Shown here piece after piece: positions 1 to 64,000 of a DNA stretch of 64,000 nt. The stretch is from Octopus sinensis (lineage: Eukaryota), in the NCBI RefSeq assembly GCF_006345805.1, contig NC_043003.1, forward strand, positions 115,816,001 to 115,880,000. Direction: 5' to 3'. Within the stretch, counting starts at the first letter, position 1; each line of letters begins with the position of its first letter. Made by a program: the position numbers and the translations under genes. The notes under the pieces were generated by a model. The model had not been told where the DNA came from. It saw only the letters and a list, made by a program, of their open reading frames with translations, and did no database searches.

Positions 1-947
1 AAATTTATTGCATAAATTTTATAAATTCCGTAATTACATTATGGAGTGTACAATCTGTTTATCGTTTGTATATGTAAATTATGAAATTTATGAAGAATAC
101 TTGTGCAATTTTCATATAAAAAGTACACACAACCGTGCGTCGGTAGAAAGACATATACATACTTGCATACATACACACATAAACACACGTGTGCACACAT
201 AGTTTTCTATGTTTATGTGTGTGTATGTATGGATGTATGCATGTGAGCACGTATCTATCTATGTAACTAACTAGCTAGCTATATCTTCCCTTTAATAGCA
301 AAAGAATTTTAATTCCATTAAATTGGATGCCTGCCAGAGAAATATTTTTGTGTTTCTCATATTTATTAAACTTGCATAAATACAAACTTTTTCGCTTATT
401 GACGCAAAGGCAGACAATTTCCGGCGAAAATTTGTAAATATTCGAATTAATATTTTAGTTTTGCATTTACAAAAATGAAAATATTTAGTATTTTTCTGAG
501 ATGAGGACACGGACTATTATGAACGGCTCACAGGTGCAACGCTGTCTTACAGGCACAATCTGAAAGATGGTTTCATATGTTTTTTCATTCATGTTGGCAG
601 TACAAGCTATAAGCTCTAACAGGAATGTTGGAGGAAATTTTCGACAAATTTGCGAATGTTTGTCTGGCGTTTCTATCGACCCTCCATTTTTGTTTTCGTT
701 CGCTTTCCTTATATGCCTCCACTGACATTTTATATTAGAACTTATGGGAGCAACTGTCTTTGAAGGTTCATATTGTCCTTGAAATGCTCGAGATGAGGAG
801 TAGACAAACGACAACTGATGAAGGGTCCTTTATCTGTGTTTACTTGTCCGGTTCACCACTTTTATTGTTTATGTATTTAACCCTTTTGTTTACGTATTTC
901 ATGTTGTTTGAAAAGTTGCTGATATCCTGCACCCATATATGCACGTT

Positions 948-1122
<175 letters not shown>

Positions 1123-1125
1123 TTG

Positions 1126-1461
1126 TGAAGGCACATGGCTCAATGGTTAGAACATCGAGCTTACGATCGTGAGGTTGTAAGGTTGAGTCCCGGACCAGAC
1201 TGAGTGTTGTCTTTTTGAGCAAGACACTTTATTTCACGTTACTCCAGTTCAGTCAGCTCTAGTTATGAGTTGTGACGTCACAGGTGCCAAACTGTATCGG
1301 CCTTTGCCTTTCCCTTGGAGAAAACTGGTGGCGTTGAGAGGGGTGGCCGGTATGCATGGGAGACTGTCGGTCTTCCAAAAACAACCTTGCCCGAACTTGT
1401 GCCTAGAAGGGTAACGTTCTTGTTGCAATTCCATGGTCTATATCGTGACCGAAGGGGTCTC
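1126..1461 (+). mobile_element. tRNA-derived SINE, family D
   Basis: Head GAAGGCACATGGCTCAATGG (A box) and GGTTGAGTCCC (B-box-like); body matches 33785-34070; flanked by (TA)n. Confidence 0.85.
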
Positions 1462-1589
1462 AGATATATATATATATGTGTCTGTGTGTATCTATCTATA
1501 CTATGCATTATTTACTATAATATATATATAATTATTATTTATTGTATATATATACACACACACACAAACGCACATACATATGTATGCAT

Positions 1590-2220
1590 ATAAATAACAA
1601 ACTGAGGAAGAAAAATCCTTCAAAGGGTTGTGTTAATCATCCAATTCACTGTTACGTCAGTTGAATATCATATAAATATTGGTATAATGTAACTAAAAAG
1701 ATAAATTAAATAGAGAGATACTATTCACAATCCAGTGATTTATTTATATCCATAATATTACATGATATACTATGAATATGATACAACATAATATTATATA
1801 ACATAAACAAATTATTAAAAAACATAAAAGCCCAACAATTTGTTTCGACTTTAATATATTTTTTTCTGCCATACATACATGAAAAGAGTTCCTTTATATA
1901 TAAAGCCTCTTCGGGGTCATAGCTTAAAAGTAGACGAAATTCAATCCTGCCGTCCTTTCAAACTGAATTTTGTCTATTTTTAAGGCATGACCCTGAAGTG
2001 ACTTTATATAATGGAACTGTTATTAAGTATGTATGTATATCAGAAAATATATATATAAATCGAAACAATTTGTTGGCCTTTTATTTATTTTTTAATAATT
2101 GTTTATGTTATATAATATTATGTTATATTATATTATATTATATTTATACTATATCATGTAATATTATAATATAAATAAATTATTGGATTGGCAATAGTAT
2201 CTCTCTATTCATCTTTATAT
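1590..2220. mobile_element. Fold-back element with a hammerhead-like motif in each arm (Penelope pLTR-like)
   Basis: Imperfect inverted arms about 1698-1943 and 1964-2216; bounded by TA/CA repeats; 5' part is similar to 6715-6790. Confidence 0.75.
1989..2078 (+). ncRNA. Degenerate type I hammerhead ribozyme motif (antisense copy at 1830-1918)
   Basis: GACC-CTGAAGT-GACTTTATATA...TATATAAATC-GAAAC-AATTT-GTT-GGCC; the other arm reads CCGAAGA...AAAGTC-GAAAC-AAATT-GTT. Confidence 0.6.
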
Positions 2221-2221
2221 A

Positions 2222-2256
<35 letters not shown>

Positions 2257-3101
2257 GTGTGTAGTCGTGGCAACCGAATGTTTTTTATTGCTCTGTTTAG
2301 TAAGTAGTTGAAGAACCAGAAACCTTCTCAACTCGAAAAACTCTGAATTTTAATTCCTAATTCTTGCGAAAGCTGCGATATGAAATCAACAGAAGATTAC
2401 CGTTGACCCAATACTGCCTGCAATATAACCTGTGGGAAAACAAATAAATTTTCGTGAGTACAGAGTAAATTTCTCTGGTGCTTCTATTGAATATATGCGC
2501 ACGTACCCATGGATCTAGCAATTTTATTAAATTCATTGAGCACTCAGCATTTACGCGCACACTTTTGACTTTTCACTCGTATATCTCTGTTAAAAAACTC
2601 TCCACTTAAAACTAACGGCTTCACATACAAGACTATCCGTATCAAACTATCACTGAATTTCGAAAAACTCAAACACTGTGTGTGTCTGAGTGAGTGTATA
2701 TGTTTGTATAGACGTGCACATGCGTGCACGTACACAGATGCGCATATTTGCATCAATATGCACATGCAGGCAAAATTATATGAGCGCCTGTGCACACCCA
2801 CATGTAAAACTATAAACTTGCACATGTCACTCATTCCTACTCGCCCCGATCAACACCCTGGCCGACTTCTACTCTATTTCCTGCCCTCCACATGCTCAAT
2901 TTCCTGTTCGCCATGCAGTATTTTCCAACTAACTGTTAGTCATAAACCAACATCAAACCGCGACACCGTGTGACATTCCTCAATCGCAGCGCACCTTACG
3001 GTAATAACAACCGACCTCTGTCATTCAAATTTAAAATGGCTGACGACTGGCTTCGCGTTTGAAACTCAAGTGTACCAACCAATTTGAATCAATCTCTTTT
3101 G

Positions 3102-3711
<610 letters not shown>

Positions 3712-4190
3712 ACATCACTTAGGCACATACAGTTGGGTTACGGTCATAATTTCGTCGATAATTGCTCGTAATCAACACGTTTCACCCGCAAGTTTTAAGG
3801 TGTTTTCTATTCTATTTTGCAGAATCTTATTGTTGTGGTACTTTATAAATACTTGCCTTCATGATGGTATAATGTAATAATATCTCTTAATGTAAACATT
3901 TTTATTTTTTGCTTTACCTTCACCACACCAAAGTTCGCTTCAACGTTTCAGTCTTTGGTTTGCGGATCATCTAACAGCAGTGAATATTCTAGAAGGCTTA
4001 CGTGTTGTTCTGCGTTTTACCTTACAATAATTCATGTGGTGGGCCACATTTTGATAAGCACCGATCTTCACTCATTCACTTTCATCTCTCTCCCTCTTCT
4101 TCTCTTTGTATCTTTCTCTCTTTCTTTGGCTCTCCATCTCTCTCTCTGTGCCTCTCCCTATTTATGCGCATATATATATATACATACATA

Positions 4191-4278
<88 letters not shown>

Positions 4279-4284
4279 TATATT

Positions 4285-4320
<36 letters not shown>

Positions 4321-4331
4321 TGTATGTATGT

Positions 4332-4702
4332 ATATAAAATTAGTGTACATTTAAACACAAAAGAGGTGACCCTTAATAAGCAGCCTTACATGCTTGAAGG
4401 AGCTGTCGAAATTTGAGAAATTATAATATATAACGATGAGACACGTTTTACTCTGTCTCTAAATTATATGTTAATGTTTTGGCGTAGCCACTGATGAGAA
4501 CTTCGCCTAGCAAATTATTTTATTTGCTAATAAAAGTTCGAAACCTGAGCATGGCTGTAGAAAACAAGGTAAAAGATATTATTTTTCATTCCCTTCGAAA
4601 TTGCTCTTAAATGTGGATTTGGACATTTTGACTTCTTCTATCATGCAAAGCTGCCTGTTAAGGACCGCCTCTTTTGTGTTTAAATGTGCACTAAATTTAT
4701 AT
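4332..4702. mobile_element. Element with about 80-bp imperfect terminal inverted repeats enclosing a hammerhead motif
   Basis: ATATAAAATTAGTGTACATTTAAACACAAAAGAGG... at 4332-4412 is the reverse complement of ...CCTCTTTTGTGTTTAAATGTGCACTAAATTTATAT at 4625-4702. Confidence 0.7.
4484..4558 (+). ncRNA. Type I hammerhead ribozyme motif (cleavage triplet mutated to GCA)
   Basis: Stem I GTAGCCA/TGGCTGT; CTGATGA; stem II GAACTT/AAGTTC with inner stem TAGCAAAT/ATTTGCTA; GAAAC-CTGA-GCA. Confidence 0.7.
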
Positions 4703-4900
4703 GGAAAATGTATTGTCTATTGATTTCTTATACATGCTAGGCCACTGGTAGTGAAACTCCTAAAACTTTGCTACCCTATATTATTTTATATATATGTAAA
4801 TATATATATATGTATATGCGTATGTGTATATAAATTTACGTATATATATGTATATATATTATATATATATTATATATATATGTTGTGTGTGTGTATACAT

Positions 4901-4936
<36 letters not shown>

Positions 4937-6065
4937 TGTGTTTTGAGACTGTTTATATTCATTTCATATAAAATAGCAGTTTTAAATATGCAACAGAATT
5001 TTAATGTAACGGTATGTGTTTATGCGACTGTTGTGGAAATTTATTAATAAATTCAGTTGGAAGTTTTTTTACCATATTCGACCGATTGCCTTCTGCACGT
5101 GCATTCACTACTGAGCTTTTGTGTCATAATTTAAATATAGAAAATTTTCTTACCATTCAAAACAATGAAACCTATCAATTTGTCTATTGTTTAATTTATT
5201 TCCAATCCTTGATATATATCTTTTCAGAAAATGCAAAAACATGGGCGAATACTATACACTAGTATTTGATTAATTTCGGATGCTTGCTATTTCTATATTT
5301 TTGCACTTTAATAGCATAATGCTATTGGCTGTGAAGGGAAATGTTCAACCTTCTAAATTTGAAACACTCCTGATGCTATGTATATATGTGAATGCATGGT
5401 TATATGCCTGGTTATAATGTACAAGTAGAATTAATTATTGTTTTAATGTGTTTTTCAACAATAATTCATTTTATAAATTATAATTATTCATTGTGAATGT
5501 GCTACGTGTCAGAATATATTGAAGTGCATCAAAACAATAAAACAGAAATGTACTCCTGCAATAAACAATAAACTACTGAAGAAAAATACAATAACAAAAC
5601 ACAGAAATATATCACAATTTGGAATGTTAAATATCGCCACCATTGTGTCTATATTTGGAGACAATTGTATTTCATTGTTTTGCATATTTTCACTTCTTTT
5701 GAAATACAGACACCGGCACTTGTGCATGCGCATCACCACTCCTCAGTATCACATACATTCATGACATGTATGTACATGCATATGCACACACACACACAAA
5801 CACACAGATGCAAACACGAAATCTCACCCAGATACTTACATATGTGTATGTATGTGTGTGTGTGTGTGGGGGGTAATATTATTATTCTTTCTGACAAAAT
5901 GTATAGAACGGCTTAAGACGTGTTTGGGTTGAACCCTAGACAAAAGATAAGATTTAAGATATAAAATCAAATTAGGCAATCAACCTTTTATTCATACCAA
6001 TACAGTACTAAATTTCACATAAGATGCGTATATATGTATATGTATATATATATACATACACACAA

Positions 6066-6112
<47 letters not shown>

Positions 6113-6113
<1 letters not shown>

Positions 6114-6318
6114 AACGGGAAGGTTTACGAAAATAAACAAAAGACGAAGGCAGGTGGAGTACAAACAAACAATGTATTAGTATGGCGCTCAGGAATAGAA
6201 ATAAAACAAGTCTTTTACGTTTCGAGCCTACGATCTTCGACAGAAAGATACACAGAAAAGAAACAAGGAGAGAAACAAGGAGAGAAAAAAATTGCACGTA
6301 GGCTAACGATTCAATATG
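6113..6318 (-). mobile_element. Family F (TA)n-inserted repeat
   Basis: Reverse complement matches 3161-3360; contains TCGAAGATCGTAGGCTCGAAACGTAAAAGA. Confidence 0.75.
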
Positions 6319-6342
6319 ATATATATATATACACACACACAG

Positions 6343-6423
<81 letters not shown>

Positions 6424-6709
6424 TTAATGCATATCGACGTATATGAATATTCTAAAATACATAAAAATACATGTAAATAAAACCCATATGGGGTTTATAT
6501 GGAAAGAAGTGTGAGAAAATGAGCTGATAAAATTTTTGGGGTAGTAAAATTAAGAGCGGTTAAGAATTTCAAATAACAGATGCATAGAATTCAATGTATT
6601 TTTAAATGTATATAAAAAGGTATATAAGTTATATAATACAATTCGAGGAAGTACATTTCCTACGGCCGTTTCCAGAGGGCATGTCCTGGTAGAAAAATTA
6701 TATATATAA

Positions 6710-6965
6710 AATCTAAGGAAAGGAATTCCTTCAAAGGGGTGTGTAAAATATCCCTTTCACTTGCACGTCACATGAGTAACATAAACTTAGGAGAATAATG
6801 CAATTTATTTTTACTATCCAGCCGCCCCTCACGCGGGATTTCGTCTGTCTTTAACCGAAACATCTGATGAGTCTTACATAAATGGATATGAATTGTTTAA
6901 AAATCTAAAAATATATATCAGTCGAAACAAATTATTGTCTCTTTTGGTTTTTAATATTTTTTTGT
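6710..6965 (+). mobile_element. Diverged relative of the 1590-2220 element, with a hammerhead-like core at 6864-6938
   Basis: Shares TCCTTCAAAGGG..GTGT..A..ATCC..TTCACT...ACGTCA with about 1616-1660; CTGATGA-GTCTT...CAGTC-GAAAC-AATT-ATT. Confidence 0.6.
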
Positions 6966-6987
6966 TATCTGTTATCATATATCATAA

Positions 6988-7204
6988 GGCGCAGGAGTGG
7001 CTGTGTGGTTAGTAGCTTGCTAACCAACCACATGGGTCCGGGTACAGTCCCACTGCGTGACATCTTGGGCAAGTGTCTTCTGCTATAGCCCCGGGCCGAC
7101 CAATGCCTTGTGAGTGGATTTGGTAGACGGAAACTGAAAGACGCCTGTCGTATATATGTATATATATATATTATATATATATATATATGTGTGTGTGTGG
7201 TGTG

Positions 7205-7292
<88 letters not shown>

Positions 7293-7502
7293 TTGTGTGT
7301 CTGTGTTTGTCCCCCTAGCATTGCTTGACAACCGATGATGGTGTCTCTACTCCCCCGTCACTTAGCGGTTCGGCAAAAGAGACCGATAGAATCAGTACTG
7401 GGCTAACAAAGAATAAGTCCCGGGGTCGATTTGCTCGACTAAAGGCGGTGCTCCAGCATGTCCGCAGTCAAGTAACTGAAACAAGTAAAAGAGTAAAAGA
7501 GT
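6988..7502 (+). mobile_element. tRNA-derived SINE, family A (internal TA/TG microsatellite)
   Basis: GGCGCAGGAGTGGCTGTGTGG head, CTTGGGCAAGT core, AGTAAAAGAGT tail; 10-bp TSD ATATATCATA at 6977-6986 and 7503-7512. Confidence 0.92.
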
Positions 7503-7973
7503 ATATATCATATTACATTCCTAGTATATGTTATATTATAATATAAAAAACTTATTGGCTTCTCATTTGAGCCTCTCTATTTAATTTATTATTTATATAT
7601 ATGTATATATATACATATATGTGTGTGTGCGTGTCTGTGTGTGTGCGTGCCTGTGTGTGTGTATATATGCATGGATATAAATGTATATATGTATGTACGT
7701 AAGTATGATTGCATGCATGTATGCATGCATATACGTATGTATGTATGTATGTATGTATGCGTGTGCATATGTATATTAGAAAGCGTTTATTAATTTCTAT
7801 ACAACTGAAAAATCATTAAATTGAAATGAATATTCTCATCTTTAATATTATAATATTAATGGTTTTGTTAGCAGTAATAATTTTTCTTCTTGTGCTTCCT
7901 CTTTATCATCATTATCATTATCATTATCATCATCATCATCATCATCATCATTATCATCATCATCATCATCATT

Positions 7974-8019
<46 letters not shown>

Positions 8020-8063
8020 CATCATCATCATCATCATCTCATCATTATTATTATTATTATTAT

Positions 8064-8619
8064 TGAGTGAGCGAGCAGAGCATGCCATCAAAGTGACACT
8101 GGGGTAAAATATACGAAGCCCAGTATACCCATCATGACTACCTGTCTGATAAGGGTACACCAGGCACATGCATCACAACCATATGTGCGCGACATGGTGA
8201 TCTCATATCAAGATAAACAGCACATGACCTTGCAGGTGGAGCCCAGTTAGAATTTTCTTCAGATCGAGTAACCCATCCTGCTCAAAAGGTCCCTGAATAA
8301 GGGTTGTTTAAGGACGTTGAACGAAACACCCATGTTTCCAGGGGTGAATTGTTCAAACCCCAAAGAATCCCTCTCAACACATGGCTATGATGCTCCCCCA
8401 CTACTTCTGCTCGTGATCAGAGATGCACATATCGTCAGCCACTAAGGGACATGCTCAACTGGTTAAGGTAAAACAACTGACAAGCAAATCTGTGGTATTG
8501 AGCAGAATATTTGCTGTAGCCCATCTTTTATACCAAGACAAAACAATGTACATGATAACACTTCCAATCAGTTAATATCAGAAGCCATGAGAGCCACTGC
8601 CTGGTACTGCATCAGGGCA

Positions 8620-8620
<1 letters not shown>
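8064..8620 (-). mobile_element. Non-coding repeat inserted in an (ATT)n tract, likely Dong/R4-dependent
   Basis: Flanked by (ATT)n; its end recurs at 62247-62356(+) inside an (AAT)n tract. Confidence 0.65.
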
Positions 8621-8700
<80 letters not shown>

Positions 8701-8846
8701 CATCATTATTATTATTATTATTATCATTATTATTATCATCATCATTATCATTATTATTATTATCATCATCATCATCATCATTATTATTATTATCATCATC
8801 ATCATCATCATCATCATTATTATAATTATTACTGTTGTTGTTGTTA

Positions 8847-9800
8847 TTCCTTCGTAACCCAATGTACATAAAAATGCACTGGAGTCTTTAGTCCTCTATC
8901 AAGTCACAACAAGGAACTCATACATCAATCTTGCATGGGATTTCCAGTTCCCTTAAGAAATCTTTAAGTTTTAATGTGATTGAACCCAACGCTCCGATCA
9001 CCAGTGGTATCACTTTTACATTACTATCTCGCATTCCATACTGTATTGTTCTTTCCGCTTTCAATTCGGAATACTTGATTTTTTTCAACCTCTTTACTGA
9101 CAACATTCATGTCATTTGGTATGGCCACATCAATGATTTGAAAGTATTTGTCTCCCTTATTGAATATAACAATATAAGATCGACGGTGTTCGATTACACG
9201 ATCCGCCTGAAAATCATAGTCCCAGAGTATCGTTATTTTTCCATCCTTCTGCACAACATTATTTGGTACATGCTCATACCAGTTCTCTGTTACTTCATAA
9301 TGGTATTTACGCTATAAGAGCCTTATCATATTCTGTATTCCTTTCAGACTGTACACGCGTTCACATTTCAAGAAGGTCTTCGTTCCTCTTCTCCTCAGCT
9401 CTTTGGTTAAAACCTACCTTGCACATCTTTTCATCTGCAGTTACACCCATATCTTTCGTGGCATATTGCAGCAGGTCTTCATCAGTATTTATCAAATACT
9501 CGGCAAGCGTTCTCCTTTCACTGCTTATACAATGGTCTATACTAACTAGTCTTCTGCTTTCTCTTGGGCAGCACAGATTAGAACCTCCGTTTCTGGTTTT
9601 GAATCCCTTTTAGTCATCACAGCCATCTTTTTTCTCTGGCTGTGTCTGTCTTATCTTCAAATTCTCTATGAAATTGTCCAAGCATTCTTTTCTTTACCCA
9701 CTTATTTTCAGTTTCATTCGTTTTCAATTGCTTGTATATGCTTTATCTTTGCAATCTTTCATCCTACACAAGCCTGACCTTCTTACTTCTAATAATAGCG
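8847..9800 (-). pseudogene. R4/Dong-clade non-LTR retrotransposon 3' fragment (restriction-like endonuclease)
   Basis: Frameshifted ORFs give ITILWDYDFQADRVIEHRRSYIVIFNK..IIDVAIP..KY..L and VKVIPLVIGALG, typical of the RLE domain. Confidence 0.85.
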
Positions 9801-9942
9801 GTTCTGTGGCATTTTTGCATAGCATGCTTTGTTGATTTCTTCTGCTCTAATGCTGTGTTCGCATCCAATAAGTCCTCTTCCCCCTCTTTTTCTTGTTACG
9901 TATCATCTCCCTGTGTCACTTTTTGAGTGGAATGTCATGTTA

Positions 9943-9978
<36 letters not shown>

Positions 9979-10001
9979 GTAGTAGTAGTAGTAGTAGTAG
10001 T

Positions 10002-10051
<50 letters not shown>

Positions 10052-10057
10052 CTTTTT

Positions 10058-10115
<58 letters not shown>

Positions 10116-10189
10116 CTTATACACTCAACGGATTAAACTGTTCGAAAAGAAAAAAATGCTAACATCGGGTTACAACAAGTAAACTTAAA

Positions 10190-10510
10190 TACTAAAAAAC
10201 TTTCCTAAGTATCCTAGCTGTCCCTAATAACACTGTTTTCTGCAGCTGTACTTAACTGGTTATATGCCTATTTCCTCTATCCATCTGTTCAAATATTCAG
10301 GGATAATTCCTGATGCACTTATAACTACTGGGATACATTTTACCTGCACTTACCATAGTCTCTGTAATTCAATATCTAGGTCCTGGTTCGTTGCTATTTT
10401 TTCCATACTTCTCATATAATTTTTTTCATTTGAGACTGTAAAATCAATATTCTGGCACTTTCTCTTATCTTTATCTACTACTATAAAATCAGCCTTCTCG
10501 TTTCTATTAC
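10190..10510 (-). pseudogene. Second R4/Dong-type RLE remnant
   Basis: Minus strand gives KADFIVVDKDKRKCQNIDFTVS and LDIELQRLW..VKCIPVVISASGIIP. Confidence 0.7.
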
Positions 10511-10519
10511 TCTGTTTTT

Positions 10520-10670
10520 ATAACGTGCTTTCACTTCACTACCAAGCGCAGCTCTGTGTGCCTTGGGTATGTGCTGTGATTTGTTGTGATGGTCTGATGG
10601 TTACTGTATTGAAAGTGTTCTGCGTAGGATGTGTGCAGTGCCTAGTAGAGCAAGTGTTTTAGTTATGCAT
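10520..10670 (-). pseudogene. Extreme 3' end of a third R4/Dong-type element (C-terminus plus 3' UTR)
   Basis: Minus strand encodes LALLGTAHILRRTLSIQ*, homologous to VLTGTSHVLRRALSM* of the adjacent element. Confidence 0.7.
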
Positions 10671-10750
10671 TTGTCTGATTATTATTAATATTATTATTAT
10701 CATTATTATTATTACTATTATTATTATTATTATTATGATTATTATTATTA

Positions 10751-10802
<52 letters not shown>

Positions 10803-10809
10803 TACTTTT

Positions 10810-12390
10810 TTTTCTTCTTCTTTCAAATTTGCTTCCATTTCTTGCCGAGTGTCTTCCCGACTCCTAGGGCAAAGAAACTCATAGTATACATTGGTAGGCC
10901 ATTAAACCAAACTCAGTAGTTCGTTCCTTTTTTTTTTTTAAGTTAAATTAAAATACATGAGCAGCAACAGTTCTCACATCGACAATGCTCTTCTCAATAC
11001 GTGTGATGTACCAGTTAAGACAATCTTTTGCACTTCTTGCAGGGATGGTAAGCCAGGGATCATTCTCATATAATTTTCGGTTCCCTTCTTGATCATTCCT
11101 AGTGCTCCTACGATCACTGGTATTGTAACCGCCTTGAGATGCCACATTTTCTCAATTTCAATGAGTAGGTCTTTATATTTTCTGAGCTTGTCAAACTCTT
11201 TCTCTGAGATATTATGATCACAGGGGATGCTCATGTCGATCAATAAGCAAACTTTATTGTTTCGTCTTTCACAACAATATCTGGTTTATTGGCCTTGATG
11301 GTTCGGTCTGTATGTACTGGAAAGTCCCACAGAATGGTTACATTTACTCCTTCAGTTACAGCCTCAGGGTGGTGATTATACCACTTGTCGGCAGTTTTGA
11401 TATTGTAATGCCGACTTATTAGCCAGTGGAGATATTGGCCAACTCTGTCATGTCTTAATTTATACTCCACTGGTGCTAAGACTTTACATCCAGAGATTAG
11501 GTGGTCCACTGTTTCATCATGTCGTTGCAGAATCGGCATTTTGGGTCTGCTCCATTTTTCATCACATTGGCCTGGTAGTTCCGGGTTAATAGGCTTTGAT
11601 CTTGAGCAGCCAGGATGAAACCTTCGCTCTCTGCTTTTAGCCCTGAGCTCCGTAGTCACTGATGGGTTTGCTTCTGGTCAACATCAGTTTGTTTGCTGCG
11701 GGTCACATATTTGCCGTGCAGAGGTTTCTCCTCCCACCTATCAGCCAATTGCTCGTGCGCTTTTTTCATTGCCATCATTTTCACCTTCTTTGCAACAATA
11801 GTTGCCGTACTTCCCTCGGGTTGTTCAGTTTGGGTATCCTGCACGAGATCAATAGCAAATTTTTTGCTTTCCTTTATGATAGAATGAAGCTTCTTTCGTC
11901 TCTCGTGATTTTCCACGAGCTTTAGCATCCAGTCATTCGATATTTCGAGATATTTGGCCAGTCCAATTGTGGTTGTTTTGTAAGCTAGTTCAAATTGGAT
12001 CAGGCCTCGACCTCCTTGGGCTCTGGAAGGTAAAGGCGATCTACGTCTGCCTTTGGGTGGTGCATCCTATTACAACTCAGCAGCTTGCGTATTTTCCTAT
12101 CTATATTCTTTACTTCACTCATATTCCAGTTCAACACATTGTAGTTATAAGTAACAACTGGAACTGCTAAGGAATTTATAGCTAACACCTTGTTACGTGC
12201 ATTTAGTTCAGGACTGCACGAACTCTCCTATAACATTCCTTCCTGATTTTCTCTTTCATGCTTGCATGCTGAATACCAGAGCCTTCATTTATCCCTAAAT
12301 ATTTGTATGTTTGTTCTTGCTCAAGCTCTCTTATGACTGTGTCAACATCTAACACGACTGAATTTGTGGTCTTCACTTTCCCTTTCTGGA
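10810..12390 (-). pseudogene. R4/Dong-clade non-LTR retrotransposon, 5'-truncated (RT C-terminus, CCHC knuckle, RLE)
   Basis: AINSLAVPVVTY, HHPKADVDRLYLP, PLHGKY, PKCRFC..HDETVDHLISGC, RHDRVGQYLHW, ILWDFPVHTD..KPDIVV, IDMSIP, KYKDLLIEI, IPVIVGALG; frameshifted; flanked by (ATT)n. Confidence 0.92.
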
Positions 12391-12391
12391 A

Positions 12392-12392
12392 A

Positions 12393-12455
<63 letters not shown>

Positions 12456-12466
12456 CATTATTATTA

Positions 12467-12544
<78 letters not shown>

Positions 12545-12600
12545 TATTATTATTATTATTATTATCATTATTATTATCATTATTATTATTATTTTTATTA

Positions 12601-12649
<49 letters not shown>

Positions 12650-12681
12650 CATTATTATTATTATTATTATCATTATTATTA

Positions 12682-12739
<58 letters not shown>

Positions 12740-12747
12740 CATTATCA

Positions 12748-12808
<61 letters not shown>

Positions 12809-12810
12809 TG
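12392..12810. repeat. (ATT)n microsatellite
   Basis: Read directly from the sequence. Confidence 0.97.
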
Positions 12811-14156
12811 TTGCTCTTCTTTATGTTATATATATATATATCCGTTTTCTCTTAAGATCACCACATATTGATATTACGGTAACCTTATAAAATAACAAGT
12901 GGCTTTAATAATATACACACTACTAATGAAATTTATTATTATTATTATTGTTGTTGTTTTAATTACTATTAATATTTTTAGTGCTTGTTAATGAATTTAT
13001 TATTTTTTCATCGCATTTTTTTTTTATTTGCTCATTCGTTTTTACATTTTATGTTTTTTTTTTAATGCTATATTTCGGTTAAAAGACGCTCTGGCTTGTT
13101 ATTTATTTTATAGTTTTATGAATGCTCTTGTTTTAAGATTTCCTATTTTGACAATGGCTACTTTTTTTTTTTTTTTATTCGTTAGCAGTGTTGTCGTGGA
13201 ACCTCACAAAATAGATAAAATACTTTATTACGTAATTAATCTTTTCGTTCGACTCCACATCACCAATTAACTATTTTAATTTCTTCCAGCTAAAAAAAAA
13301 AGGAGTGGTGTTTATGGAGTGTGTGATGGGAGATATAGTGTGGTATTATTTATGTAATTATTCTACAAATCTAATTCATAATGTTTGATTCATAACTTCT
13401 TTCTACTTTACGCCATTTGCTTTCTATAATTTCCTTCTTTCTTTGATTATTTTTAATTTGCCGACTCTCGTTCTCTATTGAAAATGCTATTTTTTGTATA
13501 ATGTTATTTTTTATATACTCCTATTGAATGTCTCGTATTTCTGTACAATTTTTCAATAATAGTTCCTCATATTTTCTATTATTTTTATACTTCTATTTCC
13601 TACTCCATTTTTTTTATGTAAAAGCCGTTCTTCTTTTTCTTTCAGTTGTTTTGTTTTCATTCTAATCTTTAATAACTTTACTCAACAATGTCATATTCAA
13701 TATTTCTTCATTCGTTTCTCAGAATTTCTTTTTCCTCTCTTTATATATATATTGCTACGTTTACATAACTAATTATAAATTCACTCTTACAAATTTGCAC
13801 CGTCTTTTTTCTTCATCACCATCTGTCAGTCTTGACTTGTTTTTCTCCTCATTTTTCTACATCCTGAACATTCATTATATTTTCCTCTCTGACGTGTTAC
13901 TTGTTCATTTTATCTCTCTTTTCTTTTCTAGGTTATAATCCTCATCACATTTTTTTTATTAAAGCAATTGATATTTATTTTGTTTCGTAATTAATTTTCT
14001 ATATATTTTGATCATTATTGCTGAGGTCATCGTTAATTTTTCTTCCAGTTCTGCCAAATAATAGAAAACAAGCTGAAACAAACCGATCAACATTCAATGC
14101 ATTGTTCGATTGCTGTTGTTCTCTGTTATCCTTGTTGCATATACATAGACGTATAT

Positions 14157-14227
<71 letters not shown>

Positions 14228-14355
14228 TATATATACATACACACATATATATATATATGTGTGTGTGTGTGTCTGTGTGTGTGTATATAGAGAAAGAGAG
14301 AGAGTGAGAGAGACAGAGAGAGACAGACAGACAATAGAAAGTCAGATAGATAGAT

Positions 14356-14416
<61 letters not shown>

Positions 14417-14635
14417 TAAATTGTGAATATATATACATGTATATTATAAAATATTATAATAATCCAGGTTTCTCGGAGCACTAGGCCACTTGGTGTTGAA
14501 TAGATATACTATTAAATTAGTATATAATTCTCTCACCCTTATTAATTAATTATACATGTAGATATATATATATGTATATATACATAATTGATATGCATAG
14601 AAAGTATGTTTATCTATCTCTCTATCTACATATAA

Positions 14636-14666
<31 letters not shown>

Positions 14667-14671
14667 CGCAT

Positions 14672-14729
<58 letters not shown>

Positions 14730-15930
14730 GTGTGTGTATATTTATATGTTAGTTTATATGTGCAATATTAGATCGAAATAAATCTAAGCGATATAATTGA
14801 TGCATTTATGGTTCCGCAGTAAATAATTATATTCTGTTCCAAACATTTTATTTTAGAGTCAAATAATTTCACATACTTAAAACAGGGGAGTGTATTTTTG
14901 TACAATATTTCATTAGGTACTTGGTCATTTATAACTGAAGCAACGTGCAATTTTGGTGTTTATCATTTTGATAACCATTTGGCCTTACCATTGGTTTTTA
15001 ATCAATTTGTCTGTATTATATTATGTAGTTTGAACTTAGCTTTTTCCTGTGTAATATCAGTTATGTTCTTTAACAGCTTAGCAAAATATATTTATGCTGA
15101 ATTCTTCAAGCATAATTAAAAACAGGCTGGCGTCTAAAATTAATCAAACACCAAAGAAACAAAAGAAATGAAAGTTAATTTTAGTCAGTGGATGACTGGA
15201 TGTGTTAGATATATTTATTTGAAGACACTTTTGTAATTTTATATTCTTTAAATTTATTGCAACTATTTCATCATTTATTCATCATGTGGGTTTCGTTTCT
15301 GAAATATTTAAACTACATTTTCCCGAAAACTCTAAATGAAGGCTGCATAAATTTCCGATTTCACAAATTCATTCATCTACATTACGAGGTAGGAAGGATT
15401 CACCGAAGAGCTCAGTGCAACAGGGAAACATATCATGAGGCACTTGCATGGAAAATATATAAAACCATTTATTGCTGACTAATAACATATATCAAATATG
15501 ATATTTATTCATGGTTTTTTTAATGTTACAAAAATTTAATTAGTAAGAATAACTTAATTTTGAGCACATACGGTTCAAATGAAATGCCACAGATCATAAA
15601 TGGAAAGTTCAATTATGGAACTTATATGACGCAACCCTTTCTTATCATAAAAATGCATAAATAATATTAAAGCCGACGGGATAAAATCGTATTATAGGAA
15701 ATCAATTACACGACATATGAAAAAAATTAATCCTTATAATATCCATTATCCGTTCTGTTCAAATTAATTATATTAACAATTGATTATTACATCCATCATA
15801 TGGAAAAAATCTGTTTGATACCAGAGTTTCAATTAAATCAATAATGATAAAATACACAAATGATCTAATGTTTACGGCTTATTCATTCAAACTAGACGCA
15901 TATTTGTGTTTGTGTATATAGAATATATAT

Positions 15931-15993
<63 letters not shown>

Positions 15994-16071
15994 TATATAT
16001 ATATATATTATATATATATATGTATATATATATATGTATGTGTGTATATATGTATTATGTATATTTATATG

Positions 16072-16136
<65 letters not shown>

Positions 16137-16137
16137 G

Positions 16138-16170
<33 letters not shown>

Positions 16171-17143
16171 CATATATATATACATATATATATGTATGTA
16201 TGTATGCATGTATGTATGTATATACATATAGCACTTGTAGACTTTTACTAAACATTATTCACTAAAACCTATAGATTTAGCTATTGATCAGCAAGGGATA
16301 TATTTAAATCATGTCAGTGTGTTACATGTAATCTGTAGCTTTGAAAGTAGATTGTTTAGTTATTACTCTCTGTTTGAAATTATTCTTCCTTTCCGTTTAT
16401 TGGTGTAGGATGTTTCATGCTATGATATGCGTCTGTCAAACATGAATTGCAACTTTCGAAACCTTTACTAATTTTTCTTTCCAAGATATTCCCGTTCATA
16501 CCAATATGATTCCCTTTATTTCTATCATTACAAACCTGCCTGAAAAGTGACGCAACCAGTAATTCTCTGTTGGAGGGCTGTGTTTGAAAGAGTTTCTCCG
16601 TTAATGAATGGATTCTCTACTATATTTTCCTCCAAGTGGCTGATAAAAATGCTAGAAATCAAGTCACTAAAATGGTTCAGTGCATGCAGGGATTTTTCCA
16701 CGAGTACCATTTGGGCAATATTATGCTTCAAATTTTATCATCTGACAATATGGGTGGCTAACTTATCTTAGTTCGAATTAAGAGAGAATAAACGTACAAC
16801 CTGTTTTTAGTAATGGGTCGCAGAGAAAACACTACACAGCTCTAAAAAATTATACATAAGAATTGGTTGTGTCTATCGACATTGCACAGTATATTATGAA
16901 AACATACACAAATACAACCATATAAAATCTGGATATGTATGTATATGTCTTTGTGTACGCGTCGATACACATTTATCTTTGAAGAATCACACTCACATGA
17001 ACTAATGTTAACGCATACAACCATATAAAGACGGATTTTATTAATTAAATAACGTGTGAAGACATTCATTTTTGTGATTAATACATTTTTTCATACGTAA
17101 AATGTAGAAAGGAAGTTTATGATAGAGTGGTGAATCCTGCTTT

Positions 17144-17565
17144 GGATCTTTTCGGTTTGAACGGCAGTTTTTTCTAGCAGTGACCTATGAAATTGTCACC
17201 CATAATTATGACCCTAGTATCGATGTATTGCATTTCAATCTGTTTTAGTGTTAGGGTTAGAGTTAGGGGTGGGAGGAAGGGTATCTTTTTTCTTCACAAA
17301 TGTAAATAAATCGAATCTGTTTCTTAAACGAGGGACATATTCATACGGCGCAGAATATTGTTTACCTCAATGGAGGTCATTGATTGGTTGAAATTGCAGA
17401 TATTAAAGAAAAAAAACAACAAATATCTTACAACCTATAGACTTTTCTCAATAAAGCCAAGAGAAAAAGATGTTTTATAAACACATTCTACCAGTATACG
17501 AAGTTTAAAATTTTTTAGTTACCTAGAAATTATGTTAAAAACTGCCGTTCAAACCGAAAAGATCC
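17144..17565. mobile_element. Non-autonomous TIR element (MITE), Merlin-like
   Basis: Perfect 29-bp TIR GGATCTTTTCGGTTTGAACGGCAGTTTTT; 8-bp TSD CCTGCTTT/CCTGCTCT; GG termini. Confidence 0.85.
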
Positions 17566-18352
17566 CCTGCTCTTTCTCTATTTCAATCACTCATTTAATG
17601 TTTATTTTCTCAAAGTTTTGAAAAAATTCTAAAATCATTCACAATACAGTATTTTGTTTAATGCAACTTGTCGGTTTTTGTTGCGACAAGAATAAAACAA
17701 ATATTTTATAACTTTTAGTGCAAACTAATAAAACGAATATTATTTCGTTAAAATTTTACTATCAGAAAAGTACGTGGATTAAAAGAATAGAAAAAGTCGA
17801 ATAAAAATATGTAAGACATACAACAACAACGATAATTCTTTATTCAGTTGTTTTGTCGATGTGTTTTATGACATTGAAATTTGAACCGTTAGAATTCGCA
17901 GATATCGACAATATAAGATTAGTTCCTTTCTGTATGTGTTCGTCGTAAAATGTCGAGGTTGGAAATATATATTTGCATCTTGAATCTTCATATAAAGTAT
18001 GAGAAAACCTTACCACAATTGTTTATCGTATACCTCATTATTATAATATAAATCTGATATAATAATGAATCAACTAGTGCTTTATTTACAAAAATCTTGC
18101 GAAACCTGTGTCTGTTCTCTTTTTATAGTTTTCTGAAGACAATCGAATTCTTCGGCTTCCTAAGTATTTGTATCATATTTTGAACTGCGTTCTGTAGTTA
18201 TGTGTCTGAAAAGAGCACTACTCAAAAAGACCTTGAGAAGGAGAATAATAGTAGAGATGAGAACTATAGATGCAATAAACCATTCGGATTCCTTTCAGCC
18301 ACTATCTTGAGTAAACGAAAGTCTCTGGAATAACAATCATCTATATTCATTG

Positions 18353-18628
18353 TTGTTTGCTTGTTCCTTCTCGAGTCACACCTGGTTTCCTTGGCGTATA
18401 GGTTCCCCACCTTCACGGCACGCCGGTCCGTTGCAGGTGAGCTGCAAGATGCAGGAGGAAAGAGTGAGAGAAAATTGTGGCGAAAGAGTCACCAGAAGTT
18501 CACCATTACCTTCTGCCGGAGCCGCGTGGTGATTAGGTGTTTCGCTCATAAACACACAGTCTGAGATTCGAACTCGTGATCCCTCGACCGCGAGTCCGCT
18601 GCTCTAACCACTAGGCCATGTGCCTCCA
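18353..18628 (-). mobile_element. tRNA-derived SINE, family B
   Basis: Head GGAGGCACATGGCCTAGTGG...GTTCGAATCTC; 12-bp TSD CTATATTCATTG. Confidence 0.92.
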
Positions 18629-19479
18629 CTATATTCATTGAATTGCCTATAAACTTTGTACTCCAAATAGAAATAGCCAATAGTATTGCGAAACGGACAT
18701 TCGTCTGTCACTGAACCTTTCGCAACGTCTTAGTCATTCTAGGTAAGTTGTCTCGCCAATGTGATTATGAAATACTCCAGTACAATTAGCTTATTACAAG
18801 AAGACATCCGTTCTACTGTGACATCGGAATGTATTTAGAGATTACGTAATGATGATTTAATTTCGTCTTGAGATTGTAGCTTGATGAACAGAAGACGCTC
18901 GTTAAAAAGGCTTCCTGTGCATACACACAGACCTATGTTATGAATTCAATTTATACAGGCATTCTACGAAAGTATTATATAGATAGCAAGCGTAACACCA
19001 ACTCTAAGTAGAACATACAACGCAGAGCTAAACGTTATTGTACTGTTTGTTTTGCAGATTCAATAGCATAAACCATTGTGGAAATCAAAAATAAAATACA
19101 GCTGTTCTTTGTAATTCCTCCAGAGGATAATTATTATATGCTCTCCAGTGCAATCATATACTCTGCAAGGCTTTTAATCATATAAGAGAAATACGTCGGC
19201 AAGGTCCAAAAACGAAAATATTCTCTCATCAATAAGATCCATGATTTTCTGTTTTTGTATGAGCTCTAATACAAGTGTTATATCAGTGAAATGCGGAAAT
19301 ACATTAGCTGTGCCACACGCACACACACATACACACACATACACACACATACGTATATTATGCTTCTTTATTGAACATACTTTAATGGAACAATAACTTA
19401 TGCATATGTATCTAATTTTTATTCGTGTGAATAAAAGTACGTCCATTTTAAAAGTGAAACGTTTTGCAAAACAGAATCA

Positions 19480-19872
19480 TCTCTCTATATATATGAAGCT
19501 GAAGTTGTCTGTGTGTGGCAGATTTGGTAGTCTTCAACTAACACTATCTCCTCCGAGACCCTGCGGCGCAAGTTGACCAAAATTGAGAGTATGGTAGAAG
19601 GCTTGCTCTTCCTTCCGTAAAGAAGAAAATTCAAATCGGACCATGTTAACACCAAAAATTATTTACATCAAAAAGGTGCTTTTTTTTCTATGAAAATGCC
19701 TATTTTTTACGATTTTTTGACTGCTGTGTCGCCATTTTTCGGTGTATTTCAATCAGAAAAATGTTCACATAAAGAGAATAAAAAGCTACATAATGCAAAA
19801 TTTTTTACTTTTCAAAAATTATAATTCTAAAGGGTCGAAACTAACCCAAGCAACGCCGGGCTATACTGCTAG
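19480..19872 (+). mobile_element. Non-autonomous Helitron
   Basis: 5' TC start after A; subterminal hairpin CCC-AAGCAACGCC-GGG; 3' CTAG followed by T; no TSD. Confidence 0.8.
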
Positions 19873-20325
19873 TTTTATAATAAAACTTGCATAGAAAACA
19901 ACAGCACAAGATCCACGAAATTCCGGATGAATTTACATTGTGAAAGAATTATGAAATTTGAAGAGAAGAAGAATGTATGGCATGACCAAAAAGTGCAAAA
20001 TATATGTTTAAAAATTCAAAAATAATAAATTCTGAGTGAAAACATGGCAACTATTTTAATGTTTAGCAGAAATATTTTCTAATTATCCATCAAGATATAA
20101 TCTGTTAATGTTTTACACAAAACAGATACCGGTGACATTTGCTACAATCTGCTGCCCCTCTTCAAATACATCACTCTGACGTATGTAGGCATATACATGT
20201 ATGTATGTGCGTGTATATCTGTGTGCTTCAGTGTGGGTATATCTTTAAAATTGCATTTCATTCATACACACATACACACACAAACACGCACACACACATA
20301 TATGCATTCACAAAATAGGTGTATC

Positions 20326-20362
<37 letters not shown>

Positions 20363-20409
20363 CACACATATATATATATATATATACACACACACATATA
20401 TATATATAC

Positions 20410-20441
<32 letters not shown>

Positions 20442-20524
20442 ATACATACATATATATATACATATATATATACATATATATATACAATATATATATATAT
20501 ACTATATATATACATATTATATAC

Positions 20525-20555
<31 letters not shown>

Positions 20556-20567
20556 CATATACATACC

Positions 20568-20626
<59 letters not shown>

Positions 20627-20652
20627 TGATAGATAGATAGATAGACAGAAAT

Positions 20653-20720
<68 letters not shown>

Positions 20721-20819
20721 GCAGATAGATAGACAGTTAGATAGGCAGAGAGATAGGTAGATAGATAAAACTTACTTGGAAATCATGCATGTTTATATAT
20801 TATTTATGTTATATATATA

Positions 20820-20863
<44 letters not shown>

Positions 20864-20931
20864 TATACACATATATATATATATATATACATATATACAT
20901 ACACACATGAATATGCACATAGACACACACG

Positions 20932-20965
<34 letters not shown>

Positions 20966-21272
20966 CTGAGAGAGAGGGAGAGATTGTCAGGCCATATTTT
21001 ATTTTGACGTGGTGCATGATTGTTTTCTCTTTGCTTGATATGAATCTGCTTGTAATGCAATATTTTGAATAACTTCATCTCAATATTTCAACCGCGCATT
21101 TAATTCGGATAACCGACCATACTAATAAAACTATGCATCTTATCTATTAACACAATCTAAAACATCCTCACGAAGCCTCACATGAGTAATCACTAATATT
21201 TACCGTTACACGCGTGCGCTCACACACATGCATTAACGAGAAATCCATATCATCCGGACTAGACAGTCACAT

Positions 21273-21580
21273 TTGTTGTTTGTTCCTTCTCGAGCCATGC
21301 CTGGTTCACAAGGGCCGGTTTCTCGGTTTCCTTGGCGTATAGGTTCCCCACCTGGACGGGACGCCGGTCCATCGCTGGTGACCTGCAAGATGCAGGAGGA
21401 AAGAGTGAGAGAAAGTTGTGGCGAAAGTGTCAGCAGAAGTTTCGCCATTACCTTCTGCCGGATCCGCGTGGAGCTGAGGTGTTTTCGCTCATAAACACAC
21501 ACATCACCCGGTCTGAGATTCGAACCCGCGATCCCTCGACCGCGAGTCCGCTGCTCTAACCATTAGGCCATGTGCCTCCG
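21273..21580 (-). mobile_element. SINE family B, full length
   Basis: Homologous to 18353-18628; TSD AGACAGTCACAT/AGACAGCCACAT. Confidence 0.92.
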
Positions 21581-22984
21581 CAGACAGCCACATGCATGAG
21601 TGTGTGCATTTGTGTGTGGTGAAAGAGAGAGAGGGCGCGAGCGTTTGCGTGTTCCTGCTTGTCAGTGAAGACATATAAGTGCGTACATGGTTATATATGC
21701 GTAGGTGTATATGTATAATATATGTATGTTATCATGTGATATAGCTGGGTTTAGAGAGTACATTACTGCTGGATGAAGGAATCCTGACGTTACTAAAAAC
21801 ACTCTGCAGGTGTGCTACATATTTATGTTGTTATAACCTTGTGGATTATCAGTGAACTGAAATTCCATACCAACGCAATTTCCTTAATCATAAATTTAGC
21901 GATGTACTTATTGCTGAAGCGTTTTCTTGTTGTTTCTTGTTGTGTTTTTAGTTTATTTACTTGATAGTTTCTTCATCATTTTTGTTTCTTTTTGACAAAT
22001 TGTCAAGCTGAAGTAGTGATCGTAAAATAGTAATATTCCCTGCCGTTATATTGAGAACAGAGATAGGACAACAACGTGTATGCTTATATGCGTACTTGCA
22101 CATAAATATGCATGGATGCATGTGAGGTATATGTATATAAGCATGTATATATTTATTTGTGTATGTGTGTGTGTAGTACAACGGAAAAAGGAAAAGCAGT
22201 GGCGCGGACCTTAATGTATTTTAAAACAATTATTCATATTTTCTCATTTATTTATGTTGCAAACACAACGCTCTTAATTTCTGTCATAAAATTTGTTGCC
22301 AACTTCATTTAAATAATATATTAGGAATGGATTTTAGTTACTTAATTATTTATATATTTACTGAAGCAGGTTGTTGTAGTTGAAATAGCTAGAATAAATA
22401 GTCAATAACCTCAGTCATTAGTGTACTAAATATGAATCTGATACTAACATTTTGGATTACCGATACATACATAATGGTAATGAGTGCGAAATGCATGGAA
22501 ACAGTCAAAGACAACGAGGCTGATATTTAAAAGCCTTAAGCAACATTGAATCAACTAGAATTCAACGGACTGCAGACATAAAATACAGAATTAATAATTG
22601 TAACAAGCAACCATTTCGTCCAAATAATCATATCCTCTACTAACTACAGTTCACAATCTCGTAAAAAAACTTCTCTGAAATTCACAAGAATTATAATTAA
22701 CAAGCCTAGATTCTAAGATAATTAACAGCCCTAGACTCTAAGATAATTCTAAGATAATTTCCACTGACTCAGTGGAAAATTCTTTTCTGTGTAGATCAAG
22801 TAGAAAGATAAATATTTTTTTCCTACACGTAAATACTGAACAGTATATATAAAGGATAAAATCCTGTTTAAGAGCAGAAAAAATTGCCGTCAACCAACCA
22901 TGAGGTAATATTACCATTACATATTACGAATCTTTTCTAAGTTTTTATATATCATGGTAGAAGTACGAATCTTTGACCATGGTC

Positions 22985-23790
22985 GGTATAATAACTTAGT
23001 GGATCGCCAAACGTGTCGATAAAATATTCTAGCGGTTCACCAAAGGATATCGATAAAATAACTTACAGGTTCGCCAAACGTGGTCGATAAAATAACTTAG
23101 CGGGTGACCGAACGTGATCAATTAAATAACTTAGCGGTTCGGCAAACAAGATCGATAAAATAGCTTAGCGGTTCGACAAACATGATTGATGAAGAGACTT
23201 AGCGCTTCGCCAAAGGAGATGGATAAAATTACTTAGCCGTTCGCGAATCGTGATCGATAGTATATCTTAGCAGTTTCGAAACATGATCGATAAAATAACC
23301 TAGCGGTTCGCCAAACGAATTCGATAGAATAACTTAGCGGTTCGCCAAACATGTCCGATAAAATAACTTAGCGATTCGGCAAAACAGATGAATAAAATAA
23401 CTTAGCGGTTCGCGAAAGAACTTCGATAAAATAACTTAGCGGTTCACCAAAACAGATCGATAAAGTAACTTAGCGGTTCGACAAATGAGATCTATAAAGT
23501 AACTTAGCGGTTCGCCAAACGAATTCGATAAAATGAAGTAGTGATTCGCCAATCACGATTGATAAAATAATTTGGAGTTTCGCCAAATGTTATCGGTTCG
23601 CCAAACGTGACCGATTAAATAAATTAGCGGTTCGCCAGACAACATCGATTAAATAACCTAGCGGTTCGCCAAAGAAATTAGATAAAATAACATTAGTGGT
23701 TCGCCAAAGGAGAACGATAAAACAACTTGGTGGTTTGCCAAAGGATATCGCTAAAATTAAACAGCAGTTCGCCAAACGTGATCGATGAAA
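22985..23790 (+). repeat. 34-bp minisatellite, about 24 units, derived from SINE family A
   Basis: Consensus TAACTTAGCGGTTCGCCAAACGTGATCGATAAAA; unit starts at 23127, 23161, 23195 give a period of 34. Confidence 0.92.
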
Positions 23791-24561
23791 GAGAAATTAG
23801 GCTTCTGAAAACCAGAAAGCTTATTCGAAGACTACAGATCTAATCCATCACTGGAACTGTAAAAATCTATGAAAATTTCTAGTTCATTATTTAAATATAT
23901 ATGTGCATATCAAGATATGCAAATACGTACATGAGAATACGTACGTAAAAGAATACAAATCTGTACTTACATACATACAAACAAACAGAAAGTACCCTGT
24001 TTTTGATGTTGAAATTCCAATGAAGGAGGCTCGGGTCTAGGTTAGAAACCGGTTCTTTGTCTATTGGCTAGAAATCTTGAATAATAACATACATACATTC
24101 TGTATACATAAATCCTACGGAAAAAGAGGCATGCCTTTTGCCTGCTAATGATAACACTACAGCATGCTGAGAAAATATGTAGTTGGAACATTTCGAATCA
24201 TTCTTTCTATATTCTCACTATGCTCGAGAAGGTCTTTTGCTTCCTGTGCAGAAGAAAAAATAACTATAAATTCTGATTAGGTGAAATTGATGAGAATTTC
24301 CTCTTATAACTGGGCCCTTTATATTTTGTATGCTATATATTTCTGTTATCAACGAAGGCTTCACCCCGAGATTATTTGCTTGTATGGAAGTTTCGCTGAT
24401 CAAATCTCATGAATTTATGCAGTTTATTCGTATCAGAGTTGCACGATGTTACCTAAAGGAGAAAAAGTGTAAGTGAGCAGCTATAGATATGGACTCAGAT
24501 GCATAATGTTCACTGTCCTTGATGATATGTCCTGCGATATTATATATATATATATATATAT

Positions 24562-24970
24562 AGGCGCAGGAGTAGCTGCGTGGTAGGTAGCATGCTTTCC
24601 AACCACATGGTTCCGGATTCAATCCCACCGCGTGGCACCTTGGGCAAGTGTCTTCTACTATAGCCTCGGGCTGACCAAAGCCTTGTGAGCGGATTTGGCA
24701 GATGGAAACTGAAAGAAGCCCATCATAAATATATATATATATGTGTGTGTATGTGTTTGTGTGTGTCTGTTTGCCCCCCTCCCCCCAACATCGCTTGACA
24801 ACCGATGCAGGTGTGTTTACGTCCCCGTAACTTAGCGGTTCGGCAAAGAGACCGATATAATAAGTACTAGGTTTACAAAGAATATGTCCTGGGGTCGATT
24901 TTCTCGACTAAAGGCAGTGCTCCAGCATGGCCACAATCAAATGACTGAAACAAGTAAAAGAGTAAAAGAG
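24562..24970 (+). mobile_element. SINE family A
   Basis: Same head, core and tail as 6988-7502. Confidence 0.92.
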
Positions 24971-25185
24971 TATATATGTACTCGATATAAAGCCAAAATG
25001 TTACTGGTAGACATTTCATGCGAACAAACTCTTTTAGTTGAACAAGTATCAACTGCATATCATAAAAAAGCGAAAGTATCAACAAACCAAGAAACTTCTC
25101 TATGTAGAATAACATAAAACCTAAATGACTCAAGAGAAATAATATTTTAATATATATATTTTAATATATTTTAATATATATATAT

Positions 25186-25242
<57 letters not shown>

Positions 25243-25281
25243 CACGTGTGTGTGTGTGTGTGTGTGTGGTGGCGGTGCGTA

Positions 25282-26004
25282 TTCAGTTTAGCTGCCGATT
25301 TACAAAAATTCAAAGCTTTTTGAAGATTTTAAAATTTGGCACGTTAATATAATTTTCCAAGCTGAATCTGAGATATTTCACTTTTTCCCTGAATTTTCTT
25401 TTAAATGCTATAGAGGTTTAACGTTTGATAATTCCCACCCTGTCAGAAAATTGGATTTGGAAGCTGTAATTTTGTGCATGAGAGCAAGTGTCGTCAACAG
25501 TAAAGAAAAAATATGAAATATTGACGGAATTCTGTTTCAGGCACGCCATATAACCCCTCAAAACTTTATGTCTTTTGAGAATTTACAGAAAAAAATTGCG
25601 AATTTTTATTCTACTCGTGAGAATTCATAAATTCATACGATGGTGCAAAACCGAAAACAAGAAAACATTCGGTGCGTGATTTAAGGACTATTTCAGGCCT
25701 ATTTTTAGCACATCCATCACCAACTAAGTGAGTAGAATAAATTTGCCGAGACACGCTTCCTCGCAGACAAATGGATTCTCTTGCTTGGTTTATTTCTATG
25801 GAAACCGGCATGAATGCGTCCGTGGCCTACGATTGGACAAAATTGCCAAAAATTTGCAAACTTTAAAAGCTATTAAACTCTTGTTTATTAATTTATGGTA
25901 AAAATGAATTTCATGGCACTGATCAGCAAATAAATCCATATTACACTGAATATGAAATCAGTTCCAACAGAGATTGAAGAAATTGAACATCGGCAGCCGA
26001 ACAG

Positions 26005-26006
<2 letters not shown>
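25282..26006. mobile_element. Non-autonomous TIR DNA element, superfamily unclear
   Basis: Imperfect TIRs of about 18 bp: TTCAGTTTAGCTGCCGAT / ATCGGCAGCCGAACAGAA. Confidence 0.55.
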
Positions 26007-26036
<30 letters not shown>

Positions 26037-26040
<4 letters not shown>

Positions 26041-26781
26041 TACATATGTGGGAAATGTTGTTGTGGAGTTGTTAGCTAACTCTTCCTACATCGTTTTATT
26101 GATTTTGATGAAACTTGACACATGAGTAAAACTCATGTCTGGAAACCTTATGGTATACCCAGGTTGTATAATAGGGCGCCTGGAAGAGATCCTTATATAC
26201 ATCTAATATATTTTATTTTAAAAACCAAAGGAAATAAACCATTCGTGCCTGGAAGGGATCCTTCTATATAGCCAAGGGAATTAACCCATTCATTTTCCTA
26301 AATTATTTGGTAAAATTGTAATTGAGTATGCTTATTTCTTAGTAATTGAAATGTTAGAGTTACTTTCACAACGTATCCAGTACAACCCTTAAACAATTAA
26401 ATAGTATTTTCCTAAACAATAGGTCCACTTATTTCGGTTAGTCACTTATTCTCGAATATAACAACACCAGCGCCACTGAGGGTAATATTCTCTGGGAACC
26501 CGCAAAAGCCATTTTCAGAGTTATTTAAGTTAAGCTATTATTATCTCATATCTGATTAGCCTGTTATTACATAACATATTTCACGATTTTGGTATATATA
26601 CCTTATTGGGAATCCTTAAAAACATTCCGTGTAAGACAGTTCGGCATTCTCTGTAAATGCACAAAAAGCGTTTTAAGCTCTACATACCTTGTATTGTTGT
26701 TATCGCATTAGCGATACGACTATGACAACGGACCCAAGGGATAAGCCTCGCTTTCCGGGAATTACGGGGTACGTCAGCTAG
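26037..26781 (+). mobile_element. Non-autonomous Helitron-like element
   Basis: 3' hairpin CCGGGAATTACGGG then CTAG|T; internal GATTTTGATGAAACTTGACAC motif; 5' end blurred by (TA)n. Confidence 0.65.
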
Positions 26782-26796
26782 TATATATATATATAT

Positions 26797-26910
26797 ATCG
26801 TGATCACGTGACCGACCAGTCATTCAGATGTAGTTACACATCGCTGGTCACAATGCGTTCGCATTGTTTTAGCCTTCGAATGACGCCACCCCGCTGGCTA
26901 AGCGACCAGG

Positions 26911-26913
<3 letters not shown>
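26797..26913 (-). mobile_element. SINE 3' tail fragment between (TA)n tracts
   Basis: Reverse complement matches 34346-34460. Confidence 0.8.
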
Positions 26914-26944
<31 letters not shown>

Positions 26945-26949
<5 letters not shown>

Positions 26950-27127
26950 TAGCTGACGTACCCCGTAATTCGCGGGAAGCGAGGCTTATCCCTTGGGTCC
27001 GTTGTCATAGTCGTATCGCTAATGCGATAACAACAATACAAGGTATGTAGAGCTTAAAACGCTTTTTGTGCATTTACAGAGAATACCGAACTGTCTTACA
27101 CGGAATGTTTTTAAGGATTCCCAATAA
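26945..27127 (-). repeat. Inverted duplicate of the Helitron 3' end at 26603-26785
   Basis: About 180 bp near-identical reverse complement. Confidence 0.9.
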
Positions 27128-27608
27128 AATATATATATGTATATATATATATAGGTGAGAAAGTTGGTGTGTGAAAGCACGTGGTTGGTTCTTATACAGA
27201 GAAACTCATCTCATTGAAAAAAAGAAAAATATAAAGCGATTAACTCCCTTATACCGGAAGAAATCCCTGATTACCTCTCCCTGCCTGGAACTCTTCTTTG
27301 CAATATATAACGAAGACATGACACGATGTAGGTAAATAAATTTGAGAAATTTGAAAAGTTTACACGAAACCGGTTATTTCTCCAAAAACTATGTTACTAT
27401 ACACAAAATTTTATAACATTTTTCTAACATAACGACTCAAATATATTCTTTAACCTTATAAAACAAGCCTTCTGTAGTTTTTTCACTCGTTTCTATTTAT
27501 ATATATATATATATAACCCCCCACACACACACACACACACATACACACACACGCTTATATTTGTCTTCAAAGATTCCTGATGTGATGTGAAATCCTGTGC
27601 TGAGACAG

Positions 27609-27825
27609 ATATTGTAATGTTTCGTGATAGACATTTTGTCTTGCCATGTAAACACAGATGCAATATCTTCGTTCTTTAATTTTATTTATCATTGTTCTTA
27701 CTCTATGTACCTTGTCTACGCAATGGACATAAAATGAGAACCATAATAAACGAGTGAAGAACGAATATACAGTGCCTGTGTTTATTTGGCCAGAAGAAAA
27801 TGTCCGTCCCGAAACATACCAATAT
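27609..27825. repeat. Diverged fold-back (inverted repeat) adjacent to (TA)n
   Basis: ATATTGTAATGTTTCG..GACATTTT..TAAACACAG..TTCGTTCTT vs AAGAACGAA..CTGTGTTTA..AAAATGTC..CGAAACATACCAATAT. Confidence 0.7.
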
Positions 27826-28659
27826 ATATATATATATATACAAGTTAAAAAACAATGTAATTTACATGTTTTGGCACAGAACTGGAGTTAACTGTTCGAA
27901 TTTTAAATAAGATGAGTTACTATTATTAATACCACACCAGAATGCAAATTCAAAATCCGATTAACGGAAACCACAACATTAATTACACTTTCATGTCGAA
28001 ATTTTTATCGTATCAACACAAGAGGAAGAAAAAAATGCCGAAGCTGTTATAATTTCATTCCGGTCGTGTTTTCAAAATAAATGTTCTGAACAACAAACTT
28101 TAGAAATGCATGCATACACTCATAGAAGCGCACATATTCATTTGTAAAAGTGTGTAGCGGGTAGGAGAGTAAATATGTTACTATGGCGAAAGGAAAAAGA
28201 TGAAAGACGGAACAGCGCAGCATGAAGCCTGCAACAAAATAGCTACAGGAAGAAATCTGTGTTTAGAATCTTGTTTCAACATGCAGAATTTCAAATTATG
28301 CTAGTCTCGAAATCATCATGCAGTCAGACATCAAAGCAGCTTGTTCGGTTCGGAATTTCTTTTATAACTTAATGTTATTAAGAGTTCTCTACTTTTCGGA
28401 GTTTGTCAAATATTCTAAAATGAAGGCAGAAACATCTTTTCGTTAATAACAAAATATTTTGAAATATTTGTACATTTAATGGCCTGTAGTTCGTTTCAGA
28501 ATTGAGACTATAAACCGATCGTACTCCTTTCTCCTCTGGCTCTGAAGTATCTAAAGTAAACCTACATAAAACCGTATCTCGCCTCCTATACTAAAACCAA
28601 AGATGACCATAATACCATGACTCGAAGTTGATCAGCCAACTGATAATGGCTTTAAATTT

Positions 28660-29267
28660 GGAGGCGCAATGGCCCAGTGGTTAGCGCAGCGGACTCGCGG
28701 TCATAGGATCGCGGTTTCGATTCCCAGACCGGGCGTCGTGAGTGTTTATTGAGCGAAAACACCTAAAAGCTCCACGAGGCTCCGGCAGGGGGTGGTGGTG
28801 ATCCCTGCTGTACTCTTTCACCACAACTTTCTCTCACTCTTACTTCCTGTTTCTGTTGTACCTGTATCACTCTCTGTGTCACGCGGAATATCCCCGAGAA
28901 CTAAGTTAAGGGTACACGTGTCTGTGGAGTGCTCAGCCACTTACACGTTAATTTCACGTGCAGGCTATTCCGTTGATTCGGATCAACCGGAACCCTCATT
29001 GTCGTAACCGACGGAGTGCTTCTATTCATTGCAATGCCTTTAAATACTCACACATATGCTATTTATATACCAATGATGTTGTACCTGCATTTCAAAGGGC
29101 CAGCCTTGTCACACACTGTGTCACGCTGATTCCCCCTCCCCCCGAGAACTACGTTGAAGGTACACCTGTCTGTAGAGTGCTCAGCCACTTACATGTTAAT
29201 TTCACGAGCAGGCTGTTCTGCTGATCGGATCAAATGGAACCCTTGTCGTCGTAACCGACGGAGTGCA
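28660..29267 (+). mobile_element. tRNA-derived SINE family C with a duplicated 3' half
   Basis: Head GGAGGCGCAATGGCCCAGTGG...GGTTTCGATTCCC; 3' segment (28855-29019) repeated at about 29077-29267. Confidence 0.88.
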
Positions 29268-29321
29268 ACGTCCAATGACACTATAATAAGAATGGCTATC
29301 TTTATATTTCTCTCTTCCTCT

Positions 29322-29737
29322 CTTTGCTTGTTTCAGCCATTTGACTGCGGCCATGCTGGAGCACCGCCTTTAGTCGAGCAAATCTACCCCGGGACTTATT
29401 CTTTGTAAGCCCAGTACTTATTCTATCGGTCTCTTTTTGCCGAACCGCTAAGCTACGGGGACGTAAACACACCAGCATCGGTTGTCAAGCGATATTGGGG
29501 GGGGGGGGACAAAAACAGACACACAAACATATACACACCCACATATGCACATATATACATATACATATGTACGACGGGCTTCTTTCAGTTTCCGTCTACC
29601 AATTCTACTCACAAGGCCTTAGTCGGCCCGAGGCTATAGTAGAAGACACTTGCCCAAGGTGCAACGAAGTGGGACTGAACCCGGAGCGATGTGGTTCGCA
29701 AGCAAGCTACTTACCACACAGCCACTCCTACGCCTAC
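29322..29737 (-). mobile_element. SINE family A
   Basis: Reverse-complement match to 6988-7502. Confidence 0.9.
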
Positions 29738-30042
29738 GGACATGTTCATAGTTGCTAAATCCATCACTCAGACACACACATACTAAATCGCGTTCGCACT
29801 CATACATACATGCATGCATGCATTCATGCATGCACATATATGTATATGTGTACGTGTGTGTGTCTGTGTATGTATATGTGTATATAAGTTTTGTGTATAT
29901 TTGCAGAGACTACCGATATCAATTTGTATGCGCCTGTTATTGTTTACAACTTTACCGGCTTGATAGGGTTGTTACATCCCCATTCGCTAAGTATAGAACC
30001 ATAAAAACAGTTATTAGTTTGAACACCACTGCAGGTGCTTAA

Positions 30043-30246
30043 GAAACGTTAGCACGCCGGGCGAAATGCTTAGCGGTATTTCGTCTACCGTTACGCTCTG
30101 AGTTCAAATTCCGCCGAGGTCGACTTTACCTTTCATCCTTTCGGGGTCGATAAATTAAGTACCAGTTACGCACTGGAGATGATGTAATCGAATTAATCCG
30201 TTTGTCTGTCCTTGTTTGTGCCCTTTGTGGGTAGTAAAGAAATAGG
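30043..30246 (+). mobile_element. SINE family E (Deu/Nin-type central domain)
   Basis: GTCGACTTTACCTTTCATCCTTTCGGGGTCGATAAATTAAGTACCAG; matches 39793-40211 and 62410-62803. Confidence 0.85.
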
Positions 30247-30766
30247 TGCTTAATACTTTATATATATAATATTTTCACAGTTCAGTCACCAGAATATATT
30301 CCTGATGCATTTGAGGTTACGCACCCGATGGACTACAATAAAGTTCAAGTAAATACACCGCTGCAATTTTTTGTTTTAATATCAGTGTATTTATTGAATG
30401 AAAATCCAATGTTGTTGACACAAAAGGAGATTTTACTCCGGTGAATACAGACTTACACACACGTGTGCATAAACTTATCTATGAATACGAACAGTCGTAG
30501 TAAACGTACACCAAATGCTGCTCACAAATTGTTGTTCAATTAAAAGCAATAAAAAAACCATGTTGGCGAATTTGGAGTATTCGCAACTACAATTTTGCGT
30601 TTTTGTCCGATTTCTGAGTAAGTACGACCAGAGGAACCCGTGCATTTACCCCCAACAAAATTACAACTCGTGAAACGTTGCACAGCGTAAATGTGTGTAT
30701 TGCATATGAACTAAATTTCTCGGAATATGCCAATATTCTATATTTGTGAAAGATATATCTACAATA

Positions 30767-31149
30767 GGCGCAGGAGTGGCTGTGTGGTAAGTAGCTTGTT
30801 AACCAACCACATGGTTCCGGGTTCAGTCCCACTGCGTGGCATCTTGGGCAAATGTCTTCTGCTATAGTCCCGGGCCGACCAATGCCTTGTGAGTGGATTT
30901 GGTAGACGGAAACTGAAAGAAGCCTGTCGTATATATGTATATATATATATATATGTGTATGTGTGTGTGTTTGTCCCCCTAGCATTGCTTGACAACCGAT
31001 GCTGATGTGTTTACGTCCCCGTCAAAAGAGACCGATAGAATAAGTACTGGGATTACAAAGAATAAGTCCCGAGGTCGATTTGCTCGACTAAAGGCGGTGC
31101 TCCAGAAGGCCGCAGTCAAATGACTGAAACAAGTAAAAGAGTAAGAGTA
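30767..31149 (+). mobile_element. SINE family A
   Basis: Canonical head and tail. Confidence 0.92.
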
Positions 31150-31435
31150 AATAATTCGATGTATGTATATGTGTGTGTTCATGTTTGCATATATGTGTAT
31201 GTGCTACATAATTTGATACACCTCCACAGGCACACACACACACTATGTGGGTTTGTTTATGTCTTTTCATGTCTGTATTGCTATTTATAGGAATAGATAC
31301 ATAAACACACGCACCCATACTTACACACACTCGTAGACGCAAATAAAGATATATATATATTCTCGTATGTAATGTATATACATATATATTTAGATTAATA
31401 GATAGATATATAAATAGATAGATAGATATATATAT

Positions 31436-31502
<67 letters not shown>

Positions 31503-32036
31503 TACGGATGTGTACATATACCTCAATAAATTAATATGTAAAGCGTGAGTGTATGCGTGTGGATGTGTGTGTGTGAGGGAAAGAAAGAGTGAGAGAGAGA
31601 GAGAGAGAGAACTAAATTTTTCAATCCTCAGTGGTGCGATTTGAAAATCTTTCCCTTGTCTGTGATCACAGATCAAATGTGGTGACCAATAACCTCTTTT
31701 CACCTGACCAGCCAAGCTGAAATGTTCAGTTTGGCGAACCTTTAAAAATATTAATGGTTTCACTGATACAACAAGTAAATCGTTCAATTATTTAGTATCA
31801 CAAAAGTCAAAGTAAATATATATATACATATCGCCTCCGTTCACATATGCAGTACAATAGCACACACACACACATACACACACACACATATGTATATATG
31901 CATGTATGCATGTATGTATATGTATAAATATATATGCACATATACACGCACAGACAGAGGTACAAATTTGTTTCGAAATACGTATATTTAGTTATAATAT
32001 ACATATATGTATATATATATATATCTATATATATAT

Positions 32037-32076
<40 letters not shown>

Positions 32077-32243
32077 TATATATATATACGGGTGTGTATA
32101 TATATATATACCGTGCGTTTTATTGTCTAATATATATATATTTATACCATGCGTTTTATTCTCTAATATATATATATATAATATATGTATATATATATAT
32201 ATGCATATAGATATATATATATATATATATTATTATATATATA

Positions 32244-32291
<48 letters not shown>

Positions 32292-32356
32292 TGCTTCTTA
32301 TTGTCATATATATATATATATATATATTTATTTATTTATACGATGTTTTTTATTGC

Positions 32357-32466
<110 letters not shown>

Positions 32467-32862
32467 TAGAAAGAAAGATAGGGAACAGAAAGACAGACAG
32501 GCAGACAGAGAGAGATGGTTTATACGCTTGTAAGTGTCTCTGCAAGTATGAATAGTATGAGCCGGTTATAGCAGGCTATTGCCGGTCACATCTTCAGTTT
32601 AATACTCAGCAGAGCAAAACGGCCAATAATGAAGTTGAATAGGTAAATCACAGTAATATTCAGTTTTGCCATCCGCGACATTTTCTTTTTGAGTATTTAA
32701 AGTCAGAAAAGCGAAAAGAATAATAAGCTAGCAATTTTGTTTTACAAATAAAATTCACGTGAAACATTCAAGAGAAATCGTTTCCATTCAGTAATTCATA
32801 AATTCAGTTGTATTGAATAATCAAATATTAATAAATCAATCTATCTACATATCTCAGCCTTA

Positions 32863-32955
<93 letters not shown>

Positions 32956-32957
<2 letters not shown>

Positions 32958-33767
32958 ACAATCAAGGAACGGCCATAATAGGCCATTCACCCACTAGAAA
33001 TAACAGCCAAAGCTTCAACCGCAAATAAAGATCAATTCCGTAAACAGGAGAAAATTTAAAAAAACATTTACCCTGTAATTTCTTGTACGATGCACCGTTT
33101 CGTCTGCTGTTTAATGGTAAACTAACCTGATTAAATTAAATCAAGCCAATCTTCCATAGGCCCTCAGATTCTTCAGCAAGAAATAGCCAAGTCGGAACAG
33201 ATATTTTCACGAGGCATTTCCGACCCTGCCAAGGCAATATCTGACCTAAAATTTTCAAATCGTCGCACTCGCGCCAAATTTATCGGCAGCAAATAAATAT
33301 AAGCCGTCGATTCCATTACGGAATTAACCAGAAAATTCATAATTAATCATATAGGGTGGTGAAAAAAATTTTGTAGAATTCTTTTTGCCACCAGCGGCCT
33401 AGTGGGAAAAAATTAAATAGTCGTAGACCATTTTTAAGTTCAACATCAACAATCAAGGAACGGCCATAATAGGCCATTCACCCACTAGAAATAACAGCCA
33501 AAGCTTCAACCGCAAATAAAGATCAATTCCGTAAACAGGAGAAAATTTAAAAATTTAAATTTTCTCCTGTTTACGGAATTGATCTTTATTTGCGGTTGAA
33601 GCTTTGGCTGTTATTTCTAGTGGGTGAATGGCCTATTATGGCCGTTCCTTGATTGTTGATGTTGAACTTAAAAATGGTCTACGACTATTTAATTTTTTCC
33701 CACTAGGCCGCTGGTGGCAAAAAGAATTCTACAAAATTTTTTTCACCACCCTATATTGATTAATTAT
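32956..33767. mobile_element. Hammerhead-bearing element: 491-bp monomer in partial tandem plus inverted copy (Penelope pLTR or retrozyme-like)
   Basis: 32956-33062 is directly repeated at 33447-33553; 33339-33551 is inverted at 33554-33767; (TA)n on both sides. Confidence 0.85.
33078..33184 (-). ncRNA. Type I hammerhead ribozyme
   Basis: Minus strand: ATTTCTTG-CTGAAGA-ATCTG...CAGAC-GAAA-CGG-TGCA-TCG-TA-CAAGAAAT; 8-bp stem I, palindromic loop III, GUA triplet. Confidence 0.82.
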
Positions 33768-33784
33768 ATATATATATATATATG

Positions 33785-34070
33785 AGCTCGAATCCCGGAC
33801 CGGGCTGCGTGTTGTGTTCTTGAGCAAGACACTTTATTTCACGTTGCTCCAGTTCACTCAGCTGTAGAAATGAGTTGCGACGTCACAGGTGCCAAGCTGT
33901 ATCGGCCCCTTTGCCTTTCCCTTGGATAACATCGGTGACATGGAGAGGGGAGACCGGTATGCATGGGTGACTGCAGGTTTTCCATAAAACAGCCTTGCCC
34001 AGACTTGTGCCTCAAAGTTTAACTGTCTAGGTGCAAACCCATGGTCAGTGTCTGATCGAAGGGGGTCACC
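33785..34070 (+). mobile_element. SINE family D, 5'-truncated
   Basis: Matches 1185-1461. Confidence 0.88.
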
Positions 34071-34077
34071 AATATAT

Positions 34078-34124
<47 letters not shown>

Positions 34125-34157
34125 TATATATAATATATATATATATTTTTTTGGGGG

Positions 34158-34457
34158 GGAGGCGTAATGTTTCAGTGGATAGGGAAGTCAACTCGCGGCT
34201 GTAGGATCGCGGTTTCGATTATCAGACCAGGTGTTGTGAGTGTTTATTGAGCGATAACACCTAAAGCTCCACGAGGCTCTGGCAGGGGATGGTGGCGATC
34301 CCTGCTGTACTCTTTCGCCTCAACTTTCTTTCACTCTTTCTTCTGTTGGCCTGCTCGCTTAGCTAGCGGGGTGGCGTCATTTGAAGGCTAAAACAATGCG
34401 AAGCGCATTGTGACCAGCGATGTGTTGCAACATCTGATAGCCAGGTCGGTCACGGTG

Positions 34458-34460
<3 letters not shown>
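34158..34460 (+). mobile_element. SINE with a family C head and an alternative tail
   Basis: Head and body match 28660-28845; tail TTGGCCTGCTCGCTTAGC...GTCGGTCACGG differs. Confidence 0.85.
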
Positions 34461-34514
<54 letters not shown>

Positions 34515-34608
34515 AGTTCAGCAAAATTTAGATTCAGTTGAATATGGTATTTAAGTTAAAGCACCAGAATTTGTTATGGTATTATCCATATAAATCAAAT
34601 GGGGTGAT

Positions 34609-34819
34609 TATAATCAAAATAAGCAACAAGGATATCCAAGGTAGTGTAGTACAATCGTTTCATGCTACTTCAGTTTATTAAAAACTGTAAGTATTACATC
34701 AGTTTAAATGTTCTACATTTTAAAACTGATGTAATACTTACATTGTTTAATTAAATGAAGTAGCATGAAACGATTGTACTACACTACGTTGGATATCCTT
34801 CTTGCTTATTTTGATTATA
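34609..34819. repeat. Fold-back hairpin with about 100-bp arms next to (TA)n
   Basis: TATAATCAAAATAAGCAA...AAATG-TTCTA-CATTT...TTGCTTATTTTGATTATA. Confidence 0.88.
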
Positions 34820-34869
34820 TATACATAGATATACGTATGCATTTAGGCATATACACACACATGTTGATG

Positions 34870-35785
34870 TATGAGAAAGGAAGCTGAAAATTACTTGGCT
34901 TTGCGAAAGCGTACAGCAGTTTTAGTTACAGGTGAGGTAGGACATCTATTTAGGAGAAGATATGCAAAACTTTGTGATGCTATACCATATATCTTTCTTT
35001 ATTTTGTAGATTTCACGCATGATGGCATATCCTAATGTAGATTTTCGTATAACTGAAACATGGATATTTATGGAGACATTCTTTTTGCAAGGCAAAGGAC
35101 CAAATCCATGGTGAGATAAAGGAAGTTTTCAAGGATGGCTGTAGAACACTTTTTGCAGATCAGAAGCACCTCAGAGTGACGACATGAAAAGCGATTTTGG
35201 ATCGGTTTGAAGTGAGAGAAGCTGATTTTATGGCTATGAAACTCGGCTCAATCTTTATGGTCCCCAGGCCAAGCGGGAATCAACAGAGTGGTGTCACAGT
35301 GTTTCGCCGCGTCCCAAGTCCCAGAAGTTAGCTGGAAAGATTCTGACTTCAGTGTTCTAGGACAAAGATGGAACGCTCTCAGAAAACAGCATCCAATGAG
35401 TTGCTGAATCAATGCAGAATACTACGTCTTTTTTGGACGAACTACATGAAGCTTTGAGGTAGAAACGCCGTGGAAAGATGAGCTGTAGTGTCATGCAAAC
35501 ACTACACATGAAAGTATGGAAAATATGCGGCTTTGGCTTCGAATTGAAAGATCACTCACCTTATACTTCTGTGTTGTCTCACTCGAACTATTCGGAAGTG
35601 ATCGCTACTACAGAGGCTTGGCAGTAGGCCCAAACTTCCGAGTTCTTCTACATGGCTCAGTAAAAATAAAACTGAAGGGCTGCTACAATAAGGATGTCAA
35701 ACAGAGAGGAGAATATGTGCAATAAAATCATAATCAACTGTTACTCCTGAGTTTTCTTTTGCCCAAGCCATTTATTGTTCAGCAC
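34870..35785 (+). mobile_element. Degraded mariner transposon
   Basis: TIR-like GCTGAAAA..CTTGGCTT / AAGCCA..TTCAGCA; remnants VF*DKDG, INAEYY, LDELHEALR*KRRGK. Confidence 0.65.
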
Positions 35786-35833
35786 ATATATATATACATC
35801 TATATATATATATATATACATGTACATATATAC

Positions 35834-35869
<36 letters not shown>

Positions 35870-35871
<2 letters not shown>

Positions 35872-36610
35872 ATAAAACGGTAAGATAACAAAAGAAAGAA
35901 AGAGAACTCAATATTATGTAAATAGAGGAAATTTATCTATACAATAATATGTTACATTACTCGGTAGTCAAGATAAAACTCTGAGTTTCAGATGCCGAAG
36001 TAGAAATCCACAACACCATCTCTTCGGTTATCTGGCTATTTGAAAACGCTATGAAAAAATACCGTTAAATAAAGGGAAATTACCGTGTTATAACTCTGCT
36101 TGCCTGCGTACTTATACATCACTCGCATTTTTCGTCATAAAAATTATATAAAAATACATAAGAAACACATAAAAAATATATAAAAAATATAAAAATATAT
36201 AAAATCTTCTTGGGACATAATATAGAAAGCATGTTCTATCTGTTTTCTTTAGGGGACCAAAAACGTAACAGAAATTTAGTCACATGTGGGCATGATCCGA
36301 AAAGTTCTGTCCTTGTATTTAGACATGTAGTAGGGTCTACTACATGTCTAGGGTCTACTATTTTTTATATATTTTTTATGTGTTTTTTATGTATTTTTAT
36401 GTAATTTTTATGACGAAAAATGCGAGCGATGTATAAGTACGCAGGCAAGCAGAGTTATAACACAGTAATTTCCCTTTATTTAACGGTATTTTTTCATAGC
36501 GTTTTCAAATAGCCAGATAACCGAAGAGATGGTGTTGTGGATTTCCACTTCGGCATCTGAAACTCAGAGTTTTATCTTGACTACCGAGTAACGTAACATA
36601 TTATTGTATA
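35870..36610. mobile_element. Fold-back element in (TA)n with a hammerhead-like motif in each arm
   Basis: Arms about 35938-36200 and 36360-36610, nearly identical reverse complements. Confidence 0.85.
36510..36583 (+). ncRNA. Type I hammerhead-like motif (antisense copy at 35965-36038)
   Basis: TAGCCAGATAA-CCGAAGA-GATG..GTGGA-TT-TCCAC..CATCT-GAAAC-TCAGA-GTT-TTATCTTGACTA; U4C core variant. Confidence 0.65.
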
Positions 36611-36642
36611 TATACATATATATAATACATATATATATATAT

Positions 36643-36680
<38 letters not shown>

Positions 36681-36769
36681 ATATATATATATATATTATA
36701 TATATATACATATATACATATATATGCATATATATACACATATATACATATATACATATATATATATAC

Positions 36770-36824
<55 letters not shown>

Positions 36825-36836
36825 CATATATACATC

Positions 36837-36870
<34 letters not shown>

Positions 36871-36883
36871 TGTATATTTACAT

Positions 36884-36938
<55 letters not shown>

Positions 36939-37433
36939 GCACATACTTATATATAACAATACAATAGATACATATACATGTACGCACATATATGCAAAAG
37001 TACACTTAAACACAGAGGCACTGACTGATAGCTATCCTTATCAATGAAGAAATTCCTGGTGCCTCACTCTTACTTCATATCTGTCCTATCTTCTGAATAC
37101 TAGATTTGGTCTGCTACATAGCTTTAGATTTGATTTAGTTGAGAAGAACCGGATAAATTTACACATTAATACTTACATAACTTATATTTTGCCTATATCT
37201 GCTACATTCTCACAAAATATGCAGCAAAGTGTGTTTTTCATGCAATTTAATACAACTCACCGTTAGCTATATAACGGTACGCATACCAAATCATTCCATG
37301 ATGAAATTAGCCTTAGACACAGCACTGTAGAGAAAAAAAAACATGAGCCCGACAGCATGAGCCGTAAAACATTCCTGACCAGTTTTTCAAAATATTAACA
37401 GAAGGTCCTTCATCATTTTAGGATTTAAAATTA

Positions 37434-37806
37434 TCTCTCTATATATAAACGGCAAAATATCTGTGTGTGTGCGTGTGCGTGTCCTTTATATAAATCCACA
37501 ATTTATCAGTTAGAGGGCTGGCACTTTCTATGGTCATTCAAAACCGTCCAAGGGTGGTCGTGCGCATCTTTACATTTCCCCAGTCACCCCGCAAAACCAT
37601 TAAAACATCAATAGAAGTGACTTTTTGTGAATTTTCTATCCTAAACCCAACCAAAATGCTAGAAACTTGATACGCTAATTGAATGCCAGCTAGCTGTATG
37701 TGATTGGTCGGAGATTTGGACAGTACTCGCGTGTATGTGCGCACGCACGCAGCTGTATATGCATGCTTTAGCACTATGACCAGGCATTGCCGGGTCATAG
37801 TGCTAG
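37434..37806 (+). mobile_element. Non-autonomous Helitron
   Basis: A|TCTCTCTATATATA start; terminal hairpin GCACTATGACC/GGTCATAGTGC; CTAG|T end. Confidence 0.82.
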
Positions 37807-37990
37807 TTCAATCTAATTGATTTCCATAAAAACCAATCAAAAGAATTCAAAAGCATCAAAAATAGGTTTAAATACTAAATGTTGTATAAACCTCTGTACT
37901 AGAAACTACTTATAAAAAAATTATTTATCATGCGTGCGAATATAATCCATCGAAACGAATATATACAAATTTTCAGCAAAATGATACATA

Positions 37991-38350
37991 TAGCTTCCTT
38001 ACCAACCACATTGTTCTGGGTTCTGTCCCACTGCGTGGCACCTTCGGCAAGTATCTTCTACGAGAGCCTGGGGTCGACCAAAGCCTTGTGAGTGGATTTG
38101 TTAGATGGAAACTGAAAGAAGGCCGTCATATATTATATATATATGTATGCGTGTATGTGTGTGTGTCTGTGTCTGTGTTTTTCCACCCCACCATCGTTTG
38201 ATAACCGATGTTGGTGTGTTTATATCCCCGTAACTTAGCGGACCGATTAAATAAGTAATAGGCTTACCAAGAATAAGTCCTGGGGTCGATTTGCGTGACT
38301 AAATGTAGTGCTTCAACATGGCCGCAGTCAAATGACTGAAACTATTAAAA
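37991..38350 (+). mobile_element. SINE family A, 5'-truncated and diverged
   Basis: Homology to 6988-7502. Confidence 0.85.
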
Positions 38351-38788
38351 GAACCGAATACCTGGTGCTTTGAGAGAGTATCCTCCACAGCGACACACGG
38401 ATCATAGATCTGAAATATTATGGCGTTGATAAAGTTTATTACTCACTGCTGCTTATATTTCACATTTGAATGTGTTCTTACGGATGCACTGTTCATGTAG
38501 ACCCGTACATGTCCTGCACGATATGTACATATAAGCCGTGGACTTGCAAAATAACACATTTACAATCCTGTTCGGGGGCGTGATATTGAAAAACCAAACA
38601 AATGGCGAAATGTCTTTGAGTTTTCCATGTGATGCACCGTAGGACCTGTTGTTTATTTGTTTATATATATACAGAGATAGCGAGTGAAAGAGAGATATGT
38701 ATAGAGAGACATAGCGATAGACAAAGGGATAGAGAGAACAGGTGATAGCTAAGTATGTTCAGTATAGAAAAGCACGCAAACAAACACA

Positions 38789-39652
38789 TACGAAGTCTGA
38801 TCAATACGTATCAGGATTATCACCATAGTGACGAAGCTAAAGCACCCAGAGTGAAACAGCTTGGTAAGAATTGGCGCTGAGCGCAGCCGTGCATGCGCTC
38901 TGAATTTTGACGTTCTATCTTACTTCTACTGTTTACAGTCGTCCTTGGAAGGAAAGTGTGTAGCGTGTCATGGCTTCATTGACTATAACAGAGCGGATTG
39001 TCGTAGCGATCCCTGCTGAGAGACTTACGCGTAGTTGCAGAAAGCGAATGGAGAGGAGCGCATGAGCTGGAAACAAGTGTACGAATGGATCAGATGTTTC
39101 CAAGATGGCCGAGAATTGTCGATATTGACGGACGTTCTGGCGGACCGGCAACCAGAAGAACCGAGAAAAGCATCGCAGATTTGCGTGCAGCTGTGTGAGG
39201 AAATCGCCGAATAACCATCCATGAGTTATCAGAGGATGTGCAGATTAGTTACGGTTCGGTTCAGTCCATAAACATCAAAAATTTGGTTATAAGACGCGTA
39301 TCTACCAAGTTTGTGCCAAAACACATGTGTTTCAATTGCGCAAGATATCTTTGATTATGTCGAGGACGTTGAAAAATTTTTGAAAACTTTGTATCGGTCT
39401 CTGAGCAGCTTTTGGCAAAATATGATACAGATTCTCTTTCAGTTTTCTCTGTCATGGTTATTGCGACGATCACACACTACACATGTTCCTTCCAAGCACT
39501 GCTGTAAAGAGCGGAAGTGTGCCAGCTCGTTAAAATGTAGTGTGCATCGCACAACGCTGATCAAGGTCAATCTGTTCCACGCGGCTTTACTCTGAGCGCT
39601 TTAGCTTCGTAATTATGGCAACAGTCCGGATACTTATTGATCAGATCACGTA
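38789..39652 (+). mobile_element. Internally deleted mariner element
   Basis: TIRs TACGAAGTCTGATCAATACGTATCAGGA / TCCGGATACTTATTGATCAGATCACGTA with TA TSD; remnant MSWKQVYEWIRCFQDGR..RRITIHELSEDVQISYGSVQSI..RRVSTKFVPK. Confidence 0.85.
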
Positions 39653-39792
39653 CATATAGATACATTCACATTTCTACACATGTTCTAGTTGTAATAACAC
39701 GGATCCGCAGAGATGCGAACCGTAATAGACAGTCAAGTGAATAAATGCAGATACGCACACATATATGTGTGAATGTGTCCACTACATTTTCT

Positions 39793-40211
39793 ATTTCTAT
39801 ACTACCCACAAGGAGCTAAACACAGAAGGGACAGACAAGGACAGACAAATAGATTAAGTCGATTACATCAACCCCAGTGCGTAACTGGTACTTAATTTAT
39901 CGACCCCGAAAGGATGAAAGGCAAAGTCGACCTCGACGGAATTTGAACTCAGAACGTAACTAACGACAGACGAAATACCTATTTCTTTACTACCCACAAC
40001 GGCTAAACACAGAGAGGACAAACAAGGACAGACAAACGTATTAAGTCGATTATATTCGACCCCAGTGCGTAACTGGTACTTAATTTATCGACCCTGGAAG
40101 GATGAAAGGCAAAATCGACCTCGGCGGAATTTGAACTCAGAACGTAGCGGCAGCTGAAATACCGCTAAGCATTCCGCCCGGCGCGGTAACGTTTCTGCCA
40201 GTTCGCCGCCT
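39793..40211 (-). mobile_element. SINE family E with a tandemly duplicated body
   Basis: Two copies of the Deu/Nin-type domain (about 39793-39978 and 39980-40165); head GGCGGCGAACTGGCAGAAACGTT. Confidence 0.88.
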
Positions 40212-40607
40212 AGTGTCTGCTACATTTTCGCCACTCAATGGCAGTCAACATCGGTACTTGTAACCGCGTTTGCATGGCTAATAATAGAAAAAAAAAATAA
40301 GAAACACCATGACACATTTAAGTACAACCATTAATGAACGGTTGTAATTGATAAGATGAGGAGGTTGTTAGTATTTGTTTTTTTTTTTCTCTTGTTCGCT
40401 TTGAAGGTGTTTTCTTTCTACTGCGGCCTTTTATGAAGGATTAAGATACATTTCAAAGTGCGAGGTCATTGCGGGGGACATAAAATCTTAATTGTTAGTT
40501 AAGATTATAGAAGAGACGAACAGAGAGGGAGAAGGACTGAGCGATTCGTAAGTAGCATATCGATTGATATTTCGGATGAGATTGATATAATTAGATGTGA
40601 TACTCCA

Positions 40608-40612
40608 TTGAC

Positions 40613-40692
<80 letters not shown>

Positions 40693-40705
40693 GGTGGTGG
40701 TGGTG
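40608..40705. repeat. (GTA)n(GTG)n microsatellite
   Basis: Read directly from the sequence. Confidence 0.95.
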
Positions 40706-40952
40706 TCAGTAACAGCCGTGACAGTCGTAGTTGCTGTTATTGATGTTATTGCTGTTGTTGTAGTCGAAGAGGCAGCTACTTTGGTGTGAAAACGAGATTG
40801 TTGGTTTTAGTGCCTGACGAGGTTCAGACGGTGCGTTTGAACGACCACATGTTGATGCTTGTAAATCATTTGCTGTACTAGACAACCCTGTTCTTCATGT
40901 TCGTGCAATCACCCATCATGTCCGTCTGTGTAAGTAATTCTAACTGAAGTGT

Positions 40953-40995
<43 letters not shown>

Positions 40996-41008
40996 TATAT
41001 ATATATAC

Positions 41009-41113
<105 letters not shown>

Positions 41114-41157
41114 CATGTATATATATATGTGTAAATATATATATATGTATGTATATA

Positions 41158-41240
<83 letters not shown>

Positions 41241-41264
41241 ATATATGCATTTTACCGTTTGCCT

Positions 41265-41460
41265 TTTATTGTTTCAGTCATTGACTGCGGCCATGTTGTG
41301 GCAGGGTCTTGAATGGTTTTAGTCGTACACATCGAACTGACGCCTTAATTTCTCTGGAGCCTACTACTTATTCTATCGTTCTATTTTGCCAAACCGCTGT
41401 TATAGGAACATAAACAGACGAACACCCGCTTTGAATCAGTGTTGAGGGGACAAACCATGT
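41265..41460 (-). mobile_element. Old diverged SINE family A 3' half
   Basis: TGTTTCAGTCATTGACTGCGGCCATG...TACTTATTCTATCG matches the family A tail. Confidence 0.65.
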
Positions 41461-41579
41461 GTGTATGATATATATATATATATATTCATTGAAAAATAAA
41501 ATGTTGCAATACAAATGTATTAGTTTCCAGTAGAATGAAGCACTGTAAAAGTAGAAGTATATATATAGATATAAATATA

Positions 41580-42280
41580 GAGTAGTCGTACAACAAGGCG
41601 CCAATGTTTACTGGAAATAGCAGTCGATACATTTACGACGCTATAGTAAAGCTTCACTGCATATATACTGGCAAATATATGTGAGGGCAACAAACAAGAA
41701 AAATTTTGTTTTACCTCTCGGAAAAGCATTAGATAAATGGACAACCCCGAATCGGATAATCCAGGTTTCGGACTCTTCAAATACGTTTGTCAACGTAAAA
41801 TTGATTAGTCTTCACCAGGTGGATTTACCTGGACAATATTTCAAATGTTGCTACATCAATGCCGGTATACTCGCATGAACGCCTTACCGTTAACAGACCG
41901 AGAACAGTGAAAAAATGCTTTATTTTACTGGAATATTTTATTTTTCATTGAAAACCTTTCACTGTTCTCGGTCTGTTATGGGTAAGCGTTCAGGCAAATA
42001 TATTGGCATTGATTTGAAATATTGTCCAGGTAAATCCACCTGATGAAGACTAATCAAATTTACGATGACAAACGTATTTAGAAGAGTACGAAACCTGGAT
42101 TATGCGATTCAGGGTTGTCCATTCATCTAATGTTCTTCCTAGAGTTAAGACAAAATTTTTCATGTTTATTGCATACACACGTCTTTGCCAATATATTCGC
42201 AGTTAAGCTTTACTAGAGCGTCATAAGTGTATCGACTGCTATTTCCAGTAAATATTTGTGCCTTGTTGTACCACTACTCT
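41580..42280. mobile_element. Diverged fold-back element with about 330-bp arms and a hammerhead in each arm
   Basis: 41581-41912 is an imperfect reverse complement of 41957-42279. Confidence 0.88.
42028..42128 (+). ncRNA. Type I hammerhead ribozyme motif (antisense copy at 41731-41830)
   Basis: Stem I AGGTAAATccAC / GTccATT(C/T)ATCT; CTGATGA; stem II GACT/AGT(A/C)C; GAAACCTGGATT..GATTCAGGGTT stem III; GUU triplet. Confidence 0.65.
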
Positions 42281-44285
42281 CTCTCTCTCTCTCTCTACAC
42301 ATATATATATATATATAATATATATATATATAATATATATATATATATATACGGCGGTTTCCGTCCACCACTCCCAGTCACAAGGCCTTAGTCGGCCCGA
42401 CGCTCTCGCAGCAGACACTTGTTCAAGATGCCAAATAGTGGTACGCAACCTGGAGTCATGTGGTTGGGAAGCAAACTTCTTACTCCATTGGTCATTGCAT
42501 ATTCTTCCTTATTTCAGTAAATTAAACTTACGGCTGTTTCCAGCCATCATTATAGGTTCGTTATTGATAGGTTTACTGAATCGATGAATTGATCGGTTGA
42601 AAAAAAATGAATGAATTAAAAGTTAATGCTACTTTGGTCAGAGTCATTTTTGTTAATTACAGAGCTGAAGACTAAAGGGAAGAATGAGTAAAAGATAAGT
42701 GGAAGGTAGATAAAGAGGAAATGGGAGAAGTGATAGTGTGGAAGAGAACATAGTAGTAGGAATAAAAAATAATCTACCATTAAATGGTAAGTACACAACG
42801 AAGACATTTTTTTCACAGCAGCAAAAAAATTCCACAGTTTATGGCGGCAGAAATTTCGCCCACCAAAATAATTCACTTAAAAGTGAACAATTTTGCCCAA
42901 ATATAGGCGGACCAGAGTCCAGAATCCAGTGAGGATTTCTTGTTTGTACAAAACATAATACATCGAACAACAAACATCCACTGGACCCCAAAAACAAAAG
43001 TGATACCTTACAGTTGAGCTTCTTTGTCAATCAATATTTCGCCAACTGTACACCAGCGTGGCGACTTCTGCAGTGTAAGAACAGCACTGATACAACCGGA
43101 AGCGGAAGCAAGCTTCTTGCCACACAGCCACGCTACACTCTCTCATATAGGGAGAAGGCTTGAAAATTAGGAGTGGGATGCTTGTGTATTACATCGAAAC
43201 CAGGGCACACCTAGTACTTAGTTTATCGATCCCGAAAAGATAGAAGTAAAACTCGACCTCTGTGGAATTTGAACTCATCTCTTGGAGACGAATAAAATAA
43301 CGCAAAGCATTCTGCTAAAGATTCTGTCAGCTCGACTTTATTCACACAAAAACACACACACGTGTGTGAATATATACGTCGTTTTTATTGATTGAGCATT
43401 TGCTTGATAAAATATATACCGACGAATTACTTTGGGCTTTATCATGAACGAAATGCCCTCGAAATTATTATACTAGTAAAGTTGTAAATTTATGTGTTGT
43501 CAAGAATAGAAAAAGGAAGCAAGTTTGTATGTATTTAAGTCTAGAGAGAGAGTGTGTGTGAGTGAGAGGGAAAATCAACCAAACGAGATGCAGAGAGAGG
43601 AATTGCTCACATTTCTACGAACCGTTATCGAACCTGGAATCAAGAAATTGTAAATTAGACTTCTTAAGATCTCATCCATCTGAGATCACTTCTTTTTTTT
43701 TTTTTTAAATATAATTTTACTTGCTACAGTTAATATCATTCATGTCATCCATCAAATGGACATCTTTAATTCATAGGCTTTCATGTAAAAAGAACATTTA
43801 GAATTGAACCAATCATGCATTTCAAGAACATAGTACTAAAGCAAGAAGCTGGTCAAATGTTTACCTGCTGTGTTATAGCAAAATATCAACGTGCATACGT
43901 AAAGCGCTCAGATCAGAAGCAAACCATCTCCTATGCTAGCATGAACACTTCAAAAACATCTGGTTTTTCGCTTTGCTGTATGCATTATGTATAGTGAGTA
44001 TTTTAGTTAGAGAAGTATTTTCCTTTGAATAAATGCGAGCTTACAAACATACAAAAGAGACCTAGGTGGCGCAATCGTGTGTTTTATTATTTTTATTATA
44101 TTATCACACTTTCTCTCGATATATCTCTGCATATATACATACGTTCGAGCGTACATGCACGTATACATACTTACATTGAAATAATAATCAATATACATAC
44201 ATTTATAATTGTGCGTGCGTGTTTGTGTGTGAGCGTGTGTTTGTGCGTGCGTACATGTGTGTGTGTGTGTGTATATATAATTATG

Positions 44286-44488
44286 TTGTCATTAATCGTG
44301 ATTGAAGGTGCCGGTTAGCTACTATATTGCTAGAAATGAGAGTTAAAAACTGCTTAGAACCGCGAGAAAACACATTTTCCGATCTTCGAATATGAAAATG
44401 AGCTTTCTTGCGTCTCTAGGAGTTTCTTAACTAATATTTCTTGCAATATATTTGCTACCTGGTTCCTTCAGTCACAGTTAGAGGCAAT
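44286..44488. repeat. Old fold-back hairpin with about 95-bp arms
   Basis: TTGTCATTAATCGTGATTGAAGG...CATTTTC vs GAAAATG...CCTTCAGTCACAGTTAGAGGCAA, visibly diverged. Confidence 0.7.
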
Positions 44489-44742
44489 TGAATTTGTCCT
44501 TCTATATATCGCGTTTAATATTGCCTCTCATATATACGTATAGTCCATAAAAGCATTTACATGTACAACGTTGACAGACGGAAATCGACTGCTACTGTAA
44601 CCGGAACTGCCAGATGACGTGATTTCCACCTGCTCGGGCTCGTCAGTAACAGAGATCCGGTAACTGCAAATCACCCGATTTTCCCTGTCAATGATATATA
44701 GCACTGATGTCACGGATAATTAATTTAGACAGACGCAGTATT

Positions 44743-45085
44743 GGATGGAAGCACTCCGTCGGTCACGACGATGAGGGTTCCGGTTGATCCGAATCAACGG
44801 AACAGCCTGCTCGTGAAATTAATGTGTATGTGGCTGAGCACTCCACAGACACGTGTACCCTTAACGTAGTTCTCGGGGATATTCAGCGTGACACAGAGAG
44901 TGACAAGGCCGGCGGCCCTTTGAAATACAGGTACAACAGAAACAGGAAGTAAGAGTGGGAGAAAGTTGTGGTGAAAGAGTACAGCAGGGATCACCACCAT
45001 CCCTGCCGGAGCCTCGTGGAGCTTTAGATCTTTTCGCTCAATAAACACTCACAACGCCCGGTCTGGGAATCGAATTGCGCCTCCA
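44743..45085 (-). mobile_element. SINE family C with an internal head deletion
   Basis: Reverse-complement match to 28660-29019; TSD CAGACGCAGTATT on both sides. Confidence 0.9.
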
Positions 45086-45637
45086 CAGACGCAGTATTAA
45101 TTACCTGCTGACTAAAGAATTATACCAACCACCATGTTGTTAGATTAGCTGCCCCCTGAGTTTTTATCCGTTTGTAGGGGGGATCCTGCACGATTCTAAA
45201 TCTCTCTCATTTTAATATTCACTGAGGCTTCTTACATAACTCTCTATTCTCAAATCTCCACTTGTGTCAAATTTCTAGTTTTTGTCTTTAGTAACCTGAT
45301 CATGTCACCGTTTTATTCTTTCTTTCTTTCTTTCTACCCATCTCTCTAAATATATCTCTATCTGTCTATCCACCTGTATCTCTTTCTGTAGGCTTCAAAC
45401 ATTTAAGCACTAAATGACCTACAATCTCATTATACATATCACATCGACCATACGGGAGTAACCTCAATCCTACATGTCCACAAGCCAAATCTTGGCATTT
45501 ATTGTAACAGGTTAATCATGTGCAGCTACTATGGCATTCTCGGATTATTTTCCGAAATTTCCTTTGACAATTCAATAAAGTATTTGGATAGATAGACAAA
45601 TATAACAAAATAATTTGATAAAAAATGTGAATTTTTA

Positions 45638-45737
45638 ATTATTTTCTGAGATTTTACGAAAACAACAAAATTATTCTGAGATTTTACAAAAGCAACAAAA
45701 ATATTATTTTCTGAGATTTAAAAAATACAACAAAAAT
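45638..45737 (+). repeat. Short tandem repeat, about 30 bp x 3
   Basis: TTATT(TT)CTGAGATTTTAC.AAA.CAACAAAA repeated. Confidence 0.75.
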
Positions 45738-46779
45738 ACGTTATTCCTAGTTTATCCGTTACCTACCAAAATAGGCCATCTAAGGTCTTGTAATTTTCAT
45801 CTTGATGCTCACCATATATTGTGTTTGTATCCGTTTATCATTTTTTATTCGTACTCCATTTCTACCCCTCATTCTAGATTCCTCTGAAAACCCTTCTTGC
45901 CAATATCAACACATTTCTCTACACCGATACGTCCTCTTCCAACGTTCGTGCTCGTTTTATATCAGCAAACCAATTTCCACCAAGATGAAGGGTGCCAAGG
46001 ACACTTAATAGTTCTTTAGACATACGATATAACTCCTGCGGTCACAGTGGCTGTAGAAGAGTTTGTTGCAGTTATTTTTTCGTTCTGCTGCTGTTACTGT
46101 TGATGGTCATGGCTAGCGTGTTGAAGATTTCGTTTGCAAACAAGAGCTTCCCCTCTGAAATCCTATCCATATTTACTGTCATTCATTCCGGTCGGGGAAC
46201 ACGAACATTCGGAAAACATCTTTAAAATTTTGTTTTAATTGAAAAAATTAATTAATTTTGCCCCATGGCCAATTAACAAATGGAAAACAATCAATCCTTG
46301 ACAGTAACTGGTTGACTAAAAATCAACAAAAATGACAACAACTCAAACAACCACTACCACAGCAACAGTGACGAAAACAAAGATGATGATGATGATGAGG
46401 AGGAGGAGGAGAGGGGATAATTACAAGAAGAAGATATTGAATAGTTACAATGGCCAGGAGTGATGCCATGTGGAATGTAAAAGACATGATATTTAACGAT
46501 AAGTGAACACAAGTTAAGCATTTATTCAAACAAATGTTCTGGGAACAAAGGAAAAAAAAAACGTGCTATAAACCATTCACTGATTCCATGAATTTGTAAT
46601 AGAAGCATAATAACGCACGAAATAAGTTACTCGCTCATTCGCAGAGCAAATACTCTGACTAACTGTGCAGCACTATATCAATCTGTAACTCTGCCTCAGT
46701 GTTCCAACCTTGCTCCATACTAATTTTAAGAGTTCTAGGACAAACAAGACATCCTCACTATATGTCTGTTTCGTACAAT

Positions 46780-47094
46780 GTTTGTTTGTTTGTTTGTTCC
46801 TTCTCGAGCCATGCCTGGCTCATAAGGGTCGGTTTCCCGGTTTCCTTGGCGTATAGGTTCCCCACCTGGACGGGACGCCAGTCCCTCACTGGTGAGCTGC
46901 AAGATGCAGGAGGAAAGAGTGAGAGAAAGGAGTGGCGAAAGAGTCAGCAGAAGTTCGCCATTACCTTTTGCCGGAGCCGCGTGCAGCTTAGGTGTTTTCG
47001 CTCATAAACACACACATCACCCGGTCTGAGATTCGAACCCACGATCCCTTGACCGCGAGCCTGCTGCTCTAACAACTAGGCCATGTGCCTCTAC
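46780..47094 (-). mobile_element. SINE family B
   Basis: Matches 21273-21580. Confidence 0.9.
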
Positions 47095-47298
47095 ATCGTA
47101 CAACGGTGTTCTGACTTCGGGTCACCTTCTGTTATTTCCTATTACACTATTCCTAAAACACTTTTCTACTCGTTAATCAGCAAAAGAAGATAACAGATCT
47201 CGCTCCACAATTGTATGATTATGAGACTCTAATCCGATTTGAACAGCAGAGAACGGTCAGTTTTAACACATCGTCCCACTTGACATTTTCTCACTACT

Positions 47299-47703
47299 AG
47301 GCGTAGGAGTGGCTGTGTGGTAAGTAGCTTGCTTACCAACCACATGCTTTCGGGTTTAGTCCCACTGCGTAGCACCTTGGGCAAGTGTCTTCTACTAGGC
47401 GGACGACCGAAGCCTTCTGTGTGGATTTGATGGACGGAAAGTGAAAGAAGCCCGTCGTATATATGTATATGTATATATATATGTGTGCGTGTTTGTGTGT
47501 CTGTGTTTGTCCCCCCAACATCGCTTGACAACCGATGTCGGTATGTTTACGTCCCCGTAACTTAGCTGTTTGGCAAAAGAGACTGATAGAATAAGTAGTA
47601 GGCTTACAAAGAATAAGTTCTTGAGTTGATTTGCTCGACTAAAGGCGGTGCTCCAGCATGGCCACAGTCAAATGACTGAAACAAGTAAAAGAGTAAAAGA
47701 GTA
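47299..47703 (+). mobile_element. SINE family A
   Basis: Canonical head and tail. Confidence 0.9.
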
Positions 47704-48524
47704 CTGTCCTGCGAAAAACATGCCAATGTCCTTTCGAGGAGATTGTATTGCCTCAGTATTTTCATGTTATCTGTTTGTATGCATCTCTCTGACTTCATCC
47801 GTTTGTTTCCTTTTGCCTTACCCACAATGGTTGGATATTTCCCAAGTAATTATCAACCATTGCTCCTTCGACTGGAAAGTATGAAGTGAAAGAATTGGCA
47901 TAAACGACTACTGAATTATTAAATAATATTCGCATAGTGAGGATTCAAGTCAAAACAGAATATGTAAATGAAATATTAATAATAAATGGCCATAAGCATA
48001 ATAATCAGTGATAGCAGAAACGATTCTATGAATTTATAAGACGTTCCAGTCACATTCGAAGGTAAATGCGTTCTCATTGCTGTCGTTGGTTGGCATCGGA
48101 GAACGGCTTCTCCTTTCAAATAAATGTGTGGCCATAACCCACTTTCATTTATTAGCATGAGGTGACTTTCTATGAGACACCCGGTCATTCGAAATCGTTG
48201 TCACTTGTCAGATAAAACAACTGTCACAATGTTCGCAGACAATGTTCTTAACGTTGTGTAGCTGGAAAGAATATGGCGGTGCAGTGGCATGAAGATTTTC
48301 ATCAGTGGCCGCATGGATAAAGGTTGAATTAGATCTCGATATCAGAAGTTACAAGAAATATATTTATTTAAATCACATTCGTTAATATATTACAAGGGTG
48401 GAAAAAAATATCAAAAATTCCTTTCAACACACACACACACACACACACACTCACACACACACTCACACACACATACCTACCTACCTACCTACCTACATAC
48501 ATATATACATACATGCATACATAC

Positions 48525-48555
<31 letters not shown>

Positions 48556-48572
48556 CATACATACGTACATAC

Positions 48573-48603
<31 letters not shown>

Positions 48604-48949
48604 CATACATACATACATACAGGATAATTTCAACCGTGTTTCGTGGTCTACTACAACAACAGCTCCTTTACAGGATCCAATTAGCTCAATACATCATCAA
48701 GAGGAACCACGTCCGGTTTCGGCCCCTACTCCTCTACCATTTTGACGTGGCGCCGCATCCCCACTTTCGGAGGTGTCTTCAGCTCTGGTGTTGGGTGCAT
48801 GTTTTCTTTCTTCTTTCTTCTGTTCCCTGGCCTCTTCGATGTAGCGTCAACGAGTGTCATACATACATATCGGGTCTCCTATACCAGTATGGAAGATACA
48901 ACCCACATCAGTAGCAGCTGTGCCCCCAAACAGTCTACGAGATATACTA

Positions 48950-49520
48950 ACTACCTGCGTCTGAAGTATAATATAGTTGCAGATACAATTTTTATTGCTC
49001 TCCACAGGAAGGACTACCTTGACTAATGCATCAAAATATGTCAGAACCAGCAGGTATTCACACCTTTAAAAGAAAAACTAGGAACACTGGTCGAAAAGGT
49101 CATTAAAACATCAACTCGGGACAAATATAACAGTCTTGATATTGTTTTATGGAACAAGGAACAAAAACCCATGCACTGTCGCAGAGGTTAGATACCCAAC
49201 GGATGTGAATATACAATCAAACATCCAGAAAAAAAAAGAGAACATATATATATAATGTATATCCTGCCCTGACTATAAATACTAATCTATACTTATAACC
49301 ATGGGTGGTTAAGGTCGTGTACCAACAAGCTTGCACGTAAGTTTTCACATGAAAAGAGCAAAAGAAACTGTTGTGGAGTCTCAAAATCCAATCTATTAAT
49401 GGCAAGGTAAATATTTGTAAGACATTCCAAAACTTCGGTAAGTGAGATTCTAATGTGAATAGATACTTAAGCATGGGCGTACGCATCGACATTTCAACCA
49501 ACATCTCAATTCAACAACAT
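48950..49520 (+). pseudogene. Highly decayed Penelope-like reverse transcriptase remnant
   Basis: Peptides in the expected order: ADTIFIALHRKDYLD (ADKG..DY motif), TNKLARK (TYKLAK-like), LSMGVRIDISTNISI (SFDV.SL.TNIP-like); stops and frameshifts. Confidence 0.5.
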
Positions 49521-49534
49521 ATTTATAAAGATTG

Positions 49535-49701
49535 GAGGCGCAGGAGTGGGTGTGTGGTAAGTAGCTTGCTAACCAACCACATGGTTCCGGGTTCAGTCCC
49601 ACTGTGTGGCACCTTGGGCAAGTGTCTTCCACTAAAGCCTCCGCCCGACCAAAGCCTTGTGAGTGGATTTAGTAGACGGAAACTGAAAGTAGCCCGTCGT
49701 A

Positions 49702-49785
<84 letters not shown>

Positions 49786-49884
49786 TGTGAGTGTGTGTGT
49801 GTGTGTCTGTGTGTATGTATGTTTGTGTGTGTTTTTGTGTCTGTCAAATGACCGAAACAAGCAAAAGAGTAAAAGAGTAAAGAG
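49535..49884 (+). mobile_element. SINE family A with an internal deletion
   Basis: Head and core, then TG repeat joined directly to the GTCAAATGAC..AAAGAGT tail. Confidence 0.88.
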
Positions 49885-50204
49885 TATCGGAAACTCTCTG
49901 GGAAGTCTCCTCACACAAAAAGTCAATAAGGACTTTAGTTACACTCAAAGAAAAATCATACTCCCGTCCATCCATATAATAAAATGGTTGTGCCCAGTGC
50001 ACAAATTTTGACCATTCCCTTTTCGGCTCCTATTTGGAATCACATTAAACCACACGAGTCCATGAAGTCTGAGACAGTGTAAAACATAATATAAAGAGAA
50101 CATCAATAATGAGAGAAAAGAACATGCTCTACGTCCTTGTTCCTTTTATTATATGTGTGTGTGCCTGTATATGCATGCAAGTATGTATGTATGTATGATT
50201 TTTT

Positions 50205-50511
50205 TGTTTGTTTGTTCCTTCTCGAGCCATGCCTGGCTCATAAGGGCCGGTATCCCGGTTTCCTTAGCGTATAGGTTCCCCACCTGGACGGGACGCCGGT
50301 CCGTCGCAAGTAAGCTGTAAGATGCAGGAGGAAAGAATGAGAGAAAGTTGTGACGAAAGAGTCAGCAGAAGTTTCGCCATTACCTTCTGCCGGAGCCGCG
50401 TGGATCTTAGGTGTTTCGCTCATAAACACACATATCACCCGGTCTGACATTCGAACCTGCGATACCTCGACCGCGAGTCCGCTGCTCTAACCACTAGGGC
50501 GTGTGCCTCCA
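50205..50511 (-). mobile_element. SINE family B
   Basis: Matches 21273-21580. Confidence 0.9.
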
Positions 50512-50682
50512 CTATATATGTATGTATGTATGTATGTATTATGTATGTATATACATGCATGGATGCATGTATGTATATATGTATAATTTATAAATTTCGA
50601 AAGAACGTGAAATGATTTTATTTTATAACAGCTGTATTTGCTTCAAGACCTACTGTTCCAAAAAATTATCCTTGTGCAAATG

Positions 50683-50761
<79 letters not shown>

Positions 50762-51954
50762 AAAGGTGCATACATCTGTGTTGAACTGTAACTAAATTTT
50801 TGCGATTTGTATATATTGTTCCGTCCCATTGCGCCATAAGAATATCCTCTGCCTTCAAAAGCGATCCTACGGAGAAACACACACAGTAAACCGCTTACAA
50901 CAGGATTTCACACAGTTCCTGAATAATTATTCACTCTCAGAAGGGATTGGTTGGAAGTGGGAGGCACTTCACCATTGACTAAGCAGAGGAACTGAACCAC
51001 AGAGCCGAGGAATGGTAATTGTGCTCCTTAAGTTTTCAAGCACGCCCATAGACACGCATACGTATGCACGAGTGTGAGGACAGACACACTCATACATACA
51101 CGCATGTGCGTATATATGTTCACATATCACAGCTATTGGCACAATTATGAATGGGTAAATACACTAAGTAACCGCATGTGCGCCTGACACAAGTCCTCTC
51201 CTATGTAATAAAGAAAACAATAGCCTCTGATATTATTCAAATATATCTACGTTGCAACCATCACTTGCCATAATCGCCAGAAGTAAGAATATCTACACTT
51301 TGTATGCTTCGATATAAAATCTGTGACATCGTTCGTATTATTACCTTTCAGGTTTCGCATCATCTTTTGATTATATTCATCATTTTAGAAATCTTAACGA
51401 TCGTATTGTCAGCAGACCTCCTTGAAATATATTAAGATGTATGTTTACACATCAATTATATCCCTCACACCAATTCAAATAAATCTTTCCAACGAATTGT
51501 CTTCGAGGGAACTGAAGATGTCAGGAATCTGAATGGCAATAACGATTGTGCGATGATGAAATCAAAGATAAACTTCGAATTTCCGAAACTTTCTTCGGAT
51601 ACGATATTTAAAATATTGTGAGGAGACACAAATTATGAAAAACTCAATCTCTATGAGACACGTTCTAGGTTGCTCATAGAAACTTATGCCCGTGGGTGGG
51701 GATTGTGTTTGTTTTCGCACAGTTTCCCCATATACGGATGCGCATGCGTATTAGCGTATCTTACGGCAAGATTCTGATATCCCTTAAACTTCAATTATGC
51801 TCCTTATCCTGCCCAATTAATTCTCTTAGGCTTCACTTTGGTTTCCCTACTCATCTCCCGTCATCCTAAGCCAAAACACGCCTCCTCTTTCCAAACATTT
51901 CCCTTCGACATCAGCGCTACCGTCACCACCAAAACTACCCATTCCCAGCACCAA

Positions 51955-51973
51955 CGACGTCATCGTCATCCCG

Positions 51974-52036
<63 letters not shown>

Positions 52037-52135
52037 GTCGTCGTCGTCGTCGTCGTCGTCATCGCCGTCGTCAACATCACCATCACCATCATCATAATCA
52101 TCATCATTTTCATCATCATCATCATCATCATCACT

Positions 52136-52172
<37 letters not shown>

Positions 52173-52416
52173 CTATCATCATCATCATCATCATCATCAC
52201 TATCATCATCATCATCATTTTCATCATCATCATCATCATCACCACCACTATGATAATCATCATCATCATCTTCATCATCATCATCGCCATCATCATCATC
52301 ATCATCACCATCACCATCACCATCATCACCATAATCATCATCATCATCACCACCACTATCATCATCATCATCATCACCATCATCACCATCATCATCATCA
52401 TCATCGTCACCACCAC

Positions 52417-52448
<32 letters not shown>

Positions 52449-52510
52449 CCATCGACCGTAAATAGATCAGGCGAGAAATCATCATCATCATCATCATCAT
52501 CATCAACATC
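51955..52510. repeat. (CAT)n microsatellite with CGT/CAC variants
   Basis: Read directly; source of the poly-His ORF. Confidence 0.95.
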
Positions 52511-52861
52511 AACCGCCGGTAATATTTGCTATTTATTACGAAACCATTTCCAGGATTCATTAATACCAAAACTCAAAGATTCTGAATCTGGCAGTCGGCA
52601 TTATGAATATTGGTGAAACTGTTGATGCAGTTGCTGCTGTTTTTGACAGTTTCATCAGCGAATGAATGGTCAGACTCCGAAGTGAAGGGCTCTTCGCATT
52701 CCTACTTATCTCATTCTTCACTTACCATTCCATTCCTTCGTCTGCGATTTACTCTCATTCCTCGCTATTCACCAATACAGAACCCAACAGTCGTATATTT
52801 GGTATATCTTTATCTCCGTATGTTACTATTCCGTCAGATATATCTATCGGTCTCTCAATCC

Positions 52862-53347
<486 letters not shown>

Positions 53348-53614
53348 GCTTTTCGGCCTATATGTATGGCAGATCATTTGTATTTGTTTAAATTTTTGTT
53401 TCTTTTCTGTCGCTTTTTCACTTTCTTTCTCAGACTGAATTCCTTTTTTCACTAAATAATCCTGTATATTTTTACATTATATAAATATTGTCCTTTATTT
53501 ATATTTTCTCTTCTATTAACCGTTTTCTTATTTGGCCAGTTCAATCTAATCTATCGATTTATCGGCTACATTACTGTCATTTTCTCTCTCTCCCTCTCTC
53601 ACTCTCTCCCTCGG

Positions 53615-53654
<40 letters not shown>

Positions 53655-53657
53655 CAA

Positions 53658-53726
<69 letters not shown>

Positions 53727-53816
53727 TATGTATGTATGTATATATATTGAATGGGGTGACTTTAGAAGTTTGCTTTGCCTTAACATTTGTCTTCCTTAAC
53801 AATTATATATATACCG

Positions 53817-53855
<39 letters not shown>

Positions 53856-53872
53856 GCTCACTCTCTATTTAT

Positions 53873-53925
<53 letters not shown>

Positions 53926-55131
53926 AATCTATCTGTTTATCTATTTATCTGCTTCCAGTACATCTTCATATTACACACCCGATACTACATTCTATTAAAA
54001 ATACCTGTCCTCTCATCGTAATATTCGCCTGTATTTGTCGTGCGTTTTAAACCCTACCTAGATATTTTCTCTTTGTTTTTCATATCTATATGGTATTTGT
54101 GCGTCATATAATATTTATATTATAATAATATATATTATAATAATATATAATATTTATATCATTTATAATATTTATATTATCGTGTTATATATATATAAAT
54201 ACAGAACCATACATATTCACTCATACACATTCATACACCTGCCCATACCACCTGCTTTCTGCCCATGGCACTAGCGTGTTGCCCATGCCACCTGCATCTT
54301 GGCCGGGCACCTGCGTCTTGCCCATATCTTCCATATTTCGATCCATATATTTGTTGTTACTCTCACATTTAGAACAAATTTGGAGCACAGCTCAAAGATA
54401 TTGTGGAATTGTTGTCCTCATTATTTATTTCAGTCTGATATATTTTACATTTTGCGCGTGATTTCAACAAGATAGTGTCTGATATGGACGAGGTAGAAAT
54501 GGTCAGCAGAATTTTATTGTAAACCAAAATAGTGGCAGGCGCCAAGCTCAAATTGAAAATCATTGGTGGTCTTCCAGCCTCGCTGTTGAAGTCTTTTCCG
54601 GCAACGTACTGCTATTTTGTGCAAGTAGGAAACTGGAAGGTGACTTTAGGTGAGCGACTGGACTGCGTGGTGCAGTCCGATAAAAAAGACGATTGCGAAA
54701 AGCTCACAAATTTGGTCAACCATTTCAAACTCTGTGACAAGTATCAGCTGTATTAGTGGGGTCCGCCAGTCTAGATACGGACTAATGGCACCGAGTCATT
54801 TACGTCGTGTGCAGATTGTGTTTACTGTTGACCAGTAGACTAGGAGAGGGACGACCGCCAACAATTTAACCTCCTCGAATTCATAGACGGAGTTGTTTCC
54901 TGTCTGAAAAACGCACTAATAGATGAAATGTCAAATAAAAGTGGCAACCAAGAGCATTACATCATAACGAGAATGGAGTAAGGGTTGAAATAACATGGGA
55001 AATACAGATGAAAAGAAAGAAAGAGAAAAATATATTTATAAAATGTTACGAGCAACAAAGTCAACTGAAACGAATGAAATAAAAAGCCTAACAAGAGAAC
55101 CAATGTTCCTTCTCAGATTCTTGGTGTAGAC

Positions 55132-55400
55132 CAGGCTTGGTCAACACGAATTGCATTGCGGGCCACTTTAATCACAGAAAGTTTTTAAAGGCCGCTTGTA
55201 TACTTTATGCAGTAATAGTCCAATAATCAAATTACAGAATCAAGAATTTTTCATACTTTTCGTTTGTTTAGAATCACAAATTGCCAATTATAAATTTTTA
55301 ATTTATTTTGAAACAAGTGTTTTATACAAATAATTTTGTTTTGAAATTAAACACAATATTTCAAGAATGTATCAAGCGGACCTCATGTTGGCCAGCCCTG
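55132..55400. mobile_element. hAT (Charlie-like) MITE
   Basis: TIRs CAGGCTTGGTCAAC / GTTGGCCAGCCCTG; 8-bp TSD GTGTAGAC/GTGTAGCC; subterminal GCGGGCC. Confidence 0.82.
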
Positions 55401-55643
55401 GTGTAGCCGATGGGAGGATAAAGAAAAGATATTCAGCGACCTTCTACGAACAAATTGTCATCTAATGGAAAAAATCTTTTCAACTTTGGAAACAGTGGAC
55501 AAAAATCATGCATGGTTATTTCGGTGTTGTAATAAGGGCTTTAGTGTTGAAATACAGAAATTTAGGGTTAGAATACAGATATACGACAAGAATTCATTGG
55601 CGAAAAAACCCCCCAGAAAAATATGAAGTTATAATAAGGACGT

Positions 55644-55699
<56 letters not shown>

Positions 55700-55705
55700 T
55701 ATATA

Positions 55706-55753
<48 letters not shown>

Positions 55754-56997
55754 TGAAGACACTGTTGCTTTCTACACCAAAAGATTGAAAACATATTCCG
55801 CTGTACGAGAAAACAGCACGAATACTGCCTGGCGATAGGGATCTAGGATGCTGTAGATCCTACATCCTAGTTAGATCCTTCCACGCCCCACCCGAACATA
55901 TGTACACGACAACCAAAATATGTCCGTATCTTATTTCTTTCAAATTGCATCTAATTTTAGTGATGACTCTTTTATCGTACTTTATTTTATTTCCCCCATT
56001 TAATTATCTGCCGCTTATATAGTATTTTATTACTTCAATTAGAACAAACTATTTCGCACCAAACTACCCCTTCTTGTCATTTCAAGTTACCCTACCCAGC
56101 ACTCATGGTAACATATTTGCTTAGCATTTATTTGACTCCCTTATTTCTTTATTCACATTAAGCTCCCGTGGCTAATGAAGGAAAGAACATTGGTATATTT
56201 ATTGTTATTCAACTGCTTTTATTAATATCCCTTCTGTTTTGTTCTTATTGTTGTTTTTATTCCTATATTTTTGTAAGAATAGTAGCAGCAGCAGCATCGG
56301 CAGGGGTGGTAGTGGTAGTAGTAGTAGTTGTTGTTGTTGTTGTTGTTGTTGTAGCAGCAGCAACAGCAGCAATAGCCACTTCAGTGAGCACAGCAACAGC
56401 ATGAAGAGAGTAAAAATTAGGTGGGTTAGAATTTCATTCGAAGGAGATGAGTGATTTATTTAACTGTTATTCTTTTCTTCTCTTAGATTTTTGTTGTTGT
56501 TGTTCTTTAATTGTGTTGGTCAGGACTTCGATGGCGCAGAGTTTTAAGGGATTTGCGATTTTAGTCCACAGTAAATCTTGTTTACTGGTGTTTAGAAATT
56601 TCGTTGGTGTTACGAGATAGAGAGAAGAGAGCCGAATAGTTTCATGCAAGAGATGACTGACATCCGGTTGTTTTACATTCCAGTGTTATCAAGCTGGAGG
56701 ACAGACGGCTGATGGTGGCAGAAAGGATGTGAGGTGTTCGTATACGAGTGCGCGTGTATATATGTAAATAGGCATTTCTGTTCTATAACTGTGTGAAATC
56801 GACATTACTGCATGGACACTGAGTTGATCAACACTGTTCTTGGCGCCAGGCTGGTTAATAGTGTTTATCAAACAAGACTTTGCAGATACTTATTCTGCAG
56901 AATTACTGTGTCTCTGTTTCAAAATTGAGACCTTCACCAAACAATGAATGCAGCTGCTTGGCAGCAGGTAATATCTCCCCGGTCAATACCATACGTA

Positions 56998-57065
<68 letters not shown>

Positions 57066-57195
57066 TGGTATCAACAGCAATAACTTTTAATCCACCATTA
57101 TAACACCGTAACAAGGATGGTTAATCATAGTGATGATAACGAGTATATTTGTATTGGTCATTATGATTATCATCAACAATATATATATATATATA

Positions 57196-57244
<49 letters not shown>

Positions 57245-57255
57245 ATATTATATAT

Positions 57256-57421
57256 ATCGCTAGCCACTACACATTCTTTATTTTCGCTCCTTGTTCCTTT
57301 CTGTGGAAGAGCGTAGGTTCGAAACGTTAAAGACGTTTTCACTTCCCGAGCGTTATACTAATACATCTGTTTGTAGTCTACACCACCTGTCTCCGTCCTT
57401 TGGATTTTTTGTGTATCCCCC

Positions 57422-57424
<3 letters not shown>
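57256..57424 (+). mobile_element. Family F (TA)n-inserted repeat
   Basis: Matches 3161-3360; TGGAAGAGCGTAGGTTCGAAACGTTAAAGA. Confidence 0.75.
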
Positions 57425-57470
<46 letters not shown>

Positions 57471-58317
57471 ATTATATATATATATAAATGGGAAATATGA
57501 AGCTAGACGGAATAAGGAGAGGAATTAATGAAAAAATGAATATTCAAAATTATCGTCTGTCAATGGAAAACACAGAGTTCAAGACACGTACGCACACGCA
57601 CACATTCACATACGCACACATAGAATATAGTGTGCAACCTAAACACATAAAGGAACATGAAAAATTAATTTTATACCTAAGTTAAATTGACATTTCAAAC
57701 AAAATTACATGGGGAAAATAAGGTAATAGATATAATTGCCTTCGCGTAATTACTATTTATTTTGTTCGCAATGTTATGAATTAGATTCTAAACAAATATA
57801 CAAACGTCAAAATAAAATTCAACCGAGGTCGCCTTTGCCTTTCATCCTTTCGGGTTCGATAAATAAAGTACCAATTAAACGTGGCGTCAATTTAAATGAC
57901 AAGCTCCCCCTTCAACGATTTCATGATCCGTGCCTAAAGTAGAAAGGATGATGATGGTGATGATGGTCATCATTATCAACACCATCATCATCATTATCAT
58001 AATTATTTTCGTTGTTACAACAAATGAATATTTCTTCCAATTATAAAGGCATCTTAGAAACAATGAACGAATTAATAAACTTGCTGACAAATGCAGATAC
58101 TCAACCCTAGGAATGATGGACTTTGAGAAGCAACAGTAAATTACTCCCTGTTTTACTTGGTATGAGATGCTAGAGTTACTTCAATAGATTAGAACTTACA
58201 GCAAAAATTTTACTGCGGGGACACAAGGCATTTAAACATGTGCTTGTTAGTGCCGTGAAAGCACGCAATGATCAAGAATATTCTATGATAAAATTAATAA
58301 TAGTAATAATAATAATG

Positions 58318-58370
<53 letters not shown>

Positions 58371-58374
58371 AATG

Positions 58375-58427
<53 letters not shown>

Positions 58428-59176
58428 ATAATAATAATAATATAATAATAATAAAAATAATAATATATAATAATAATAATGATAATAATAATAATAATAA
58501 TAATTCGGTGCACCGGCTGCCCGCTAAGAGCAACGATTCTTACTTTTCAATACATAACAACAAAACTACTTCTACTAATAATAAAAATCCTGCTGTTGGT
58601 AAAATCAAAATTCTGACATATTATTTATTATTTGTTTATAACTGGAAATAAAACGCAGAAGAAGTACAACAAAATAATCCTTGATCAATTGAAGTCGAGC
58701 CAAAAATCCCTCTCAGACATTCAAACAAGCAGACAAAAGAAAAATACCATAAAAGCAGATAGAGCAAAAACTAAGAAGAATAAAAGAACAAAAAAGCGAA
58801 GGATAAGGCAATAATATGAAAACTTAATTAAATTAGCCTCCCTTGGTTTGGCAAAAGAAATAAAAACCTTAACAATTGAACTCAACCCGAAGCAGTACAA
58901 ATTTGACAAACAGCTCAATGATTTGTTTGCAGGGTACGACCTGGGTTTGACATCAACAGATTTAAAGGTTTGAGATGTATAAATTTGAAAGAATATTAAT
59001 ATAAATAGAGCGGAGAGCGTGAGAGAAGCAAATCAAAACAGATATACTGATCACAAGCTCATACACATACGTGCACAGAAGCATATATGGACGCACGATC
59101 ATTGACACACTCATCAATCATGGCTTAATACGCACACAGCTACACAGGAGTATAAACATATTTGAAATAGTATTAC

Positions 59177-59229
59177 TAATAAAGTTAGAGTAATCTGAGT
59201 TTAGTTTAAAAGAAATATATTTATCAGAG

Positions 59230-59276
<47 letters not shown>

Positions 59277-59337
59277 TATATATACCCCGATAAATATATT
59301 TCTTTTAAACTAAACTCAGATTACTCTAACTTTATTA
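59177..59337. repeat. About 57-bp inverted repeat with a (TA)n spacer
   Basis: TAATAAAGTTAGAGTAATCTGAGTTTAGTTTAAAAGAAATATATTTATC and its exact reverse complement. Confidence 0.92.
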
Positions 59338-59339
59338 CT

Positions 59340-59590
59340 CACTGGGGTCGAGGTAATCGACTTAATCCCTTTGTCTGTCCTTGTTTGTCCTCTCTGTGTT
59401 TAGCCCCTTGTGGGTAGTAAAGAAATAGTTATTTCCTCTGCCGCTATGTTCTGAGTTCAAATTCCGCCGAGGTCGACTTTGCCTTTCATCCTTTCGGGGT
59501 CGATTAAATAAGTACCAGTTACGCACTGGTGTCGATGTAATCGACTTAATCCCTTCCCTCAAATTTCAGGCCTTGTGCCTACAGTAGAAA
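59340..59590 (+). mobile_element. SINE family E, truncated tandem body
   Basis: Deu/Nin-type domain at 59470-59520. Confidence 0.85.
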
Positions 59591-60049
59591 AAACATCGGG
59601 CAAAATACTCAGCGACATTTTATGAGCTCTTATGTTCTATGTTCAAATATTCGGAGTTTGACTTTGGCTTTAATGCTTTTGAATTAGACAAAATGATTAC
59701 CATCATTAGGTTCCATGCAATTGTGTATTCCTCTACCCCTAAATTTCTCCAATTTCTGCCTATAGGGGAAAGGATTACTGTGCGTTACTAAAATAAGCAA
59801 CAGATTTGCAGTATTCTATGATCTTTGCAGATAGTTACTGAAAAGATATCCAAAGCTGGAAAGAGGGAACTCTAGAAGAGTAACTTCGAAAATGGATTAA
59901 CTCGTCATTATAATATTGGTAAATATATTTATTCTCTTTATTAGTTCCGAATACGTTTGGGATTTAACCGCAATAATATTGAAGATTTGTCTCAGTAATT
60001 AGAGACAGGAAAAACAAGATGAAGACCGTCAGCGCTATCACTTATTCAC

Positions 60050-61150
60050 AGAATGTTATACGAAAAAATGCGAAATTCAAAATGTCAGACTTGCATTTGT
60101 TTTGGTCTTTTATACGGACCTTAACTTGATGGCGGAGAAGAGTATTTTTGTCGGAACACCTGTATAAATGGATACGATAGCTGACTCACAACCATTTTGG
60201 TAGTGCTTCTGGGATAACGGGTACCAGAAACAATGACAAAAGTAAAATTGTGTCACGTTTGACAAAAAATAGTGGAACCTCATGTAATTTTAATCAATAA
60301 AGGGGAGAAAATATAAGGTCCAGTGACATTCACATCAGTGATTCTGTTTCTTATATCTCTCCCGTTCTTGGTCCTAAAGTGTAATATCTCCGCAGAGCTT
60401 GGTTCTAAAGAGCAATCTTTGCAGAGTTAAAAGCTATATCATACTGCACAGCAGTCTTTTACAAGAAGTTGAGTCACCTATGATAAAACGTTTCCAGATT
60501 TTAATGTAGATAAGAACATGTGTATAATCAAAGAAGCATCATATGTAGATAAACAGTGAGGTATCTGAGCAATATAGTTATAATCCTTATCCTGTAATAT
60601 GAGTCTCTTACCACACTGCGTCCGAACGTCGGATGTGGTCAGCGTTCACAAAGGATGTGGTGAACTCGTTGGTTGGAGCTGATTCAAAACCACTCCAGTG
60701 AATGTCACTGAAATTACAGGTACAAGGAGTAAGATGTAACGATTCTCACAACGTCCCAAACTTTACAGTTCTTCTTGTCAACCAGAATCATTGTCTAAAT
60801 GATTTTAAATACGTTATTCCATAGGTCACTGTTAGCCGTCTTTAGAGTCCGCAAATTCTTTGGCCAGAATCAGATCCATCAACTCAGTAAAAGTTTACTC
60901 ATGCATATTAGCTTCAAAAATACACCACCAGCGCTATAACTGATCCAGTATCATCTTGGTAGGAAACGCTCTCCACATCTTATATCCATGCGTCACAAAA
61001 CCTCATTCCATTCTGTACACAAATTGTCTAGTTTTAAGTGAGTAGAATGTGATCTTGGAGATAATTCAACAGATAGAGGTTCTTTCGTTTTTAAGGATTC
61101 CTCACCATTACGTGAATAATCGATGAATGCTTGTTGCCATATAGATTTTT
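60050..61150 (-). pseudogene. Possible very decayed Helitron helicase remnant, interrupted by a LINE-like 3' fragment at about 60610-60730
   Basis: Weak ordered echoes on the minus strand of F..WLL.IG.G, ILAP.N, L.LK.G, GLCNG and HGQLYVA motifs; by eye only. Confidence 0.3.
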
Positions 61151-61164
61151 TAATTTCTTTTACA

Positions 61165-61381
61165 TCTTTTACTTGTTTCAGTTATTTGACTGTGGCCATG
61201 CTGGAGCACCGCCTTTAGTCGAGAAAATCGACCCCAGGACTTATTCTTTGTAAGAATAATACTTATGCTATCAGTCTCTTTTGCCGAAACGCTAAGTTAC
61301 AGGGACGTGAACACACCAGCATCAGTTGTCAAGGGATGTTGGAGGGACAAGCACAGATACACAAACATATTCACACACACA

Positions 61382-61464
<83 letters not shown>

Positions 61465-61465
61465 T

Positions 61466-61507
<42 letters not shown>

Positions 61508-61672
61508 TAAGACGGGCTTCTTTCAGTTCCGTCTACCAAATCTACTCACAAGGCTTTGGTCGGCCCGAGGCTATAGTAGAAGACACTTGCCCAAGGTGCC
61601 ACGCAGAAGGACCGAAGCCGGAACCATGTGGTTGGTAAGCAAGCTACTTACCACACAGCCACTCCTGCGCCT
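61165..61672 (-). mobile_element. SINE family A
   Basis: Reverse-complement match to 6988-7502. Confidence 0.92.
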
Positions 61673-62178
61673 ATGTTTATGATACTTAGCATTGTGTGAA
61701 AGAGCCTTGACTATATGTTTCAATATGTTCATTTTGTTCAGATGCTTGGATATATTTAACGAAACATAATGCCATTTTCTAGCAAATCCAGTCACCAGGG
61801 AATGCCTTCTTCTTCAGGGGCGCTTTAATTGATGCTATTTGTGATAGTGAATGTACATTTTATGCGATATTTAATATCTCCTGTTAAATAATAATATGGT
61901 AGCAAATTGTTAGTTTGACATTTGGTAATTGTTTTGTAAACGTTGAGTTAATAACACGGAATGGCAACAACTATAAAACATGACATAACGCAGTTATAGT
62001 CACCAGCTGCTGAATATCTTCGTTTGCCATGTGATGTAGGAAGCTTGATATGGTTTTAGGTTCTGCATTAATGTAGCAGCCAACTTTAACACGTGTAAGG
62101 TAAGTTTTAGTGCTGTCGAATGATATTTCACAAATTGTTTTTGATTTAGACTATATACACGACATAGTAGTAGTAGTA

Positions 62179-62246
<68 letters not shown>

Positions 62247-62247
<1 letters not shown>

Positions 62248-62355
62248 CATGTGCCTAGTGTACCCCTGTCAGACGGGTAGTCATGATGGGTATACTGGGC
62301 TTCGTATATTTTACCCCAGTGTCACTTTGATGGCATGCACTGCTCTCTCTCACTC

Positions 62356-62356
<1 letters not shown>
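62247..62356 (+). mobile_element. 3' fragment of the (AAT)n-targeted element at 8064-8620
   Basis: Reverse complement of 8064-8173, embedded in (AAT)n. Confidence 0.8.
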
Positions 62357-62408
<52 letters not shown>

Positions 62409-62409
62409 G

Positions 62410-62803
62410 GGTTTCAATGCCACAAGGACAGCAATTTGGGAGGAAGAGATAAGTCGATTATGTCGGTCCCCGTGCGAAAGTGGTACTTAATTAATAGACC
62501 ACGAAAGAATGAAAGACAGAGTTAACATCGGTTGAATTTGAACTCAGAACGGAGCGATGAGAGAAATACCTATTTCTTTACTACCCACAAGGGGCTAAAC
62601 ACAGAGAGGACAAACAAGGACAGACAAACGGATTAAGTCGATTACATCAACCCCAGTGCGTAACTGGTACTTAATTTGTCGATCCCGAAAGGATGAAAGG
62701 CAAAGTCGACCTCGGCGGAATTTGAACTCAGAACGTGGCGGCAGACGAAATACCGCAAAGCATTTCGCCCGGCGTGCTAACGACTCTGCCAGCTCGCCGC
62801 CTT
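62410..62803 (-). mobile_element. SINE family E with a diverged second body copy
   Basis: Head GGCGGCGAGCTGGCAGAGTCGTTAGCACGCC; Deu/Nin-type domain. Confidence 0.88.
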
Positions 62804-63238
62804 CAATAATAACAGGATGAATGTTATCATGTAGTTGTTGTTTAAGTTAAAAGAGAGCTACGTTAAAATCCGTCTGCTCCATATATCCCATCCTTTTATA
62901 TATTTCCAATTTAAATGTTTAAGGTTCTGATATACGCTTTGAGGTTACGTTGGATAGTATTTCCTGTAGATCGTGGGACCATGCCGAGATTTCCTAACTA
63001 GATCGTGTCACTATCAAATAGTGTTATTATTTCTGTTGTTGATATAGTGTACACATCAGCCATCAGAAGCCCTCCAGCCCAGATTATATTTATTGTAAGA
63101 CATATGCCATAATACTTGATCGATTTTTATTCACTATTCCTTTTTAAATGTTCCTTGTCTATTTGGTTTATCAAAAATATAATATAGAAACTATAATTCC
63201 CTTCAAAAGCCATTTAACTGTGCTTATGTATGACATAG

Positions 63239-63486
63239 TGAAGGCGCGTGGCTTAGTGCTTAGGGTGTCAGCATCATGATCGTAAGATTGTGGTTTCGAT
63301 TCCTGGGACGGGGCGACGCGTTGTGTTCTTGAGCAAAACACTTTATTTCACGTTGCTACAGTCCACTCAGCTAGCAAAAATGAGTAACGCTGAGATTTAC
63401 TGGCGTCCCGTCCAGCGGGGGAACACATACGCCATTGAAACCGGAAAACCGGGCCCATGAGTCTAGCTAGGCTTTAAAAGGGCGCA
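63239..63486 (+). mobile_element. tRNA-derived SINE with a D-like core and a B-like tail
   Basis: TGGCTTAGTG A box, GGTTTCGATTCC B box; TTGAGCAAAACACTTTATTTCACGTTG core as in D; CTGGCGTCCCGTCCAG..GAAACCGG tail as in B. Confidence 0.82.
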
Positions 63487-64000
63487 AAGAGATGTATGAC
63501 GTAATGTCTGGACAGTTCAGTTTAATCTTATATATTAAGTTATTTCCAACATTGATTTTTGTGTATCATTATTTACCTGCCTTCCCTAAGATGTTCTTAA
63601 CTGTTCAATGTTTCGGTTCTTTGTTGTATTGTATAACTTTTATTTACACTTACAAACTCGTCTGTCTTAGTCTCTTCGGTATCCTTGATATCATTCTGAT
63701 ACTTATATCTTTCTACACAGAAACACATTGCAGCCTTATAAGATACGACATGGCGACAACACACATGGAAAGTCGTTAGGTAGTTTTTGTTGTTATCGTT
63801 GATGTTTAGCCCCCTTCATAACAGAATGAAATTATGGCAACAGTCATCTTCCATTATATTTTCGGAATATAATTTACATCATATATTGTATTTTTAATTG
63901 ATGCTTTTTTTTAAACGATTTTATTTGATGTCGGTTAAATGTGGCTGCTATTTCAAATAGACGGAGGGTCATGTAGGAGATATATAATTTTTTGTTGTGT

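Follow-up and report, generated by a model that had tools for sequence, protein, structure and literature searches.

An 812-base insertion of an abundant 491-bp hammerhead repeat in a TA microsatellite, probably made by Penelope-like reverse transcription

The window (the whole 64-kb stretch of DNA that was analysed) contains an 812-base insertion, which is probably a 1.2-unit copy of an abundant, non-coding 491-bp hammerhead repeat, pasted into a TA microsatellite by a Penelope-like reverse transcriptase (RT) and endonuclease. The locus is likely an ordinary further member of the known class of animal non-LTR retrozymes. Taken alone it is ordinary, as both the layout and the class are already known; its value is that of an entry point to a high-copy and still variable family of hammerhead repeats.

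Anatomy of the insertion

The insertion lies inside a (TA)n microsatellite, and its anatomy was read directly from the assembled sequence (Table 1). Both ends fall within (TA)n runs (~60 bases on the left, ~19 bases on the right), and with such flanks on both sides a target-site duplication is unreadable. On the hammerhead strand the order of the parts is an inverted piece of 214 bp, segment A (107 bp), segment B (384 bp, with the hammerhead, the only one in the insertion), segment A again, and the (TA)n run. The 107-bp repeat with a period of 491, described in the initial annotation, is exact, the two copies of segment A being identical at 107/107 bases. The near-perfect palindrome described there is likewise present in the assembled sequence, with arms of 213 and 214 bp, a 2-base spacer and one indel; the single extra base is in the right arm, and the arms are otherwise identical. 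The outer end of the inverted arm corresponds to +238 from the predicted cut and the 3' end of the insertion to +130, hence the two ends are 108 nt apart.

Table 1. Features of the insertion and its borders (positions in the window)
Feature	Position	Strand	Remark
(TA)n run at the element's 3' end (sense = minus)	32896..32955		putative insertion target
Segment A, downstream copy, 107 bp	32956..33062	-	ends 130 nt past the predicted cut, at the putative start of reverse transcription; small predicted hairpin ~12 nt before the 3' end
One full 491-bp monomer	32956..33446	-	
Predicted type I hammerhead ribozyme with 68-nt extended stem II	33078..33184	-	
Segment A, upstream partial copy, pseudo-LTR-like	33447..33553	-	starts 23 nt past the preceding unit's cut site
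Palindrome left arm	33339..33551	-	belongs to the direct copy
Palindrome centre	33552-33553		AT-rich self-complementary patch
Inverted 5' copy, 214 bp, one extra base	33554..33767	+	head-to-head with the direct copy
(TA)n run at the other end	33765..33783		~3 bases shared with the end of the inverted arm

The inverted arm could be a fold-back artefact of sequencing or assembly on a real repeat copy, and the near-perfect arms with their 2-base spacer are what such an artefact would leave; moreover, no strand-change joint is seen among the joints listed for the sequencing runs described below (9 entries, and 12 of 35). We regard this as very improbable. The arms differ by one base, and the inverted arm ends in the TA run, followed by unrelated genomic sequence, with no mirroring of the flank. 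Palindromes of this type are usual for Penelope-like insertions as they are described in PMC3846280, and as to the joints, the other 23 of the 35 lie outside the listed set and contigs can show the presence of such a joint but not its absence.

The 64-kb window is eukaryotic in character, with many microsatellites and SINE-like repeats, the SINE sequence suggesting an octopus as host. A search of it for a second copy of the 491-bp element gave none, and the tRNA scan gave 0 genes. The right flank of the insertion (33784-34070) is a SINE-like repeat that lacks its head in comparison with a copy at ~1113-1543.

The 491-bp unit

The unit has a GC content of 37%, and its longest stop-to-stop frame is 57 codons, with no Pfam match in the unit. 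In the Pfam search of 150 frames of the window (147 taken from the 150 longest of 256 frames that passed the filter, and 3 from the element), 4 weak matches were obtained, all below the curated cut-offs and none of them to an RT or a GIY-YIG domain, so that no autonomous partner bearing either domain is found among these frames.

The minus-strand monomer is predicted to fold well both as a linear molecule (z -4.5, 0/100 shuffles as stable) and as a circle (z -4.2, 0/40 shuffles); the plus strand is also predicted to fold well (z -3.7). Within the unit, upstream of the hammerhead, two adjacent motifs on the minus strand (33278-33252) form a candidate internal promoter; we take them to resemble an E2F site and the CHR cell-cycle element. 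A short intron after stem I (GT at ~33070 to AG at ~32994, minus strand) was considered and rejected, with no matching joint among those listed for two RNA-like sequencing runs.

The predicted hammerhead ribozyme

The hammerhead is predicted on the minus strand as three helices around a complete type I core (CUGANGA, GAA, the A15.1-U16.1 pair and an NUH cut triplet, here GUA). The open stem I has 8 bp and is followed by CUGAAGA at 33176-33170. Stem II starts with an A•C mismatch at 33169/33102 (positions 10.1-11.1), followed by 4 pairs; the whole stem II region comprises 68 bases with a long inner hairpin, and then GAAA. Stem III has 4-5 bp and is closed by UGCA. The predicted cut lies between 33086 and 33085.

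Three loose hammerhead matches occur in the window, of which only this one has all three stems, and a hammerhead this good was obtained in 0/100 block-wise dinucleotide shuffles of the whole window. In the initial annotation it had been ranked as the best hammerhead of the window. The Rfam model Hammerhead_1 (RF00163) gives a weak match of 18 bits against a gathering score of 34 (E 0.1, search of 301 bases), the low score being due to a 58-base insertion in stem II relative to the model. In the Rfam search of the whole window there are 151 matches at E<=1, with no hammerhead among the 150 listed.

The hammerhead pattern is the minimum-energy fold of a 126-base stretch (z -3.0, 2/200 shuffles as stable) and is also part of the minimum-energy fold of the whole monomer. 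In the monomer ensemble the pair probabilities of stem I are 0.34-0.49, and the U11.1 allele (see below) raises these computed values to 0.56-0.81. The stem III strand can form, by computation, a 12-bp self-dimer of -17.5 kcal/mol.

The 10.1-11.1 pair is described as the most conserved one after A15.1-U16.1, with a natural U-U reported at this place (PMC3088659). By analogy, the A•C mismatch need not abolish the activity, and likely lowers it. It is predicted that this copy, with its single hammerhead, cannot set free a monomer or circle unaided.

Another motif that resembles a type I hammerhead, though a degenerate one, is observed at 4485-4556 (plus strand), with a 6-bp stem I, CUGAUGA, G10.1-C11.1 and a long stem II hairpin, and with C instead of U at 16.1. 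It lies between diverged inverted repeats (4332-4402 and 4632-4702), shows no sequence kinship with the main element, and is possibly an older Penelope-type end.

The family in sequencing runs

Among 24 sequencing runs, 19 were marked as carrying the element (11 studies, 7 organism labels), and 11 contain at least half of 50 sampled words of it. The unit (33010-33500) was aligned to the contigs of four of the 24 runs, two of the DNA type and two guessed to be RNA; the best-matching run may be the window's own sample. In the DNA runs 13,779 and 6,156 contigs aligned, and in the runs of guessed RNA status 112 and 69. All 29 bins of the unit are covered in each of the four runs.

The depth at the unit-to-unit junction (33446/33447) is close to that of its neighbours in the DNA runs (ratios of 0.85 and 1.16) and amounts to 0.62 and 0.50 of it in the two RNA-like runs. 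The share of contigs that continue into unlike sequence is 0 in both DNA runs, and 0.04 and 0.01 in the RNA-like runs. The 491-bp unit thus closes head-to-tail on itself family-wide, a pattern in which long arrays and many dispersed partial tandems look the same. The depth of the repeated segment relative to the rest of the unit, taken as a gauge of a fixed 3' end common to the copies, is inconsistent among the four runs (1.42, 0.56, 1.62 and 0.73).

From the contig counts we infer a family of at least thousands of copies, summed depth not being equal to copy number. The family is also heterogeneous, with only 26–29% of the DNA contigs at least 99% alike to the copy in the window. In these runs the 491-bp element is a very abundant and heterogeneous family with no visible attached coding body. 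The insertion was initially annotated as young, and the comparison of its identical or nearly identical repeats and arms with a family in which 71-74% of the aligned DNA contigs are below 99% supports a recent-looking event.

These data bear on the possibility that the unit is the pseudo-LTR (pLTR) end of an autonomous Penelope-like element, the locus being a heavily 5'-truncated copy with tandem and inverted stumps. The layout and the hammerhead would fit, Penelope insertions are mostly 5'-truncated according to a recent preprint (bioRxiv 10.64898/2026.07.22.740005), and one contig of run X14 has a 255-letter loose end at 33138. Nevertheless, the junction depth close to that of the neighbours and the zero share of unlike run-on in both DNA runs, together with the frames of at most 57 codons and the lack of a Pfam match in the unit, make this origin improbable, and a repeat that is non-coding as a whole is preferred.

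In runs X1 and X2, low-depth joints within 33010-33500 show units with internal deletions, the skips being 35-241 bases long; a more diverged subfamily, in which the 5' strand of stem I is different, is suggested by loose ends. Loose ends in (TA)n at the 3' end of the element were looked for, with none among the 24 of 170 loose ends listed. The element had 0 matches among viral contigs, and the family motif had 0 among metagenome contigs. With a relaxed, gapped motif, 23 loci were obtained in the metagenome contigs, and these were rejected as chance matches: 0/23 have a stem I of more than 2 pairs, and none are alike beyond the motif.

Ribozyme variants across the family

The variant analysis covers 40 of 54 variant rows, with 9 variable positions in the hammerhead. 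At N7 (33172) all four bases occur across the family. The other 12 core positions show no variant among these 40 of 54 rows, an avoidance of the core that is not significant by itself for 9 variable sites (P 0.33).

Position 11.1 is U in 53, 72, 77 and 100% of the depth in the four runs, which makes an A10.1-U11.1 pair. The majority state of the family at the first stem II pair is therefore A-U, and G-C as the family state is ruled out by the same values. The initial annotation, which had called this pair off-consensus, was correct in that this copy carries A•C, and wrong in taking G-C as the reference. As most family copies have A-U, restoring G-C is the wrong comparison for the cleavage assay that was proposed there.

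The first pair of stem I (2.1-1.1) and the fifth pair of stem II vary among G-C, G-U and A-U. In 8/8 comparisons the frequency on the U side is equal to or higher than that on the A side, as needed to avoid A•C. A minor variant at 33127 (0-9%) breaks a predicted pair. The variants observed in the family fit a conserved ribozyme, the paired changes being unphased in the contigs. Together, the pair-keeping variants and the free N7 suggest selection at the RNA level, with the reservation that single G-C to G-U changes are expected from transitions anyway.

Such selection speaks against a satellite-like repeat that spreads at the DNA level (by unequal exchange, extrachromosomal DNA circles or repair of fragile TA tracts) and carries the hammerhead as a relic. 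So does the polarity of the insertion, in which the inverted piece is on the 5' side of the hammerhead strand, as in retrotransposition. A satellite would agree with the closed head-to-tail unit at very high depth, with the many further palindromes in TA runs of the window, and with the finding that 8/9 predicted frog retrozyme dimers tested were without cleavage (bioRxiv 10.64898/2026.07.22.740005). On balance, we consider it the most improbable of the explanations weighed here.

Proposed origin by Penelope-like reverse transcription

For the preferred origin, we infer cleavage, the template, the mobilising enzyme and the fold-back as follows. A tandem source locus would be transcribed, and a borrowed Penelope-like enzyme would nick a (TA)n run. 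Priming of the cDNA would take place within the RNA, at a point 130 nt past a hammerhead cut site, and 598 nt would be copied through one uncut hammerhead. Copying would end 23 nt short of the preceding cut site, where the hammerhead-made 5' end would lie. The new strand would then fold back at the AT-rich self-complementary patch, copy 213 nt of itself, and join the other TA end via a few shared bases.

Behaviour published for Penelope-like elements would account, by analogy, for the TA target, the 3' end past the cut, the overlap and the mirror arm. Their insertions are described as partial tandems that favour microsatellites and often bear at the 5' end an inverted copy that is itself 5'-truncated; a tail of 30-40 bp is optional, and non-autonomous elements with head-to-tail copies are mentioned (PMC8557442). 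Head-to-head palindromes at the inverted junction are read as self-priming, with an antisense template in the model (PMC3846280). A purified Penelope-like protein cuts AT-rich DNA and starts the cDNA inside the RNA, past the hammerhead, the cleavage of which is dispensable in vitro (PMC11167929). Its internal start lies 111-118 bp inside the ORF; with the cut located at +26, this is ~85-92 nt beyond it, vs +130 here. Animal non-LTR retrozymes are derived from Penelope pLTRs in the 2026 preprint (bioRxiv 10.64898/2026.07.22.740005), and tandem hammerhead repeats are regarded as non-autonomous Penelope derivatives (PMC7229834; bioRxiv 10.64898/2026.07.22.740005).

The retroelement reading of the initial annotation is retained as to the kind of element (retrozyme or Penelope pLTR) and the 491-bp unit, which is family-wide. 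It had also taken a more-than-unit copy whose ends do not match the cleavage site as a mark of reverse transcription around a circle or along a tandem pLTR transcript. A more-than-unit copy is not diagnostic of a circle, because it is the standard Penelope-like layout (PMC8557442, PMC3846280), and the internal start of Penelope RT, downstream of the hammerhead (PMC11167929), would explain why the insertion ends miss the cut site.

As for the template, a linear tandem transcript is a slightly better fit than a circle, and we give it about even chances. It is preferred because the stop 23 nt before the cut site is predicted by a linear transcript whose 5' end was cut and whose weak internal site was not, but not by a circle. 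A circular template would mean the same element and the same borrowed Penelope machinery, with a 491-nt circular RNA ligated at the cut site and reverse-transcribed 1.2 times round; such an origin is possible, with clearly lower chances. The two copies of segment A are identical over 107 bases despite the heterogeneity of the family, and this exact identity favours one molecule read twice (P 0.34, 0.12 and 0.04 at 1, 2 and 3% unit divergence). In addition, the cDNA crosses an intact cut site, the monomer is predicted to be stable as a circle, and circles were demonstrated for coral, mussel and axolotl retrozymes (PMC7229834). However, Penelope-like elements generally form partial tandems, even in clades that lack hammerheads (PMC8557442), and a circle would need this A•C-mismatched hammerhead to have cut. 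As to direct signs of circles, the RNA status of the two RNA-like runs is only guessed, and contigs cannot reveal circles.

The idea of a circular template is the published retrozyme hypothesis, hammerhead-made circles having already been proposed as templates for more-than-unit copies (PMC4209133, PMC7229834). The wider picture would be that a very abundant 491-nt retrozyme family of what seems to be an octopus genome, with an unusual hammerhead, is expressed in the form of RNA circles, and that reverse transcription round these circles is recorded in its young dispersed insertions. We hold this to be doubtful; if true, the circle-template model for tandem insertions of Penelope-like elements could be tested on natural copies. 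Thousands of copies with a short unit would allow counting the insertion endpoints relative to the cut site, and such counts separate the circle model (2014/2020) from the internal-initiation model (2024).

Comparison with known systems

The element resembles the animal non-LTR retrozymes (Cervera & de la Pena 2020, PMC7229834; Li, Clavereau & Pollet 2026, bioRxiv 10.64898/2026.07.22.740005) in being non-coding, multi-copy and below 50% GC, and in having a head-to-tail unit of a few hundred bases with one type I hammerhead. The predicted RNA is, as in these elements, highly self-paired with the ribozyme free to fold. The unit of 491 bp is slightly longer than the 150-450 bp given in PMC7229834 and falls within the 51-972 bp of the 2026 preprint. 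In contrast to the retrozymes as described there, the hammerhead has a stem II extension of 68 nt and A-U in place of G-C at the base of stem II. An 'active' retrozyme is defined in the preprint by two consecutive hammerheads; with one, the locus is a solo or 1.2-mer derivative and not an 'active' retrozyme.

With the insertions of endonuclease-bearing Penelope-like elements (Arkhipova et al. 2013, PMC3846280; Craig et al. 2021, PMC8557442; Frangieh et al. 2024, PMC11167929) the locus has in common the partial-tandem pseudo-LTR, the head-to-head inverted copy at the 5' side with a palindromic junction, the hammerhead near the 3' end, the 3' end past the cut, and, at this one locus, the AT-rich, (TA)n target. 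It differs from them in that its ends are 108 nt apart, in place of a 30-40-nt tail, which is an optional feature in that literature, and from autonomous Penelope-like elements in having no RT or GIY-YIG reading frame.

With the Penelope-associated hammerhead variants that have a palindromic stem III (Cervera & de la Pena 2014, PMC4209133; Rfam RF00163), the predicted ribozyme shares the CUGANGA / GAAA / GUA core and the palindromic loop 3. The minimal variants of PMC4209133 have shorter stems than the 8 bp of stem I and the 4-5 bp of stem III here, and the extra base between positions 9 and 10.1 of those variants is not present. In the literature search no description of a cephalopod hammerhead repeat was found; repeat libraries or the supplement of PMC7229834 may list the family.

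Other repeats and reading frames in the window

Five other long palindromes are present in the window (35931-36617, 26593-27137, 41579-42280, 34609-34819 and 1665-2248), with arms 76-98% alike. Several of them adjoin TA runs, and in the palindrome at 26593-27137 the arms are separated by a SINE-like fragment and TA runs. They are candidates for foldback DNA elements or further Penelope-type inversions.

Two broken reading frames on the minus strand (10974-12066 and 9024-9311) have no Pfam match; they resemble the C-terminal part of a non-LTR retrotransposon, with its zinc knuckle and restriction-like endonuclease. A diverged tandem array with a period of ~100 or 170 bases is observed at 22980-23805.
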